Source: Leptospira sp.
Lineage (GTDB): Bacteria > Spirochaetota > Leptospiria > Leptospirales > Leptospiraceae
Reading direction: 5' to 3'
DNA: 64,000 bases
Assembly: GCA_034439575.1 (NCBI GenBank)
Contig: JAWXAQ010000016.1
Location: 96,001-160,000 of the forward strand
A model generated the notes under the pieces. It did no database searches and was not told the origin of the DNA. It worked only from the letters and a program-made list of their open reading frames with translations. Both the position numbers and the translations under genes were made by a program. Within the stretch, counting starts at the first letter, position 1, and each line of letters begins with the position of its first letter. Below, piece by piece: positions 1 through 64,000 of this stretch.

Positions 1-1
1 T

Positions 2-481
2 TCTGGCTCGGTTCCAGTCGGAACATCAATTGAATTCTCAGGTAGTACAATTCCTTCGGGATTTCTTGAAGAGGATGGATCTGCCATTAGCAGAAGTACT
101 TATTCAGATTTGTTTGCTGCTATAGGGACAACTTATGGTGTAGGCGATGGATCCACAACTTTCAATATTCCAGACCATCGTGGAAATTCTTCACGAGGCG
201 TTGGAACAAGCTCAGGCTATGTGCAGAATGTAACAATAACTTTAGGTCAGCGCATTGATGACGCATTGCAAGGTCACTTCCATGCACAAAGATATGCAGG
301 AAGATTTTTCTCTGGTTCGGGGCCATACACAACAGATGATTTCGACACTTCTGCTGGAGGAACACCAGCATTCAATAATAGAATTCGTGAAGAAATAACG
401 AATGGAACTGATGGAACTCCGAGAACTGCCAATGAAACACGAGTTAAAACAATTGGTAAGAAATTTGCTATAAAATATTAG
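2..481 (+). CDS. Phage tail fibre / tail-collar domain protein (5' end outside the window)
   Basis: The frame is open from base 2: SGSVPVGTSIEFSGSTIPSGFLEEDGSAISRSTYSDLFAAIGTTYGVGDGSTTFNIPDHRG, a tail-collar motif; C-terminal PRTANETRVK. Confidence 0.9.
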   Translation, partial: SGSVPVGTSIEFSGSTIPSGFLEEDGSAISRSTYSDLFAAIGTTYGVGDGSTTFNIPDHRGNSSRGVGTSSGYVQNVTITLGQRIDDALQGHFHAQRYAGRFFSGSGPYTTDDFDTSAGGTPAFNNRIREEITNGTDGTPRTANETRVKTIGKKFAIKY

Positions 482-488
482 GAAGAAA

Positions 489-1205
489 ATGAAAGCATAT
501 CAAACAGACAATAACGGATATTATATTGGAGAAGTTGATTGCCAAAAATCTCCATTGGAACCTGGAAAATTTCTAATTCCAAGGGGGGCATTCACAGATG
601 AACCACCAGAATTTGGAGAGAATGAAATTCCTTTCAGAGTTGGAGAAAGTTGGGAAATCCGACCAAACTTTTCAGGAAAGATTTACTTTAACAAGGAAAC
701 AAGAGTTCCTAAAATATTTGAAATCGGTGAACTGTTCGATTCCAATTTTACCGATTCCGTTCCAATTGAAAACGAACCTTACCAAAAACATATAAATGGT
801 GAATGGGTTATTGATGAAGATTTGAAACTGGTTTCCAAAAAAGAAATTTTTCATAATAAATTAAAAACCAAATTTGAACAGCTTACAATGGAATATAGAT
901 CAGTTGTAGAAGTTGAGAATATTGAATGGGATTCAGGACAGAAGTATCTTTCCAATATTGATACTTTGATTTCAGTCTATTCTAAAAATCCAAATCAAAT
1001 CGGGATCCCTTTTTGGAGAGATGCTAATAATGATTTTCAAACAGTAACAATTGAACAGCTAACATCAATTAGAAATGAAATCGAAAAAGATATGTTCCAG
1101 GAAGGAGTGAGACTCTACGAAATCAAATGGATAAAAGAAAATGAAATTCAAAATTTAGAATTAGCAGATTTGGATTCATACGACATTTCGGAAGGTTGGG
1201 ATTAA
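489..1205 (+). CDS. Phage tail fibre assembly protein with a DUF4376-like C-terminus
   Basis: N-terminal YQTDNNGYYIG..SPLEPGKFLIP..FTDEPP (Tfa-like) and C-terminal WDSG..WRDANN; directly follows the tail-collar gene. Confidence 0.8.
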   Translation: MKAYQTDNNGYYIGEVDCQKSPLEPGKFLIPRGAFTDEPPEFGENEIPFRVGESWEIRPNFSGKIYFNKETRVPKIFEIGELFDSNFTDSVPIENEPYQKHINGEWVIDEDLKLVSKKEIFHNKLKTKFEQLTMEYRSVVEVENIEWDSGQKYLSNIDTLISVYSKNPNQIGIPFWRDANNDFQTVTIEQLTSIRNEIEKDMFQEGVRLYEIKWIKENEIQNLELADLDSYDISEGWD

Positions 1206-1206
1206 T

Positions 1207-1902
1207 ATGGAAAATTTAACTTTCTGGTCATTAATTCATAAGCATTGGGAATCAGTGATTTTTATTGTGATTCCTTTATGTTTTATTCTTCTCGGTGTTC
1301 TTCTATCTATTTTGCTTTGGATAATACGTGTTTATCGAATATCTGTAGCACTAAGTGGTTTCAAAATTTCTCCATCCAAACACGATCCTAAATATTTGGT
1401 TCGAATGTCGAAACAAGACCAATTTATTTATTCGACACTTGGAAAATTAAATCAGTTCTATAACGCCAATGTATCCGCAATTTTCCAATTTCACAATGGT
1501 GGAGAATTCAAAAATCAGAACTCGATTCTAAAATGGACACTCACTCATGATAACCCCGAACCAGGAAATGTTAGCTTCCACCTAAAGGAAATTAAATGGA
1601 CGAATGTTCTAGTATCTCAAGCGAATGAATGGATTGGGGTAACGCTGCTTAAGAAACTGTGGTTCTGCGATTTCGATTCACTTCCTGAAAATTCAAATTG
1701 GAGAAGGTATTTCGTGAGTGCTGACTTGCGTTCCGGTCTTTTCTATTTAGTTGAGGGGGAATACGGTCCTGAATTCGTCCTTGCCGTTTTCTGGGATAGT
1801 ATCTCGGACACCGAACACACTATGAATTCAATTAAAGAGTATGGTGATGCCATCGCTTCACTCTTGCGAGACGTTAAATTTCTTACGGAGGAAAACGAAT
1901 AA
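1207..1902 (+). CDS. Putative holin: one N-terminal TM segment plus a GAF-like soluble domain
   Basis: Hydrophobic VIFIVIPLCFILLGVLLSILLWII, then IFQFHNGG..KWTLTHD; first gene after the tail genes. Confidence 0.5.
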   Translation: MENLTFWSLIHKHWESVIFIVIPLCFILLGVLLSILLWIIRVYRISVALSGFKISPSKHDPKYLVRMSKQDQFIYSTLGKLNQFYNANVSAIFQFHNGGEFKNQNSILKWTLTHDNPEPGNVSFHLKEIKWTNVLVSQANEWIGVTLLKKLWFCDFDSLPENSNWRRYFVSADLRSGLFYLVEGEYGPEFVLAVFWDSISDTEHTMNSIKEYGDAIASLLRDVKFLTEENE

Positions 1903-2579
1903 TGTTAATTGGTAAAATTGAAGCTAAAATTATTGCACCAGATAATCCACAGCGAACGGATCAAGCATGGGAATGGGAAGCTATTCCAACACCAGAGCAG
2001 AAAAAAAAGTTAAATGGTGAACCTTTCCTTATTAAGTTAGGACCGAATTCTCAGTGTGTCGGCAATACTCATCAAGACTTGCTCTATGGAGTTGCCAAAG
2101 AGTTCCCAGCAAAGATCGGTCTTTTGGCAACTGAAGATACTTATGAATATTACACTTGGATCAATTCATATCTTTATCATTTAGGTAAGCCGTATGATGC
2201 CAGCCACTTGAAATACTTCCAGGTGCACGTTGATTATTTTAACCATGTTTTTAAAATTCACGGAATCCCTGTTAAAGCTAAAGGTATCGAGATTCCAAAG
2301 AAAGAACAAACTTTGGAAACCGTCAAGTTTTGGATCGAAGAAACAAAACGCCAAGTTGGACTCGGGACTTTTCTAACAGGCTCCGGAGGTCACTGGATGC
2401 GCGGTGACACTATTGAAGTGCATGATGATCACATGGGGCTAGGTGGAAACGACCCATTCGGCACAAGTCCTTATAAATCAAAGACACAGAAAACAAGAGT
2501 TAGAGTAGTTTATAAGGATAAATTCCTAGAATCAAAAACGATTCGAAGAATTACAGTTTTAGAAGATCACAAATGGTAG
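1902..2579 (+). CDS. Papain-fold (C39-like) cysteine peptidase, candidate endolysin
   Basis: Motifs NSQCVG, GGHWM and GNDPFG give a Cys-His-Asp order; 1-bp overlap with the upstream gene. Confidence 0.55.
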   Translation: MLIGKIEAKIIAPDNPQRTDQAWEWEAIPTPEQKKKLNGEPFLIKLGPNSQCVGNTHQDLLYGVAKEFPAKIGLLATEDTYEYYTWINSYLYHLGKPYDASHLKYFQVHVDYFNHVFKIHGIPVKAKGIEIPKKEQTLETVKFWIEETKRQVGLGTFLTGSGGHWMRGDTIEVHDDHMGLGGNDPFGTSPYKSKTQKTRVRVVYKDKFLESKTIRRITVLEDHKW

Positions 2580-2586
2580 GTTAAAT

Positions 2587-3015
2587 ATGGAAGAGATTTT
2601 TATAGAAGTTTTAAGGGGAGTATTCGCATGGGCTGGCGAAACGTTTCGTTCTTACGTTCGGCTCGGTTATATCCTATTTATTTTCGCTGTCTGTATTTAC
2701 AGATTTGAATTCAGTGATTTAAGAGATTTTTACCGAGATAAGGAAAATAAAAAGTATAGCAGAAGCCGCTTTACTCTATTTGTTTCCTTCCTAGCTGGTA
2801 TAATTTTCGTTACGTTAGATTATCTAAATATCCCTGAAGGAATTCACAAAAAGGAAATCATTAAGATTATGATAGTTTCTCATATTGCGCACTTTATTTC
2901 GTTCGTAGTATTGAAATTTTCTTATGATTACCTAATTAAATTTATAATGTCGGGGACATTGTTTAAAATTATTTTCAGGAGGTCATTAGATGAGCCTGTT
3001 GAACCTACTCAATAA
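2587..3015 (+). CDS. Phage multi-pass membrane protein (holin/antiholin candidate)
   Basis: 142 aa with about three hydrophobic segments, inside the lysis-like cluster. Confidence 0.5.
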   Translation: MEEIFIEVLRGVFAWAGETFRSYVRLGYILFIFAVCIYRFEFSDLRDFYRDKENKKYSRSRFTLFVSFLAGIIFVTLDYLNIPEGIHKKEIIKIMIVSHIAHFISFVVLKFSYDYLIKFIMSGTLFKIIFRRSLDEPVEPTQ

Positions 3016-3214
3016 CCTAACAGATTCAGGAAAGAAAGCGTTCTATATTGCGATTTTTATATTAATAATAATCTGCATCCTGTATTTATTTTCGGCAGAA
3101 ATTTCCAAAGGATGGAAGAGGGCATATGATGAATTTAGCAAAACTAATTTTAGTGATGAGTCTGAGTATGATTCAAATTGCGTGCCAGAGCCAGGCGAAC
3201 CTTGCAAGGAATAA
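2990..3214 (+). CDS. Putative inner-membrane spanin (Rz-like)
   Basis: One N-terminal TM (FYIAIFILIIICILYLF) and a C-terminal CVPEPGEPC; overlapped by a lipoprotein gene in another frame. Confidence 0.45.
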   Translation: MSLLNLLNNLTDSGKKAFYIAIFILIIICILYLFSAEISKGWKRAYDEFSKTNFSDESEYDSNCVPEPGEPCKE

Positions 3215-3539
3215 CCTAGCGGTTGTTTGTTCTGGATCATTTGAGTCAACAAACCGCACAATGCAGCTTCCTCCAGAGGCGAAAGTTCTAGAATCGGAAA
3301 GAAAGAAGTTCGGGTCTTCCGTTTTTGTCCCAGCTAGCAGATATAATGCTTTGCTTCGACACGCAAAGGAACTTGCTGAATGTGGGAAGGGTAGTCAGTG
3401 CTTGATTGAACATACCGAATACGAGCGAGATTGTGAAGCCGAATGGGCTGAAAGTCTGGAATCTAGTTTTATTCCAGGGTTTCTTCGCTTTCGTTCTTCA
3501 TGCAAGATACCTAAACCTCAATGCGAAATAGATATCTAA
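3126..3539 (+). CDS. Cys-rich lipoprotein, putative outer-membrane spanin (Rz1-like)
   Basis: Signal peptide and lipobox LILVMSLSMIQIA-C; start lies inside the upstream gene. Confidence 0.5.
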   Translation: MMNLAKLILVMSLSMIQIACQSQANLARNNLAVVCSGSFESTNRTMQLPPEAKVLESERKKFGSSVFVPASRYNALLRHAKELAECGKGSQCLIEHTEYERDCEAEWAESLESSFIPGFLRFRSSCKIPKPQCEIDI

Positions 3540-3543
3540 TTTT

Positions 3544-3786
3544 ATGCTTAAAGAGAGAAAAGTTAGAGCTGTAAATATCGGAAGGGAAGAGGTTTTTTAT
3601 TTCTATTTAGATATGGAAATCCCTTTCCTTGGAAAATTCGAAATTAAACTCAGCAATCCAGACATTAGGCGTTACGCAGTTACCCACCTTGACGAAGACA
3701 AAAGCCTAATCATGCGTTTTAATACATATGAAGAGGCAGAAAATTGGTGTGGTGAGATGGGCTATGAAGTTGACGATAGATGGTGA
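3544..3786 (+). CDS. Hypothetical phage protein
   Basis: 80-aa ORF 4 bp after the previous gene, same strand. Confidence 0.55.
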   Translation: MLKERKVRAVNIGREEVFYFYLDMEIPFLGKFEIKLSNPDIRRYAVTHLDEDKSLIMRFNTYEEAENWCGEMGYEVDDRW

Positions 3787-3792
3787 TTGATT

Positions 3793-5172
3793 TTATTTAA
3801 TTAAATTTGTTGGATCTGTATTTAAAATCCATTCTACAAAATGCCATTTGCCTTTTTTATTGAGTGCTTTCACCTGGACAACAGTCTGATATCGTTTGCG
3901 AATCTCTTCATCTAATTCTTTCGTATGAAGAATGGATATGATTTCGCCTTCAGAAGTACTAATTTTGAATTTATGATCTGGTTTAGTTAACCATCCAGAA
4001 GGTTCACCTAATTCGCCTATGAATACCGCCTCTTTCCCTTCTTCTTCATTATAATTCTCCAAGTATGCTTTAACCATGGACATTTTCCTTCTATCTTCTG
4101 GTTTCAAGGTTATTGAAACACTTGATTTAGGTAATGAAACTGTAATACTTTCTATGCCATCTTCAGGAATAGGGGATAAAGATTGAAGGCTAGCTGCAAT
4201 TTTTGATGCCAAGCTAAAATCAGCTTTAATTGAATCTATAAAATCTCCTGCCTTATCTTTAGCTTCAATTCGTTTTTTTGAATATAAATGTTTAACTGAA
4301 TTTAAACTCGTCTCTAAACGTTCCTCAAATATACTATTATCTTTTTGAGCTTGATTCTCTTCAAAATCAACTAACAAAACAGTGCTACTTGTCCCAACTC
4401 CGATAAGCATAGCCGTTGGTTCAATTGTAGAATCAAGTGAATTCAGCTTGCTCTTAATTATATCTGAAATATTTTGAAATACTCGAGATAATGTTGAAAT
4501 TTTAACTTTGCCTTTGCTAATTCCAACAGTTGGTAATTCTATTGACAGAGAATGCGATTGTTTTTGTTGCTTTGCAAATCCAGATTCTTCATCATATTTT
4601 CTTTGTAATTTTTCTGCCAGACGGACATTTTCTTCCATTTCTCTTTTTCTTAAACTAGGAAATTTAACATATAGGGGTTCCATTCTTGCAAGATGCTCTC
4701 TAATCGCAAATAGAGTCTCAGCAGTCGAAAATTCTTTTCCTAAATCTAAGCTTCCCCAATCTGTCATTTCATTAACCTCTATTGCATCCCCTTCTAGTTC
4801 GAATACTGGCTCGCAAAGAGTGGATTCTTTTGCTTTTCGAAAAGCTAGAATTACAGAATTTCTGTCATTTTCTAATATCAAACTATTCCAGTAAATGCTT
4901 CTCGATTGCTTACCTAAAAATCCTTCTTCATTTTTTTCGAATTCAGTAATATTTTTAAAAACTGGACTAAGATATAAAAATTTAGCCTCATCTCTATTGT
5001 TTCTATACCAGAAAATAAATACTGATATTGCTCCTTTCTTTTTCCATACCTCGAAATGAGCTAAAACTAATCTCTGAAAACTTAACCCAAGCTTAATTTC
5101 ATTGGAATAAACAATAAAGCTCTTTCGATTTAAAGTTTTGACCTCTAAGCCATGGATAAAATTTAGTTGCAT
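3793..5172 (-). CDS. Hypothetical accessory protein (459 aa)
   Basis: Long ORF co-oriented with and 47 bp downstream of the ParB-domain gene; no family recognised. Confidence 0.7.
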   Translation of the reverse strand: MQLNFIHGLEVKTLNRKSFIVYSNEIKLGLSFQRLVLAHFEVWKKKGAISVFIFWYRNNRDEAKFLYLSPVFKNITEFEKNEEGFLGKQSRSIYWNSLILENDRNSVILAFRKAKESTLCEPVFELEGDAIEVNEMTDWGSLDLGKEFSTAETLFAIREHLARMEPLYVKFPSLRKREMEENVRLAEKLQRKYDEESGFAKQQKQSHSLSIELPTVGISKGKVKISTLSRVFQNISDIIKSKLNSLDSTIEPTAMLIGVGTSSTVLLVDFEENQAQKDNSIFEERLETSLNSVKHLYSKKRIEAKDKAGDFIDSIKADFSLASKIAASLQSLSPIPEDGIESITVSLPKSSVSITLKPEDRRKMSMVKAYLENYNEEEGKEAVFIGELGEPSGWLTKPDHKFKISTSEGEIISILHTKELDEEIRKRYQTVVQVKALNKKGKWHFVEWILNTDPTNLIK

Positions 5173-5219
5173 ATGGTAAATAATTTCGACACTTTAACGC
5201 CCATTACTTTAGGAAAATA

Positions 5220-6095
5220 TTAGCTTTCTCCAATATACTCATCCAATCCTTTAATTTTTTTCAATACCTGGAACTCAGATCTTTTAGATTTAAGGGCAAT
5301 TTTTGCGTATAACTCGGGACCACCTTTAGGAAATCCTTTCGCAAAATCAGCTATTTCTTTCTTCGCATTCTCTTCTCGTTTGATGAACTTTTTGAGCTCG
5401 TCCTCTTTTTCCTTTTCGATTTTTCTCAAGATATTCACTCTTTCCCACCAGGAAAGGATTTGCTTGTTATAAGATTGAATTTGATCATCTGTTAGTTCAG
5501 GATATTTCTCGTTCTTATTCGCTTTTTTAATCGCTTCTAGATCACGATCTATTTGATAAAGAGTCCATTGCGGTATTGCCTCATGTATCACGTGTCTGAT
5601 GGCTTTTCGCAAGTTTCGAGGATCCGTTTCAGCTTTACCTGAGGTATAGTCTCCACCTTTGTAGTTTTTGATTAAAGCTGGAATTCCCCATTCCCGAATC
5701 ATTATCTCTTGGCGTTCTTCTGGCCAATAACGTTGATTAGTATCGTTGTCTCCATAGATTGCCTCGCGGTAAGTTGAATCATAATCAGATTCTAAGAAGA
5801 CAACTGGAACCATGAAATTTTTTGGAAGCTTTTTCTTTTTAATCCCTTCGATAACAGCCGTCCATCGACGTCTTCCTCTTAGGATAAGTAGTTTGCCCGA
5901 TTTCTTGTCTTTGTATACTAATAATGGTTTATCGCCCCAGATTCCATTTTTCCAAACTGATTCGCAGAACGACCGCCATTCTTCCTTTTGTTCTGGCGTA
6001 CGAGGGGGGCGAGCTGCATTCTTTGGATCTGGTCTAAGAGATATTGCTTTCTTTTGGGTAACAACGGAGGAAATTTTTAACTTAGAATTACTCAT
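5220..6095 (-). CDS. ParB/Srx N-terminal domain protein
   Basis: LRPDPKNA.R ... SVWKNGI..PLLV ... ILRGRRRWTA (GxRR arginine patch). Confidence 0.75.
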   Translation of the reverse strand: MSNSKLKISSVVTQKKAISLRPDPKNAARPPRTPEQKEEWRSFCESVWKNGIWGDKPLLVYKDKKSGKLLILRGRRRWTAVIEGIKKKKLPKNFMVPVVFLESDYDSTYREAIYGDNDTNQRYWPEERQEIMIREWGIPALIKNYKGGDYTSGKAETDPRNLRKAIRHVIHEAIPQWTLYQIDRDLEAIKKANKNEKYPELTDDQIQSYNKQILSWWERVNILRKIEKEKEDELKKFIKREENAKKEIADFAKGFPKGGPELYAKIALKSKRSEFQVLKKIKGLDEYIGES

Positions 6096-6114
6096 CTTAG
6101 CCTAAATATCGGAA

Positions 6115-6154
6115 TCATCTTCTAAATTCAATACGATTCGAATTCAGAAGATGA
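6115..6154. promoter_or_regulatory. 15-bp inverted repeat upstream of the ParB-domain gene
   Basis: TCATCTTCTAAATTC-N10-GAATTCAGAAGATGA, one mismatch. Confidence 0.5.
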
Positions 6155-6200
6155 GACATAACGATCTGCTAGTCTTCTTTTGATTTGATTCTAACGCGAA

Positions 6201-6443
6201 TTAAGGCATTCCATATTGAACCCATTCTTCCATAGATTGAATCATCACCCTAAGGGAAGCAATGCGGTATTTTATCTTCAAACGAAGATCAGAAAGAACC
6301 AAGGACGGAAACGGCTTGATAATGAACAAACGTCTTTTGCCACTTGGGAAATGCCGAAATCGAAATTCGCTGTTATTGATTTGTATCACCATGAAGGTTT
6401 CACCCTTAATGATGATTAGGTTATTTGTTAGATTCGTATACAT
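6201..6443 (-). CDS. Hypothetical small protein
   Basis: 80-aa ORF with a GGAG-like RBS upstream on the minus strand; start uncertain. Confidence 0.4.
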   Translation of the reverse strand: MYTNLTNNLIIIKGETFMVIQINNSEFRFRHFPSGKRRLFIIKPFPSLVLSDLRLKIKYRIASLRVMIQSMEEWVQYGMP

Positions 6444-6547
6444 AGATTTGTATCTCCTTTACTTAAATTAGTAGGAGGTTTTGAACCTGTTTTCAGGTAA
6501 TTTGAGACAAAATTTCATTTTAAATTGAAATTTCCCGATAAACTAAC

Positions 6548-6823
6548 ATGAATCAAAAAAAATATGCGAACCAAACCGATGAAGACCAATTTGTTCTTAC
6601 AAATGATGCAGAAGAATACATAAAATATCGAGACATCCCTTTGTGCCAGGTATGCAATCGACTAATCTCTGATATTCAAATGTTTCGGGGAACAGGAAAA
6701 CAAGGAATTTGGTTGGATAAGGTATTTTTCCCATTTATAATTTTCGAATTCACTTGTCATGGTTCATCATTAAAATTTAAAACGTTTGGTGGAGACATTG
6801 CCAAGGTGGAAGAATCAATATGA
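6548..6823 (+). CDS. Small putative Zn-binding protein
   Basis: PLCQVCN ... FTCHG; ATGA overlap with the SIR2-like gene. Confidence 0.55.
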   Translation: MNQKKYANQTDEDQFVLTNDAEEYIKYRDIPLCQVCNRLISDIQMFRGTGKQGIWLDKVFFPFIIFEFTCHGSSLKFKTFGGDIAKVEESI

Positions 6824-7833
6824 AAACTCTATACTTGTTTGGTGCAGGTGCTAGTGCAGATGCAGTTCCAGTTGTCGGAGGTATAACTTTTTTCTGGGAT
6901 AAGTATTTCAAAAAGGAAACAGCAAAATTTCATAAAAGCGTGTATAAAAAAATTGATTCGCCTTTATTAGAAGATATAGACAAATTAATTGATGAGACTA
7001 AAGACTTCGGAACTCCAGATGTTTATGCAAAGTCAGTAGCTCTATCAAAAGGAATTTTTTCAAAAGAATATCGAATTGTTAAGACAGCTTTAAATTACTT
7101 TATAATATTATGCTATCTAGTAAATGAAATAGATAAAAGATATTTTTCTTTTTTTTCCGCACTTGTAGATTCAGAAAATAAAAATTCACACATATTGCAT
7201 AAAGATGTATTTATCGCAACTTGGAATTATGACTTTCAAATAACAAAATCCATTTCTATTTTGTTGAACAAAAATTTAACTGATATAAATCATTTGCTAT
7301 ATAATAAGTTATTTAGAATAAATGGTTACGCTGGTTCTTTGAGAGGAACCGTAGATAACAGAGAAAGTTTTCGTCTAACACAACCTGAAAATGAAAACGA
7401 TAATTATATTTTTAGATCAAGTTTTCCAGCAAGCATAGTTAAGGATATTAATGATTCATATGCTCGCATAATGGAAGATAAAAATTTAATATATCACAAC
7501 ATTTCCTTTGCCTGGGAACCACTAAATTTTAATTTAGAGAGACAACAGATTTTTCCTTTTCTAGATCAAATTAAAGTTTTAGTTGTAATAGGTTACTCTT
7601 TCCCAACCTTTAATAGATTTATTGATAAAGAATTAATCTCCAAGATGATAAATCTTGAAAAAATTTACATTCAAGATCCGAGTGATAGTATTGAAAACAG
7701 AATTATTCCATTCCTTGATATAAGAATGCCAGTCTATAAAATATCCAGGGATTCAGAACAGAAAAGTTATTACGATATTGAACATATAAAACACCCTGAC
7801 CAATTCTTTATCCCTCCAGAACTCGACCAGTAG
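6820..7833 (+). CDS. SIR2-like (SIR2_2/AbiH-type) protein, probable anti-phage effector
   Basis: Motifs LFGAGAS, TWNYD and VVIGYSF..D. Confidence 0.8.
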   Translation: MKTLYLFGAGASADAVPVVGGITFFWDKYFKKETAKFHKSVYKKIDSPLLEDIDKLIDETKDFGTPDVYAKSVALSKGIFSKEYRIVKTALNYFIILCYLVNEIDKRYFSFFSALVDSENKNSHILHKDVFIATWNYDFQITKSISILLNKNLTDINHLLYNKLFRINGYAGSLRGTVDNRESFRLTQPENENDNYIFRSSFPASIVKDINDSYARIMEDKNLIYHNISFAWEPLNFNLERQQIFPFLDQIKVLVVIGYSFPTFNRFIDKELISKMINLEKIYIQDPSDSIENRIIPFLDIRMPVYKISRDSEQKSYYDIEHIKHPDQFFIPPELDQ

Positions 7834-7848
7834 AAAATCTTTGCCCTC

Positions 7849-7968
7849 CAATATCTCTAGCTAGAGTGCGACTTTGAGGGCTTCCCAATATCGCGTACAT
7901 GCACGCGACATGCCAGCTCCAATATCGCTAGCTGGAACGCGATTTCAATATCGCTAGTTAGAGTGCGA
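7849..7968. repeat. Array of four 23-bp quasi-palindromic repeats, CAATATCGC-N10-GCGA
   Basis: Copies start at 7849, 7886, 7920 and 7946. Confidence 0.85.
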
Positions 7969-8132
7969 TATTATATAGAAAAGAACAATGAAAGGTACAA
8001 CCTTAGTGAAAAAAGAAGAGAAGATCGCTGAATGCGATAATATAGAATTCTAGTATAAAATTCGAATTAACTAGGAAAATTGAGATTGCCGAATGTATTG
8101 ATTAAGTCGAATAGTATAGAAGAGTTAAAAAT

Positions 8133-8858
8133 ATGACAATTCCAGAAGCAGAAAGGAAATCTAAGTATATTTTAGATAATTATTTATTTTCTATTTTTGC
8201 AAGAAAGGATGATTTTACAATTCATAGCCATAGACGTGAAATGCTAAAAATTGTAAATTCTGGTAAGGCGACTCCTGATGATTGGTATGCCCTTGCTATT
8301 TTAGAATTCAATTTAGGTAACTATTCTGAGTCGATGAAAACCTTGAAAGGTTTATCTACTGTATCACCAGAGTTCCGAAATATCTATGCTTATGCTCAAC
8401 TAACGCTTGTTCAAAATTCAATTTCTATTTCCAAAAGTGAATCTGCAATTTTGAATGAATTCTTTACAGGGACAAATTTAATTAAGCCAGATAAATTACT
8501 TTATCAAATGATAAAGAATTCTATTCAATCTAACAATTCTCGGTTTGGTTTGAAAAAAGATATTATTATCAAAGTTGAATATTTCAATCCTAAGAATTTT
8601 AAATTAACGTCTGGTCCATTTGAATTTTCTGAAAATATCGAACCGTCAAATGAATTGGATCATGGATCAAACATTGGAAGTGTATTTGATTTGAATCTTC
8701 AAATCTATATACTAAACAATGGATTAGAAGAAAAACATAGAAAGTTTTTAATTGATTATTTGGACGAAAATGAAATTGATCAACTAATTACCGAAAATAC
8801 AGCAGAAGATTTAAAAACAGAACGTGACTATTCTGAATATACTCTATTGAATATTTGA
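8133..8858 (+). CDS. TPR-like repeat hypothetical protein
   Basis: PDDWYALAILEFNLGNYSESMKTLK..SPE fits a TPR helix-pair consensus. Confidence 0.55.
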   Translation: MTIPEAERKSKYILDNYLFSIFARKDDFTIHSHRREMLKIVNSGKATPDDWYALAILEFNLGNYSESMKTLKGLSTVSPEFRNIYAYAQLTLVQNSISISKSESAILNEFFTGTNLIKPDKLLYQMIKNSIQSNNSRFGLKKDIIIKVEYFNPKNFKLTSGPFEFSENIEPSNELDHGSNIGSVFDLNLQIYILNNGLEEKHRKFLIDYLDENEIDQLITENTAEDLKTERDYSEYTLLNI

Positions 8859-8871
8859 TAAGTATTTTTCG

Positions 8872-9105
8872 ATGATAGTCCGGATCAGCCCTCATATACG
8901 TGAACTATTCGATAAACTCAAAAATGAAGATAGAAATTTCAGATTTAATCAGCAGAAAATATTGGATAAAGTAATATTTGATAGGTTCTTAAATAAGAAA
9001 TTCAATTTTAGGTTTGATACAACAGAACATGGACCTTTTAAAATTTTTTTAGAAGTGACACGAGACGGAATTTTCATTTCTGATTTGCGACAAGATATTC
9101 CTTAA
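8872..9105 (+). CDS. Small protein with a weak RelE/ParE-like pattern
   Basis: MIVRISPHIRELFDKL ... GPFKIFLEVTRDGIFISD; 13 bp after the TPR gene. Confidence 0.4.
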   Translation: MIVRISPHIRELFDKLKNEDRNFRFNQQKILDKVIFDRFLNKKFNFRFDTTEHGPFKIFLEVTRDGIFISDLRQDIP

Positions 9106-9177
9106 ACACCGTTTGGGAATCTCATAAATGGTAAAATTTGCACTTGTACTTTTTTCTTTATTCTGAAAAGTAGGTTA

Positions 9178-9209
9178 ATAAAAAACGAGCGGCTCTTACG
9201 AACCGCCCG
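9178..9209 (-). terminator. Rho-independent terminator for the small basic protein gene
   Basis: Minus strand CGGGCGGTTC-GTAA-GAGCCGCTCG followed by a T-run. Confidence 0.75.
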
Positions 9210-9250
9210 ATTTTAGTTTTCGCATATTTAGAAGGGGTCTAACTGTCAGG

Positions 9251-9379
9251 CTATTTCCCTTTCTTCTCTTTCTGAGTTAACGCAGAAGCCGCCACGGACT
9301 TTTGCGCTTGAGTGCTTTTCGGGTTGCTAAGAATCTTGGCAGCCTGAGAAGCAACTTTCTTTGAAGTTTCTTTACTCAT
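9251..9379 (-). CDS. 42-aa basic protein (MSKETSKKVASQAAKILSNPKSTQAQKSVAASALTQKEKKGK)
   Basis: Strong RBS AAGGAGGTGA before the ATG at 9379 and its own terminator; resembles a small mobile-element protein family from memory. Confidence 0.75.
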   Translation of the reverse strand: MSKETSKKVASQAAKILSNPKSTQAQKSVAASALTQKEKKGK

Positions 9380-9587
9380 AATATTCACCTCCTTGATCAT
9401 ATAAATGAATCCAAATAAGCCAACTGATCCAGTCGGTGAATTATGTCGTATTATGCTAGAATTCAAAAATGAGAAAATCGGTCTAGTCGATTCGGATAAT
9501 TATGAATATAATGTAATCGGAAGAAATGGACAAATTAAACTAACTTGTGATTATGTGAGTAAAGACTAACAGGTTTAGGTTCCAAAT

Positions 9588-10514
9588 ATGAAATTAATTC
9601 AGTTTTTCACTTCTCTTTTGCTTTTGTTATTTTTGGGCTGTTACACTGTTAAAGAATCTAAAAGAGAGCCTATACCTTTACCTGAAGCTGAAAAAGTTCT
9701 TTTATCAACTAATGAAAATTTGATTAAAGAAGAAGAAAAGAAAATCAAAGTGTATAGATCCGGTGATAATATAGTTTTTGAAATTGTAATCGAAGAAGTT
9801 TCGAAGAAGATGATTTCGAAAAAATATTTCGGCAAAGAGAAAGTTGAATACGAGACAGAGAGTACTTGGTCTAGAGTAATGGATGAACCTCCAAGAGCTA
9901 ACGGATGGGAAAGGCTTTTTGTTTATACTGGACTCGCAACATGGGGAGCAACTGCCATCCCAGTTTGGCTTTTAGAACTTCCGACACTGCCTTTTCGATT
10001 AACTCCAGATATTATTGAAAAACCAATAGAGCAAATAGAAACAAAAGAAATATCTCGAGTTAAATTGAAAGTAAAGGATCCTTATATAATTAATACTAGG
10101 TGCTTTGCTCTTATCACTCACCTTGGGAAAACTACAATCCCAGCAAGTGGCTTCGTAAATTCTTTGGGAATTAAAACAACTCAAAGAGTTGCTTTTGTTG
10201 AAGGAGAAAACGGCGAAGCTTTATCTGAAGAAGAGGAAATTGATTTTAGCTCAATTCTCACAAAGAAAGAAAAAGATATCATATCCGAACGTCAAAATAA
10301 TCCAGAGATTCCAAGATTGGTTTATGATTCACTCAGTTCAGGAGATGATATGGATACTATCATTTCATGGTTAGGTGAAGGAGAATCCATTCTCGAAAAC
10401 ATAGGATCAGGATTTGATATCATTTCTTACAGATATCGAAATCGGGACAAGTCAACAGTTCAGCTAATATTTATGAATGGCGAACTCAAAACCAAGCAAT
10501 GGTTTTCAAATTAA
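9588..10514 (+). CDS. Lipoprotein (prophage cargo)
   Basis: Lipobox LLLFLG-C, an internal hydrophobic stretch, and a BamE/BLIP-like C-terminal pattern. Confidence 0.7.
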   Translation: MKLIQFFTSLLLLLFLGCYTVKESKREPIPLPEAEKVLLSTNENLIKEEEKKIKVYRSGDNIVFEIVIEEVSKKMISKKYFGKEKVEYETESTWSRVMDEPPRANGWERLFVYTGLATWGATAIPVWLLELPTLPFRLTPDIIEKPIEQIETKEISRVKLKVKDPYIINTRCFALITHLGKTTIPASGFVNSLGIKTTQRVAFVEGENGEALSEEEEIDFSSILTKKEKDIISERQNNPEIPRLVYDSLSSGDDMDTIISWLGEGESILENIGSGFDIISYRYRNRDKSTVQLIFMNGELKTKQWFSN

Positions 10515-10545
10515 GAAATTTAAAAAATTAAAAGGAACTCACAAC

Positions 10546-11238
10546 ATGAAAAAACTTATCTTTATACTCGTAACGTTTTCTATTATTCTAAACTGCGCAT
10601 CTTCCAACAACGGCGAAAAGAAAGCGGACACCGAAAATGAGACTAAGATCCGTAACACGGAAGTATGGGCGGATTTGAAAGATCTAAATACTGAAAAAAA
10701 ATATACTACAAGTGGATATTCTATAAATCGAAAATCTAAGATTCAAAATTTCTTATTAATGTCTAATTTGAATATTAATTTGGAACAGGTCGAAATTACG
10801 TTCCTTGAAACTAATTCTTTTTATACTGTGCCAGTTGCGGCCTTCAGCATAAACAATAAATCACGTTACGAATTAATTAACTGCTTAGGAAAATTTATCG
10901 AATGGGACAAAATCGCTATTCTAAATAATGATAAAGTAGAAAAGGAAATTTGCTCAATAGATTACAGTAGTGATCCAGAAAGATCACCTTTACTTCAGGT
11001 GAATGGTAAGTTTAAAATAACCTTATTTACAGATTCCCCTAAAAAAAACGCAGCTAGATTTGATTTTGGAGAAATCCGTGATCCAAACGATGATTCTAAA
11101 TTAAGAAGATTTGATTTTCATTATTTAAATAAAAATGAAATCATAGGATTAATGAATTCCCTTACAGATAAAGAAATATCCAAGCAAGTGTTCGCTTACA
11201 TTAAAAAAGAACGAGCTACCCAAAGGAGATACAAATAG
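10546..11238 (+). CDS. Lipoprotein (prophage cargo)
   Basis: MKKLIFILVTFSIILN-C lipobox; AAGGA RBS upstream of 10546. Confidence 0.7.
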   Translation: MKKLIFILVTFSIILNCASSNNGEKKADTENETKIRNTEVWADLKDLNTEKKYTTSGYSINRKSKIQNFLLMSNLNINLEQVEITFLETNSFYTVPVAAFSINNKSRYELINCLGKFIEWDKIAILNNDKVEKEICSIDYSSDPERSPLLQVNGKFKITLFTDSPKKNAARFDFGEIRDPNDDSKLRRFDFHYLNKNEIIGLMNSLTDKEISKQVFAYIKKERATQRRYK

Positions 11239-11275
11239 AAAATATTCACTTTTTCTCCTTTTCCTCTTTTTTCTC

Positions 11276-11303
11276 TTGACACAAATTAAGCTCTCGCTAG
11301 AAT
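11276..11303 (+). promoter_or_regulatory. Sigma70-type promoter
   Basis: TTGACA-N16-TAGAAT upstream of an AAGGAGGTGA RBS. Confidence 0.55.
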
Positions 11304-11329
11304 AATGTCATCCTAAAAGGAGGTGAACG

Positions 11330-11518
11330 ATGGCGACTAAAGATTTAGCTTATATGAAAATCAGCAAAGATCTAGTTAAACAGGCAAATGTTTCCTATGC
11401 GAAAGTTAAAAATGATATTTTAACTCAAGAAGGAATTGTTACCGAAGCATTAGAATTCTTTGTAGAAAATTTTCCGAAAGTCGCCGAGAGCCAAATTAAA
11501 AGAAAACAATCGGCTTGA
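11330..11518 (+). CDS. Small ribbon-helix-helix-like DNA-binding protein
   Basis: LAYMKISKDLVKQA ... TQEGIVTEALEFFV pattern, strong RBS and promoter. Confidence 0.55.
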   Translation: MATKDLAYMKISKDLVKQANVSYAKVKNDILTQEGIVTEALEFFVENFPKVAESQIKRKQSA

Positions 11519-11527
11519 GGCGTTAAG

Positions 11528-11557
11528 CCTTCCCATAGTTGAATTGTTATGTCTGAT
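11528..11557 (+). other. Degenerate dif-like site with an 8-bp centre (inner att half)
   Basis: CCTTCCCATAG-TTGAATTG-TTATGTCTGAT. Confidence 0.55.
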
Positions 11558-11628
11558 TAGAAGTATCAAAGAAACCTTTCCCTGAGCCTTGTAAAGGGCT
11601 ACGAGACAGAATTTCGGGAATAACCTCT

Positions 11629-11656
11629 ATGCGACATAAGATTGATTATGGGAAGT
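11629..11656 (-). other. dif-like XerC/XerD site (28 bp)
   Basis: Minus strand ACTTCCCATAA-TCAATC-TTATGTCGCAT has the 11-6-11 layout with CATAA-N6-TTATG. Confidence 0.75.
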
Positions 11657-11676
11657 GCCATATTGCGTCACGTAAT

Positions 11677-11730
11677 AATCTACTCCAAATGCTAGTCGTT
11701 GCATCATCTAAGAATCTACTCCAAATGCTA
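11677..11730. repeat. 18-bp perfect direct repeat, two copies
   Basis: AATCTACTCCAAATGCTA at 11677 and 11713. Confidence 0.8.
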
Positions 11731-11817
11731 ACCTGAGACGACTAGACTTTCCCATGGTCTTTCACATAACAGTATGATAACCTAAGTATTTTTAGATGCC
11801 TTTTGGAGAAAAGTAAC

Positions 11818-12615
11818 ATGAAAAAAATATCAAACAATACGAAATGGAAAATTAGTCTCTTTCTGCTTTCTAGCTTATTGAATTGTAATCCCGATTCCGG
11901 CAAAAAAGAAAACGAAGATCTAACGAACCTTTTATTATTAAACCAACTCACTTCTGCAACAGTAGCATCAACTTTTTCATGTACTTTGCCAGACACAGCG
12001 ACTGGCGGACCCCGCTGTTTTGATTATGGTACATCGACATCATCCAGCAGTGCGAGATCCCATTGTTCTACAAATTCAGGCACATTTTCAGCAACTTCAG
12101 CTTGTTCAACGACTAGAAATTCCGTAGGAACTTGTTCTGGGACAATTACTTCTTCAGGAATTTCCGTAAAGATTAATTATTTTGACTACTATAAAAGTTT
12201 TTCCAATTTTGCATCTAGTATTACTGTCGTTATTAATGCATTAGGATCTAACTCTACAGTATATGGAGTTGCAGACCGCTGTAGTATAAATGATGGAATC
12301 ACTAGTGGCGCAACAACTGTGCTTTCGACCAAATCTCCTCGAATTCGATTCGTTAATAACAGCGGGATTTCAGAAACGCATACATTTCATACTTCAACTG
12401 CTTGTGGCGCTGGAACAAAATATGCTACTTATGGAACAATTGCTAATGGAATTACAGGATCCTATATGACACTCACTGAAAGGACTTTACCTAGCTCTAT
12501 TAGCAGTAGTGATGGAGCCAATTGCTCTACTCTATCATATTTTTTCTCAAACGGAAATGTTTGGACATCAACTTCTACCCCAACAAATTCTTCAGTAGCG
12601 GCTACTATAGAATAA
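11818..12615 (+). CDS. Ser/Thr/Cys-rich lipoprotein
   Basis: Lipobox SSLLN-C followed by a LLLLNQL tether typical of leptospiral lipoproteins. Confidence 0.75.
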   Translation: MKKISNNTKWKISLFLLSSLLNCNPDSGKKENEDLTNLLLLNQLTSATVASTFSCTLPDTATGGPRCFDYGTSTSSSSARSHCSTNSGTFSATSACSTTRNSVGTCSGTITSSGISVKINYFDYYKSFSNFASSITVVINALGSNSTVYGVADRCSINDGITSGATTVLSTKSPRIRFVNNSGISETHTFHTSTACGAGTKYATYGTIANGITGSYMTLTERTLPSSISSSDGANCSTLSYFFSNGNVWTSTSTPTNSSVAATIE

Positions 12616-12624
12616 AAAAACTTT

Positions 12625-12752
12625 GGGCACCCTGAAGTCCTTGCTTTGCAAGTGCTTCGGCCCCGCTCTCCGCTCCAATCTTCCACATAATTCTGATTAA
12701 ATGAATCCATTCTATTATATCTGGAAGGATTTCCGCTAGGATCGGTGGTGCG
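12625..12752. repeat. GC-rich structured intergenic element (REP/MITE-like)
   Basis: GCACC..GGTGC ends, a CTTGC/GCAAG hairpin, and CCGCTCCAATCTTCCA..TGGAAGGATTTCCGCT, between convergent genes. Confidence 0.5.
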
Positions 12753-12779
12753 GAATTTTTCGTTAGCCGGAGAAATACG

Positions 12780-13166
12780 TTATGGTAAATCTAGAAGTTT
12801 TGCTTTTTTAATATCACAAGTTAGGCCAATTGTAATAAAACTGTCAGCAATGATAAAAAACGAATTGATTTTTTTTACACAATCGTCCACCGAATCTTGT
12901 TCGTAATATTCCGAATCTTCAATATTGGCAACAATCGGAACTATAGCTTCATTGATCGCAGTGACAATTGTAGCGAATCCATATGAATAATCTGGATCTG
13001 TCAAGATTAAATAAAGAGTATCAAATGTACTGGCAGATTCAACTAACTTTTTTTTGGCATCTTTGCCTTTGATATTATTTGAACTAAGATCACCAAATCC
13101 TGGTTGGTTGCATTGGAAAAGGAATATAAGAGAAAATAGAGAAACTGTTTTTTTAAATGTACTCAT
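12780..13166 (-). CDS. TIGR04452-like leptospiral lipoprotein
   Basis: Lipobox IFLFQ-C; IKGKDAK and YYEQDSVDDC motifs. Confidence 0.7.
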   Translation of the reverse strand: MSTFKKTVSLFSLIFLFQCNQPGFGDLSSNNIKGKDAKKKLVESASTFDTLYLILTDPDYSYGFATIVTAINEAIVPIVANIEDSEYYEQDSVDDCVKKINSFFIIADSFITIGLTCDIKKAKLLDLP

Positions 13167-13287
13167 AATAGGTGTTAACTATTGTCATTTAATGCAAACG
13201 CACATAATGCGTCAAATATTTGACAAGTTAAGTTAATAGATAAAATCAGGATTGAAAGTAAAGGACTTGCTCTGATAAGAATATAAA

Positions 13288-14349
13288 TTAACCCTCCCAG
13301 TCCCAAAAAAAATCTTTATTGCTTAGTTCTTCTTTTTTTGATGAAGTTTTTTCATCTATTGTGACTTCATCCTTCTCGTCTAACATTTCAAAACTATTAC
13401 CCATTTTTTCTAAATCTAATGTTTCATTTAACCAATATTCTTCTGTTCCAAAATGGGGAAACAAATTAGGGAATGAAGGGTCTTGCCAACGTTTTGCGAT
13501 CCAGGCGGCATAATGAACATAACGAATGCCACGTAATGGTTCAATAAGTTTTAACCAGGAGTGAGAAAAATCAGAAAATTCTTTATATCCTTCAAAAAAT
13601 AGCTCACGTTCATATTCTTCCTTTTTCCCACCAAACGGCAGCAACATCCAAAAATCTTGGATCACAGGACCTTCTAGAAAATCATCAAAATCTAATATGG
13701 AAAATCCTTCCTTTGAATAGAGTAAATTCCCTTTGTGGCAGTCCCCATGAATCCTTTGAAATGGAATATCTTGGATTTTTAGAATATCTTCGTACGTTTG
13801 AAAGGTAATGTGTGCCGCCTTTTCATATCGTTTGAGAAGATTTTGATTTTGAATCCAAGACCCTTCTTTGATTAGTTCCAAAGCAAGTCCTGCATAATGA
13901 GTGATATCTAGTTTAGGTCGATATAAACTTTTTTTTGATTTACCAACGAGGTGGATTCTACCAAGCAATCGTCCCAATTGGACTAGGTCGGCTTCTGCAA
14001 TTTCTTCAATGATTCTACCAGTACGAAGTGGCCAAACAGCGAAGAGTATATTGTCATATTCGAATATAGATTGGTTTGATTCATCTTTAATGGGTGTTAG
14101 AACTGGGATTTCTTGTGCTTGCAACTCGTCTAAAAAGTTATGTTCTTCTTGGATTTGATCTTTTGTCCAGCGATGTGGTCTGTAGTATTTTACTACATAA
14201 CGGACATTGCCTTCCACTTCGATATCATAAACTCTGTTTTCTACGCTGTTTAATGGAATACATCTACCTGTTGGTTCAAAGCCAATAGTTTCCATAGACT
14301 TGAGTAAAAAATCGGGATCTAGTCTTTGGAATGAATTTTCAGATAACAC
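13288..14349 (-). CDS. srkA: Stress-response Ser/Thr kinase SrkA/RdoA
   Basis: LNSVENRVY, KYYRPHRW..QIQEEH, RIHGDCHKGN, DFDD, AWIAKRWQDPSFP. Confidence 0.9.
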   Translation of the reverse strand: MLSENSFQRLDPDFLLKSMETIGFEPTGRCIPLNSVENRVYDIEVEGNVRYVVKYYRPHRWTKDQIQEEHNFLDELQAQEIPVLTPIKDESNQSIFEYDNILFAVWPLRTGRIIEEIAEADLVQLGRLLGRIHLVGKSKKSLYRPKLDITHYAGLALELIKEGSWIQNQNLLKRYEKAAHITFQTYEDILKIQDIPFQRIHGDCHKGNLLYSKEGFSILDFDDFLEGPVIQDFWMLLPFGGKKEEYERELFFEGYKEFSDFSHSWLKLIEPLRGIRYVHYAAWIAKRWQDPSFPNLFPHFGTEEYWLNETLDLEKMGNSFEMLDEKDEVTIDEKTSSKKEELSNKDFFWDWEG

Positions 14350-15242
14350 TATGAGGTTAAGATTTTATTTCGCCCTGAATTTTTCGCCTCATAAAGAAAT
14401 TTGTCTGCATTTTTAAGCACTTCATTGGGTGTAATTTTTGCATCCAAAAGTCCCCCGCTGATTCCCCCACTAAAACTTACATGGAACAATTGGCCATCTT
14501 CTGCAAAAAAATCAACGTTAGAAAATAGAACGCGAATTTTTTCTAAGACGTAATGAGCATTTTGAACACTAGTTTCTGGAAGAAGCACAACAAATTCTTC
14601 ACCACCATGGCGAGATAAAAAGTCTGATTTTCGAAGATTGGATTTTAATTCATGAGCTAATCTTTTGATAACGATATCTCCGATATCATGACCATAACTG
14701 TCGTTTACCTTTTTGAAAAAATCTATATCAAGCATCGCGATGGCTACAGAACGATTGTGCCTTTTACATCTTTGAAATTCCTGATCGATACGTTCTTCCA
14801 TATAACGACGATTATATAACCCAGTTAATGGATCACGAATTGAAGATTCTAATAAAAGATCTTGCAAGGCTTTGATTCTGAGAGCACTAAATACCCTTGC
14901 CAATAATTCTATTTCATCGGCTGGTTTTCTAATAAAGTCAGTCGCCCCTGCTTCAATGGATTCTTTTATTTTTAGTGAATCAGTATGACTTGTGACCATA
15001 ATGATGGGAAGCCATCCCGTTGATGAGGACTGCAAAATTTCATTGATAAGATCAATGCCAGTTCCATCAGGTAACTCCCAATCAAGTAAAACTACATCTA
15101 TACTTTGTTTTGCGATAACTTTTCTTGCTTCCTCTGTGTTTGTCGCAAGAAAAGTTAAATATCCATTTTTAACCAACCATCGATCTAAGATTCTATATTG
15201 AATTTCGGAATCTTCTACAATTAGGATCTTATGTTGTTTCAT
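14349..15242 (-). CDS. Receiver-domain diguanylate cyclase
   Basis: REC domain (LLDWELPD), GGEEF active site and RKSD I-site. Confidence 0.92.
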   Translation of the reverse strand: MKQHKILIVEDSEIQYRILDRWLVKNGYLTFLATNTEEARKVIAKQSIDVVLLDWELPDGTGIDLINEILQSSSTGWLPIIMVTSHTDSLKIKESIEAGATDFIRKPADEIELLARVFSALRIKALQDLLLESSIRDPLTGLYNRRYMEERIDQEFQRCKRHNRSVAIAMLDIDFFKKVNDSYGHDIGDIVIKRLAHELKSNLRKSDFLSRHGGEEFVVLLPETSVQNAHYVLEKIRVLFSNVDFFAEDGQLFHVSFSGGISGGLLDAKITPNEVLKNADKFLYEAKNSGRNKILTS

Positions 15243-15263
15243 GATACATTTTTTATTTGGTAT

Positions 15264-17039
15264 TTATTTCTTTTTTTTGGGTGAGAATATTTTTTCAGCC
15301 TCACCCTCTTCCATTGGAACTTTCACAACAGTACCACCTTCTTTGCGAACTTGGTTCAAATCGATGACAGCTCCGGACATCAATCCATTCGCCTTATTAG
15401 TGACATCTTTCACGCCATAGACAACCCATTTTCCACCTTCGAGTGACAGTACAAGGTATGAACAATCGGCCACCGCCAAAAGGGAATGTGCAGATATCTG
15501 TGCCATCACTTCATAACTTAAGACCACACCAGATCCAAGACCCACACCAATGGGAACCCCAACCGATTTTCCTAAATAATAAATCCCAAAAGCAGTCCCC
15601 GTGCCAAAACTTCCGACAGTCCCTGTCACACCAACGACTCCTGCCGCAGTTTTCGTAGCCACATAGGTTGTGGTTTGAACACCTAACGATGTTGCGGTGA
15701 TGGCACCCCCTGCCGCAGTTCCTGTAAGAGAAAGTCCTCCACCAATTACCGTTTGCGAAGCTGTGACACCAATCAAAGTTGAAGGTGCAAGTATATATCT
15801 GCCTGATTTTTCCGTTAGAATGGCAGCACCTTTTGTAGAATATTTAGAAGTTTTTCTAGCAAGTGTTCCAGATGTACGACCGCCTACTTTTAAAGATTCA
15901 TATGCCTCACCTGCCACAACTTCGGTACTTCCAAGAAGTGCACCTAACGCTAGCTTTGCGCTGGGTGCTACTATATATACAATTCCTTTCCCTGAGATAG
16001 CGATAGTTTCGACAAGAACATAAACGCCCGTTGTTGTCCCAACAGTAATTAATGCCGCAGGATAAATGACTGAGTTTACACCAATATATCCAACAGATAA
16101 TATTCCAAATTTACCAATGGGTTCAAGAATCGCATCGTAAAAAATAGCCTTGGTAGTTTTTGCAAAGGCTTTGAGGAGTGAAAAAGAAAGTCCATGTCCA
16201 TCGGCGATAGATTCAATATCTTTACCAGCGTCCTTTAACTCTTCTTTGGTTGCTTGCCCATAACTAAACACAGTTTCCTTCCAAGCATTTGCAATGGAAT
16301 TTGATGCTCTGGATCGTAAATCATTTACTTCGCCTAAAGTATTATTCCATGAGCCACCATCTAACGAGTCATAAGAATTTTCCCAAATCGATTTAAAAGT
16401 TTCATCGATATCCACATAACCATAAACAAACGATTCATAAGAATCCTTGTAAGTTTTTTGGTAATTTTTCATCCTAGCACGAAATTCGGGAGACTTATCT
16501 CTTTGTTCTGGATCTTTGAATTTGTCTTCAGCCCATTCCTCCCAATCTTTTCTTAATTGAATGGAATCATTGGTTACTTTATCATGAGCTTTTTTACCAT
16601 TCTCAAAAGAACTTCCGATAAGTCCGTGAGCCTTGGCATTGGATGCATACATTATATAAATTCCAGGTAAAGTCGCATTTTCGTTCAAATAATTGACAGC
16701 GTCGTTTCCCGTTCCAGACACGTCACCAGCAAGAGACCAACTTTTTTTGGTTCCTTCTTTAACAACAATTACAGATTCCTTTGCTTTGTTATATGCTTTG
16801 GAAAATTCTTGTTTTGCAAACCCGAATCGCCGCCCCATGAGATAAACTTCCCCTTCTTCCATGGGGGGAATAAATTTGATGCTTGTGCCAGCAATCGGAA
16901 CGGCACCTTGGAAATATAGGGAACTATGGCCTCCCGAAATTAATTTTTTAGAATTTCGTAGAGGATCTTCATGATCTTTGTTAGTTGAAGAACATGTAAT
17001 CGAAAATAGGAGTAGCATTAGGATTGAATAAATTTTCAT
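15264..17039 (-). CDS. Large lipoprotein with a Gly/Ala/Thr-rich hydrophobic C-terminal half
   Basis: Lipobox FSIT-C; paralogous to the upstream gene. Confidence 0.7.
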   Translation of the reverse strand: MKIYSILMLLLFSITCSSTNKDHEDPLRNSKKLISGGHSSLYFQGAVPIAGTSIKFIPPMEEGEVYLMGRRFGFAKQEFSKAYNKAKESVIVVKEGTKKSWSLAGDVSGTGNDAVNYLNENATLPGIYIMYASNAKAHGLIGSSFENGKKAHDKVTNDSIQLRKDWEEWAEDKFKDPEQRDKSPEFRARMKNYQKTYKDSYESFVYGYVDIDETFKSIWENSYDSLDGGSWNNTLGEVNDLRSRASNSIANAWKETVFSYGQATKEELKDAGKDIESIADGHGLSFSLLKAFAKTTKAIFYDAILEPIGKFGILSVGYIGVNSVIYPAALITVGTTTGVYVLVETIAISGKGIVYIVAPSAKLALGALLGSTEVVAGEAYESLKVGGRTSGTLARKTSKYSTKGAAILTEKSGRYILAPSTLIGVTASQTVIGGGLSLTGTAAGGAITATSLGVQTTTYVATKTAAGVVGVTGTVGSFGTGTAFGIYYLGKSVGVPIGVGLGSGVVLSYEVMAQISAHSLLAVADCSYLVLSLEGGKWVVYGVKDVTNKANGLMSGAVIDLNQVRKEGGTVVKVPMEEGEAEKIFSPKKKK

Positions 17040-40244: not shown

Positions 40245-40556
40245 CTAAAGATACGAGCAACAATAATCAGTAACAGTTTTTATCTGAAGCTTAAATTTTG
40301 CATTAGCGGGAACTTCAAATGTATACTTTCCTTTAATTTCTATCCAATCTTCGTTTTCAGGCAAAAGCACTTTCAAATCCCCAGACAAAATTTCCATAAT
40401 TTCTTTTTGCTCAGTACCAAATTCATAATCCCCAGGCAACATAATCCCCAAAGTTTTTTTCTCACCATGGGGAAAAAGGATAGTCCGACTCGTCACTTTC
40501 CCATCAAAATATACATTTGCCTTCTTAACGACTGTTATGTTTTGGAACGATTCCAT
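40245..40556 (-). CDS. ppnP: Pyrimidine/purine nucleoside phosphorylase (DUF1255)
   Basis: [26 protein letters not shown]...EIME...DYCCSY. Confidence 0.88.
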
Positions 40557-40909
40557 AATGTTTCTCCGAACTCTTAATTAAAGAACCAATTCTACTTTAG
40601 CATCTCTCCTTTCTAGCATTTTTTAATTCGTTTGAAAATCGATAAAGCTGCATTTTTCAATCATATTTGTTTGTTTGTAATGAAAATTTTTAATGAAAAA
40701 CCAAATGATTCAAACTCTATTAGCCCGTCTTTTAGAATCATTCACTTATCAAATACTAGGTGATCTTTATAATTGATTCGGTATATAATTCTAATTGAGA
40801 TCGAATCCAAATTAGAGTGAAAATATTTTTATACTTCGTATCTCTGATACAAATTTAAAAAGTGTTTGATTTATCTGGAAAATCGAAAAGGCTTTCCGTA
40901 TATAATTCA

Positions 40910-41518
40910 ATGAACGTTCCAGAAAATAAGAAAATTAAGGCGCGTGAAAAATCTATGGAAAGCATCAGAAATTCTGCTATTCATTTATTTTCTAGACACG
41001 GATTTTCAGGAACAACTATGGAAATGATCGCCAAGCATGCGAAAGTTTCTAAAGGGCTCGCCTACAATTATTTTAAAAGTAAAAATCAAATCTTTGAAAT
41101 GATTTTAGATCAACATCTTTCTAAACATGAATCGATATATAAATCAATTCCACCTCACTTACCTGCCAAAGAATATTTACGTGAATTTTTTCATAAATCA
41201 ACAGAGTTTATGACAAATGAAAAGAAAACCTTGATACTAATCTCTGTATGTTTGTACCAACCCCAATCGGTATCTCTTTCTAAAAAAATGACAGAAAGTT
41301 TCGAAAAAAGATTAGCACCTTTTAAAGAAACGATCAAAGAAAAATTTAGAAGTCTAGGAATCACAGATCCAGATGCCGAATTTTTATTTGTAAGAATTTT
41401 CTTACATGGAATTTTCACTTTGCAATGTGTTCATTTAAGTGAAGGATTCTCCGAATCTAAGTTAGTTGATTTATTTCTCTCAAGATACAGCGAAAAAAAC
41501 TCAGTCAACCATTCCTGA
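40910..41518 (+). CDS. TetR/AcrR family regulator
   Basis: AIHLFSRHGFSGTTMEMIAKHAKVSKGLAYNYFKSK. Confidence 0.9.
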   Translation: MNVPENKKIKAREKSMESIRNSAIHLFSRHGFSGTTMEMIAKHAKVSKGLAYNYFKSKNQIFEMILDQHLSKHESIYKSIPPHLPAKEYLREFFHKSTEFMTNEKKTLILISVCLYQPQSVSLSKKMTESFEKRLAPFKETIKEKFRSLGITDPDAEFLFVRIFLHGIFTLQCVHLSEGFSESKLVDLFLSRYSEKNSVNHS

Positions 41519-41974
41519 AGGAATTTTCAAAATCAATAAATTGGTTGTTGCTGTAGCCAGTAATTTCCCTTTTTCCGTTTTCATTTCCGCTGTCATATGC
41601 ATTGTAGAAAATCCTTTCGCTTCTATGTTAGCTGTGACAACGACTGATTGGTTTATAGCTACACTGCGAATGTATTGTATATTCATATCGATTGTAGTCG
41701 TTGGTTTTTTTGCGATTAAATAACTTAGCGGACCAAAGGCATTATCAAAAGCTGCTGCAATATATCCACCTTGCATAAATCCCATAGGATTTGTTTGATT
41801 TTCTTTAACGGGAAATAAGACAGTGATGCTTTTATTTTTTGTATAACTGATTATTTCAGCATTCATATCCATAAAAGATGGCGGTGGAACAGTCACCTTT
41901 CTAACTCCAGAATTAAATTCTTTCGTCATTTCATTTAATATTTTATTAGTTTCTTCTTTTGTTAATATAGACAT
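41501..41974 (-). CDS. PaaI family thioesterase
   Basis: NPMGFMQGGYIAAAFD hotdog-fold motif. Confidence 0.88.
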   Translation of the reverse strand: MSILTKEETNKILNEMTKEFNSGVRKVTVPPPSFMDMNAEIISYTKNKSITVLFPVKENQTNPMGFMQGGYIAAAFDNAFGPLSYLIAKKPTTTIDMNIQYIRSVAINQSVVVTANIEAKGFSTMHMTAEMKTEKGKLLATATTNLLILKIPSGMVD

Positions 41975-42006
41975 TCGATTAACCTCAATTTGTTATCATT
42001 TCAATA

Positions 42007-42068
42007 ATGTGACCAATTGTTACATCATTGAAATTTCTGTAAAGAAATTATGTTGCCATTGGTTACAT
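42007..42068. promoter_or_regulatory. Two palindromic operator-like sites between the divergent PaaI and TetR genes
   Basis: ATGTGACCAATTGTTACAT (42007-42025) and ATGTTGCCATTGGTTACAT (42050-42068). Confidence 0.65.
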
Positions 42069-42087
42069 AAAATTTATTTTATACATT

Positions 42088-42678
42088 ATGAAAAGAAAAA
42101 CATACCATCATGGAGATTTAAAGGCTACTCTTTTCAAATCTTGTCACAAATTGCTAAAAAAATTTGATCCAAGTGAAATTTCGTTACGCATTGTGGCAGA
42201 TCTCGCAGGCGTGTCACATTCTGCCATTTACAGACATTTTAAGGACAAAGATGAGTTACTAGAAGTTATGGCAGCCTATGGATTCGATAGACTTGCTCGT
42301 GCCCAAAATAAGGCTTTCGAAAAAGAAAAAAATTATGAAGCGGGTTTGATTCAACTCGGTTTAGCATACATACAATTCGCAACTTCAAATCCACATTATT
42401 ATAAAATAATGTTTTTAACAAAAAGAAATAATCCAAGCCATAACTTAAGAAGATCACAATTAAGGTCTTATTCTGTACTCGTATCGTCATGCAAACTATT
42501 TTTAAAAGAAAAAATGAATGCCACCGAACCAAGAGTATATGCACTTATGTGTTGGTCTCTTGTGCATGGGTATTCAAATCTATGTATAGAAACCGAGTTT
42601 CCTAAGTCAGAAGCGAGTTCTTTAAAAAAATCCTATCCCCATTTTGCTGAAGAAGTTTTAAGAAATGCGATCAATTAA
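42088..42678 (+). CDS. TetR family regulator (WHG-type C-terminus)
   Basis: YHHGDL, SLRIVADLAGVSHSAIYRHF, WSLVHG. Confidence 0.9.
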   Translation: MKRKTYHHGDLKATLFKSCHKLLKKFDPSEISLRIVADLAGVSHSAIYRHFKDKDELLEVMAAYGFDRLARAQNKAFEKEKNYEAGLIQLGLAYIQFATSNPHYYKIMFLTKRNNPSHNLRRSQLRSYSVLVSSCKLFLKEKMNATEPRVYALMCWSLVHGYSNLCIETEFPKSEASSLKKSYPHFAEEVLRNAIN

Positions 42679-43906
42679 ACCGCTTCGTTTTTCTATTAGT
42701 TTTATAGATACTCCCTCGACCTGACACAAAATAGGCGACATAACAAGAAATAAAATGATAAATTCCCATTTCGATACCAAAAATTTCTATTCCCATAATT
42801 GTACTCGCAATCGGCGTATTAGTTGATCCAGCAAAAACAGAAACAAACCCAAGCGATGCCAAAAATGCTATGGATAATGGTAAAAAAATCGAAATACTGT
42901 TTCCTAAAGTGGCACCTATAAAAAACAAAGGAGTCACTTCCCCTCCTTTGAATCCTGAACCTAAAGTTATACTCGTCATTACGAGTTTAGTCAAAAAATC
43001 AAAATTGGGAATTTGTTCGACAAAGGATTTTTGTATATAGGCTACACCTAGACCCATAAACCTATCGTTAATGATTGTTTGAAAAGCAATAAGCAATACA
43101 ATACCACCTATCAAAGTACGAATATAAGGTGGAGATATGAATCCAAACATACTTTTGGTAAATTTTGATACACCAAAATAAGTTCTGGCACATAAACCAA
43201 AGACTATCCCTGCCAGCGAAATATAAAAAAAAGTAGTGAAGGTAAAGATGGGGATTTTGCCTGCTGAATAGAGACTGTGCTCTGCACCACATAACAAACA
43301 GACATAGTGCGCAATGTATGCGGCAAAAAGCGCAGGAAGAAATGCTCTCATCCGAATTTTTCCGATCAGTATCACTTCTAAAGAAAAAACGGCACCTGCC
43401 CAAGGTGTTCCAAAAACAGATGCAAAGCCAGCACTTACACCCATGATCAGAATTAATTTTCTCTCAATACCTTTCAATTGAAATGTGTTCGCTATACGTT
43501 CAGATATTCCACCACCCATTTGAATGGCTGTGCCTTCCCTGCCAGCAGAGCCGCCAACGAGATGTGTGAGCAAAGTGGAAACATAAATCATAGGAACCAT
43601 GCGAAACGGTATGGGATTTTTTTCCGCTTGGATTTCTTCAAAGATCAAATCATTTCCGCTACTAACTTGTTTGCCATATTTATGATAAAAATACCCAATC
43701 ATAAATCCTACTACTGGAAGTAAAAAAACCATTTCGGGAAATCCCAAACGAATGTTCGTTATATGATCTAGGGAAATAAGAAAAAATGCATTTGTAATGC
43801 CGATGGTTATCCCTGTAATGATTGCAAATAATAAGATACGAAATATTGAGCGCAAACTAACATGAATTCCATTTATTAAATTTACATTTTTTTTTATTTT
43901 GCCCAT
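42671..43906 (-). CDS. CLC family transporter, CLC-F (fluoride/H+) type
   Basis: GNDLI, GREGT and GEVTP signature motifs. Confidence 0.8.
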   Translation of the reverse strand: MGKIKKNVNLINGIHVSLRSIFRILLFAIITGITIGITNAFFLISLDHITNIRLGFPEMVFLLPVVGFMIGYFYHKYGKQVSSGNDLIFEEIQAEKNPIPFRMVPMIYVSTLLTHLVGGSAGREGTAIQMGGGISERIANTFQLKGIERKLILIMGVSAGFASVFGTPWAGAVFSLEVILIGKIRMRAFLPALFAAYIAHYVCLLCGAEHSLYSAGKIPIFTFTTFFYISLAGIVFGLCARTYFGVSKFTKSMFGFISPPYIRTLIGGIVLLIAFQTIINDRFMGLGVAYIQKSFVEQIPNFDFLTKLVMTSITLGSGFKGGEVTPLFFIGATLGNSISIFLPLSIAFLASLGFVSVFAGSTNTPIASTIMGIEIFGIEMGIYHFISCYVAYFVSGRGSIYKTNRKTKRFN

Positions 43907-44031
43907 TTTTTAAAAAAGACTCTGCATTCCATCTAAAAAAAATACAACTTAAAATCAAATTCATTCTTTTGATGCAAGACTCTTTGAAATTGTTCTATAT
44001 CACAAACTTTTGATATAAATTGTAGGTATTT

Positions 44032-46524
44032 ATGGAGTTTCCCGTACTAGAACAATTACAAGCGATCCTCCAATACCTTGCACATGAACCGATATGTGTT
44101 TTGGAATCGCCACCTGGTTCTGGAAAAACTACAGTTTTGCCTTTAGAAATTATGAAGGCAAAACTTTTTGGCGAAAAAAAAATTTTGATTTTGGAACCTA
44201 GACGTATCGCGGCAAAAAATGCTGCCAAAAGATTAAGTCAGATCAATAACTCAATCTTAGGTGAAGATATAGGCTATAGAATTCGATTTGATACAAAGGT
44301 CAAAAAAACGACTCGCATTGAAGTTGTGACAGATGGAATACTAACAAGGATATTATTGAAAGACCCATCCTTATCTGAATATGGACTGATCATTTTTGAT
44401 GAATTCCATGAAAGAAGTTTAGATTCCGATTTTTGTTTTGCACTCACAAAAAGGACACAAAGTTTATTTCGTTCTGATTTGCGAATTTTAATCATGTCTG
44501 CCACTTTAGATGGCATCAGTTTTAATAAATTAAATTCTGATATCAGGCCAATATTGGCACAAGGGAAAACATATCCTGTTAAAATTCATCATCAAGGAGA
44601 ATCGGAACGCAGACAAAGTATCCGTCTCGCCGAATTAATTCCCAAGGCCTTACAAAAACATGAGGGAGATGTTTTAGTATTTTTTTCAGGTATCGGCGAA
44701 ATCATGGAAGCCGAAAGAGAACTAAAAAAAAATTTGGGGGACAATCACCAAATATCCATTCATCGACTATACGGCGATATGACATTCGAAGAACAAGAAA
44801 ATGTTTTTTTAAAATCAAAATCTGGTATGAGAAAAGTGATACTTTCCACAAATATAGCCGAGTCCTCTGTCACGATTCCTAACGTACGTACGGTGATAGA
44901 TACTGGATTTTGCAAAAGGGCAATTTATGACGTCAATTCTGGATTGACAAAATTAGAAAAAAAAAGGATCAGTTTATCTTCCGCCAAACAAAGAGCAGGT
45001 AGATCTGGCAGAGAGGCAGAAGGAAATTGTTACAGACTTTGGAGTGAGGTAGAAGAGAAAAATTTTGTGACAGCTCATCCACCTGAAATATTAGAAACAG
45101 ATATTTCTAATCATATTCTATTATCAGAAATTTGGGGCGAAGACATCTCTACCTTGCCACTTATCGACTTACCGAAGTTAGGAATCATTGAAGAAACAAA
45201 AAAACTGTTAGTAGAACTTGGTGCTTTAACACCTGATTATAAAATTACTCCACTCGGAGAACAAGCCGCAGTTCTACCATTGCCACTGAGAATTTCAATT
45301 ATGTGCCTTAAACTCATTAATAATGGACACAGAGAATTTGGGATCGAACTGGCAGCCGTTTTTTCAGAAAGAAAAATCCTAATGGAATCAAATCAATTTA
45401 TGGATTTTACTTTCGTTTGGGAAAAATGGAACCAACAAAAAAGTAAAACTGCATACCAAAAGATCACACAAATACAAACCCAACTCAAATCAATGTTAAA
45501 TGAAAATCTAATTTCAAAAAACAATAATGAAGATACAAATGTACCAAGTCTTGGCCTTGCACTAAGTTTTGCCTATCCCGACAGAATCACTCGCGCAAGA
45601 GAAATTAATAGCAAAAGATATAAAATGTCCAATGGTAAAGGCGCCGTAATGAAGGACGAAGTAAATTTAAAATTTCCCGAATGGATTTTGATATTAGATA
45701 CCGACGGAGCTGAACCCGAAGCAAAAATTCTTTTTTATGTACCTTTGTTAGAAAAAGAAATTTTTTCTTCTTATGCAAATAAAATCAAAATCATCCCCTC
45801 AGCTGAAATTGATACTGATGAAAAAAATAAGGTTGTTTTGAGATCATTCGCTGAATATAAACTAGGTGAAGTAATCATAAAACGATCCAGTTCAAATAGT
45901 AAAGATCAAAATTTCATTAGTGAAACTATTTATTCTTATTTTTCGAAATTTGGCTTCCTCCAAATTTTTGAAAAAAATGAGTTCGCAAATGAACTATTAA
46001 CGCGCATTAAGCTACTTTCTAAATCTGGATTCAAAATAGATCCACCAAGCGAAGAATCTTTGTTAGCAGATTGGAAAAATTGGCTACTTCCTTCCTTTGA
46101 CCTGAACAAAACTAATATAGTATTGAATGATTTAAACCCTGTTGAATGTTTGAATTCACTCTACTCTTATGCAGAAAAAGAATTAATCCAAAAAGAAACA
46201 CCCACGCATTTTATAGTACCGAGCGGTTCAAAAATTAAAATTGATTATTCAAATCCCAGCGGACCTTTCCTTTCTGTGAAACTGCAAGAATTATTTGGAC
46301 TTAAAGAATCACCAAAAATTGTAGGTGGGAAAATTGCACTCACCTTACATTTATTATCCCCCGCAGGTCGCCCTGTACAAGTCACTTCCGATTTAAAAAA
46401 TTTTTGGGACTCAACATACCATGAGGTAAAAAAAGAATTAAAAGGTCGGTATCCAAGGCACCCTTGGCCTGATTCACCATGGGAAGCTATTGCTAGTAAA
46501 GGAATCAAAAAGAAGTCCTTATAA
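44032..46524 (+). CDS. hrpB: ATP-dependent RNA helicase HrpB
   Basis: PPGSGKTT, DEFHERS, SAT, QRAGRSGR, and C-terminal LSPAGRP..FW..Y..KGRYPRHPWP. Confidence 0.93.
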   Translation: MEFPVLEQLQAILQYLAHEPICVLESPPGSGKTTVLPLEIMKAKLFGEKKILILEPRRIAAKNAAKRLSQINNSILGEDIGYRIRFDTKVKKTTRIEVVTDGILTRILLKDPSLSEYGLIIFDEFHERSLDSDFCFALTKRTQSLFRSDLRILIMSATLDGISFNKLNSDIRPILAQGKTYPVKIHHQGESERRQSIRLAELIPKALQKHEGDVLVFFSGIGEIMEAERELKKNLGDNHQISIHRLYGDMTFEEQENVFLKSKSGMRKVILSTNIAESSVTIPNVRTVIDTGFCKRAIYDVNSGLTKLEKKRISLSSAKQRAGRSGREAEGNCYRLWSEVEEKNFVTAHPPEILETDISNHILLSEIWGEDISTLPLIDLPKLGIIEETKKLLVELGALTPDYKITPLGEQAAVLPLPLRISIMCLKLINNGHREFGIELAAVFSERKILMESNQFMDFTFVWEKWNQQKSKTAYQKITQIQTQLKSMLNENLISKNNNEDTNVPSLGLALSFAYPDRITRAREINSKRYKMSNGKGAVMKDEVNLKFPEWILILDTDGAEPEAKILFYVPLLEKEIFSSYANKIKIIPSAEIDTDEKNKVVLRSFAEYKLGEVIIKRSSSNSKDQNFISETIYSYFSKFGFLQIFEKNEFANELLTRIKLLSKSGFKIDPPSEESLLADWKNWLLPSFDLNKTNIVLNDLNPVECLNSLYSYAEKELIQKETPTHFIVPSGSKIKIDYSNPSGPFLSVKLQELFGLKESPKIVGGKIALTLHLLSPAGRPVQVTSDLKNFWDSTYHEVKKELKGRYPRHPWPDSPWEAIASKGIKKKSL

Positions 46525-47046
46525 CAGACGTTCGTAGAGAGTAGTCCATCCTCTTTGATTGACCGAAAATTTATTTTTGCAATTTGGACAGGAATGATCG
46601 CCTATTTTTTGGACTTTTAATTTTTGAGAACATGCGGGACAAGAAACCAATATGTCATCTTTTCTGGATGTCGGATTTTTTATTTCCAGTTTTGGTTCTG
46701 TGTTGCTCTCATTGGCGGGAACTGAAGGAATCCCCTGGGATTCCAGAAAAAGTTTTGCATCTTTGGCATTTGTAAATTGGGGGAAAAGATCCAAGATATT
46801 TTGCTTCTGAAATTCTTGATTGAGTGCACTGGGCAATCCAGTGAGAGCCAATTTCGAAGCCGTTTCTCCCAATCTTTTGGCAATTTTATGAAAATACATG
46901 GCACCGACTTCGTCTGCCGATACCAGAAGCGAACAATCTAAGCAAAATAAAGTCGGAGATTGACTCTGTTCTTTAATTTTTAAATAAAGTTCAGATCCCA
47001 TTTCGGCAGAAAGTGACCCTGAGAGATGAATTAGGAGAGAATCCAA
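46519..47046 (-). CDS. STAS-like domain protein with a C-terminal Zn ribbon
   Basis: STAS-like N-terminus; CPAC...CPNC. Confidence 0.7.
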   Translation of the reverse strand: MDSLLIHLSGSLSAEMGSELYLKIKEQSQSPTLFCLDCSLLVSADEVGAMYFHKIAKRLGETASKLALTGLPSALNQEFQKQNILDLFPQFTNAKDAKLFLESQGIPSVPANESNTEPKLEIKNPTSRKDDILVSCPACSQKLKVQKIGDHSCPNCKNKFSVNQRGWTTLYERLL

Positions 47047-47129
47047 AAATGCTTTTTCCTCTTTTCTGATCTTCGGAATGGATTCTGTATTTACAAGGAA
47101 TTTTGCACAATTTACACTATTTCCTAGAT

Positions 47130-49009
47130 ATGAATTCCATCCCGCGCCGTTACTGGGTTTTCCCCGTTGACATCATTTTCATGATTTTGTCCTACTTTCT
47201 CGCACATATTGTCAGGTTTGAAAGTTTTAGTTTTTTGGAAAACCGAGAGGTCTTTTTCACCTGCCTTGGAATCGTCGTTGTGACTCGCTCCATCGTATTC
47301 TTATATTCTGGAATTTATAAATCACTTTGGTCTTATGCAAGTATCCATGATTTATTGGAAATAATCAAAGCGACTCTGCTTTCATCTCTTGTTTCAACAA
47401 TAGCCATTCTCTTTTATAATCGTTTTTCGCAACTCTCAAGAATGGTACCAATGCTTGATACCTTATTCCTGTTAGGTTTTTTATGCCTAAGGAGTTTGGG
47501 ATGGCGGATGTTACGTGACCAATTATTTCAACCAAATGCCAAACATGGAACTCCCATCCTTCTTGTCGGTGCAGGGAAGTTAGGTGCCACTTTTTTATCA
47601 GAAATTCGCAGGCATACAGAATTAGATCTTAATGCCGTGGGATTTTTGGATGACAATACTTCAAAAATCGGAGGTTACATTCAAGGCGTACCCATATTAG
47701 GTGATACTGCCTCCGCAGAAGAAATCATATTTAAATTTGGGATTAAAAAAGTAATTATGACAGCTACCCAACCTGATGGGCGTGTGGTGAGCCAATTGAT
47801 GAAAACTTGCGAATCTGCCGGTGTTGATTTTAAAATTTTACCATCCTTTAGTGAATATTTTTTAGACAAACCAAAGATCAACCAACTCCGAGAAGTCCAA
47901 GTCGAAGACTTACTCGGTCGACCCACAGTAGATTTAGAAATAGATCAAATCAGATCTTACTTGGAAGGAAAAGATATTTTAGTCACGGGAGCCGGTGGAT
48001 CTATTGGCTCAGAAATATGTCGTCAAGTCGCTCTCTTCAAACCGAGATCCTTAATTTTGTTAGACGCCGCAGAAACACCGTTATATGAAATCGATTACGA
48101 GTTAAGAAAAAACTATGCTTTACTCCCGATTCAGTTTCGTTCCGTTGTTGCTGATGTAAAAAATCTTTCGCGATTATCGGCTGTATTTGAAGAATTTAGA
48201 CCCAGCGTCGTTTTTCACTCAGCGGCTTACAAACACGTTCCTATGATGGAGATCAATCCTTCAGAAGCTGTGTTAAATAATGTACTAGGAACAAAAAACG
48301 TAGCAGATGTTTGTCGGCTAAATGGTGTAGACCGATTTGTCCTTATCTCCACAGACAAAGCAGTCAATCCAGTCAATGTTATGGGTGTATCCAAACGTGC
48401 GGCTGAAATTTATTTACAACATATTTCACAAAACTCACGCACAAAATTCATTACCGTCCGTTTCGGGAACGTGCTCGGTTCGAATGGAAGTGTGATTCCA
48501 AGATTTCGGGAACAAATCAAACGCGGTGGACCCATTACCGTGACGCACCCCGATGTGATTCGTTATTTTATGACGATCCCAGAAGCCACGCAATTAGTAT
48601 TGCAAGCAGGCTCAATGGGCGAACACGGGGAAATATTTATTTTGGATATGGGAGAACCAGTTAAAATATTGACTCTTGCAGAAGAGATGATCCGCCTTTC
48701 TGGATACACTCCGCACAAAGACATTAAAATTGAATTTACAGGCCTCAGACCTGGTGAAAAACTTTTCGAAGAACTTATGTTAGATGAAGAGGGGATTAAA
48801 AAGACCCACCATCCAAAAATTCGTATTGCCGCTCCTCTAGAGTCTTATAATTTACTTCTCTTTCAAAATAAATTAAACAAACTTTTTTCCCTTGCAAAAG
48901 CAAATAAGACAAAGAAATTTTCTTTGCCTTTAAAGACATCATTCCTGAATATAAAATTCACGAAGAATACCTTGCATGGGAATCTAAAGCCGGGAAAAAA
49001 ATGTTATGA
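47130..49009 (+). CDS. CapD/WbpM-type nucleoside-diphosphate sugar dehydratase with a probable 1-bp frameshift near the 3' end
   Basis: TGAGGSIGSE, HSAAYKHVP, STDKAVNP, VRFGNVLGS; the family-like end IIPEY lies in another frame that stops at 49009. Confidence 0.85.
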
Positions 49010-49482
49010 GCCAGACCCTTACTCCTGATGAGATAACCACTCTACGCGAATTCAAACGACAATTATTCAATTTGTATTGGGAAAAGTTTGGGGTTTTTTA
49101 TATTCATGTGATGCCCCATCCAAAATTAGAAATTGGAAAACGAGGACTCTTAAATGCGGAAAAGGAATCTGGCATTGTTTTAGTATTTGGGGACAAGGCA
49201 GTCAAAATCATTGATAGTCATGCGGATTATATTTTCGCCGAACTTCAATTTGGTTCTACATGGGAACCTACGATCATTCCTTGGGATGCCGTATTTCGCA
49301 TTTATGATAAATTTCAAAATTCCGCATCCCAATTACGATTTTTGCAATTGGATAGTGGACTCGATTCAGTTCCAACCAAACCTACTAAAAATACAGACAA
49401 ACCAGAGCCCTCGTCTAAGCCTGATTATTCGGAAGAAGGCAATGTGATACGCGTGGACTTCGGAGGGAAAAAAAGCGAATGA
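49006..49482 (+). CDS. sspB: ClpXP adaptor / stringent starvation protein B-like
   Basis: IVLVF..AELQFG...IPWDAVFRIYD and C-terminal NVIRVDF. Confidence 0.7.
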   Translation: MSQTLTPDEITTLREFKRQLFNLYWEKFGVFYIHVMPHPKLEIGKRGLLNAEKESGIVLVFGDKAVKIIDSHADYIFAELQFGSTWEPTIIPWDAVFRIYDKFQNSASQLRFLQLDSGLDSVPTKPTKNTDKPEPSSKPDYSEEGNVIRVDFGGKKSE

Positions 49483-51080
49483 AATACTTTAGCATCAGTC
49501 GTGGTGACATTGACGGATTTTTCGGCCTTATGGTTGATAATCTCATCCAACTCTTAGTTCTTACAGCTTTATGCACAACTCTTTGTGGGTTTCCACTAGC
49601 CTTTGTTACATCCGTTGTATTGCCAGGAGCCGCGGTATCGCTTCTCTTTGGAAATTTATTTTATTCCTGGCAGGCCTACCAATTGGGCAAAAGGACAAAC
49701 CGAACAGACGTTACAGCTCTTCCTTATGGTATCAATACTGTATCTCTTTTTGCTTTTGTATTTTTTGTGATGTTTCCTGTCTACCAAGCAACTAACGATT
49801 ATAAGGCGTCATGGAAAGCAGGTTTACTTGCCTCTTTTATTTCAGGACTGATAGAACTTTTTGGATCATTTGTCGCAGAAAAGATTCGTAAATCCACCCC
49901 GAGAGCCGCTTTACTTTCTGCTCTTGCTGGTATTGCCATTACTTTTATTTCTATGGACTTTTTACTAAAAACCTTCGAACATCCATTAGTTGCTTTTATC
50001 CCACTTGGCATCATTCTTTTACAATATTTTGGTAAGGTCAAATTCCCACTGGGTATTCCTGGTGGTCTACTTTCCATACTCTTTGGAATCGCCCTTGCGT
50101 TTTTGTCAAAATTTATAGGTGATCCAATCTTCCAAGAAGGTGCCTTTCAAAAAGGAGCCGCCACTGTGGGAATTTATTTCCCAAAATTGGCACTATTTGA
50201 TCTCTTTGATGTATTAAATTTTGCGAATATAAAAGCTTATATGGCTGTCATATTGCCTATGGGAATTTTTAATGTGATCGGCTCTTTACAAAATATTGAA
50301 TCAGCCGAGGCTTCGGGTGATCATTTTGATACAAAATCATCGCTTCTTGTGAATGGTGCAGGCACATTGCTTGGAACTCTTTTTGGCTCACCCTTTCCGA
50401 CGACGATCTATATCGGACACCCTGGCTGGAAAGGTCTCGGTGCCAAACACGGTTATTCGGTGTTAAACGGTATTTTTATGAGTGTTATATGCTTTCTCGG
50501 GCTCATGGGTCTTTTGCAGGCGATAGTACCCGTTGAGGCTGGCATGGCCATTGTACTTTGGATAGGGATAGTTATTGCCGCGCAAGCTTTCCAAGCCACA
50601 CCAAAAAATCACGCACCCGCTGTGGTTGTCGGCCTCTTACCAGCATTAGCTGGCTGGGCTGTGTTAATCTTTCAAAATGTGTTTTTATACTTAGATAGAA
50701 ATTTGCAATCCGTATTGGCAGATGCTGGCGTAAAAACCGAGCATCACTTTTATTTATCAGATATAAATATCCATGCTCCCTTTTTACCATATGCGATGGC
50801 CGGGGTGCTTTCCCTTTCCCAAGGTTTTCTATTGTCTTCTATGGTATGGTCGGCAATCATCGTTTATTTATTAGAAAGAGAGTTTTTAAAATCGGCAATT
50901 TGGGCAATGGTGGGTGCAGGCCTTGCAAGTTTGGGATGGATCCATGCGTACAAATTATCCGGAAATGCGATCTTGAATGAATTTTCCCTTTTTTCCAATT
51001 GGCAATTCCCATTGGCATATTTATTACTCGGAATCCTATTTTTAGCTACACACCGATTGGCCAAAAAAGAACCAAACTGA
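49479..51080 (+). CDS. NCS2/AzgA-like nucleobase permease
   Basis: GDIDGFFGL, TALPYG, ESAEASGD, IYIGHPGWK. Confidence 0.8.
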   Translation: MKYFSISRGDIDGFFGLMVDNLIQLLVLTALCTTLCGFPLAFVTSVVLPGAAVSLLFGNLFYSWQAYQLGKRTNRTDVTALPYGINTVSLFAFVFFVMFPVYQATNDYKASWKAGLLASFISGLIELFGSFVAEKIRKSTPRAALLSALAGIAITFISMDFLLKTFEHPLVAFIPLGIILLQYFGKVKFPLGIPGGLLSILFGIALAFLSKFIGDPIFQEGAFQKGAATVGIYFPKLALFDLFDVLNFANIKAYMAVILPMGIFNVIGSLQNIESAEASGDHFDTKSSLLVNGAGTLLGTLFGSPFPTTIYIGHPGWKGLGAKHGYSVLNGIFMSVICFLGLMGLLQAIVPVEAGMAIVLWIGIVIAAQAFQATPKNHAPAVVVGLLPALAGWAVLIFQNVFLYLDRNLQSVLADAGVKTEHHFYLSDINIHAPFLPYAMAGVLSLSQGFLLSSMVWSAIIVYLLEREFLKSAIWAMVGAGLASLGWIHAYKLSGNAILNEFSLFSNWQFPLAYLLLGILFLATHRLAKKEPN

Positions 51081-51192
51081 TTCCTTACAAAAAGACTTGT
51101 AAATAATGTTCGCTATAGGTATAAATATTTTTGTCTAATGATTAGCGTCAGGTATTTTCGAATACAAGACCAATAAGGAGAACAAAGCTTCT

Positions 51193-52083
51193 ATGACCTG
51201 GATCAAACGAATCGGTTTTTTCCTACTTACAAATATACTCGTGATGACCACTGTGTCGATCGTGACAAGCGTGCTCGGATACTTCGGTTTCGGCATCCAA
51301 GCGTTTGGTGTTAATCTCACACAATTAGTTGTCTTCTGCTTAGTATGGGGTATGGCGGGTTCATTCGTATCCCTTCTAATCTCTAAATACATGGCAAAGT
51401 GGACAATGGGTGTGAAAACCATAGATCCGAAAAATGCTTCTAGTTCAGAGATGGAGATTTATAGAAAAGTCCAATCTCTCGCACAAAGAGCACATCTACC
51501 TATGCCAGAAGTTGGAATTTATGAATCGCCAGAGGTCAATGCGTTTGCAACTGGACCTAGCAAATCAAGCTCTCTTGTAGCTGTTTCCACTGGACTACTA
51601 ACGCGCATGAATTCTCAAGAATTGGAAGGAGTATTGGCCCACGAACTTTCCCACATTGCCAATGGTGATATGGTGACGCTTACTTTAATTCAAGGTGTCG
51701 TTAACTCATTCGCAATGTTTTTCTCGAGAATCATTGCCATGCTTGTTGCGAATGCGGTTAAAGAAGAGATGGCGCATATCGTACGTTTTGTGGTGACGAT
51801 AGTTCTTGATATCGCATTTTCTATCCTTGGATCTATGGCAGTTGCTTTCTTTTCAAGAAAAAGAGAATTCCGTGCAGATGCAGGAGCTGCAAAACTGGCA
51901 GGTCGCGAGTCTATGGTTGCTGCATTAGAAAGCCTTCGTAAACTTGTGGACCAACCTGAAGACGAACGAGGAGCCGCTCTTGCTTCCTTAAAAATCTCAT
52001 CCAACAAAGGTGGATTTGTTTCTCTTTTCGCAACTCACCCTCCATTGGAAGAAAGAATACTCGCTTTAAAAAATTTGAGATAA
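51193..52083 (+). CDS. htpX: Membrane zinc protease HtpX
   Basis: NAFATG, HELSHIANGDMVT, REFRAD, THPP. Confidence 0.95.
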   Translation: MTWIKRIGFFLLTNILVMTTVSIVTSVLGYFGFGIQAFGVNLTQLVVFCLVWGMAGSFVSLLISKYMAKWTMGVKTIDPKNASSSEMEIYRKVQSLAQRAHLPMPEVGIYESPEVNAFATGPSKSSSLVAVSTGLLTRMNSQELEGVLAHELSHIANGDMVTLTLIQGVVNSFAMFFSRIIAMLVANAVKEEMAHIVRFVVTIVLDIAFSILGSMAVAFFSRKREFRADAGAAKLAGRESMVAALESLRKLVDQPEDERGAALASLKISSNKGGFVSLFATHPPLEERILALKNLR

Positions 52084-52106
52084 ATTTCTCTGCACTTTTA
52101 AAGCCT

Positions 52107-52135
52107 AAAAGGTCGGCAATCGCCGGCCTTTTTTT
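52107..52135 (+). terminator. Rho-independent terminator after htpX
   Basis: GGTCGGC-AATC-GCCGGCC-TTTTTTT. Confidence 0.75.
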
Positions 52136-52171
52136 ATTGTCACGAGGATGAGTTGGAATTTCACTTTCTAT

Positions 52172-52705
52172 ATGTCCATCGTTAAGTCAAAAATTCGAAC
52201 CATTCCAGATTACCCAAAACCAGGGATTCTCTTTCGTGACATTACTTCCTTATTAATAGATCCAGAAGGATTTCGCCTCACCATAGGCATGTTTGTCGAA
52301 CGCTACCAAAATGAAAAAATCCAAAAAATTGCCGCCATTGATGCGAGAGGATTTATTACTGGGGCTGCTCTTGCGTTTCAACTCGGCGTTGGTTTTGTTC
52401 CCATTCGTAAAAAAGGAAAACTACCAGGTCAGACTATTTCTCAAACATATGCTCTCGAATACGGTGAAGACCAAGTAGAGATCCATGTGGATTCCATACA
52501 AGCTGGCGAAAAAGTATTGATTATGGATGATTTGGTCGCGACAGGTGGTACATTAGAAGCATCCATTCAACTCATTCAAAAGTTGCATGGTAAAGTTCAT
52601 GAATGTGCAACAATTATCGACTTACCAGATCTAGGTGGCGCAAAAAGAATTAAAGAAAAATATGGGATTAATATTTATTCTATTTGTGAATTTGAAGGTC
52701 ACTGA
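52172..52705 (+). CDS. apt: Adenine phosphoribosyltransferase
   Basis: [34 protein letters not shown]. Confidence 0.95.
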
Positions 52706-53841
52706 AATTCATTTGGGGAGATACTCCACTCTCCCCCTTTAAGTTTATCTATACGAATATTTATCTCATTACCTAAAAAATTCCACCTTACAATAAATAT
52801 TCTTTTTAAAATATGTATCCCTCTTCCAGAGGCGACTTTCTTTCTTTCAACATCCAATGGACTAGGCACCAAACGAGGATTAAATCCTTTGCCTCGATCA
52901 ATTACATAAAAATCTATAAACCTTTTTGATTCAAACACATGAACCGTAATAGTATCCTCGCCCCTTTTACCACCATGTTCGAGAGCATTGTCCAAGGTTT
53001 CATCTACAAGAATCTGGAACCAAAAAGAATCCATAAAAACTTGCCAACCTTTTTCATCGTACAATCTCCATAACTTTTCTTTCAATTCTCTAGATCCTTT
53101 AAGAGAAACATCACTATAGGATTCAAAAATTTTTCTTTGTCGTTCGAAAATAAAAGAAAATGGATGAGTGAGATAATCGCTCGAGAATGAATAATGAAAC
53201 ATAAACGCGAGAAAACAAAAAATAAATGCAATATCATTGAATAGAAAAAAATGTAAAAAGTATTTTTCAATTGTTGGAATCATATCGGAATGAAACGCAA
53301 GGAGAGTCGTCGCCAAAAAAGCAAGAGATACACTTAAATACGCAGACGAAATGAATTTAGTGATCGCAGGAAAGCTATATCTTAATTTAAGTGAAACAAC
53401 TAACAATAACAAGGTGTATGATAAACCATAAAACCCTGGGTAAAAATACATCAAAAGTATCCTACTCGCGAGTGGATTCATTTCTGTTGAGAGAGCCCAG
53501 TCAATTAAGAGCAATGTAGAGCCAGAACCAAAGAGAAGTGACACACATACCGATAAAATGGGATAGGTTCTAAAATATGTCGGGAATTGTAGTCCGAATA
53601 ACAAGAGTGAAAATATAAAGAAAACTAAAATTGTGGGCGCCGTATGTGGGTTTTCTAAAAAATGGTACTGAAAAACAGTAGAGTCTAAGATAAAGCCGAG
53701 ATTCCCTAGAAAAATCAGTCCTGCCATTATAGAAAAACTTACTTTCATAGGCGTACGTGGATTCTTGCTGAATGAGACTATACCTGCTATGGCAGAAAAA
53801 AAAGCGGTGATACCGGTGATACTAAGTTCAAGTAAACTCAT
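52699..53841 (-). CDS. Multi-TM protein with a C-terminal RsbW-like HATPase domain
   Basis: About seven TM segments, then [23 protein letters not shown]. Confidence 0.75.
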
Positions 53842-55336
53842 GAAGGTCCAAGTCAGTAGCTTGTTTTCTTCGATTCTATTTTCCAGCATAATTTTTTTAA
53901 GCTTACCTCTTTTTCCTGAAGATGTACAAAACCAAGGGCAAAAATTAAATTCGATCGATCGGATTAAAAAAGGCGTTGTACAAATCAAGGTCTATTCACA
54001 AGCCCAAGACCCCTATTCACCCTGGCTTTCTGGAAATGTGACTGCCTCAACAGGTACTGGATTTCTTATTGGTGAAAATCGAATATTAACAAATGCTCAT
54101 GTAATATCAAATGCGAAATTTATCGAAGGACAAAGAAATAACCAAACCGAGTGGTATGAATTAAAAACACTTTTTGTTGCCCATGATTGTGATCTAGCCG
54201 TCTTAGAAGCAAAATCAATACAATTTTATGATGAAAGCGAATCATTTTCTCTCGGACCAATTCCAGAATTAGGTAGTCCCGTTGATATTGTTGGATACCC
54301 TATTGGTGGGAGTAAAATATCCGTTAGCCGAGGCATTGTTTCGAGAATTGAACAATCTACATATGCTCACTCACAGATTGATAGTCATTTGGTAATTCAA
54401 GTTGATGCCGCTATCAATCCCGGAAATTCTGGTGGGCCTGCGATTCAAAACGGAGAAGTTGTTGGAGTTGCCTTCCAAGCATCCACTAAAGGTGAAAGTA
54501 TCGGCTATATAATTCCTACAAATGTTATAGATCACTTTTTAAAAGATATTAAAGATGGGACCTATGATGGTTATGTGGAGCTTGGCATCCATTATCAACC
54601 CGCTTATTCCAACTCACAAAGAACTTATTCGAAAATACCAGAAAATATTGGCGGAGTTTTTGTCTCAAAAGTACTTAGCGGTGGTTCTGCCGACGGACAT
54701 TTGTTATCCGGAGATCTTATCTATTCTATAGATGGTTTCCCAATTGCTAAAAATGGAACTGTAAGTTTTAATGGTGATTCTAGAATCGACTTTGCAGAAA
54801 TTGTAGATAATAAATTTGCAGGGGAAGACATTCAATTTGAAATAATTAGAAATGGGAAATCAATTTCCTTAAAATTTCCTGCTAAAAAAATGCCTTCCTT
54901 AGATTATTTGAGGGCAAGATACGACTCTACTTATCCTTTTTATATTTTTGCAGGACTTGTGTTTCAGCCTTTAAACCGAGATTTGTTAGAAACTTGGGCA
55001 AAAACAAATCAAACGCAAGGCGGAAGTCAATTTCTCTATAGATTCAATCGATTAACAGAACTTACAGATATTAATACTGAAGAATTAATCTTTTATAGAA
55101 AATTTTCTCATCCTATCAACTCTTCAGCTGACTATTATTTAAATATGATATTGCAATCCGTAAATGGAAAATCTGTTAAAAATTTGAAAGATTTCATTTC
55201 GGAACTTCAAAATAATAAAGCAAAATTTGTGGTATTAAAATTCAAAGACATCCCTATTCCATTGATCTTAAATCGAGAAGAAGCTCTAAGTTCAGACTTG
55301 GAAATCAAAAAATCCTATAATCTCAGCGGAAACTAA
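53840..55336 (+). CDS. HtrA/Deg-like trypsin serine protease with PDZ domains
   Basis: LTNAHV, HDCDLA and AAINPGNSGGP give an intact triad. Confidence 0.9.
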   Translation: MKVQVSSLFSSILFSSIIFLSLPLFPEDVQNQGQKLNSIDRIKKGVVQIKVYSQAQDPYSPWLSGNVTASTGTGFLIGENRILTNAHVISNAKFIEGQRNNQTEWYELKTLFVAHDCDLAVLEAKSIQFYDESESFSLGPIPELGSPVDIVGYPIGGSKISVSRGIVSRIEQSTYAHSQIDSHLVIQVDAAINPGNSGGPAIQNGEVVGVAFQASTKGESIGYIIPTNVIDHFLKDIKDGTYDGYVELGIHYQPAYSNSQRTYSKIPENIGGVFVSKVLSGGSADGHLLSGDLIYSIDGFPIAKNGTVSFNGDSRIDFAEIVDNKFAGEDIQFEIIRNGKSISLKFPAKKMPSLDYLRARYDSTYPFYIFAGLVFQPLNRDLLETWAKTNQTQGGSQFLYRFNRLTELTDINTEELIFYRKFSHPINSSADYYLNMILQSVNGKSVKNLKDFISELQNNKAKFVVLKFKDIPIPLILNREEALSSDLEIKKSYNLSGN

Positions 55337-55338
55337 TC

Positions 55339-56829
55339 ATGACCTATCATAAATTATTTTTAATTTTATTAAGCTTTGTTATTTTTATTTCAGACCAACT
55401 AACGGCTAAATCCATACCATTGACAAATGATGACAATTCCATTGTCCAAATCAAATCAACCGTTCAATATCCAAATTTCCTTCAACCTTGGAGATTCAAA
55501 AATCCAGAAACTAGACGTTCCTATGGTGTTTATGTAGGTGATGGCCTCGTTTTAACTTTGACACAATCTCTTAATTTTGCGACTAACATTGAAATTAACA
55601 AATCTCATTCATTAAAAAATTATTCGGCTAGTATCATAAAAATGGATCATGATTTAGGATTAGCCCTCTTAAAAGTAGAAGACTCCGATTTTTCAAAAGG
55701 TCTAAATACTGTTAGTTTCCCTACCGATAACTTTTTACCAGCACAAGGTTTAGTCTTAGACTACAAAGAGTATAGAAACTTAGGCGAAAAAAAAGTGAGG
55801 AGTGTTAAGTTAGATCTTGATACCTATTCAAATGGTTATATTGAGCTTCCCTATATAGAAATTCAGTCCGAAGAAAAATTAGAAGGCATTGGTGAACTCA
55901 TTATCGAAGAATCTTCAAGGATTCCTCAAGGATTACTAACTTCTTTTAAAGATTCACAAAACAATGGGAAGATGATTCCAGGCTTTATGATAAAACAATT
56001 CTTAGAATGTAAAATGAAAGAATCATGTACAATCTTTAAAGGTTTTCGTTTTCGTCCCTTAGTTGAAAAATCCACAAGAGAGTATTATGGAGTCAAAAAA
56101 GAAGACCAAGGTATTATCATTGCTGAAATTTATCCAAGCGCCATAAATGAAAAAAATAAATTAGAAGTCGAAGATATCATTCTTGAAGTTGCAGGGTATA
56201 AGATTGACCCAAAGGGTTATTTTGATCATCCAAAATATGGGAAAATACTCATTTCCTTTCTATTTCATGCCAATGAAAACATAGGAAAAACAAAAGACAT
56301 CAAACTTCCTATTAAAATATTAAGAAATCGTAAATTAATGGAATTTGATTTTGAACTGAGAACATTAAATCAAAATGCCATAAGAATTCCCTTCGGAAGT
56401 ACAAGAAATACAAAGCCCCATTATTTAATATTAGGTGGCTTAGTATTTTTAGAATTATCGGAACATTATCTCACAGAATTTGGAAATCAATGGAGAGCGC
56501 GAGTCAACAAACACTTGCTATATCTCAATGACTATCACCATATAGCAAAAACGGATGACGAAGGAAAAATTTTAATCCTTTCACAGGTATTACCATTAAC
56601 AGGCAATCAATCCTATCATTCTATGCATCAAGTAACTTTAGAAAAAGTAAATGGCAAATCGATAAAAAGTCTTATCGATCTTAAAGAAATTTTATCTAAA
56701 AATACAAATGATTTTATCATTCTGGATTTTTTTGATGGAAGCCAAGTCACCTTTAGATCGGATGAAATTCAAAAATTGAACGAGGAAGCTTTGAAAACTT
56801 TCAAAATTCCTTCAGCTAACAATTTTTAA
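55339..56829 (+). CDS. HtrA/Deg-like paralogue lacking catalytic residues
   Basis: Same architecture (QPW, KGFRF, GGLVF), but LTLTQSL replaces LTNAHV and GNSGG is absent. Confidence 0.75.
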   Translation: MTYHKLFLILLSFVIFISDQLTAKSIPLTNDDNSIVQIKSTVQYPNFLQPWRFKNPETRRSYGVYVGDGLVLTLTQSLNFATNIEINKSHSLKNYSASIIKMDHDLGLALLKVEDSDFSKGLNTVSFPTDNFLPAQGLVLDYKEYRNLGEKKVRSVKLDLDTYSNGYIELPYIEIQSEEKLEGIGELIIEESSRIPQGLLTSFKDSQNNGKMIPGFMIKQFLECKMKESCTIFKGFRFRPLVEKSTREYYGVKKEDQGIIIAEIYPSAINEKNKLEVEDIILEVAGYKIDPKGYFDHPKYGKILISFLFHANENIGKTKDIKLPIKILRNRKLMEFDFELRTLNQNAIRIPFGSTRNTKPHYLILGGLVFLELSEHYLTEFGNQWRARVNKHLLYLNDYHHIAKTDDEGKILILSQVLPLTGNQSYHSMHQVTLEKVNGKSIKSLIDLKEILSKNTNDFIILDFFDGSQVTFRSDEIQKLNEEALKTFKIPSANNF

Positions 56830-56830
56830 T

Positions 56831-58051
56831 TTATAAACCAATTTGGAAATGCAAAGTTTTAGATATAAACAATACTTTAACTAAAAACAAAAAAAGTATT
56901 AGGATTGTTAAGAATATATATTCAAATTTTGCGATTCTTTCATCTTCATTTGCCAAAAGAATCAGCATAGGTATGGAAAGTGTAAACATGCGAGACACGT
57001 TTTCATAGACAGACCAGAAGTGATAAAAACCTGCAGTGCCGATCATAAACATGATAAAGAGCAATGCGATTCTAAAATGCCATCCTCTCTTTAGATTGCC
57101 TGTGAAGCATAGAAATGTTCCCATAAAAAATAAAAATACCAAAGGTAGTCTCGAAAAAAGTCTAGCCAAAGCTTTTATATCAAATTGATTATTTAAAGTG
57201 AAAAAGATTGATTCAGCATAAGAAATCATGCCTTCAAACGGCAATATAAAATCAGTTAGGCGGGATGCTCGCCAATTTGGAAATCTATATGATAAATACA
57301 AATGCCATGTGATAGGGATTATAAGTGTGGCAGTGATAACTGCGATTTTCTTAAAATCTTTTTCATATAAAGCAAACAATCCTAATGGGAAAAGAAAAAA
57401 CAATGCTGGCTCTTTAGTAAGGATAGCCAAACTAGATAACAAAACAAATGGAATGTACTTCCCATTTCGAAATAAATAGTAAGCGATGATAACAAGTGAA
57501 ACCATAACTGAATCGCTTACCAATACATAATAACTTCCCAATGCAAATGGACTAAATAAATATAGAACTGATAGGTGTTTATTTTTATCATCTAACAAAG
57601 ATCTGAGTGCAAAAAAAGAGAGCACCCACAAAGTTATATTCCAAAAATACATCCCAAAAATTGATCCCCATTTTCCGAATATCCCAAATAGGGAAATTAA
57701 GAATGGATACCCTATCCTCGGAGCGCGGTATGACTCATCAAAACCCTTTGGCCAATCAAAACTAAAATTAGTTAGGGAACGAGAAAAATAATAGAAAATT
57801 TGTCCATCATATCCAGCACCTAAGTCAGCTTCTTCTCCAAGAAAGATAATGGCTCCCTTTGGAGTTTCATCTACATTTTGTAAGGCGAATTGACGTCCAA
57901 AGTTTACCATGGAACTTGGACTCCATTCATATTTTCGCCAATAACCAAGTGAGACAAAAATAATAAGCAAGAAGTAGGCAGAGAAAAGTAGGATGGGCCT
58001 AGCATTTAAAAATCTAAAAAACGATTCCAAACCATTATTTATCTTTTTCAT
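56831..58051 (-). CDS. GT-C-like membrane glycopolymer formation protein (AZOBR_p60025-like)
   Basis: GYDGQIFYY, YRAPRIGYP, LTKE; many TM segments. Confidence 0.7.
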   Translation of the reverse strand: MKKINNGLESFFRFLNARPILLFSAYFLLIIFVSLGYWRKYEWSPSSMVNFGRQFALQNVDETPKGAIIFLGEEADLGAGYDGQIFYYFSRSLTNFSFDWPKGFDESYRAPRIGYPFLISLFGIFGKWGSIFGMYFWNITLWVLSFFALRSLLDDKNKHLSVLYLFSPFALGSYYVLVSDSVMVSLVIIAYYLFRNGKYIPFVLLSSLAILTKEPALFFLFPLGLFALYEKDFKKIAVITATLIIPITWHLYLSYRFPNWRASRLTDFILPFEGMISYAESIFFTLNNQFDIKALARLFSRLPLVFLFFMGTFLCFTGNLKRGWHFRIALLFIMFMIGTAGFYHFWSVYENVSRMFTLSIPMLILLANEDERIAKFEYIFLTILILFLFLVKVLFISKTLHFQIGL

Positions 58052-59597
58052 TTTTTTTCTCCGAAATTAATCTTAAAATTTCTTTTTCCAATAGGGAATT
58101 AAAAAGCAGAGCGCCATCATAAGTCAAATGATGTGGATCAAAAAACATTTGTTTTGTTGAAATTGAATTTGTATGATCAACTAACATTTGTCCGTTTTTT
58201 GTAAGATTCTCGGATAAATATTTGCGCAAATCTTCAAACCATCTTCCATCAACATACGTTTTAGATTCTATGGGATTTTCTGGCGATAACACGACTATAA
58301 ATGGAATATTTTTTTCTTTAAAGTATTCACTTAAACTATTGATTCTGTTAAATTCAAACCATGGTTCAAAAACCAAGTCTTTGACTTCACGCTTTTTGAT
58401 ATGCAAAGTATTTAATCTTCGAAGTTCAGGCCTTTTGTCGGCATCATCAAGTATTCGCTGTTTATAATCTTCATCATAAACTGAATCGCTCATTTCAGAA
58501 AATCTTTTTTCATCATAAAAAGATTCCCGAACATATGAAACATCATTAAAATCTGGAGTCTTACAGAAATAATGCGATAGACGGACACCAACGGGAAAAT
58601 CAAAACCCTTATGATATATGTTAGCTTCCTTAGCTGTGCCCATGCCCTGTTTTATTTTCAATTTGATCATCATATTTTTTGATGAATAATTTTCGAATTT
58701 TTCCCAAGGGAATCTGATCCAGCCAGTTTTATCAAAATTGAGATTTACACTTGCTAATGGGACAGAGCCTTGTTTATTTAATAATTCACTATTTTCTTTA
58801 AAAATGGAAACATCGATGATGGTATTTTTTTTCAAAATGAAAATGGAGTCTTCAGAACCGCTGTTCATTTCGCAATGCAAAGTAGCTTCCGATTTTGTCC
58901 AACCCTTTGACCAGATCCCCTCAATAGGCATACTTCCCGCATAACGTTGGAAGCTGCGACCACTGCGGAAATGATTTTCAAACCAAGTTTCGATAGGGTC
59001 AAAAAAGAATGATCTATATCGATTCACATAGAGAAGATATTTTGAAATCAGTCGAACTGATTGTTTTTTATCTAAACTACTTGAAAAATCATCATAAAAT
59101 TCTTTCGGATAAAAAGTTTTGGCTGGATAACGATCGGAAAATTCATCGATCCATTTTCTATCATTGAATATTAATTTCCCATCTTTCTCATCCAAATATT
59201 CCCATTGCAAGTCGGCAAAGTTTAACAAATATACGACGAGAGATGGATTTGATTTTTGTATATCTGATTTATAATAATAAAAATCAGAGGGAGCCATGGC
59301 TACATGAGAATAAAAGTGCCCTTTTATGTTTGTATCTGCAAACATTTTGTGAGGCAACACCGAATATAGAGCTACCGAACTTCCAACAAACAATACTTTT
59401 TTAGAATTTGATTCTTCTTTTAACGTACGGCGAAGGCTCGCAAAATTATACCAAGGCGAAGAATCCCATTCCATTTCATTTGGAAAATAAAAATAAAATT
59501 TTTCAAAAATTAAATAATCTAAACCAAGGGTGGAACAAAACAGGATGATAAATAAATAAACGACCTTCGCTTTTAAAGATAAAAAGAAAGTTCTCAC
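58035..59597 (-). CDS. SGNH/DltD-like periplasmic protein
   Basis: N-terminal TM, VGSS, and FFDPHHLT (DxxH). Confidence 0.6.
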   Translation of the reverse strand: MRTFFLSLKAKVVYLFIILFCSTLGLDYLIFEKFYFYFPNEMEWDSSPWYNFASLRRTLKEESNSKKVLFVGSSVALYSVLPHKMFADTNIKGHFYSHVAMAPSDFYYYKSDIQKSNPSLVVYLLNFADLQWEYLDEKDGKLIFNDRKWIDEFSDRYPAKTFYPKEFYDDFSSSLDKKQSVRLISKYLLYVNRYRSFFFDPIETWFENHFRSGRSFQRYAGSMPIEGIWSKGWTKSEATLHCEMNSGSEDSIFILKKNTIIDVSIFKENSELLNKQGSVPLASVNLNFDKTGWIRFPWEKFENYSSKNMMIKLKIKQGMGTAKEANIYHKGFDFPVGVRLSHYFCKTPDFNDVSYVRESFYDEKRFSEMSDSVYDEDYKQRILDDADKRPELRRLNTLHIKKREVKDLVFEPWFEFNRINSLSEYFKEKNIPFIVVLSPENPIESKTYVDGRWFEDLRKYLSENLTKNGQMLVDHTNSISTKQMFFDPHHLTYDGALLFNSLLEKEILRLISEKKNEKDK

Positions 59598-60310
59598 GGG
59601 TATTTTGGTATCAAATGAAACTTTCTAAATAATAGTTTTTTGGCAAATTGAATGGCGAGTTTTAAAACTCTAGAATTAAAAGAACTATTTGAATAAATAT
59701 ACTTTATAGGTAGCTCCTTAATAGAACCACCGTTTAGCGAGATTATACTCAATGCTTCCATATGAAAATCGAAAGCTATTGATTCTAAAGGGTAATTTGC
59801 AATTTTTGTAAATGCATCTTTCGAATAACGTCTATAACCCGAAGTACAATCTTTGATGCCGGGTCCCAAAATATTAAATATGCCTTTCGACAAACAATAG
59901 TTCATGACTCTTGCAGCAATAAAAGAAATTACCTTTCTAAAAAATGGGACATTTACGGTTTCTTTGCGACTCCCAATCACTAGGTCACAAGGTTCAAAAT
60001 TTATAAAATCATTCAGGCGTTCGCTATCATGTGAAAGACCTGCATCCATTGTGATCACCCAATCATAACCTTTCTCAATGGCTAATTTCATCCCATCTTG
60101 GACACCTTTTGGGATATGGGTGTTTTTATCATGACGTATCACAAAAAGTCGATTAGGGAATTCTATTTGTAATGACTTTAGTATAGCAGGCGTTTTGTCC
60201 TTTGAAGCATCATCTGTAACTGATACGTCTGCATATTTGATTGCCCCTCTTACAACTTCTTCAATTGTTGATTCTTCATTATAAGCGGGTATGACGACAA
60301 GGGTTTTCAT
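59594..60310 (-). CDS. GT2 polyprenol-phosphate glycosyltransferase (DPM1-like)
   Basis: IPAYNE, DDASKD, MDAGLSH, DCTSGYR. Confidence 0.88.
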   Translation of the reverse strand: MKTLVVIPAYNEESTIEEVVRGAIKYADVSVTDDASKDKTPAILKSLQIEFPNRLFVIRHDKNTHIPKGVQDGMKLAIEKGYDWVITMDAGLSHDSERLNDFINFEPCDLVIGSRKETVNVPFFRKVISFIAARVMNYCLSKGIFNILGPGIKDCTSGYRRYSKDAFTKIANYPLESIAFDFHMEALSIISLNGGSIKELPIKYIYSNSSFNSRVLKLAIQFAKKLLFRKFHLIPKYP

Positions 60311-60319
60311 TTTGAAATA

Positions 60320-61360
60320 CTATTTTCCAGCAATGTTAAAAACTTCTTTATTCGCCTCGATCCATTTCAGTAATCGTGTGACACCTTCTTTTGGTTTGAT
60401 GTTAGGTGTGAAGCCGAATTTTTTAGCTTCTTTGATATCACAGATAAAATATCTCATATCGCCAGGCCTTTCCACTTCAAAAAGAATCTCTTGTTTTTTA
60501 CCCATAATTTCACCGATCAGTTCAATACATTCCAAAAGTGAAATTTTGTGAGCACTTGAACCACCAATATTATAAACACCAGGTATTGGGTTTTTGAAAT
60601 AAGCAAGGTAAGATTGTGCACCGTCTGCCGCGTGGATGATATCACGAGTTTGTTTTCCAGTTCCAAAAATACGAAGTGGCAATCCGAAAAAAGAACGGAT
60701 CGCAAAATTAGCTACCCAACCATGATCTTCGCCACCAAACTGACGTTCCCCGTAAATCCCAGTAAATCGAAAACTTGCACCTTTAATTCCATACATATCG
60801 GTATAAGACCGTACATAATGTTCGGCACTCATTTTTGATGCATGGAGTGGAGAAAGTTGACCTACCATAGTAGGGTGAGTTTCTGGAATTTCTACAGGAT
60901 TTCTTTCATAGGCGGTTTTGCCTTCGGTTAAGGAATCATTGATTGAGTTTCCATAAACGTGAATCGAAGAAGTATTTACAACAGGTAGTTTTCTTTTTCT
61001 TGCGGCTTCCAATACATTAAAAGTACCTATTACGTTAGTCGAAAAATCCAATTCAGGATCTTCCCAAGAAATTGTCATAGCAGGTTGTGCCGCAGTATGG
61101 ATGATATAATCGCAACCTTCAGTCCTATCCATTAAATGTTCTAAGTTACGGATATCTCCCTTAACCATTGTTACACCTAAATTTTTTAGATAATTCCAAT
61201 TATAATCTCTTGTAGCATCAGTACCATAACCGGTTCTTTTTAATTCATATTTTGTCATGCTATCAAAGCTAACAACATCCCAACCTTCTTTACGAAAAAG
61301 CTCACAAACATGAGATCCTAAAAATCCGCATCCGCCAGTTACTAAAACTTTATTAGTCAT
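60320..61360 (-). CDS. NAD-dependent sugar epimerase (CDP-paratose 2-epimerase-like)
   Basis: TGGCGFLGS, QFGGEDHGWV, GKQTRD, RPGD. Confidence 0.85.
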   Translation of the reverse strand: MTNKVLVTGGCGFLGSHVCELFRKEGWDVVSFDSMTKYELKRTGYGTDATRDYNWNYLKNLGVTMVKGDIRNLEHLMDRTEGCDYIIHTAAQPAMTISWEDPELDFSTNVIGTFNVLEAARKRKLPVVNTSSIHVYGNSINDSLTEGKTAYERNPVEIPETHPTMVGQLSPLHASKMSAEHYVRSYTDMYGIKGASFRFTGIYGERQFGGEDHGWVANFAIRSFFGLPLRIFGTGKQTRDIIHAADGAQSYLAYFKNPIPGVYNIGGSSAHKISLLECIELIGEIMGKKQEILFEVERPGDMRYFICDIKEAKKFGFTPNIKPKEGVTRLLKWIEANKEVFNIAGK

Positions 61361-62847
61361 TCTTCTGTTTCTCCTACAAAAAACTTCTTCATTAATATTA
61401 ATTTAAAAACACCCCAAGCATCTCTAAGCATAGCACCAAACGTATGCTTTTTGGAATTTACAGGTTTAAAAAAGGATACTGGGATTTCAATGCATCGCAT
61501 ATGACTGCGAACCATTTCAATCATAAGTTCTACCACATATTTATGGTCATGTGTGATTAACTGAGATTTTACTTGGTAATATGATTCTTTCCAAATGGAA
61601 AAAAAATGGCAGTCTGCATCTGTAAAACGGGGTTCTTGGCCCCACCAAAAAACTTCTACTAACTTACCCATAAGTAAATTTACCAAACGATAAAAAGAAC
61701 CTAAATTTGATCCTTGTTCGATCATTTGTCTTGTGGTTCTTGTACCGATCACCATATCAGAATCTTTCATGTATTCTAACAACTTCGGAAAATCTTTAGA
61801 ACGAAATGACCCATCTGGTGATACGACTACAATAATGTCACCTGTAGCTTGTTCGATGCCTTTCCTTACTTGTTCACCAAGCCTAGTCGGATCTCCGTCG
61901 CCTGGGAAGGTATATACCTTAACCTTTTCTTTTTTACAAAGTTCCACTGTTTGATCTGTGGATTCATTATCAATCACCAAAACTTCGTGAAATTTACTTT
62001 TGAAATCCACGATCACATCTGTAATTGATCTTTCATTATTGTTTGTCGGGATTACTAGTGAACATTTAAATTTTGAAAATAAATCGTTTCTGACTTCATA
62101 AACCGCATGATAATAATCTTGCATCGAATTGATGTTAAAGTATTCACAGCTAAGGGTGGTGGCAAATACTCCGCCACTTGACTCTTTCGCCATTTTGTCG
62201 ATCACTTGCGTAATTTCTATGACGCCTGACTTTTGTGATGCGGGAGTTTTTTTGAAAAATTCGAAATATTGTGGTGTAAAAAGATAAGACCCAAGTCCTA
62301 AAATTTGATTTGGTGGATCTTCTGGTTTTTCTACGAGATTTACAATTTTATCACCCGTAAGTTCAACAGAATAATTTTTACGAATGCGAGAAAGTAAGGA
62401 AGTTTTAACAACACCAATGGATGCAGCAAGCTTTGGGTATTGTTTGATGGTTTTTAAAAATTGTTCGTGGTCTGTTTTAAAATAATATTCATCACCTAAT
62501 ATGGTTAAGAAGGGTTCGTGTATGTGTGGTTCAAGGCTTGCAATATCGGAAGCTAAACCTTTTTCAGTCCAAGGTGCCGCTTCGATTACGATCTTTGGTA
62601 ATGCGAGACGTATCGTCTGAATTTCTTCTAAAATTTGTTCCTTAAGATGACCGACAAGGATATAAACCTTTTCCACGCCGAAGGTTTTATAAAGAAGTTC
62701 TACATTACGATGAAGGATACTTTTTCCTTCAATCACGAACAAAGGTTTGGGGATGAAACTTGTCCGAGGGTAGGCTCTCGTTCCTTTTCCAGCGGCGGCA
62801 ATCACCCCAATTCTGATCTTTTTCACGTAAATCGAGGGTCTTGGCAC
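61357..62847 (-). CDS. Sugar-phosphate nucleotidyltransferase fused to a GT2 domain
   Basis: AAGKGTR..PKPL and VEKP; C-terminal IDNESTD, PDGS, DMVIGTR. Confidence 0.85.
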   Translation of the reverse strand: MPRPSIYVKKIRIGVIAAAGKGTRAYPRTSFIPKPLFVIEGKSILHRNVELLYKTFGVEKVYILVGHLKEQILEEIQTIRLALPKIVIEAAPWTEKGLASDIASLEPHIHEPFLTILGDEYYFKTDHEQFLKTIKQYPKLAASIGVVKTSLLSRIRKNYSVELTGDKIVNLVEKPEDPPNQILGLGSYLFTPQYFEFFKKTPASQKSGVIEITQVIDKMAKESSGGVFATTLSCEYFNINSMQDYYHAVYEVRNDLFSKFKCSLVIPTNNNERSITDVIVDFKSKFHEVLVIDNESTDQTVELCKKEKVKVYTFPGDGDPTRLGEQVRKGIEQATGDIIVVVSPDGSFRSKDFPKLLEYMKDSDMVIGTRTTRQMIEQGSNLGSFYRLVNLLMGKLVEVFWWGQEPRFTDADCHFFSIWKESYYQVKSQLITHDHKYVVELMIEMVRSHMRCIEIPVSFFKPVNSKKHTFGAMLRDAWGVFKLILMKKFFVGETEE

Positions 62848-62859
62848 TTAAGTCATTGG

Positions 62860-63534
62860 TCAATCAGAAAAGGTTCGCTTCCAGCGGTAGACATGATAAG
62901 ATTTTCCTTCAATGAACGGCTCAAATTGGCGAAAGGGCGCCCATTTGTTTGCAGTTTTGTCCCAAATTTGAATGGGATTGGTTTGCTTGATTCCGTTCAA
63001 ATGGAATCCCCAAATTCCTTCCCCTTGTTTCGAGTCTGGCAATGGAAACGAAAGGGCCACCGGCTCATCCGAGACTCCCTTAGCAAAAACAGACATTTTG
63101 AGATTTTGTTTTGTGCCAAACAAACTTGACTCGAGGAAAATGCCTGTCTCCATCTCCACCAGAGGGAAAGATAGGTGAGTGCAATCAAATCGACGCACCA
63201 AGCCTTTTTTCTCTTCAAAGGAGGCACTTGCGCGCACTTGGCAAGAATTTGGGCTAAGAACCACTTGGTTTGGTCCACCCTGCTCAATAAAGCCCAGGTA
63301 CAATACTTCTTCCCAGCCTTTCACTTTGTGATAACGCAATTCTTGCGCCTGAAAGGAATCTTTGCTTTTTCCTTTTTTTAATTCCAATCCTACAATTAAA
63401 AACCCATTCTCCGTCGTAACAAAATCAGAAAAATACAAACCATGGAAATCGACGGCAACTAACGGAAATTGGAAAAAAATGCTATGTAAAGAGAGACATA
63501 GTAAGAATCCTTTCCTTGTTAGAGATGAAACCAT
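62860..63534 (-). CDS. Hypothetical exported protein
   Basis: 224-aa ORF with a signal-like N-terminus, heading the glycan gene cluster. Confidence 0.6.
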   Translation of the reverse strand: MVSSLTRKGFLLCLSLHSIFFQFPLVAVDFHGLYFSDFVTTENGFLIVGLELKKGKSKDSFQAQELRYHKVKGWEEVLYLGFIEQGGPNQVVLSPNSCQVRASASFEEKKGLVRRFDCTHLSFPLVEMETGIFLESSLFGTKQNLKMSVFAKGVSDEPVALSFPLPDSKQGEGIWGFHLNGIKQTNPIQIWDKTANKWAPFRQFEPFIEGKSYHVYRWKRTFSD

Positions 63535-63558
63535 ATGATAACCTCATTTCATAAGCAT

Positions 63559-64000
63559 ATGAAAACCTTGCTTATGTCCATCTGTTTCTTAGGTCTGACT
63601 ACCTCTTGTGGTACCTCTGACATTTTTAACCTTCAAAAGGAAAAAGACAATCGCTTACGAGACATAGCTGCCCTTTATTTAATATCCAACGTAGGCAATT
63701 GTGAAACGGGCAATGACATTTGGGCTAGAAATCTCCAAAACCAATCTTCCTATTGTGTGGCAGTTGATTTAGTCAGTGACCAAACAAATGTAATAGTTTA
63801 TAAAGAAAGAAGTCTTTATGTAAATTATGACTTAGTCGCTTTTGCAAAAGAATTCAACGACCAAACCTATCCTAAGTTAGTCTCCGCCTTTGGTGCACCA
63901 TCAGACATAGATAAAAATGGAAAAGTTATCATACTTGTATTAGACGTTCGCGACAATAGCACAACTAACTCTGCTTATGTGGCCGGATACTTTGATCCTG
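63559..64000 (+). CDS. Lipoprotein, M30-like metallopeptidase family (runs off the 3' end; missing from the ORF track)
   Basis: MKTLLMSICFLGLTTS-C ... FGAPSDIDKNGKVIILVLD...YVAGYFDP. Confidence 0.7.
   Translation, partial: MKTLLMSICFLGLTTSCGTSDIFNLQKEKDNRLRDIAALYLISNVGNCETGNDIWARNLQNQSSYCVAVDLVSDQTNVIVYKERSLYVNYDLVAFAKEFNDQTYPKLVSAFGAPSDIDKNGKVIILVLDVRDNSTTNSAYVAGYFDP

Follow-up and report, generated by a model that had tools for sequence, protein, structure and literature searches.

Several kinds of elements that integrate at dif have been described, and the closest to the locus reported here is TLCphi. In its attP the XerC-binding arm and the central region are near-identical to dif and the XerD arm is degenerate, and its integration leaves a good dif on one side (PMC4246890, PMC5357621). 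The gonococcal island (GGI), of 57 kb, also lies at dif, between one wild-type and one modified flanking dif, the modified one stabilising integration (PMC5357621), and the same combination of wild-type and modified dif flanks, again with a stabilising modified site, is given for the Legionella element LME-1 (PMC9765430). CTXphi possesses two inverted sites with both arms each, 90 bp apart, one with a long centre and the other with a centre of 5-7 bp, and both are kept at one prophage end (PMC4246890). In Vibrio, inoviruses and double jelly-roll prophages found at dif are integrase-less, and their lysogeny module is exchanged horizontally (PMC12715192). These descriptions, and the comparisons based on them, refer to the accessible parts of the cited articles. 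In the literature outside subscription journals and supplements, the integrative elements of this type (IMEX) that we found were filamentous, tailless, microvirus, satellite, island or 'phage-like'; no tailed dif-integrated IMEX was found there, and none in Leptospira.

We analysed a stretch of 64,000 nucleotides (the window), corresponding to positions 96001-160000 of contig C16 in a Leptospira-like genome of 4.1 Mb and 37 contigs, coded G000, which is a metagenome-assembled genome originating from microbial-mat runs. In the reading that we consider probable, a tailed phage of 49 kb without a known integrase occupies the host dif, having borrowed the XerC and XerD of the host, and its attP is part of a double-stranded cassette. 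The layout is, by analogy, that of TLCphi and of the gonococcal island, carried by a tailed dsDNA phage. Like TLCphi, the G000 phage and a second phage, found in a member of another genus (G061), combine a dif-like XerC arm and centre with a degenerate XerD arm. Unlike TLCphi, which the accessible text presents as a small satellite mobilised as a filamentous element, the G000 element is a 49-kb tailed dsDNA phage; no homologue of XafT (DUF3653) accompanies it, an extra inverted dif-like site and a small gene are present, and the host is a spirochaete.

GGI and LME-1 resemble the locus in that a large element sits at dif with one intact and one altered flanking site. However, GGI has a type IV secretion system and no virion, LME-1, which is described as 'phage-like', uses the single recombinase XerL, and in the accessible text neither of them is described with an inverted second site. 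With CTXphi the locus shares two inverted dif-like sites tens of bp apart (71 here versus 90 bp) and a non-canonical centre, which here is confined to site A. CTXphi is a filamentous ssDNA phage whose substrate is the folded attP(+), whereas here the phage is dsDNA and the 6-bp spacer of attP is identical to that of the target dif. The CTX-type trait that neither double-stranded site is usable alone is not seen, the centre of attP being the same as in dif and the odd spacers occurring in site A only. As for the Vibrio lysogeny modules, a dif prophage is integrase-less and its att module is shared by unrelated carriers; unlike those carriers, which are non-tailed and below ~16 kb in the accessible text, the carriers seen here in Leptospiraceae are a tailed phage and at least one non-phage island.

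The prophage and the host dif

The features of the prophage and of its right-hand junction are listed here; coordinates without a contig name are those of the window.

C16:58365-107645: prophage as a whole, 49.3 kb, the left 37.6 kb lying before the window
C16:58348-58375: attL, in direct orientation to site B and 49,281 bp upstream of it, ATGCGACATAA-GATTGA-AAAAGGGAAGC
1..11645, plus strand: right-hand 11.6 kb of the prophage, with tail fibre, tail-fibre assembly and lysis genes (PHROG matches), then low-GC cargo
3793..5172, minus strand: gene of a 459-aa protein, phrog_28569 (E 4e-49), beside a ParB-like gene; a homologue lies beside the G061 att cassette
11629..11656, plus strand: site B, attR and working dif (arms and core identity, flank split)
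11629-11639 and 11640-11645: XerC-type arm and spacer of site B, both identical to attL
11646-11656: XerD-type arm of site B, running on into host sequence
11657..11730, plus strand: host right-hand flank of the dif module, found beside dif on all replicons of the genus
11663-11694 and 11699-11730: two 32-nt direct repeats in the right flank

Site B is a genuine dif. A scan of the 4.1-Mb genome allowing spacers of 5-9 nt returned three sites with 22/22 matches, which are the true difs, none with 19-21 and nine with 18/22. In a fuzzy search of the genome the arms of site B recur unchanged, with different spacers, at C13:6735 and C22:106491, and synteny with the chromosome-I terminus of relatives extends to both sides of the C22 dif. 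The pattern ATGCGACATAA-N6-TTATGGGAAGT is exact in most of 20 dif loci from 11 genomes of the same genus, and the rest differ by one to three letters. In complete genomes dif is found mid-replicon on all three replicons, for example in G005 at 1.764 of 3.60 Mb, 134.7 of 277.7 kb and 35.5 of 74.1 kb, and the spacer GATTGA is also used at the dif of three replicons of relatives (G023:C2, G010:C2 and G005:C1). The dif module of the genus includes a motif containing GTTACCGATGTGCC 25-45 bp to the left of the site and, to the right, a flank of ~70 bp with two direct repeats.

The dif-like copy in direct orientation that the original prediction expected at the other prophage end was indeed present: the fuzzy arm search gave a fourth site, C16:58348-58375. 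It shares with site B an identical core of 18 bp, made of one T, the XerC-type arm and the spacer, after which attL continues with AAAAGGGAAGC; XerC-type arm and spacer are thus 17/17 identical to dif, and the XerD-type arm is degenerate. A 17-mer of the left flank precedes attL and is also found at the difs of C13 and C22 (otherwise the genome search gave one match with 2 mismatches, on C35), and a 14-mer of the right flank follows site B and is present at these two difs as well. Since each flank is found three times for three dif modules, the prophage has split one dif module, and the two sites do lie at the phage/host boundary as first proposed. The cumulative GC skew of C16, computed with the prophage deleted, peaks locally in the 2-kb bin that ends at 58 kb and has its minimum at 226 kb; the junction is at 58,364, and the skew, a check that the original prediction had proposed, switches there. 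A palindromic dif-like 28-mer (18/22) was also noted at C16:273284-273311, near the skew minimum, which is the presumed origin region of this contig.

Both junctions recur in other assemblies, all of which may stem from one sample series: the attL junction is present at 100% identity in two IMG/VR contigs, and the attR junction is bridged by Logan contigs of runs X1, X6 and X8. Contigs of runs X1, X6, X8 and X9 (depth 3-9) show the integrated attR junction alone, with 0 loose ends at dif, and in the contigs of these four runs, at this depth, the circular attP junction and an empty dif are absent, an absence that weighs neither way. A search of IMG/VR with TerL gave two 100% matches, which are the same provirus with the same host flank and not a free phage genome.

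The sequences around the prophage belong to different replicons in relatives. The left flank matches their chromosome I, ~200 kb from dif, the right flank matches their small replicon of 66-75 kb, and for this reason an orthologous empty site could not be shown. C16 looks like a mosaic secondary replicon of ~314 kb with skew extremes roughly opposite, and the mapping of its flanks leaves some room for a cointegrate, or for a path switch inside a repeated prophage. One could go farther and suppose that the whole arrangement is an assembly artefact, a collapsed or misjoined prophage having linked the left flank of one replicon with the right flank of a different one, as the divergent flanks and the metagenomic origin of the genome might suggest. 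However, besides the recurrence of both junctions, exactly one orphan left flank and one orphan right flank exist with none to spare, the host-only skew peaks at the junction and has a balanced opposite minimum, and, even if the flanks were mis-paired, each junction shows a phage in a dif. We consider such an artefact extremely improbable.

Comparison of dif modules (window 11657-11730, loci L006-L025, and C13:6660-6830 and C22:106380-106570 of G000) gave some further observations on the host. A conserved module of ~170 bp, composed of the left motif, dif and the right flank with its two direct repeats, is present on all three replicons, and within a genome its flanks resemble one another more closely (in G016, for example, on all three replicons) than they do between species, which suggests that replicons are homogenised or that the flanks have an accessory function specific to the host. 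At ~1.6 kb from the dif of C13 (C13:6735-8400, L004) another XerD-type arm is found, accompanied by a right-flank copy, the XerC-type arm being degenerate there, and this arm and the dif bracket one lipoprotein-like gene. In relatives, parts of the dif module are separated by gaps of 1.4-1.5 kb (G015:C1, G014:C3, G005:C2 and C3, G019:C19). The arrangement on C13 and these gaps, 1.4-1.6 kb in size, may represent small dif-bounded gene modules. On chromosome II of G005 (G005:C2, L007, ~134.7 kb) an extra XerC-type arm stands in tandem before the dif (ATGAGACATAA, 5 nt, dif arm), and this may be the scar of an earlier Xer event.

Recombinases and a second phage at dif

A full tailed gene set lies between attL and site B, in agreement with the proposal of a tailed dsDNA phage at dif. 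It includes KilA-N/ANT, an SbcCD-like pair, a DnaD/HTH_36 protein, DUF5131 and a Dam-like methylase, then small and large terminase (TerS, TerL), portal, P22-type coat, minor capsid and tape measure proteins, and finally the proteins for the tail fibre, for its assembly and for lysis. With these genes the element represents a complete tailed dsDNA phage. Between the phage core and the att cassette, at 6500-11240, a block of low GC (0.30-0.33) holds family-less genes, two lipoprotein-like ORFs among them, a typical cargo beside an attachment site.

Relatives of this phage are distant. At the DNA level its right end has one weak short match in 40 other genomes of the genus and none in INPHARED or PLSDB; the coat and 459-aa proteins, searched against 114 genomes of the family, gave matches of 27-29% identity only; and tblastn with the 459-aa protein and one G061 protein against phage records gave no match, though PHROG profiles match both.

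Known recombinase families were searched for in six frames. The genome has five matches to PF00589, none of them on C16, none to PF00239 (resolvase), none to PF07508 (the large serine recombinase domain) and one to PF00665 (rve), which is on C34 and not on C16. The lack of an integrase that had been foreseen is thus borne out for known families, about half of the phage ORFs being family-less. The host, as also foreseen, has its own Xer: the XerD model scores 370.9 bits at C33:258473, above the curated cut-off of 329.6, and a second Xer-like paralogue at C33:94852 reaches 280 bits with the same model. No homologue of the TLCphi activator XafT (DUF3653, PF12375) is found in the G000 genome. A phage that sits exactly inside dif and is without an integrase of its own most likely uses the XerC and XerD of its host.

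A second case was found in G061, on two contigs. The attL on C30 reads AAGCGACATAA-TATCTA-TATAAGGAAGT, with a host-type dif flank on its left, and the attR on C52 reads AAGCGACATAA-TATCTA-TTATGGGAAGC, with the same cassette before it; XerC-type arm and spacer are 17/17 identical and are followed in attL by the degenerate TATAAGGAAGT. Right of attL, C30 carries genes 36% identical to the first two genes of the G000 phage, and on C52 attR is preceded by two small genes in tandem and by a homologue, of 449 aa, of the 459-aa protein. In both phages the XerD-type arm keeps the outer GGAAG and the inner TTATG is destroyed. There is no tyrosine recombinase on C30 or C52, but the phage is split over contigs and one such gene lies at the end of C28, so that an integrase of its own is possible for this phage. 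G061 provides a second case of a phage in dif, and this phage is distantly related to the first.

Many integrases target conserved host sites, and the genes for integrase and excisionase are usually found beside attP. It is conceivable that the phage encodes an unrecognised recombinase aimed at the left half of dif, with Xer uninvolved; the many family-less ORFs would give room for it, and in G061 the 449-aa homologue and the two small genes lie directly beside attP. The main candidate was the 459-aa protein, which has no Pfam or NCBIfam family and belongs to a protein family of 22 representatives. Its AlphaFold model (pLDDT 80.4) has 0 matches in the PDB at E<=0.001, where weak OB-fold-like local matches concern the C-terminal part only, and its best viral matches in BFVD are an uncharacterised protein of Leptospira phage LE1 and a DUF6575 protein. 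With no recombinase fold matched in the PDB or BFVD, the model speaks against this protein as a hidden recombinase. Against an unrecognised enzyme there are also the 0 matches of the four families on C16 and the extent of the identity, which covers exactly the XerC-type arm and the spacer and, together with the outer GGAAG kept in both phages, fits a Xer substrate. In our opinion this explanation is very unlikely.

The att cassette and its inverted site

Left of site B the following features were recognised.

11276..11303, plus strand: promoter-like site TTGACA-16-TAGAAT (11/12) before the small gene, a consensus match alone
11330..11518, plus strand: small gene, 62 aa, with homologues in G062, G060 and G061, each immediately before an inverted dif-like site
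11528..11557, minus strand: site A, inverted dif-like, reading ATCAGACATAA-CAATTCAA-CTATGGGAAGG on the minus strand
11601..11628, plus strand: 3' part of the stretch of 68-71 nt, ACGAGACAGAATTTCGGGAATAACCTCT, conserved in a four-way alignment and adjoining the XerC-type arm on its left

The positions first given for sites A and B, 71 nt apart, were exact. Each arm of site A matches at 9/11 positions and its spacer is of 8 nt. The inverted pairing that had been read by eye also came out of a repeat finder, as a 9-nt pair, CTTCCCATA/TATGGGAAG, and the 7-nt pair TTATGTC/GACATAA. The naming of the arms had to be turned round. The conserved right-hand arm of E. coli dif is, as is well established, the XerD arm. 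In the accessible part of PMC2731167 that arm is matched by TTATGGGAAGT at 8/11 positions, a resemblance which places the XerD-like arms outside and makes the XerC-like arms face the 71 nt, whereas the original prediction had XerC outside and XerD towards the loop.

Site A is not due to chance. Site A and attL are two of the nine 18/22 sites of the genome; with a background of ~7 such sites in 4.1 Mb, the probability of finding one within 150 bp of a given site is ~5e-4 (calculated post hoc). Among 20 element-free dif loci of relatives, none has the TTATGTC half-site within 160 nt and one has an inverted match of even 15/22.

The same arrangement was looked for elsewhere, by a pattern scan of one genome per species and by protein searches that took as query the 62-aa ORF or an alignment of its homologues. 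The pattern scan gave four matches, of which three belong to Leptospirales. Two matches, L072 and L074, represent real cassettes, L073 was rejected as a host dif with a chance 7-mer and no small-gene homologue, and L071 belongs to an Oscillospiraceae MAG. Weak matches of the small protein in G024 and G128 were dropped, no dif-like site being nearby. Scans with the small-protein alignment returned the source contig only from metagenomes and nothing from viral data, and Rfam found nothing meaningful in 10500-12500.

In four genomes (G000, G062, G060 and G061) the order is the same: the small gene, an inverted dif-like site right after its stop, 68-71 nt (71 in one genome, 68 in another and 70 in two), and a forward site composed of XerC-type arm, spacer and XerD-type arm. 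The spacer of the forward site is of 6 nt in 4/4 genomes, while the spacer of site A is of 8 nt in G000 and of 5, 5 and 9 nt in the other three. The encoded small proteins are 31-70% identical to that of G000, G060 being at 31%. In G061, part of the ACGAGACAGAATTTCGGGAATAACCTCT motif is found on the host side of attL too. Outside the cassette, neither the G062 contig nor the neighbourhood in G060 shows homology to the G000 phage, and a cassette common to otherwise unrelated elements is portable. The initial suggestion of a terminal cargo element was half right in this sense: the small gene, site A and attP are a shared cassette.

In G060 (G060:C8:48000-61900, L082 and L083) the att cassette closes an island of ~12 kb containing a type IIG restriction-modification gene, an FRG-domain protein, TetR, a glyoxalase and DUF7689, and no phage genes. 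No attL was found there within 61 kb of the cassette, and the island may be a decayed or a non-phage carrier.

The 62-aa protein has no Pfam or NCBIfam family and its model is poor (pLDDT 55.7). From its sequence pattern, and from the Atlas feature clusters nearest to it, one of which is named CopG/Arc/MetJ (0.92, a lead), it is possibly a DNA-binding protein of the ribbon-helix-helix type. By its position, the small gene is a candidate analogue of XafT.

Whether site A has any function at all can be questioned. It could be a non-functional relic, such as a decayed dif copy acquired by an ancestor, which travels with the small gene while attP alone matters. No mechanism demands site A, the length of its spacer varies (8, 5, 5 and 9 nt), its XerC-type arm is imperfect, and the four cassettes share descent, so that conservation could partly reflect ancestry. 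However, both arms of site A can still be recognised where the protein (31% identity between G000 and G060) and the 5' part of the stretch have diverged, the gap is held at 68-71 nt, and the changes in the outer arm in G060 are transitions which preserve G-T pairing and the purine/pyrimidine pattern. We regard a relic as unlikely.

The original prediction saw in sites A and B a CTXphi-style hairpin. In the CTXphi way, the phage strand would fold site A on attP, XerC would swap one strand pair with dif, and replication would resolve the product, irreversibly; this would leave site A, 71 nt and dif at the right end, which is the product observed. The layout is similar to the two inverted CTXphi sites (accessible text of PMC4246890), the spacers of site A (8, 5, 5 and 9 nt) differ from the 6 nt of attP, site A holds a good XerD-type arm and attP a perfect XerC-type arm, the cassette is kept in four genomes, and the weak OB-fold-like local matches of the neighbouring 459-aa protein are a lead in the same direction.

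When the fold itself was evaluated, the strand of the prophage junction folded site A on site B at -14.5 kcal/mol, with z of -1.76 and -1.97 and 11 and 8 of 200 shuffles as good, which is modestly better than shuffles; the perfect outer stem of this fold relies on the host-derived XerD arm. The inferred phage-form attP, which takes its arm from attL, folds at -11.2 kcal/mol with z of -0.43, and 64/200 shuffles are as good, so that the hairpin was not upheld as the substrate. The phage XerD-like arm complements site A at 7/11 positions in G000 and 5/11 in G061, and in every cassette the XerC-arm stem is mismatched at its four outer positions. Compensatory changes are seen in 0/16 stem pairs, of which 13 are invariant, so that covariation is silent either way. 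Moreover, the phage, with its terminase and portal genes, is of the tailed dsDNA kind, its attP, unlike that of CTXphi, has a canonical spacer shared with the host, and a loop does not need a conserved spacing of 68-71 nt. Transient folding of replicating dsDNA is possible, but since a double-stranded attP of the TLC/GGI type accounts for both ends the hairpin is not needed, and we hold the CTXphi-type pathway to be decidedly unlikely.

In site A the XerD-type arm is good, the XerC-type arm is weaker and the spacer is non-canonical, and it can be asked whether the two sites of the cassette work together. The cassette might be a Xer-hijacking device of two half-competent sites, site A giving its XerD-type arm and attP contributing the crossover region along with the XerC-type arm, joined either by a folded strand exposed during replication of the dsDNA phage, as in CTXphi and integron attC, or by a double-stranded complex bent by the small protein. 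The conserved inverted site with its odd spacers and the complementary quality of the two sites are in line with such a composite substrate, which we nevertheless think unlikely. If true, it would mean that CTX-like single-strand recombination, or a new synapse architecture, exists in tailed phages and spirochaetes.

Integration and its implications

The reading that we prefer remains a double-stranded attP recombined by the Xer proteins of the host; from the anatomy of both ends we infer Xer catalysis and the following order of events. The circular phage would carry the attP ATGCGACATAA-GATTGA-AAAAGGGAAGC, in which the XerC-type arm is a perfect copy of the host arm, the 6-bp spacer is also that of the host and the XerD-type arm is degenerate, and this attP would be part of a cassette formed by a separately promoted small gene, site A, 68-71 nt and attP. 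Host XerC and XerD would recombine it, as double-stranded DNA, with the dif of the secondary replicon of ~314 kb, the products being a crippled hybrid site on the left (attL) and a perfect dif on the right (site B). The latter would go on resolving replicon dimers, and the crippled attL probably guards the prophage against FtsK-driven excision, as described for the gonococcal island and LME-1. If XerD acted first, FtsK or some other activator would be required. Site A would serve as an accessory Xer-binding site of the double-stranded attP region, where it would recruit, orient or regulate Xer.

A by-product of this analysis is the definition of dif, with its conserved flanks, on each of the three replicons of saprophytic Leptospira-like genomes. 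For the Xer field, the att region is a small transferable cassette with an extra inverted site and a small gene, and it offers a compact test construct for a non-pathogenic laboratory Leptospira. Prophage finders that rely on an integrase would misplace or miss phages of this kind. Xer-hijackers have been described for filamentous, tailless and satellite phages, genomic islands and plasmids, while tailed phages are, to our knowledge, assumed to bring their own integrase. With its clean anatomy and two independent cases, each with both att sites, the locus described here challenges that assumption.
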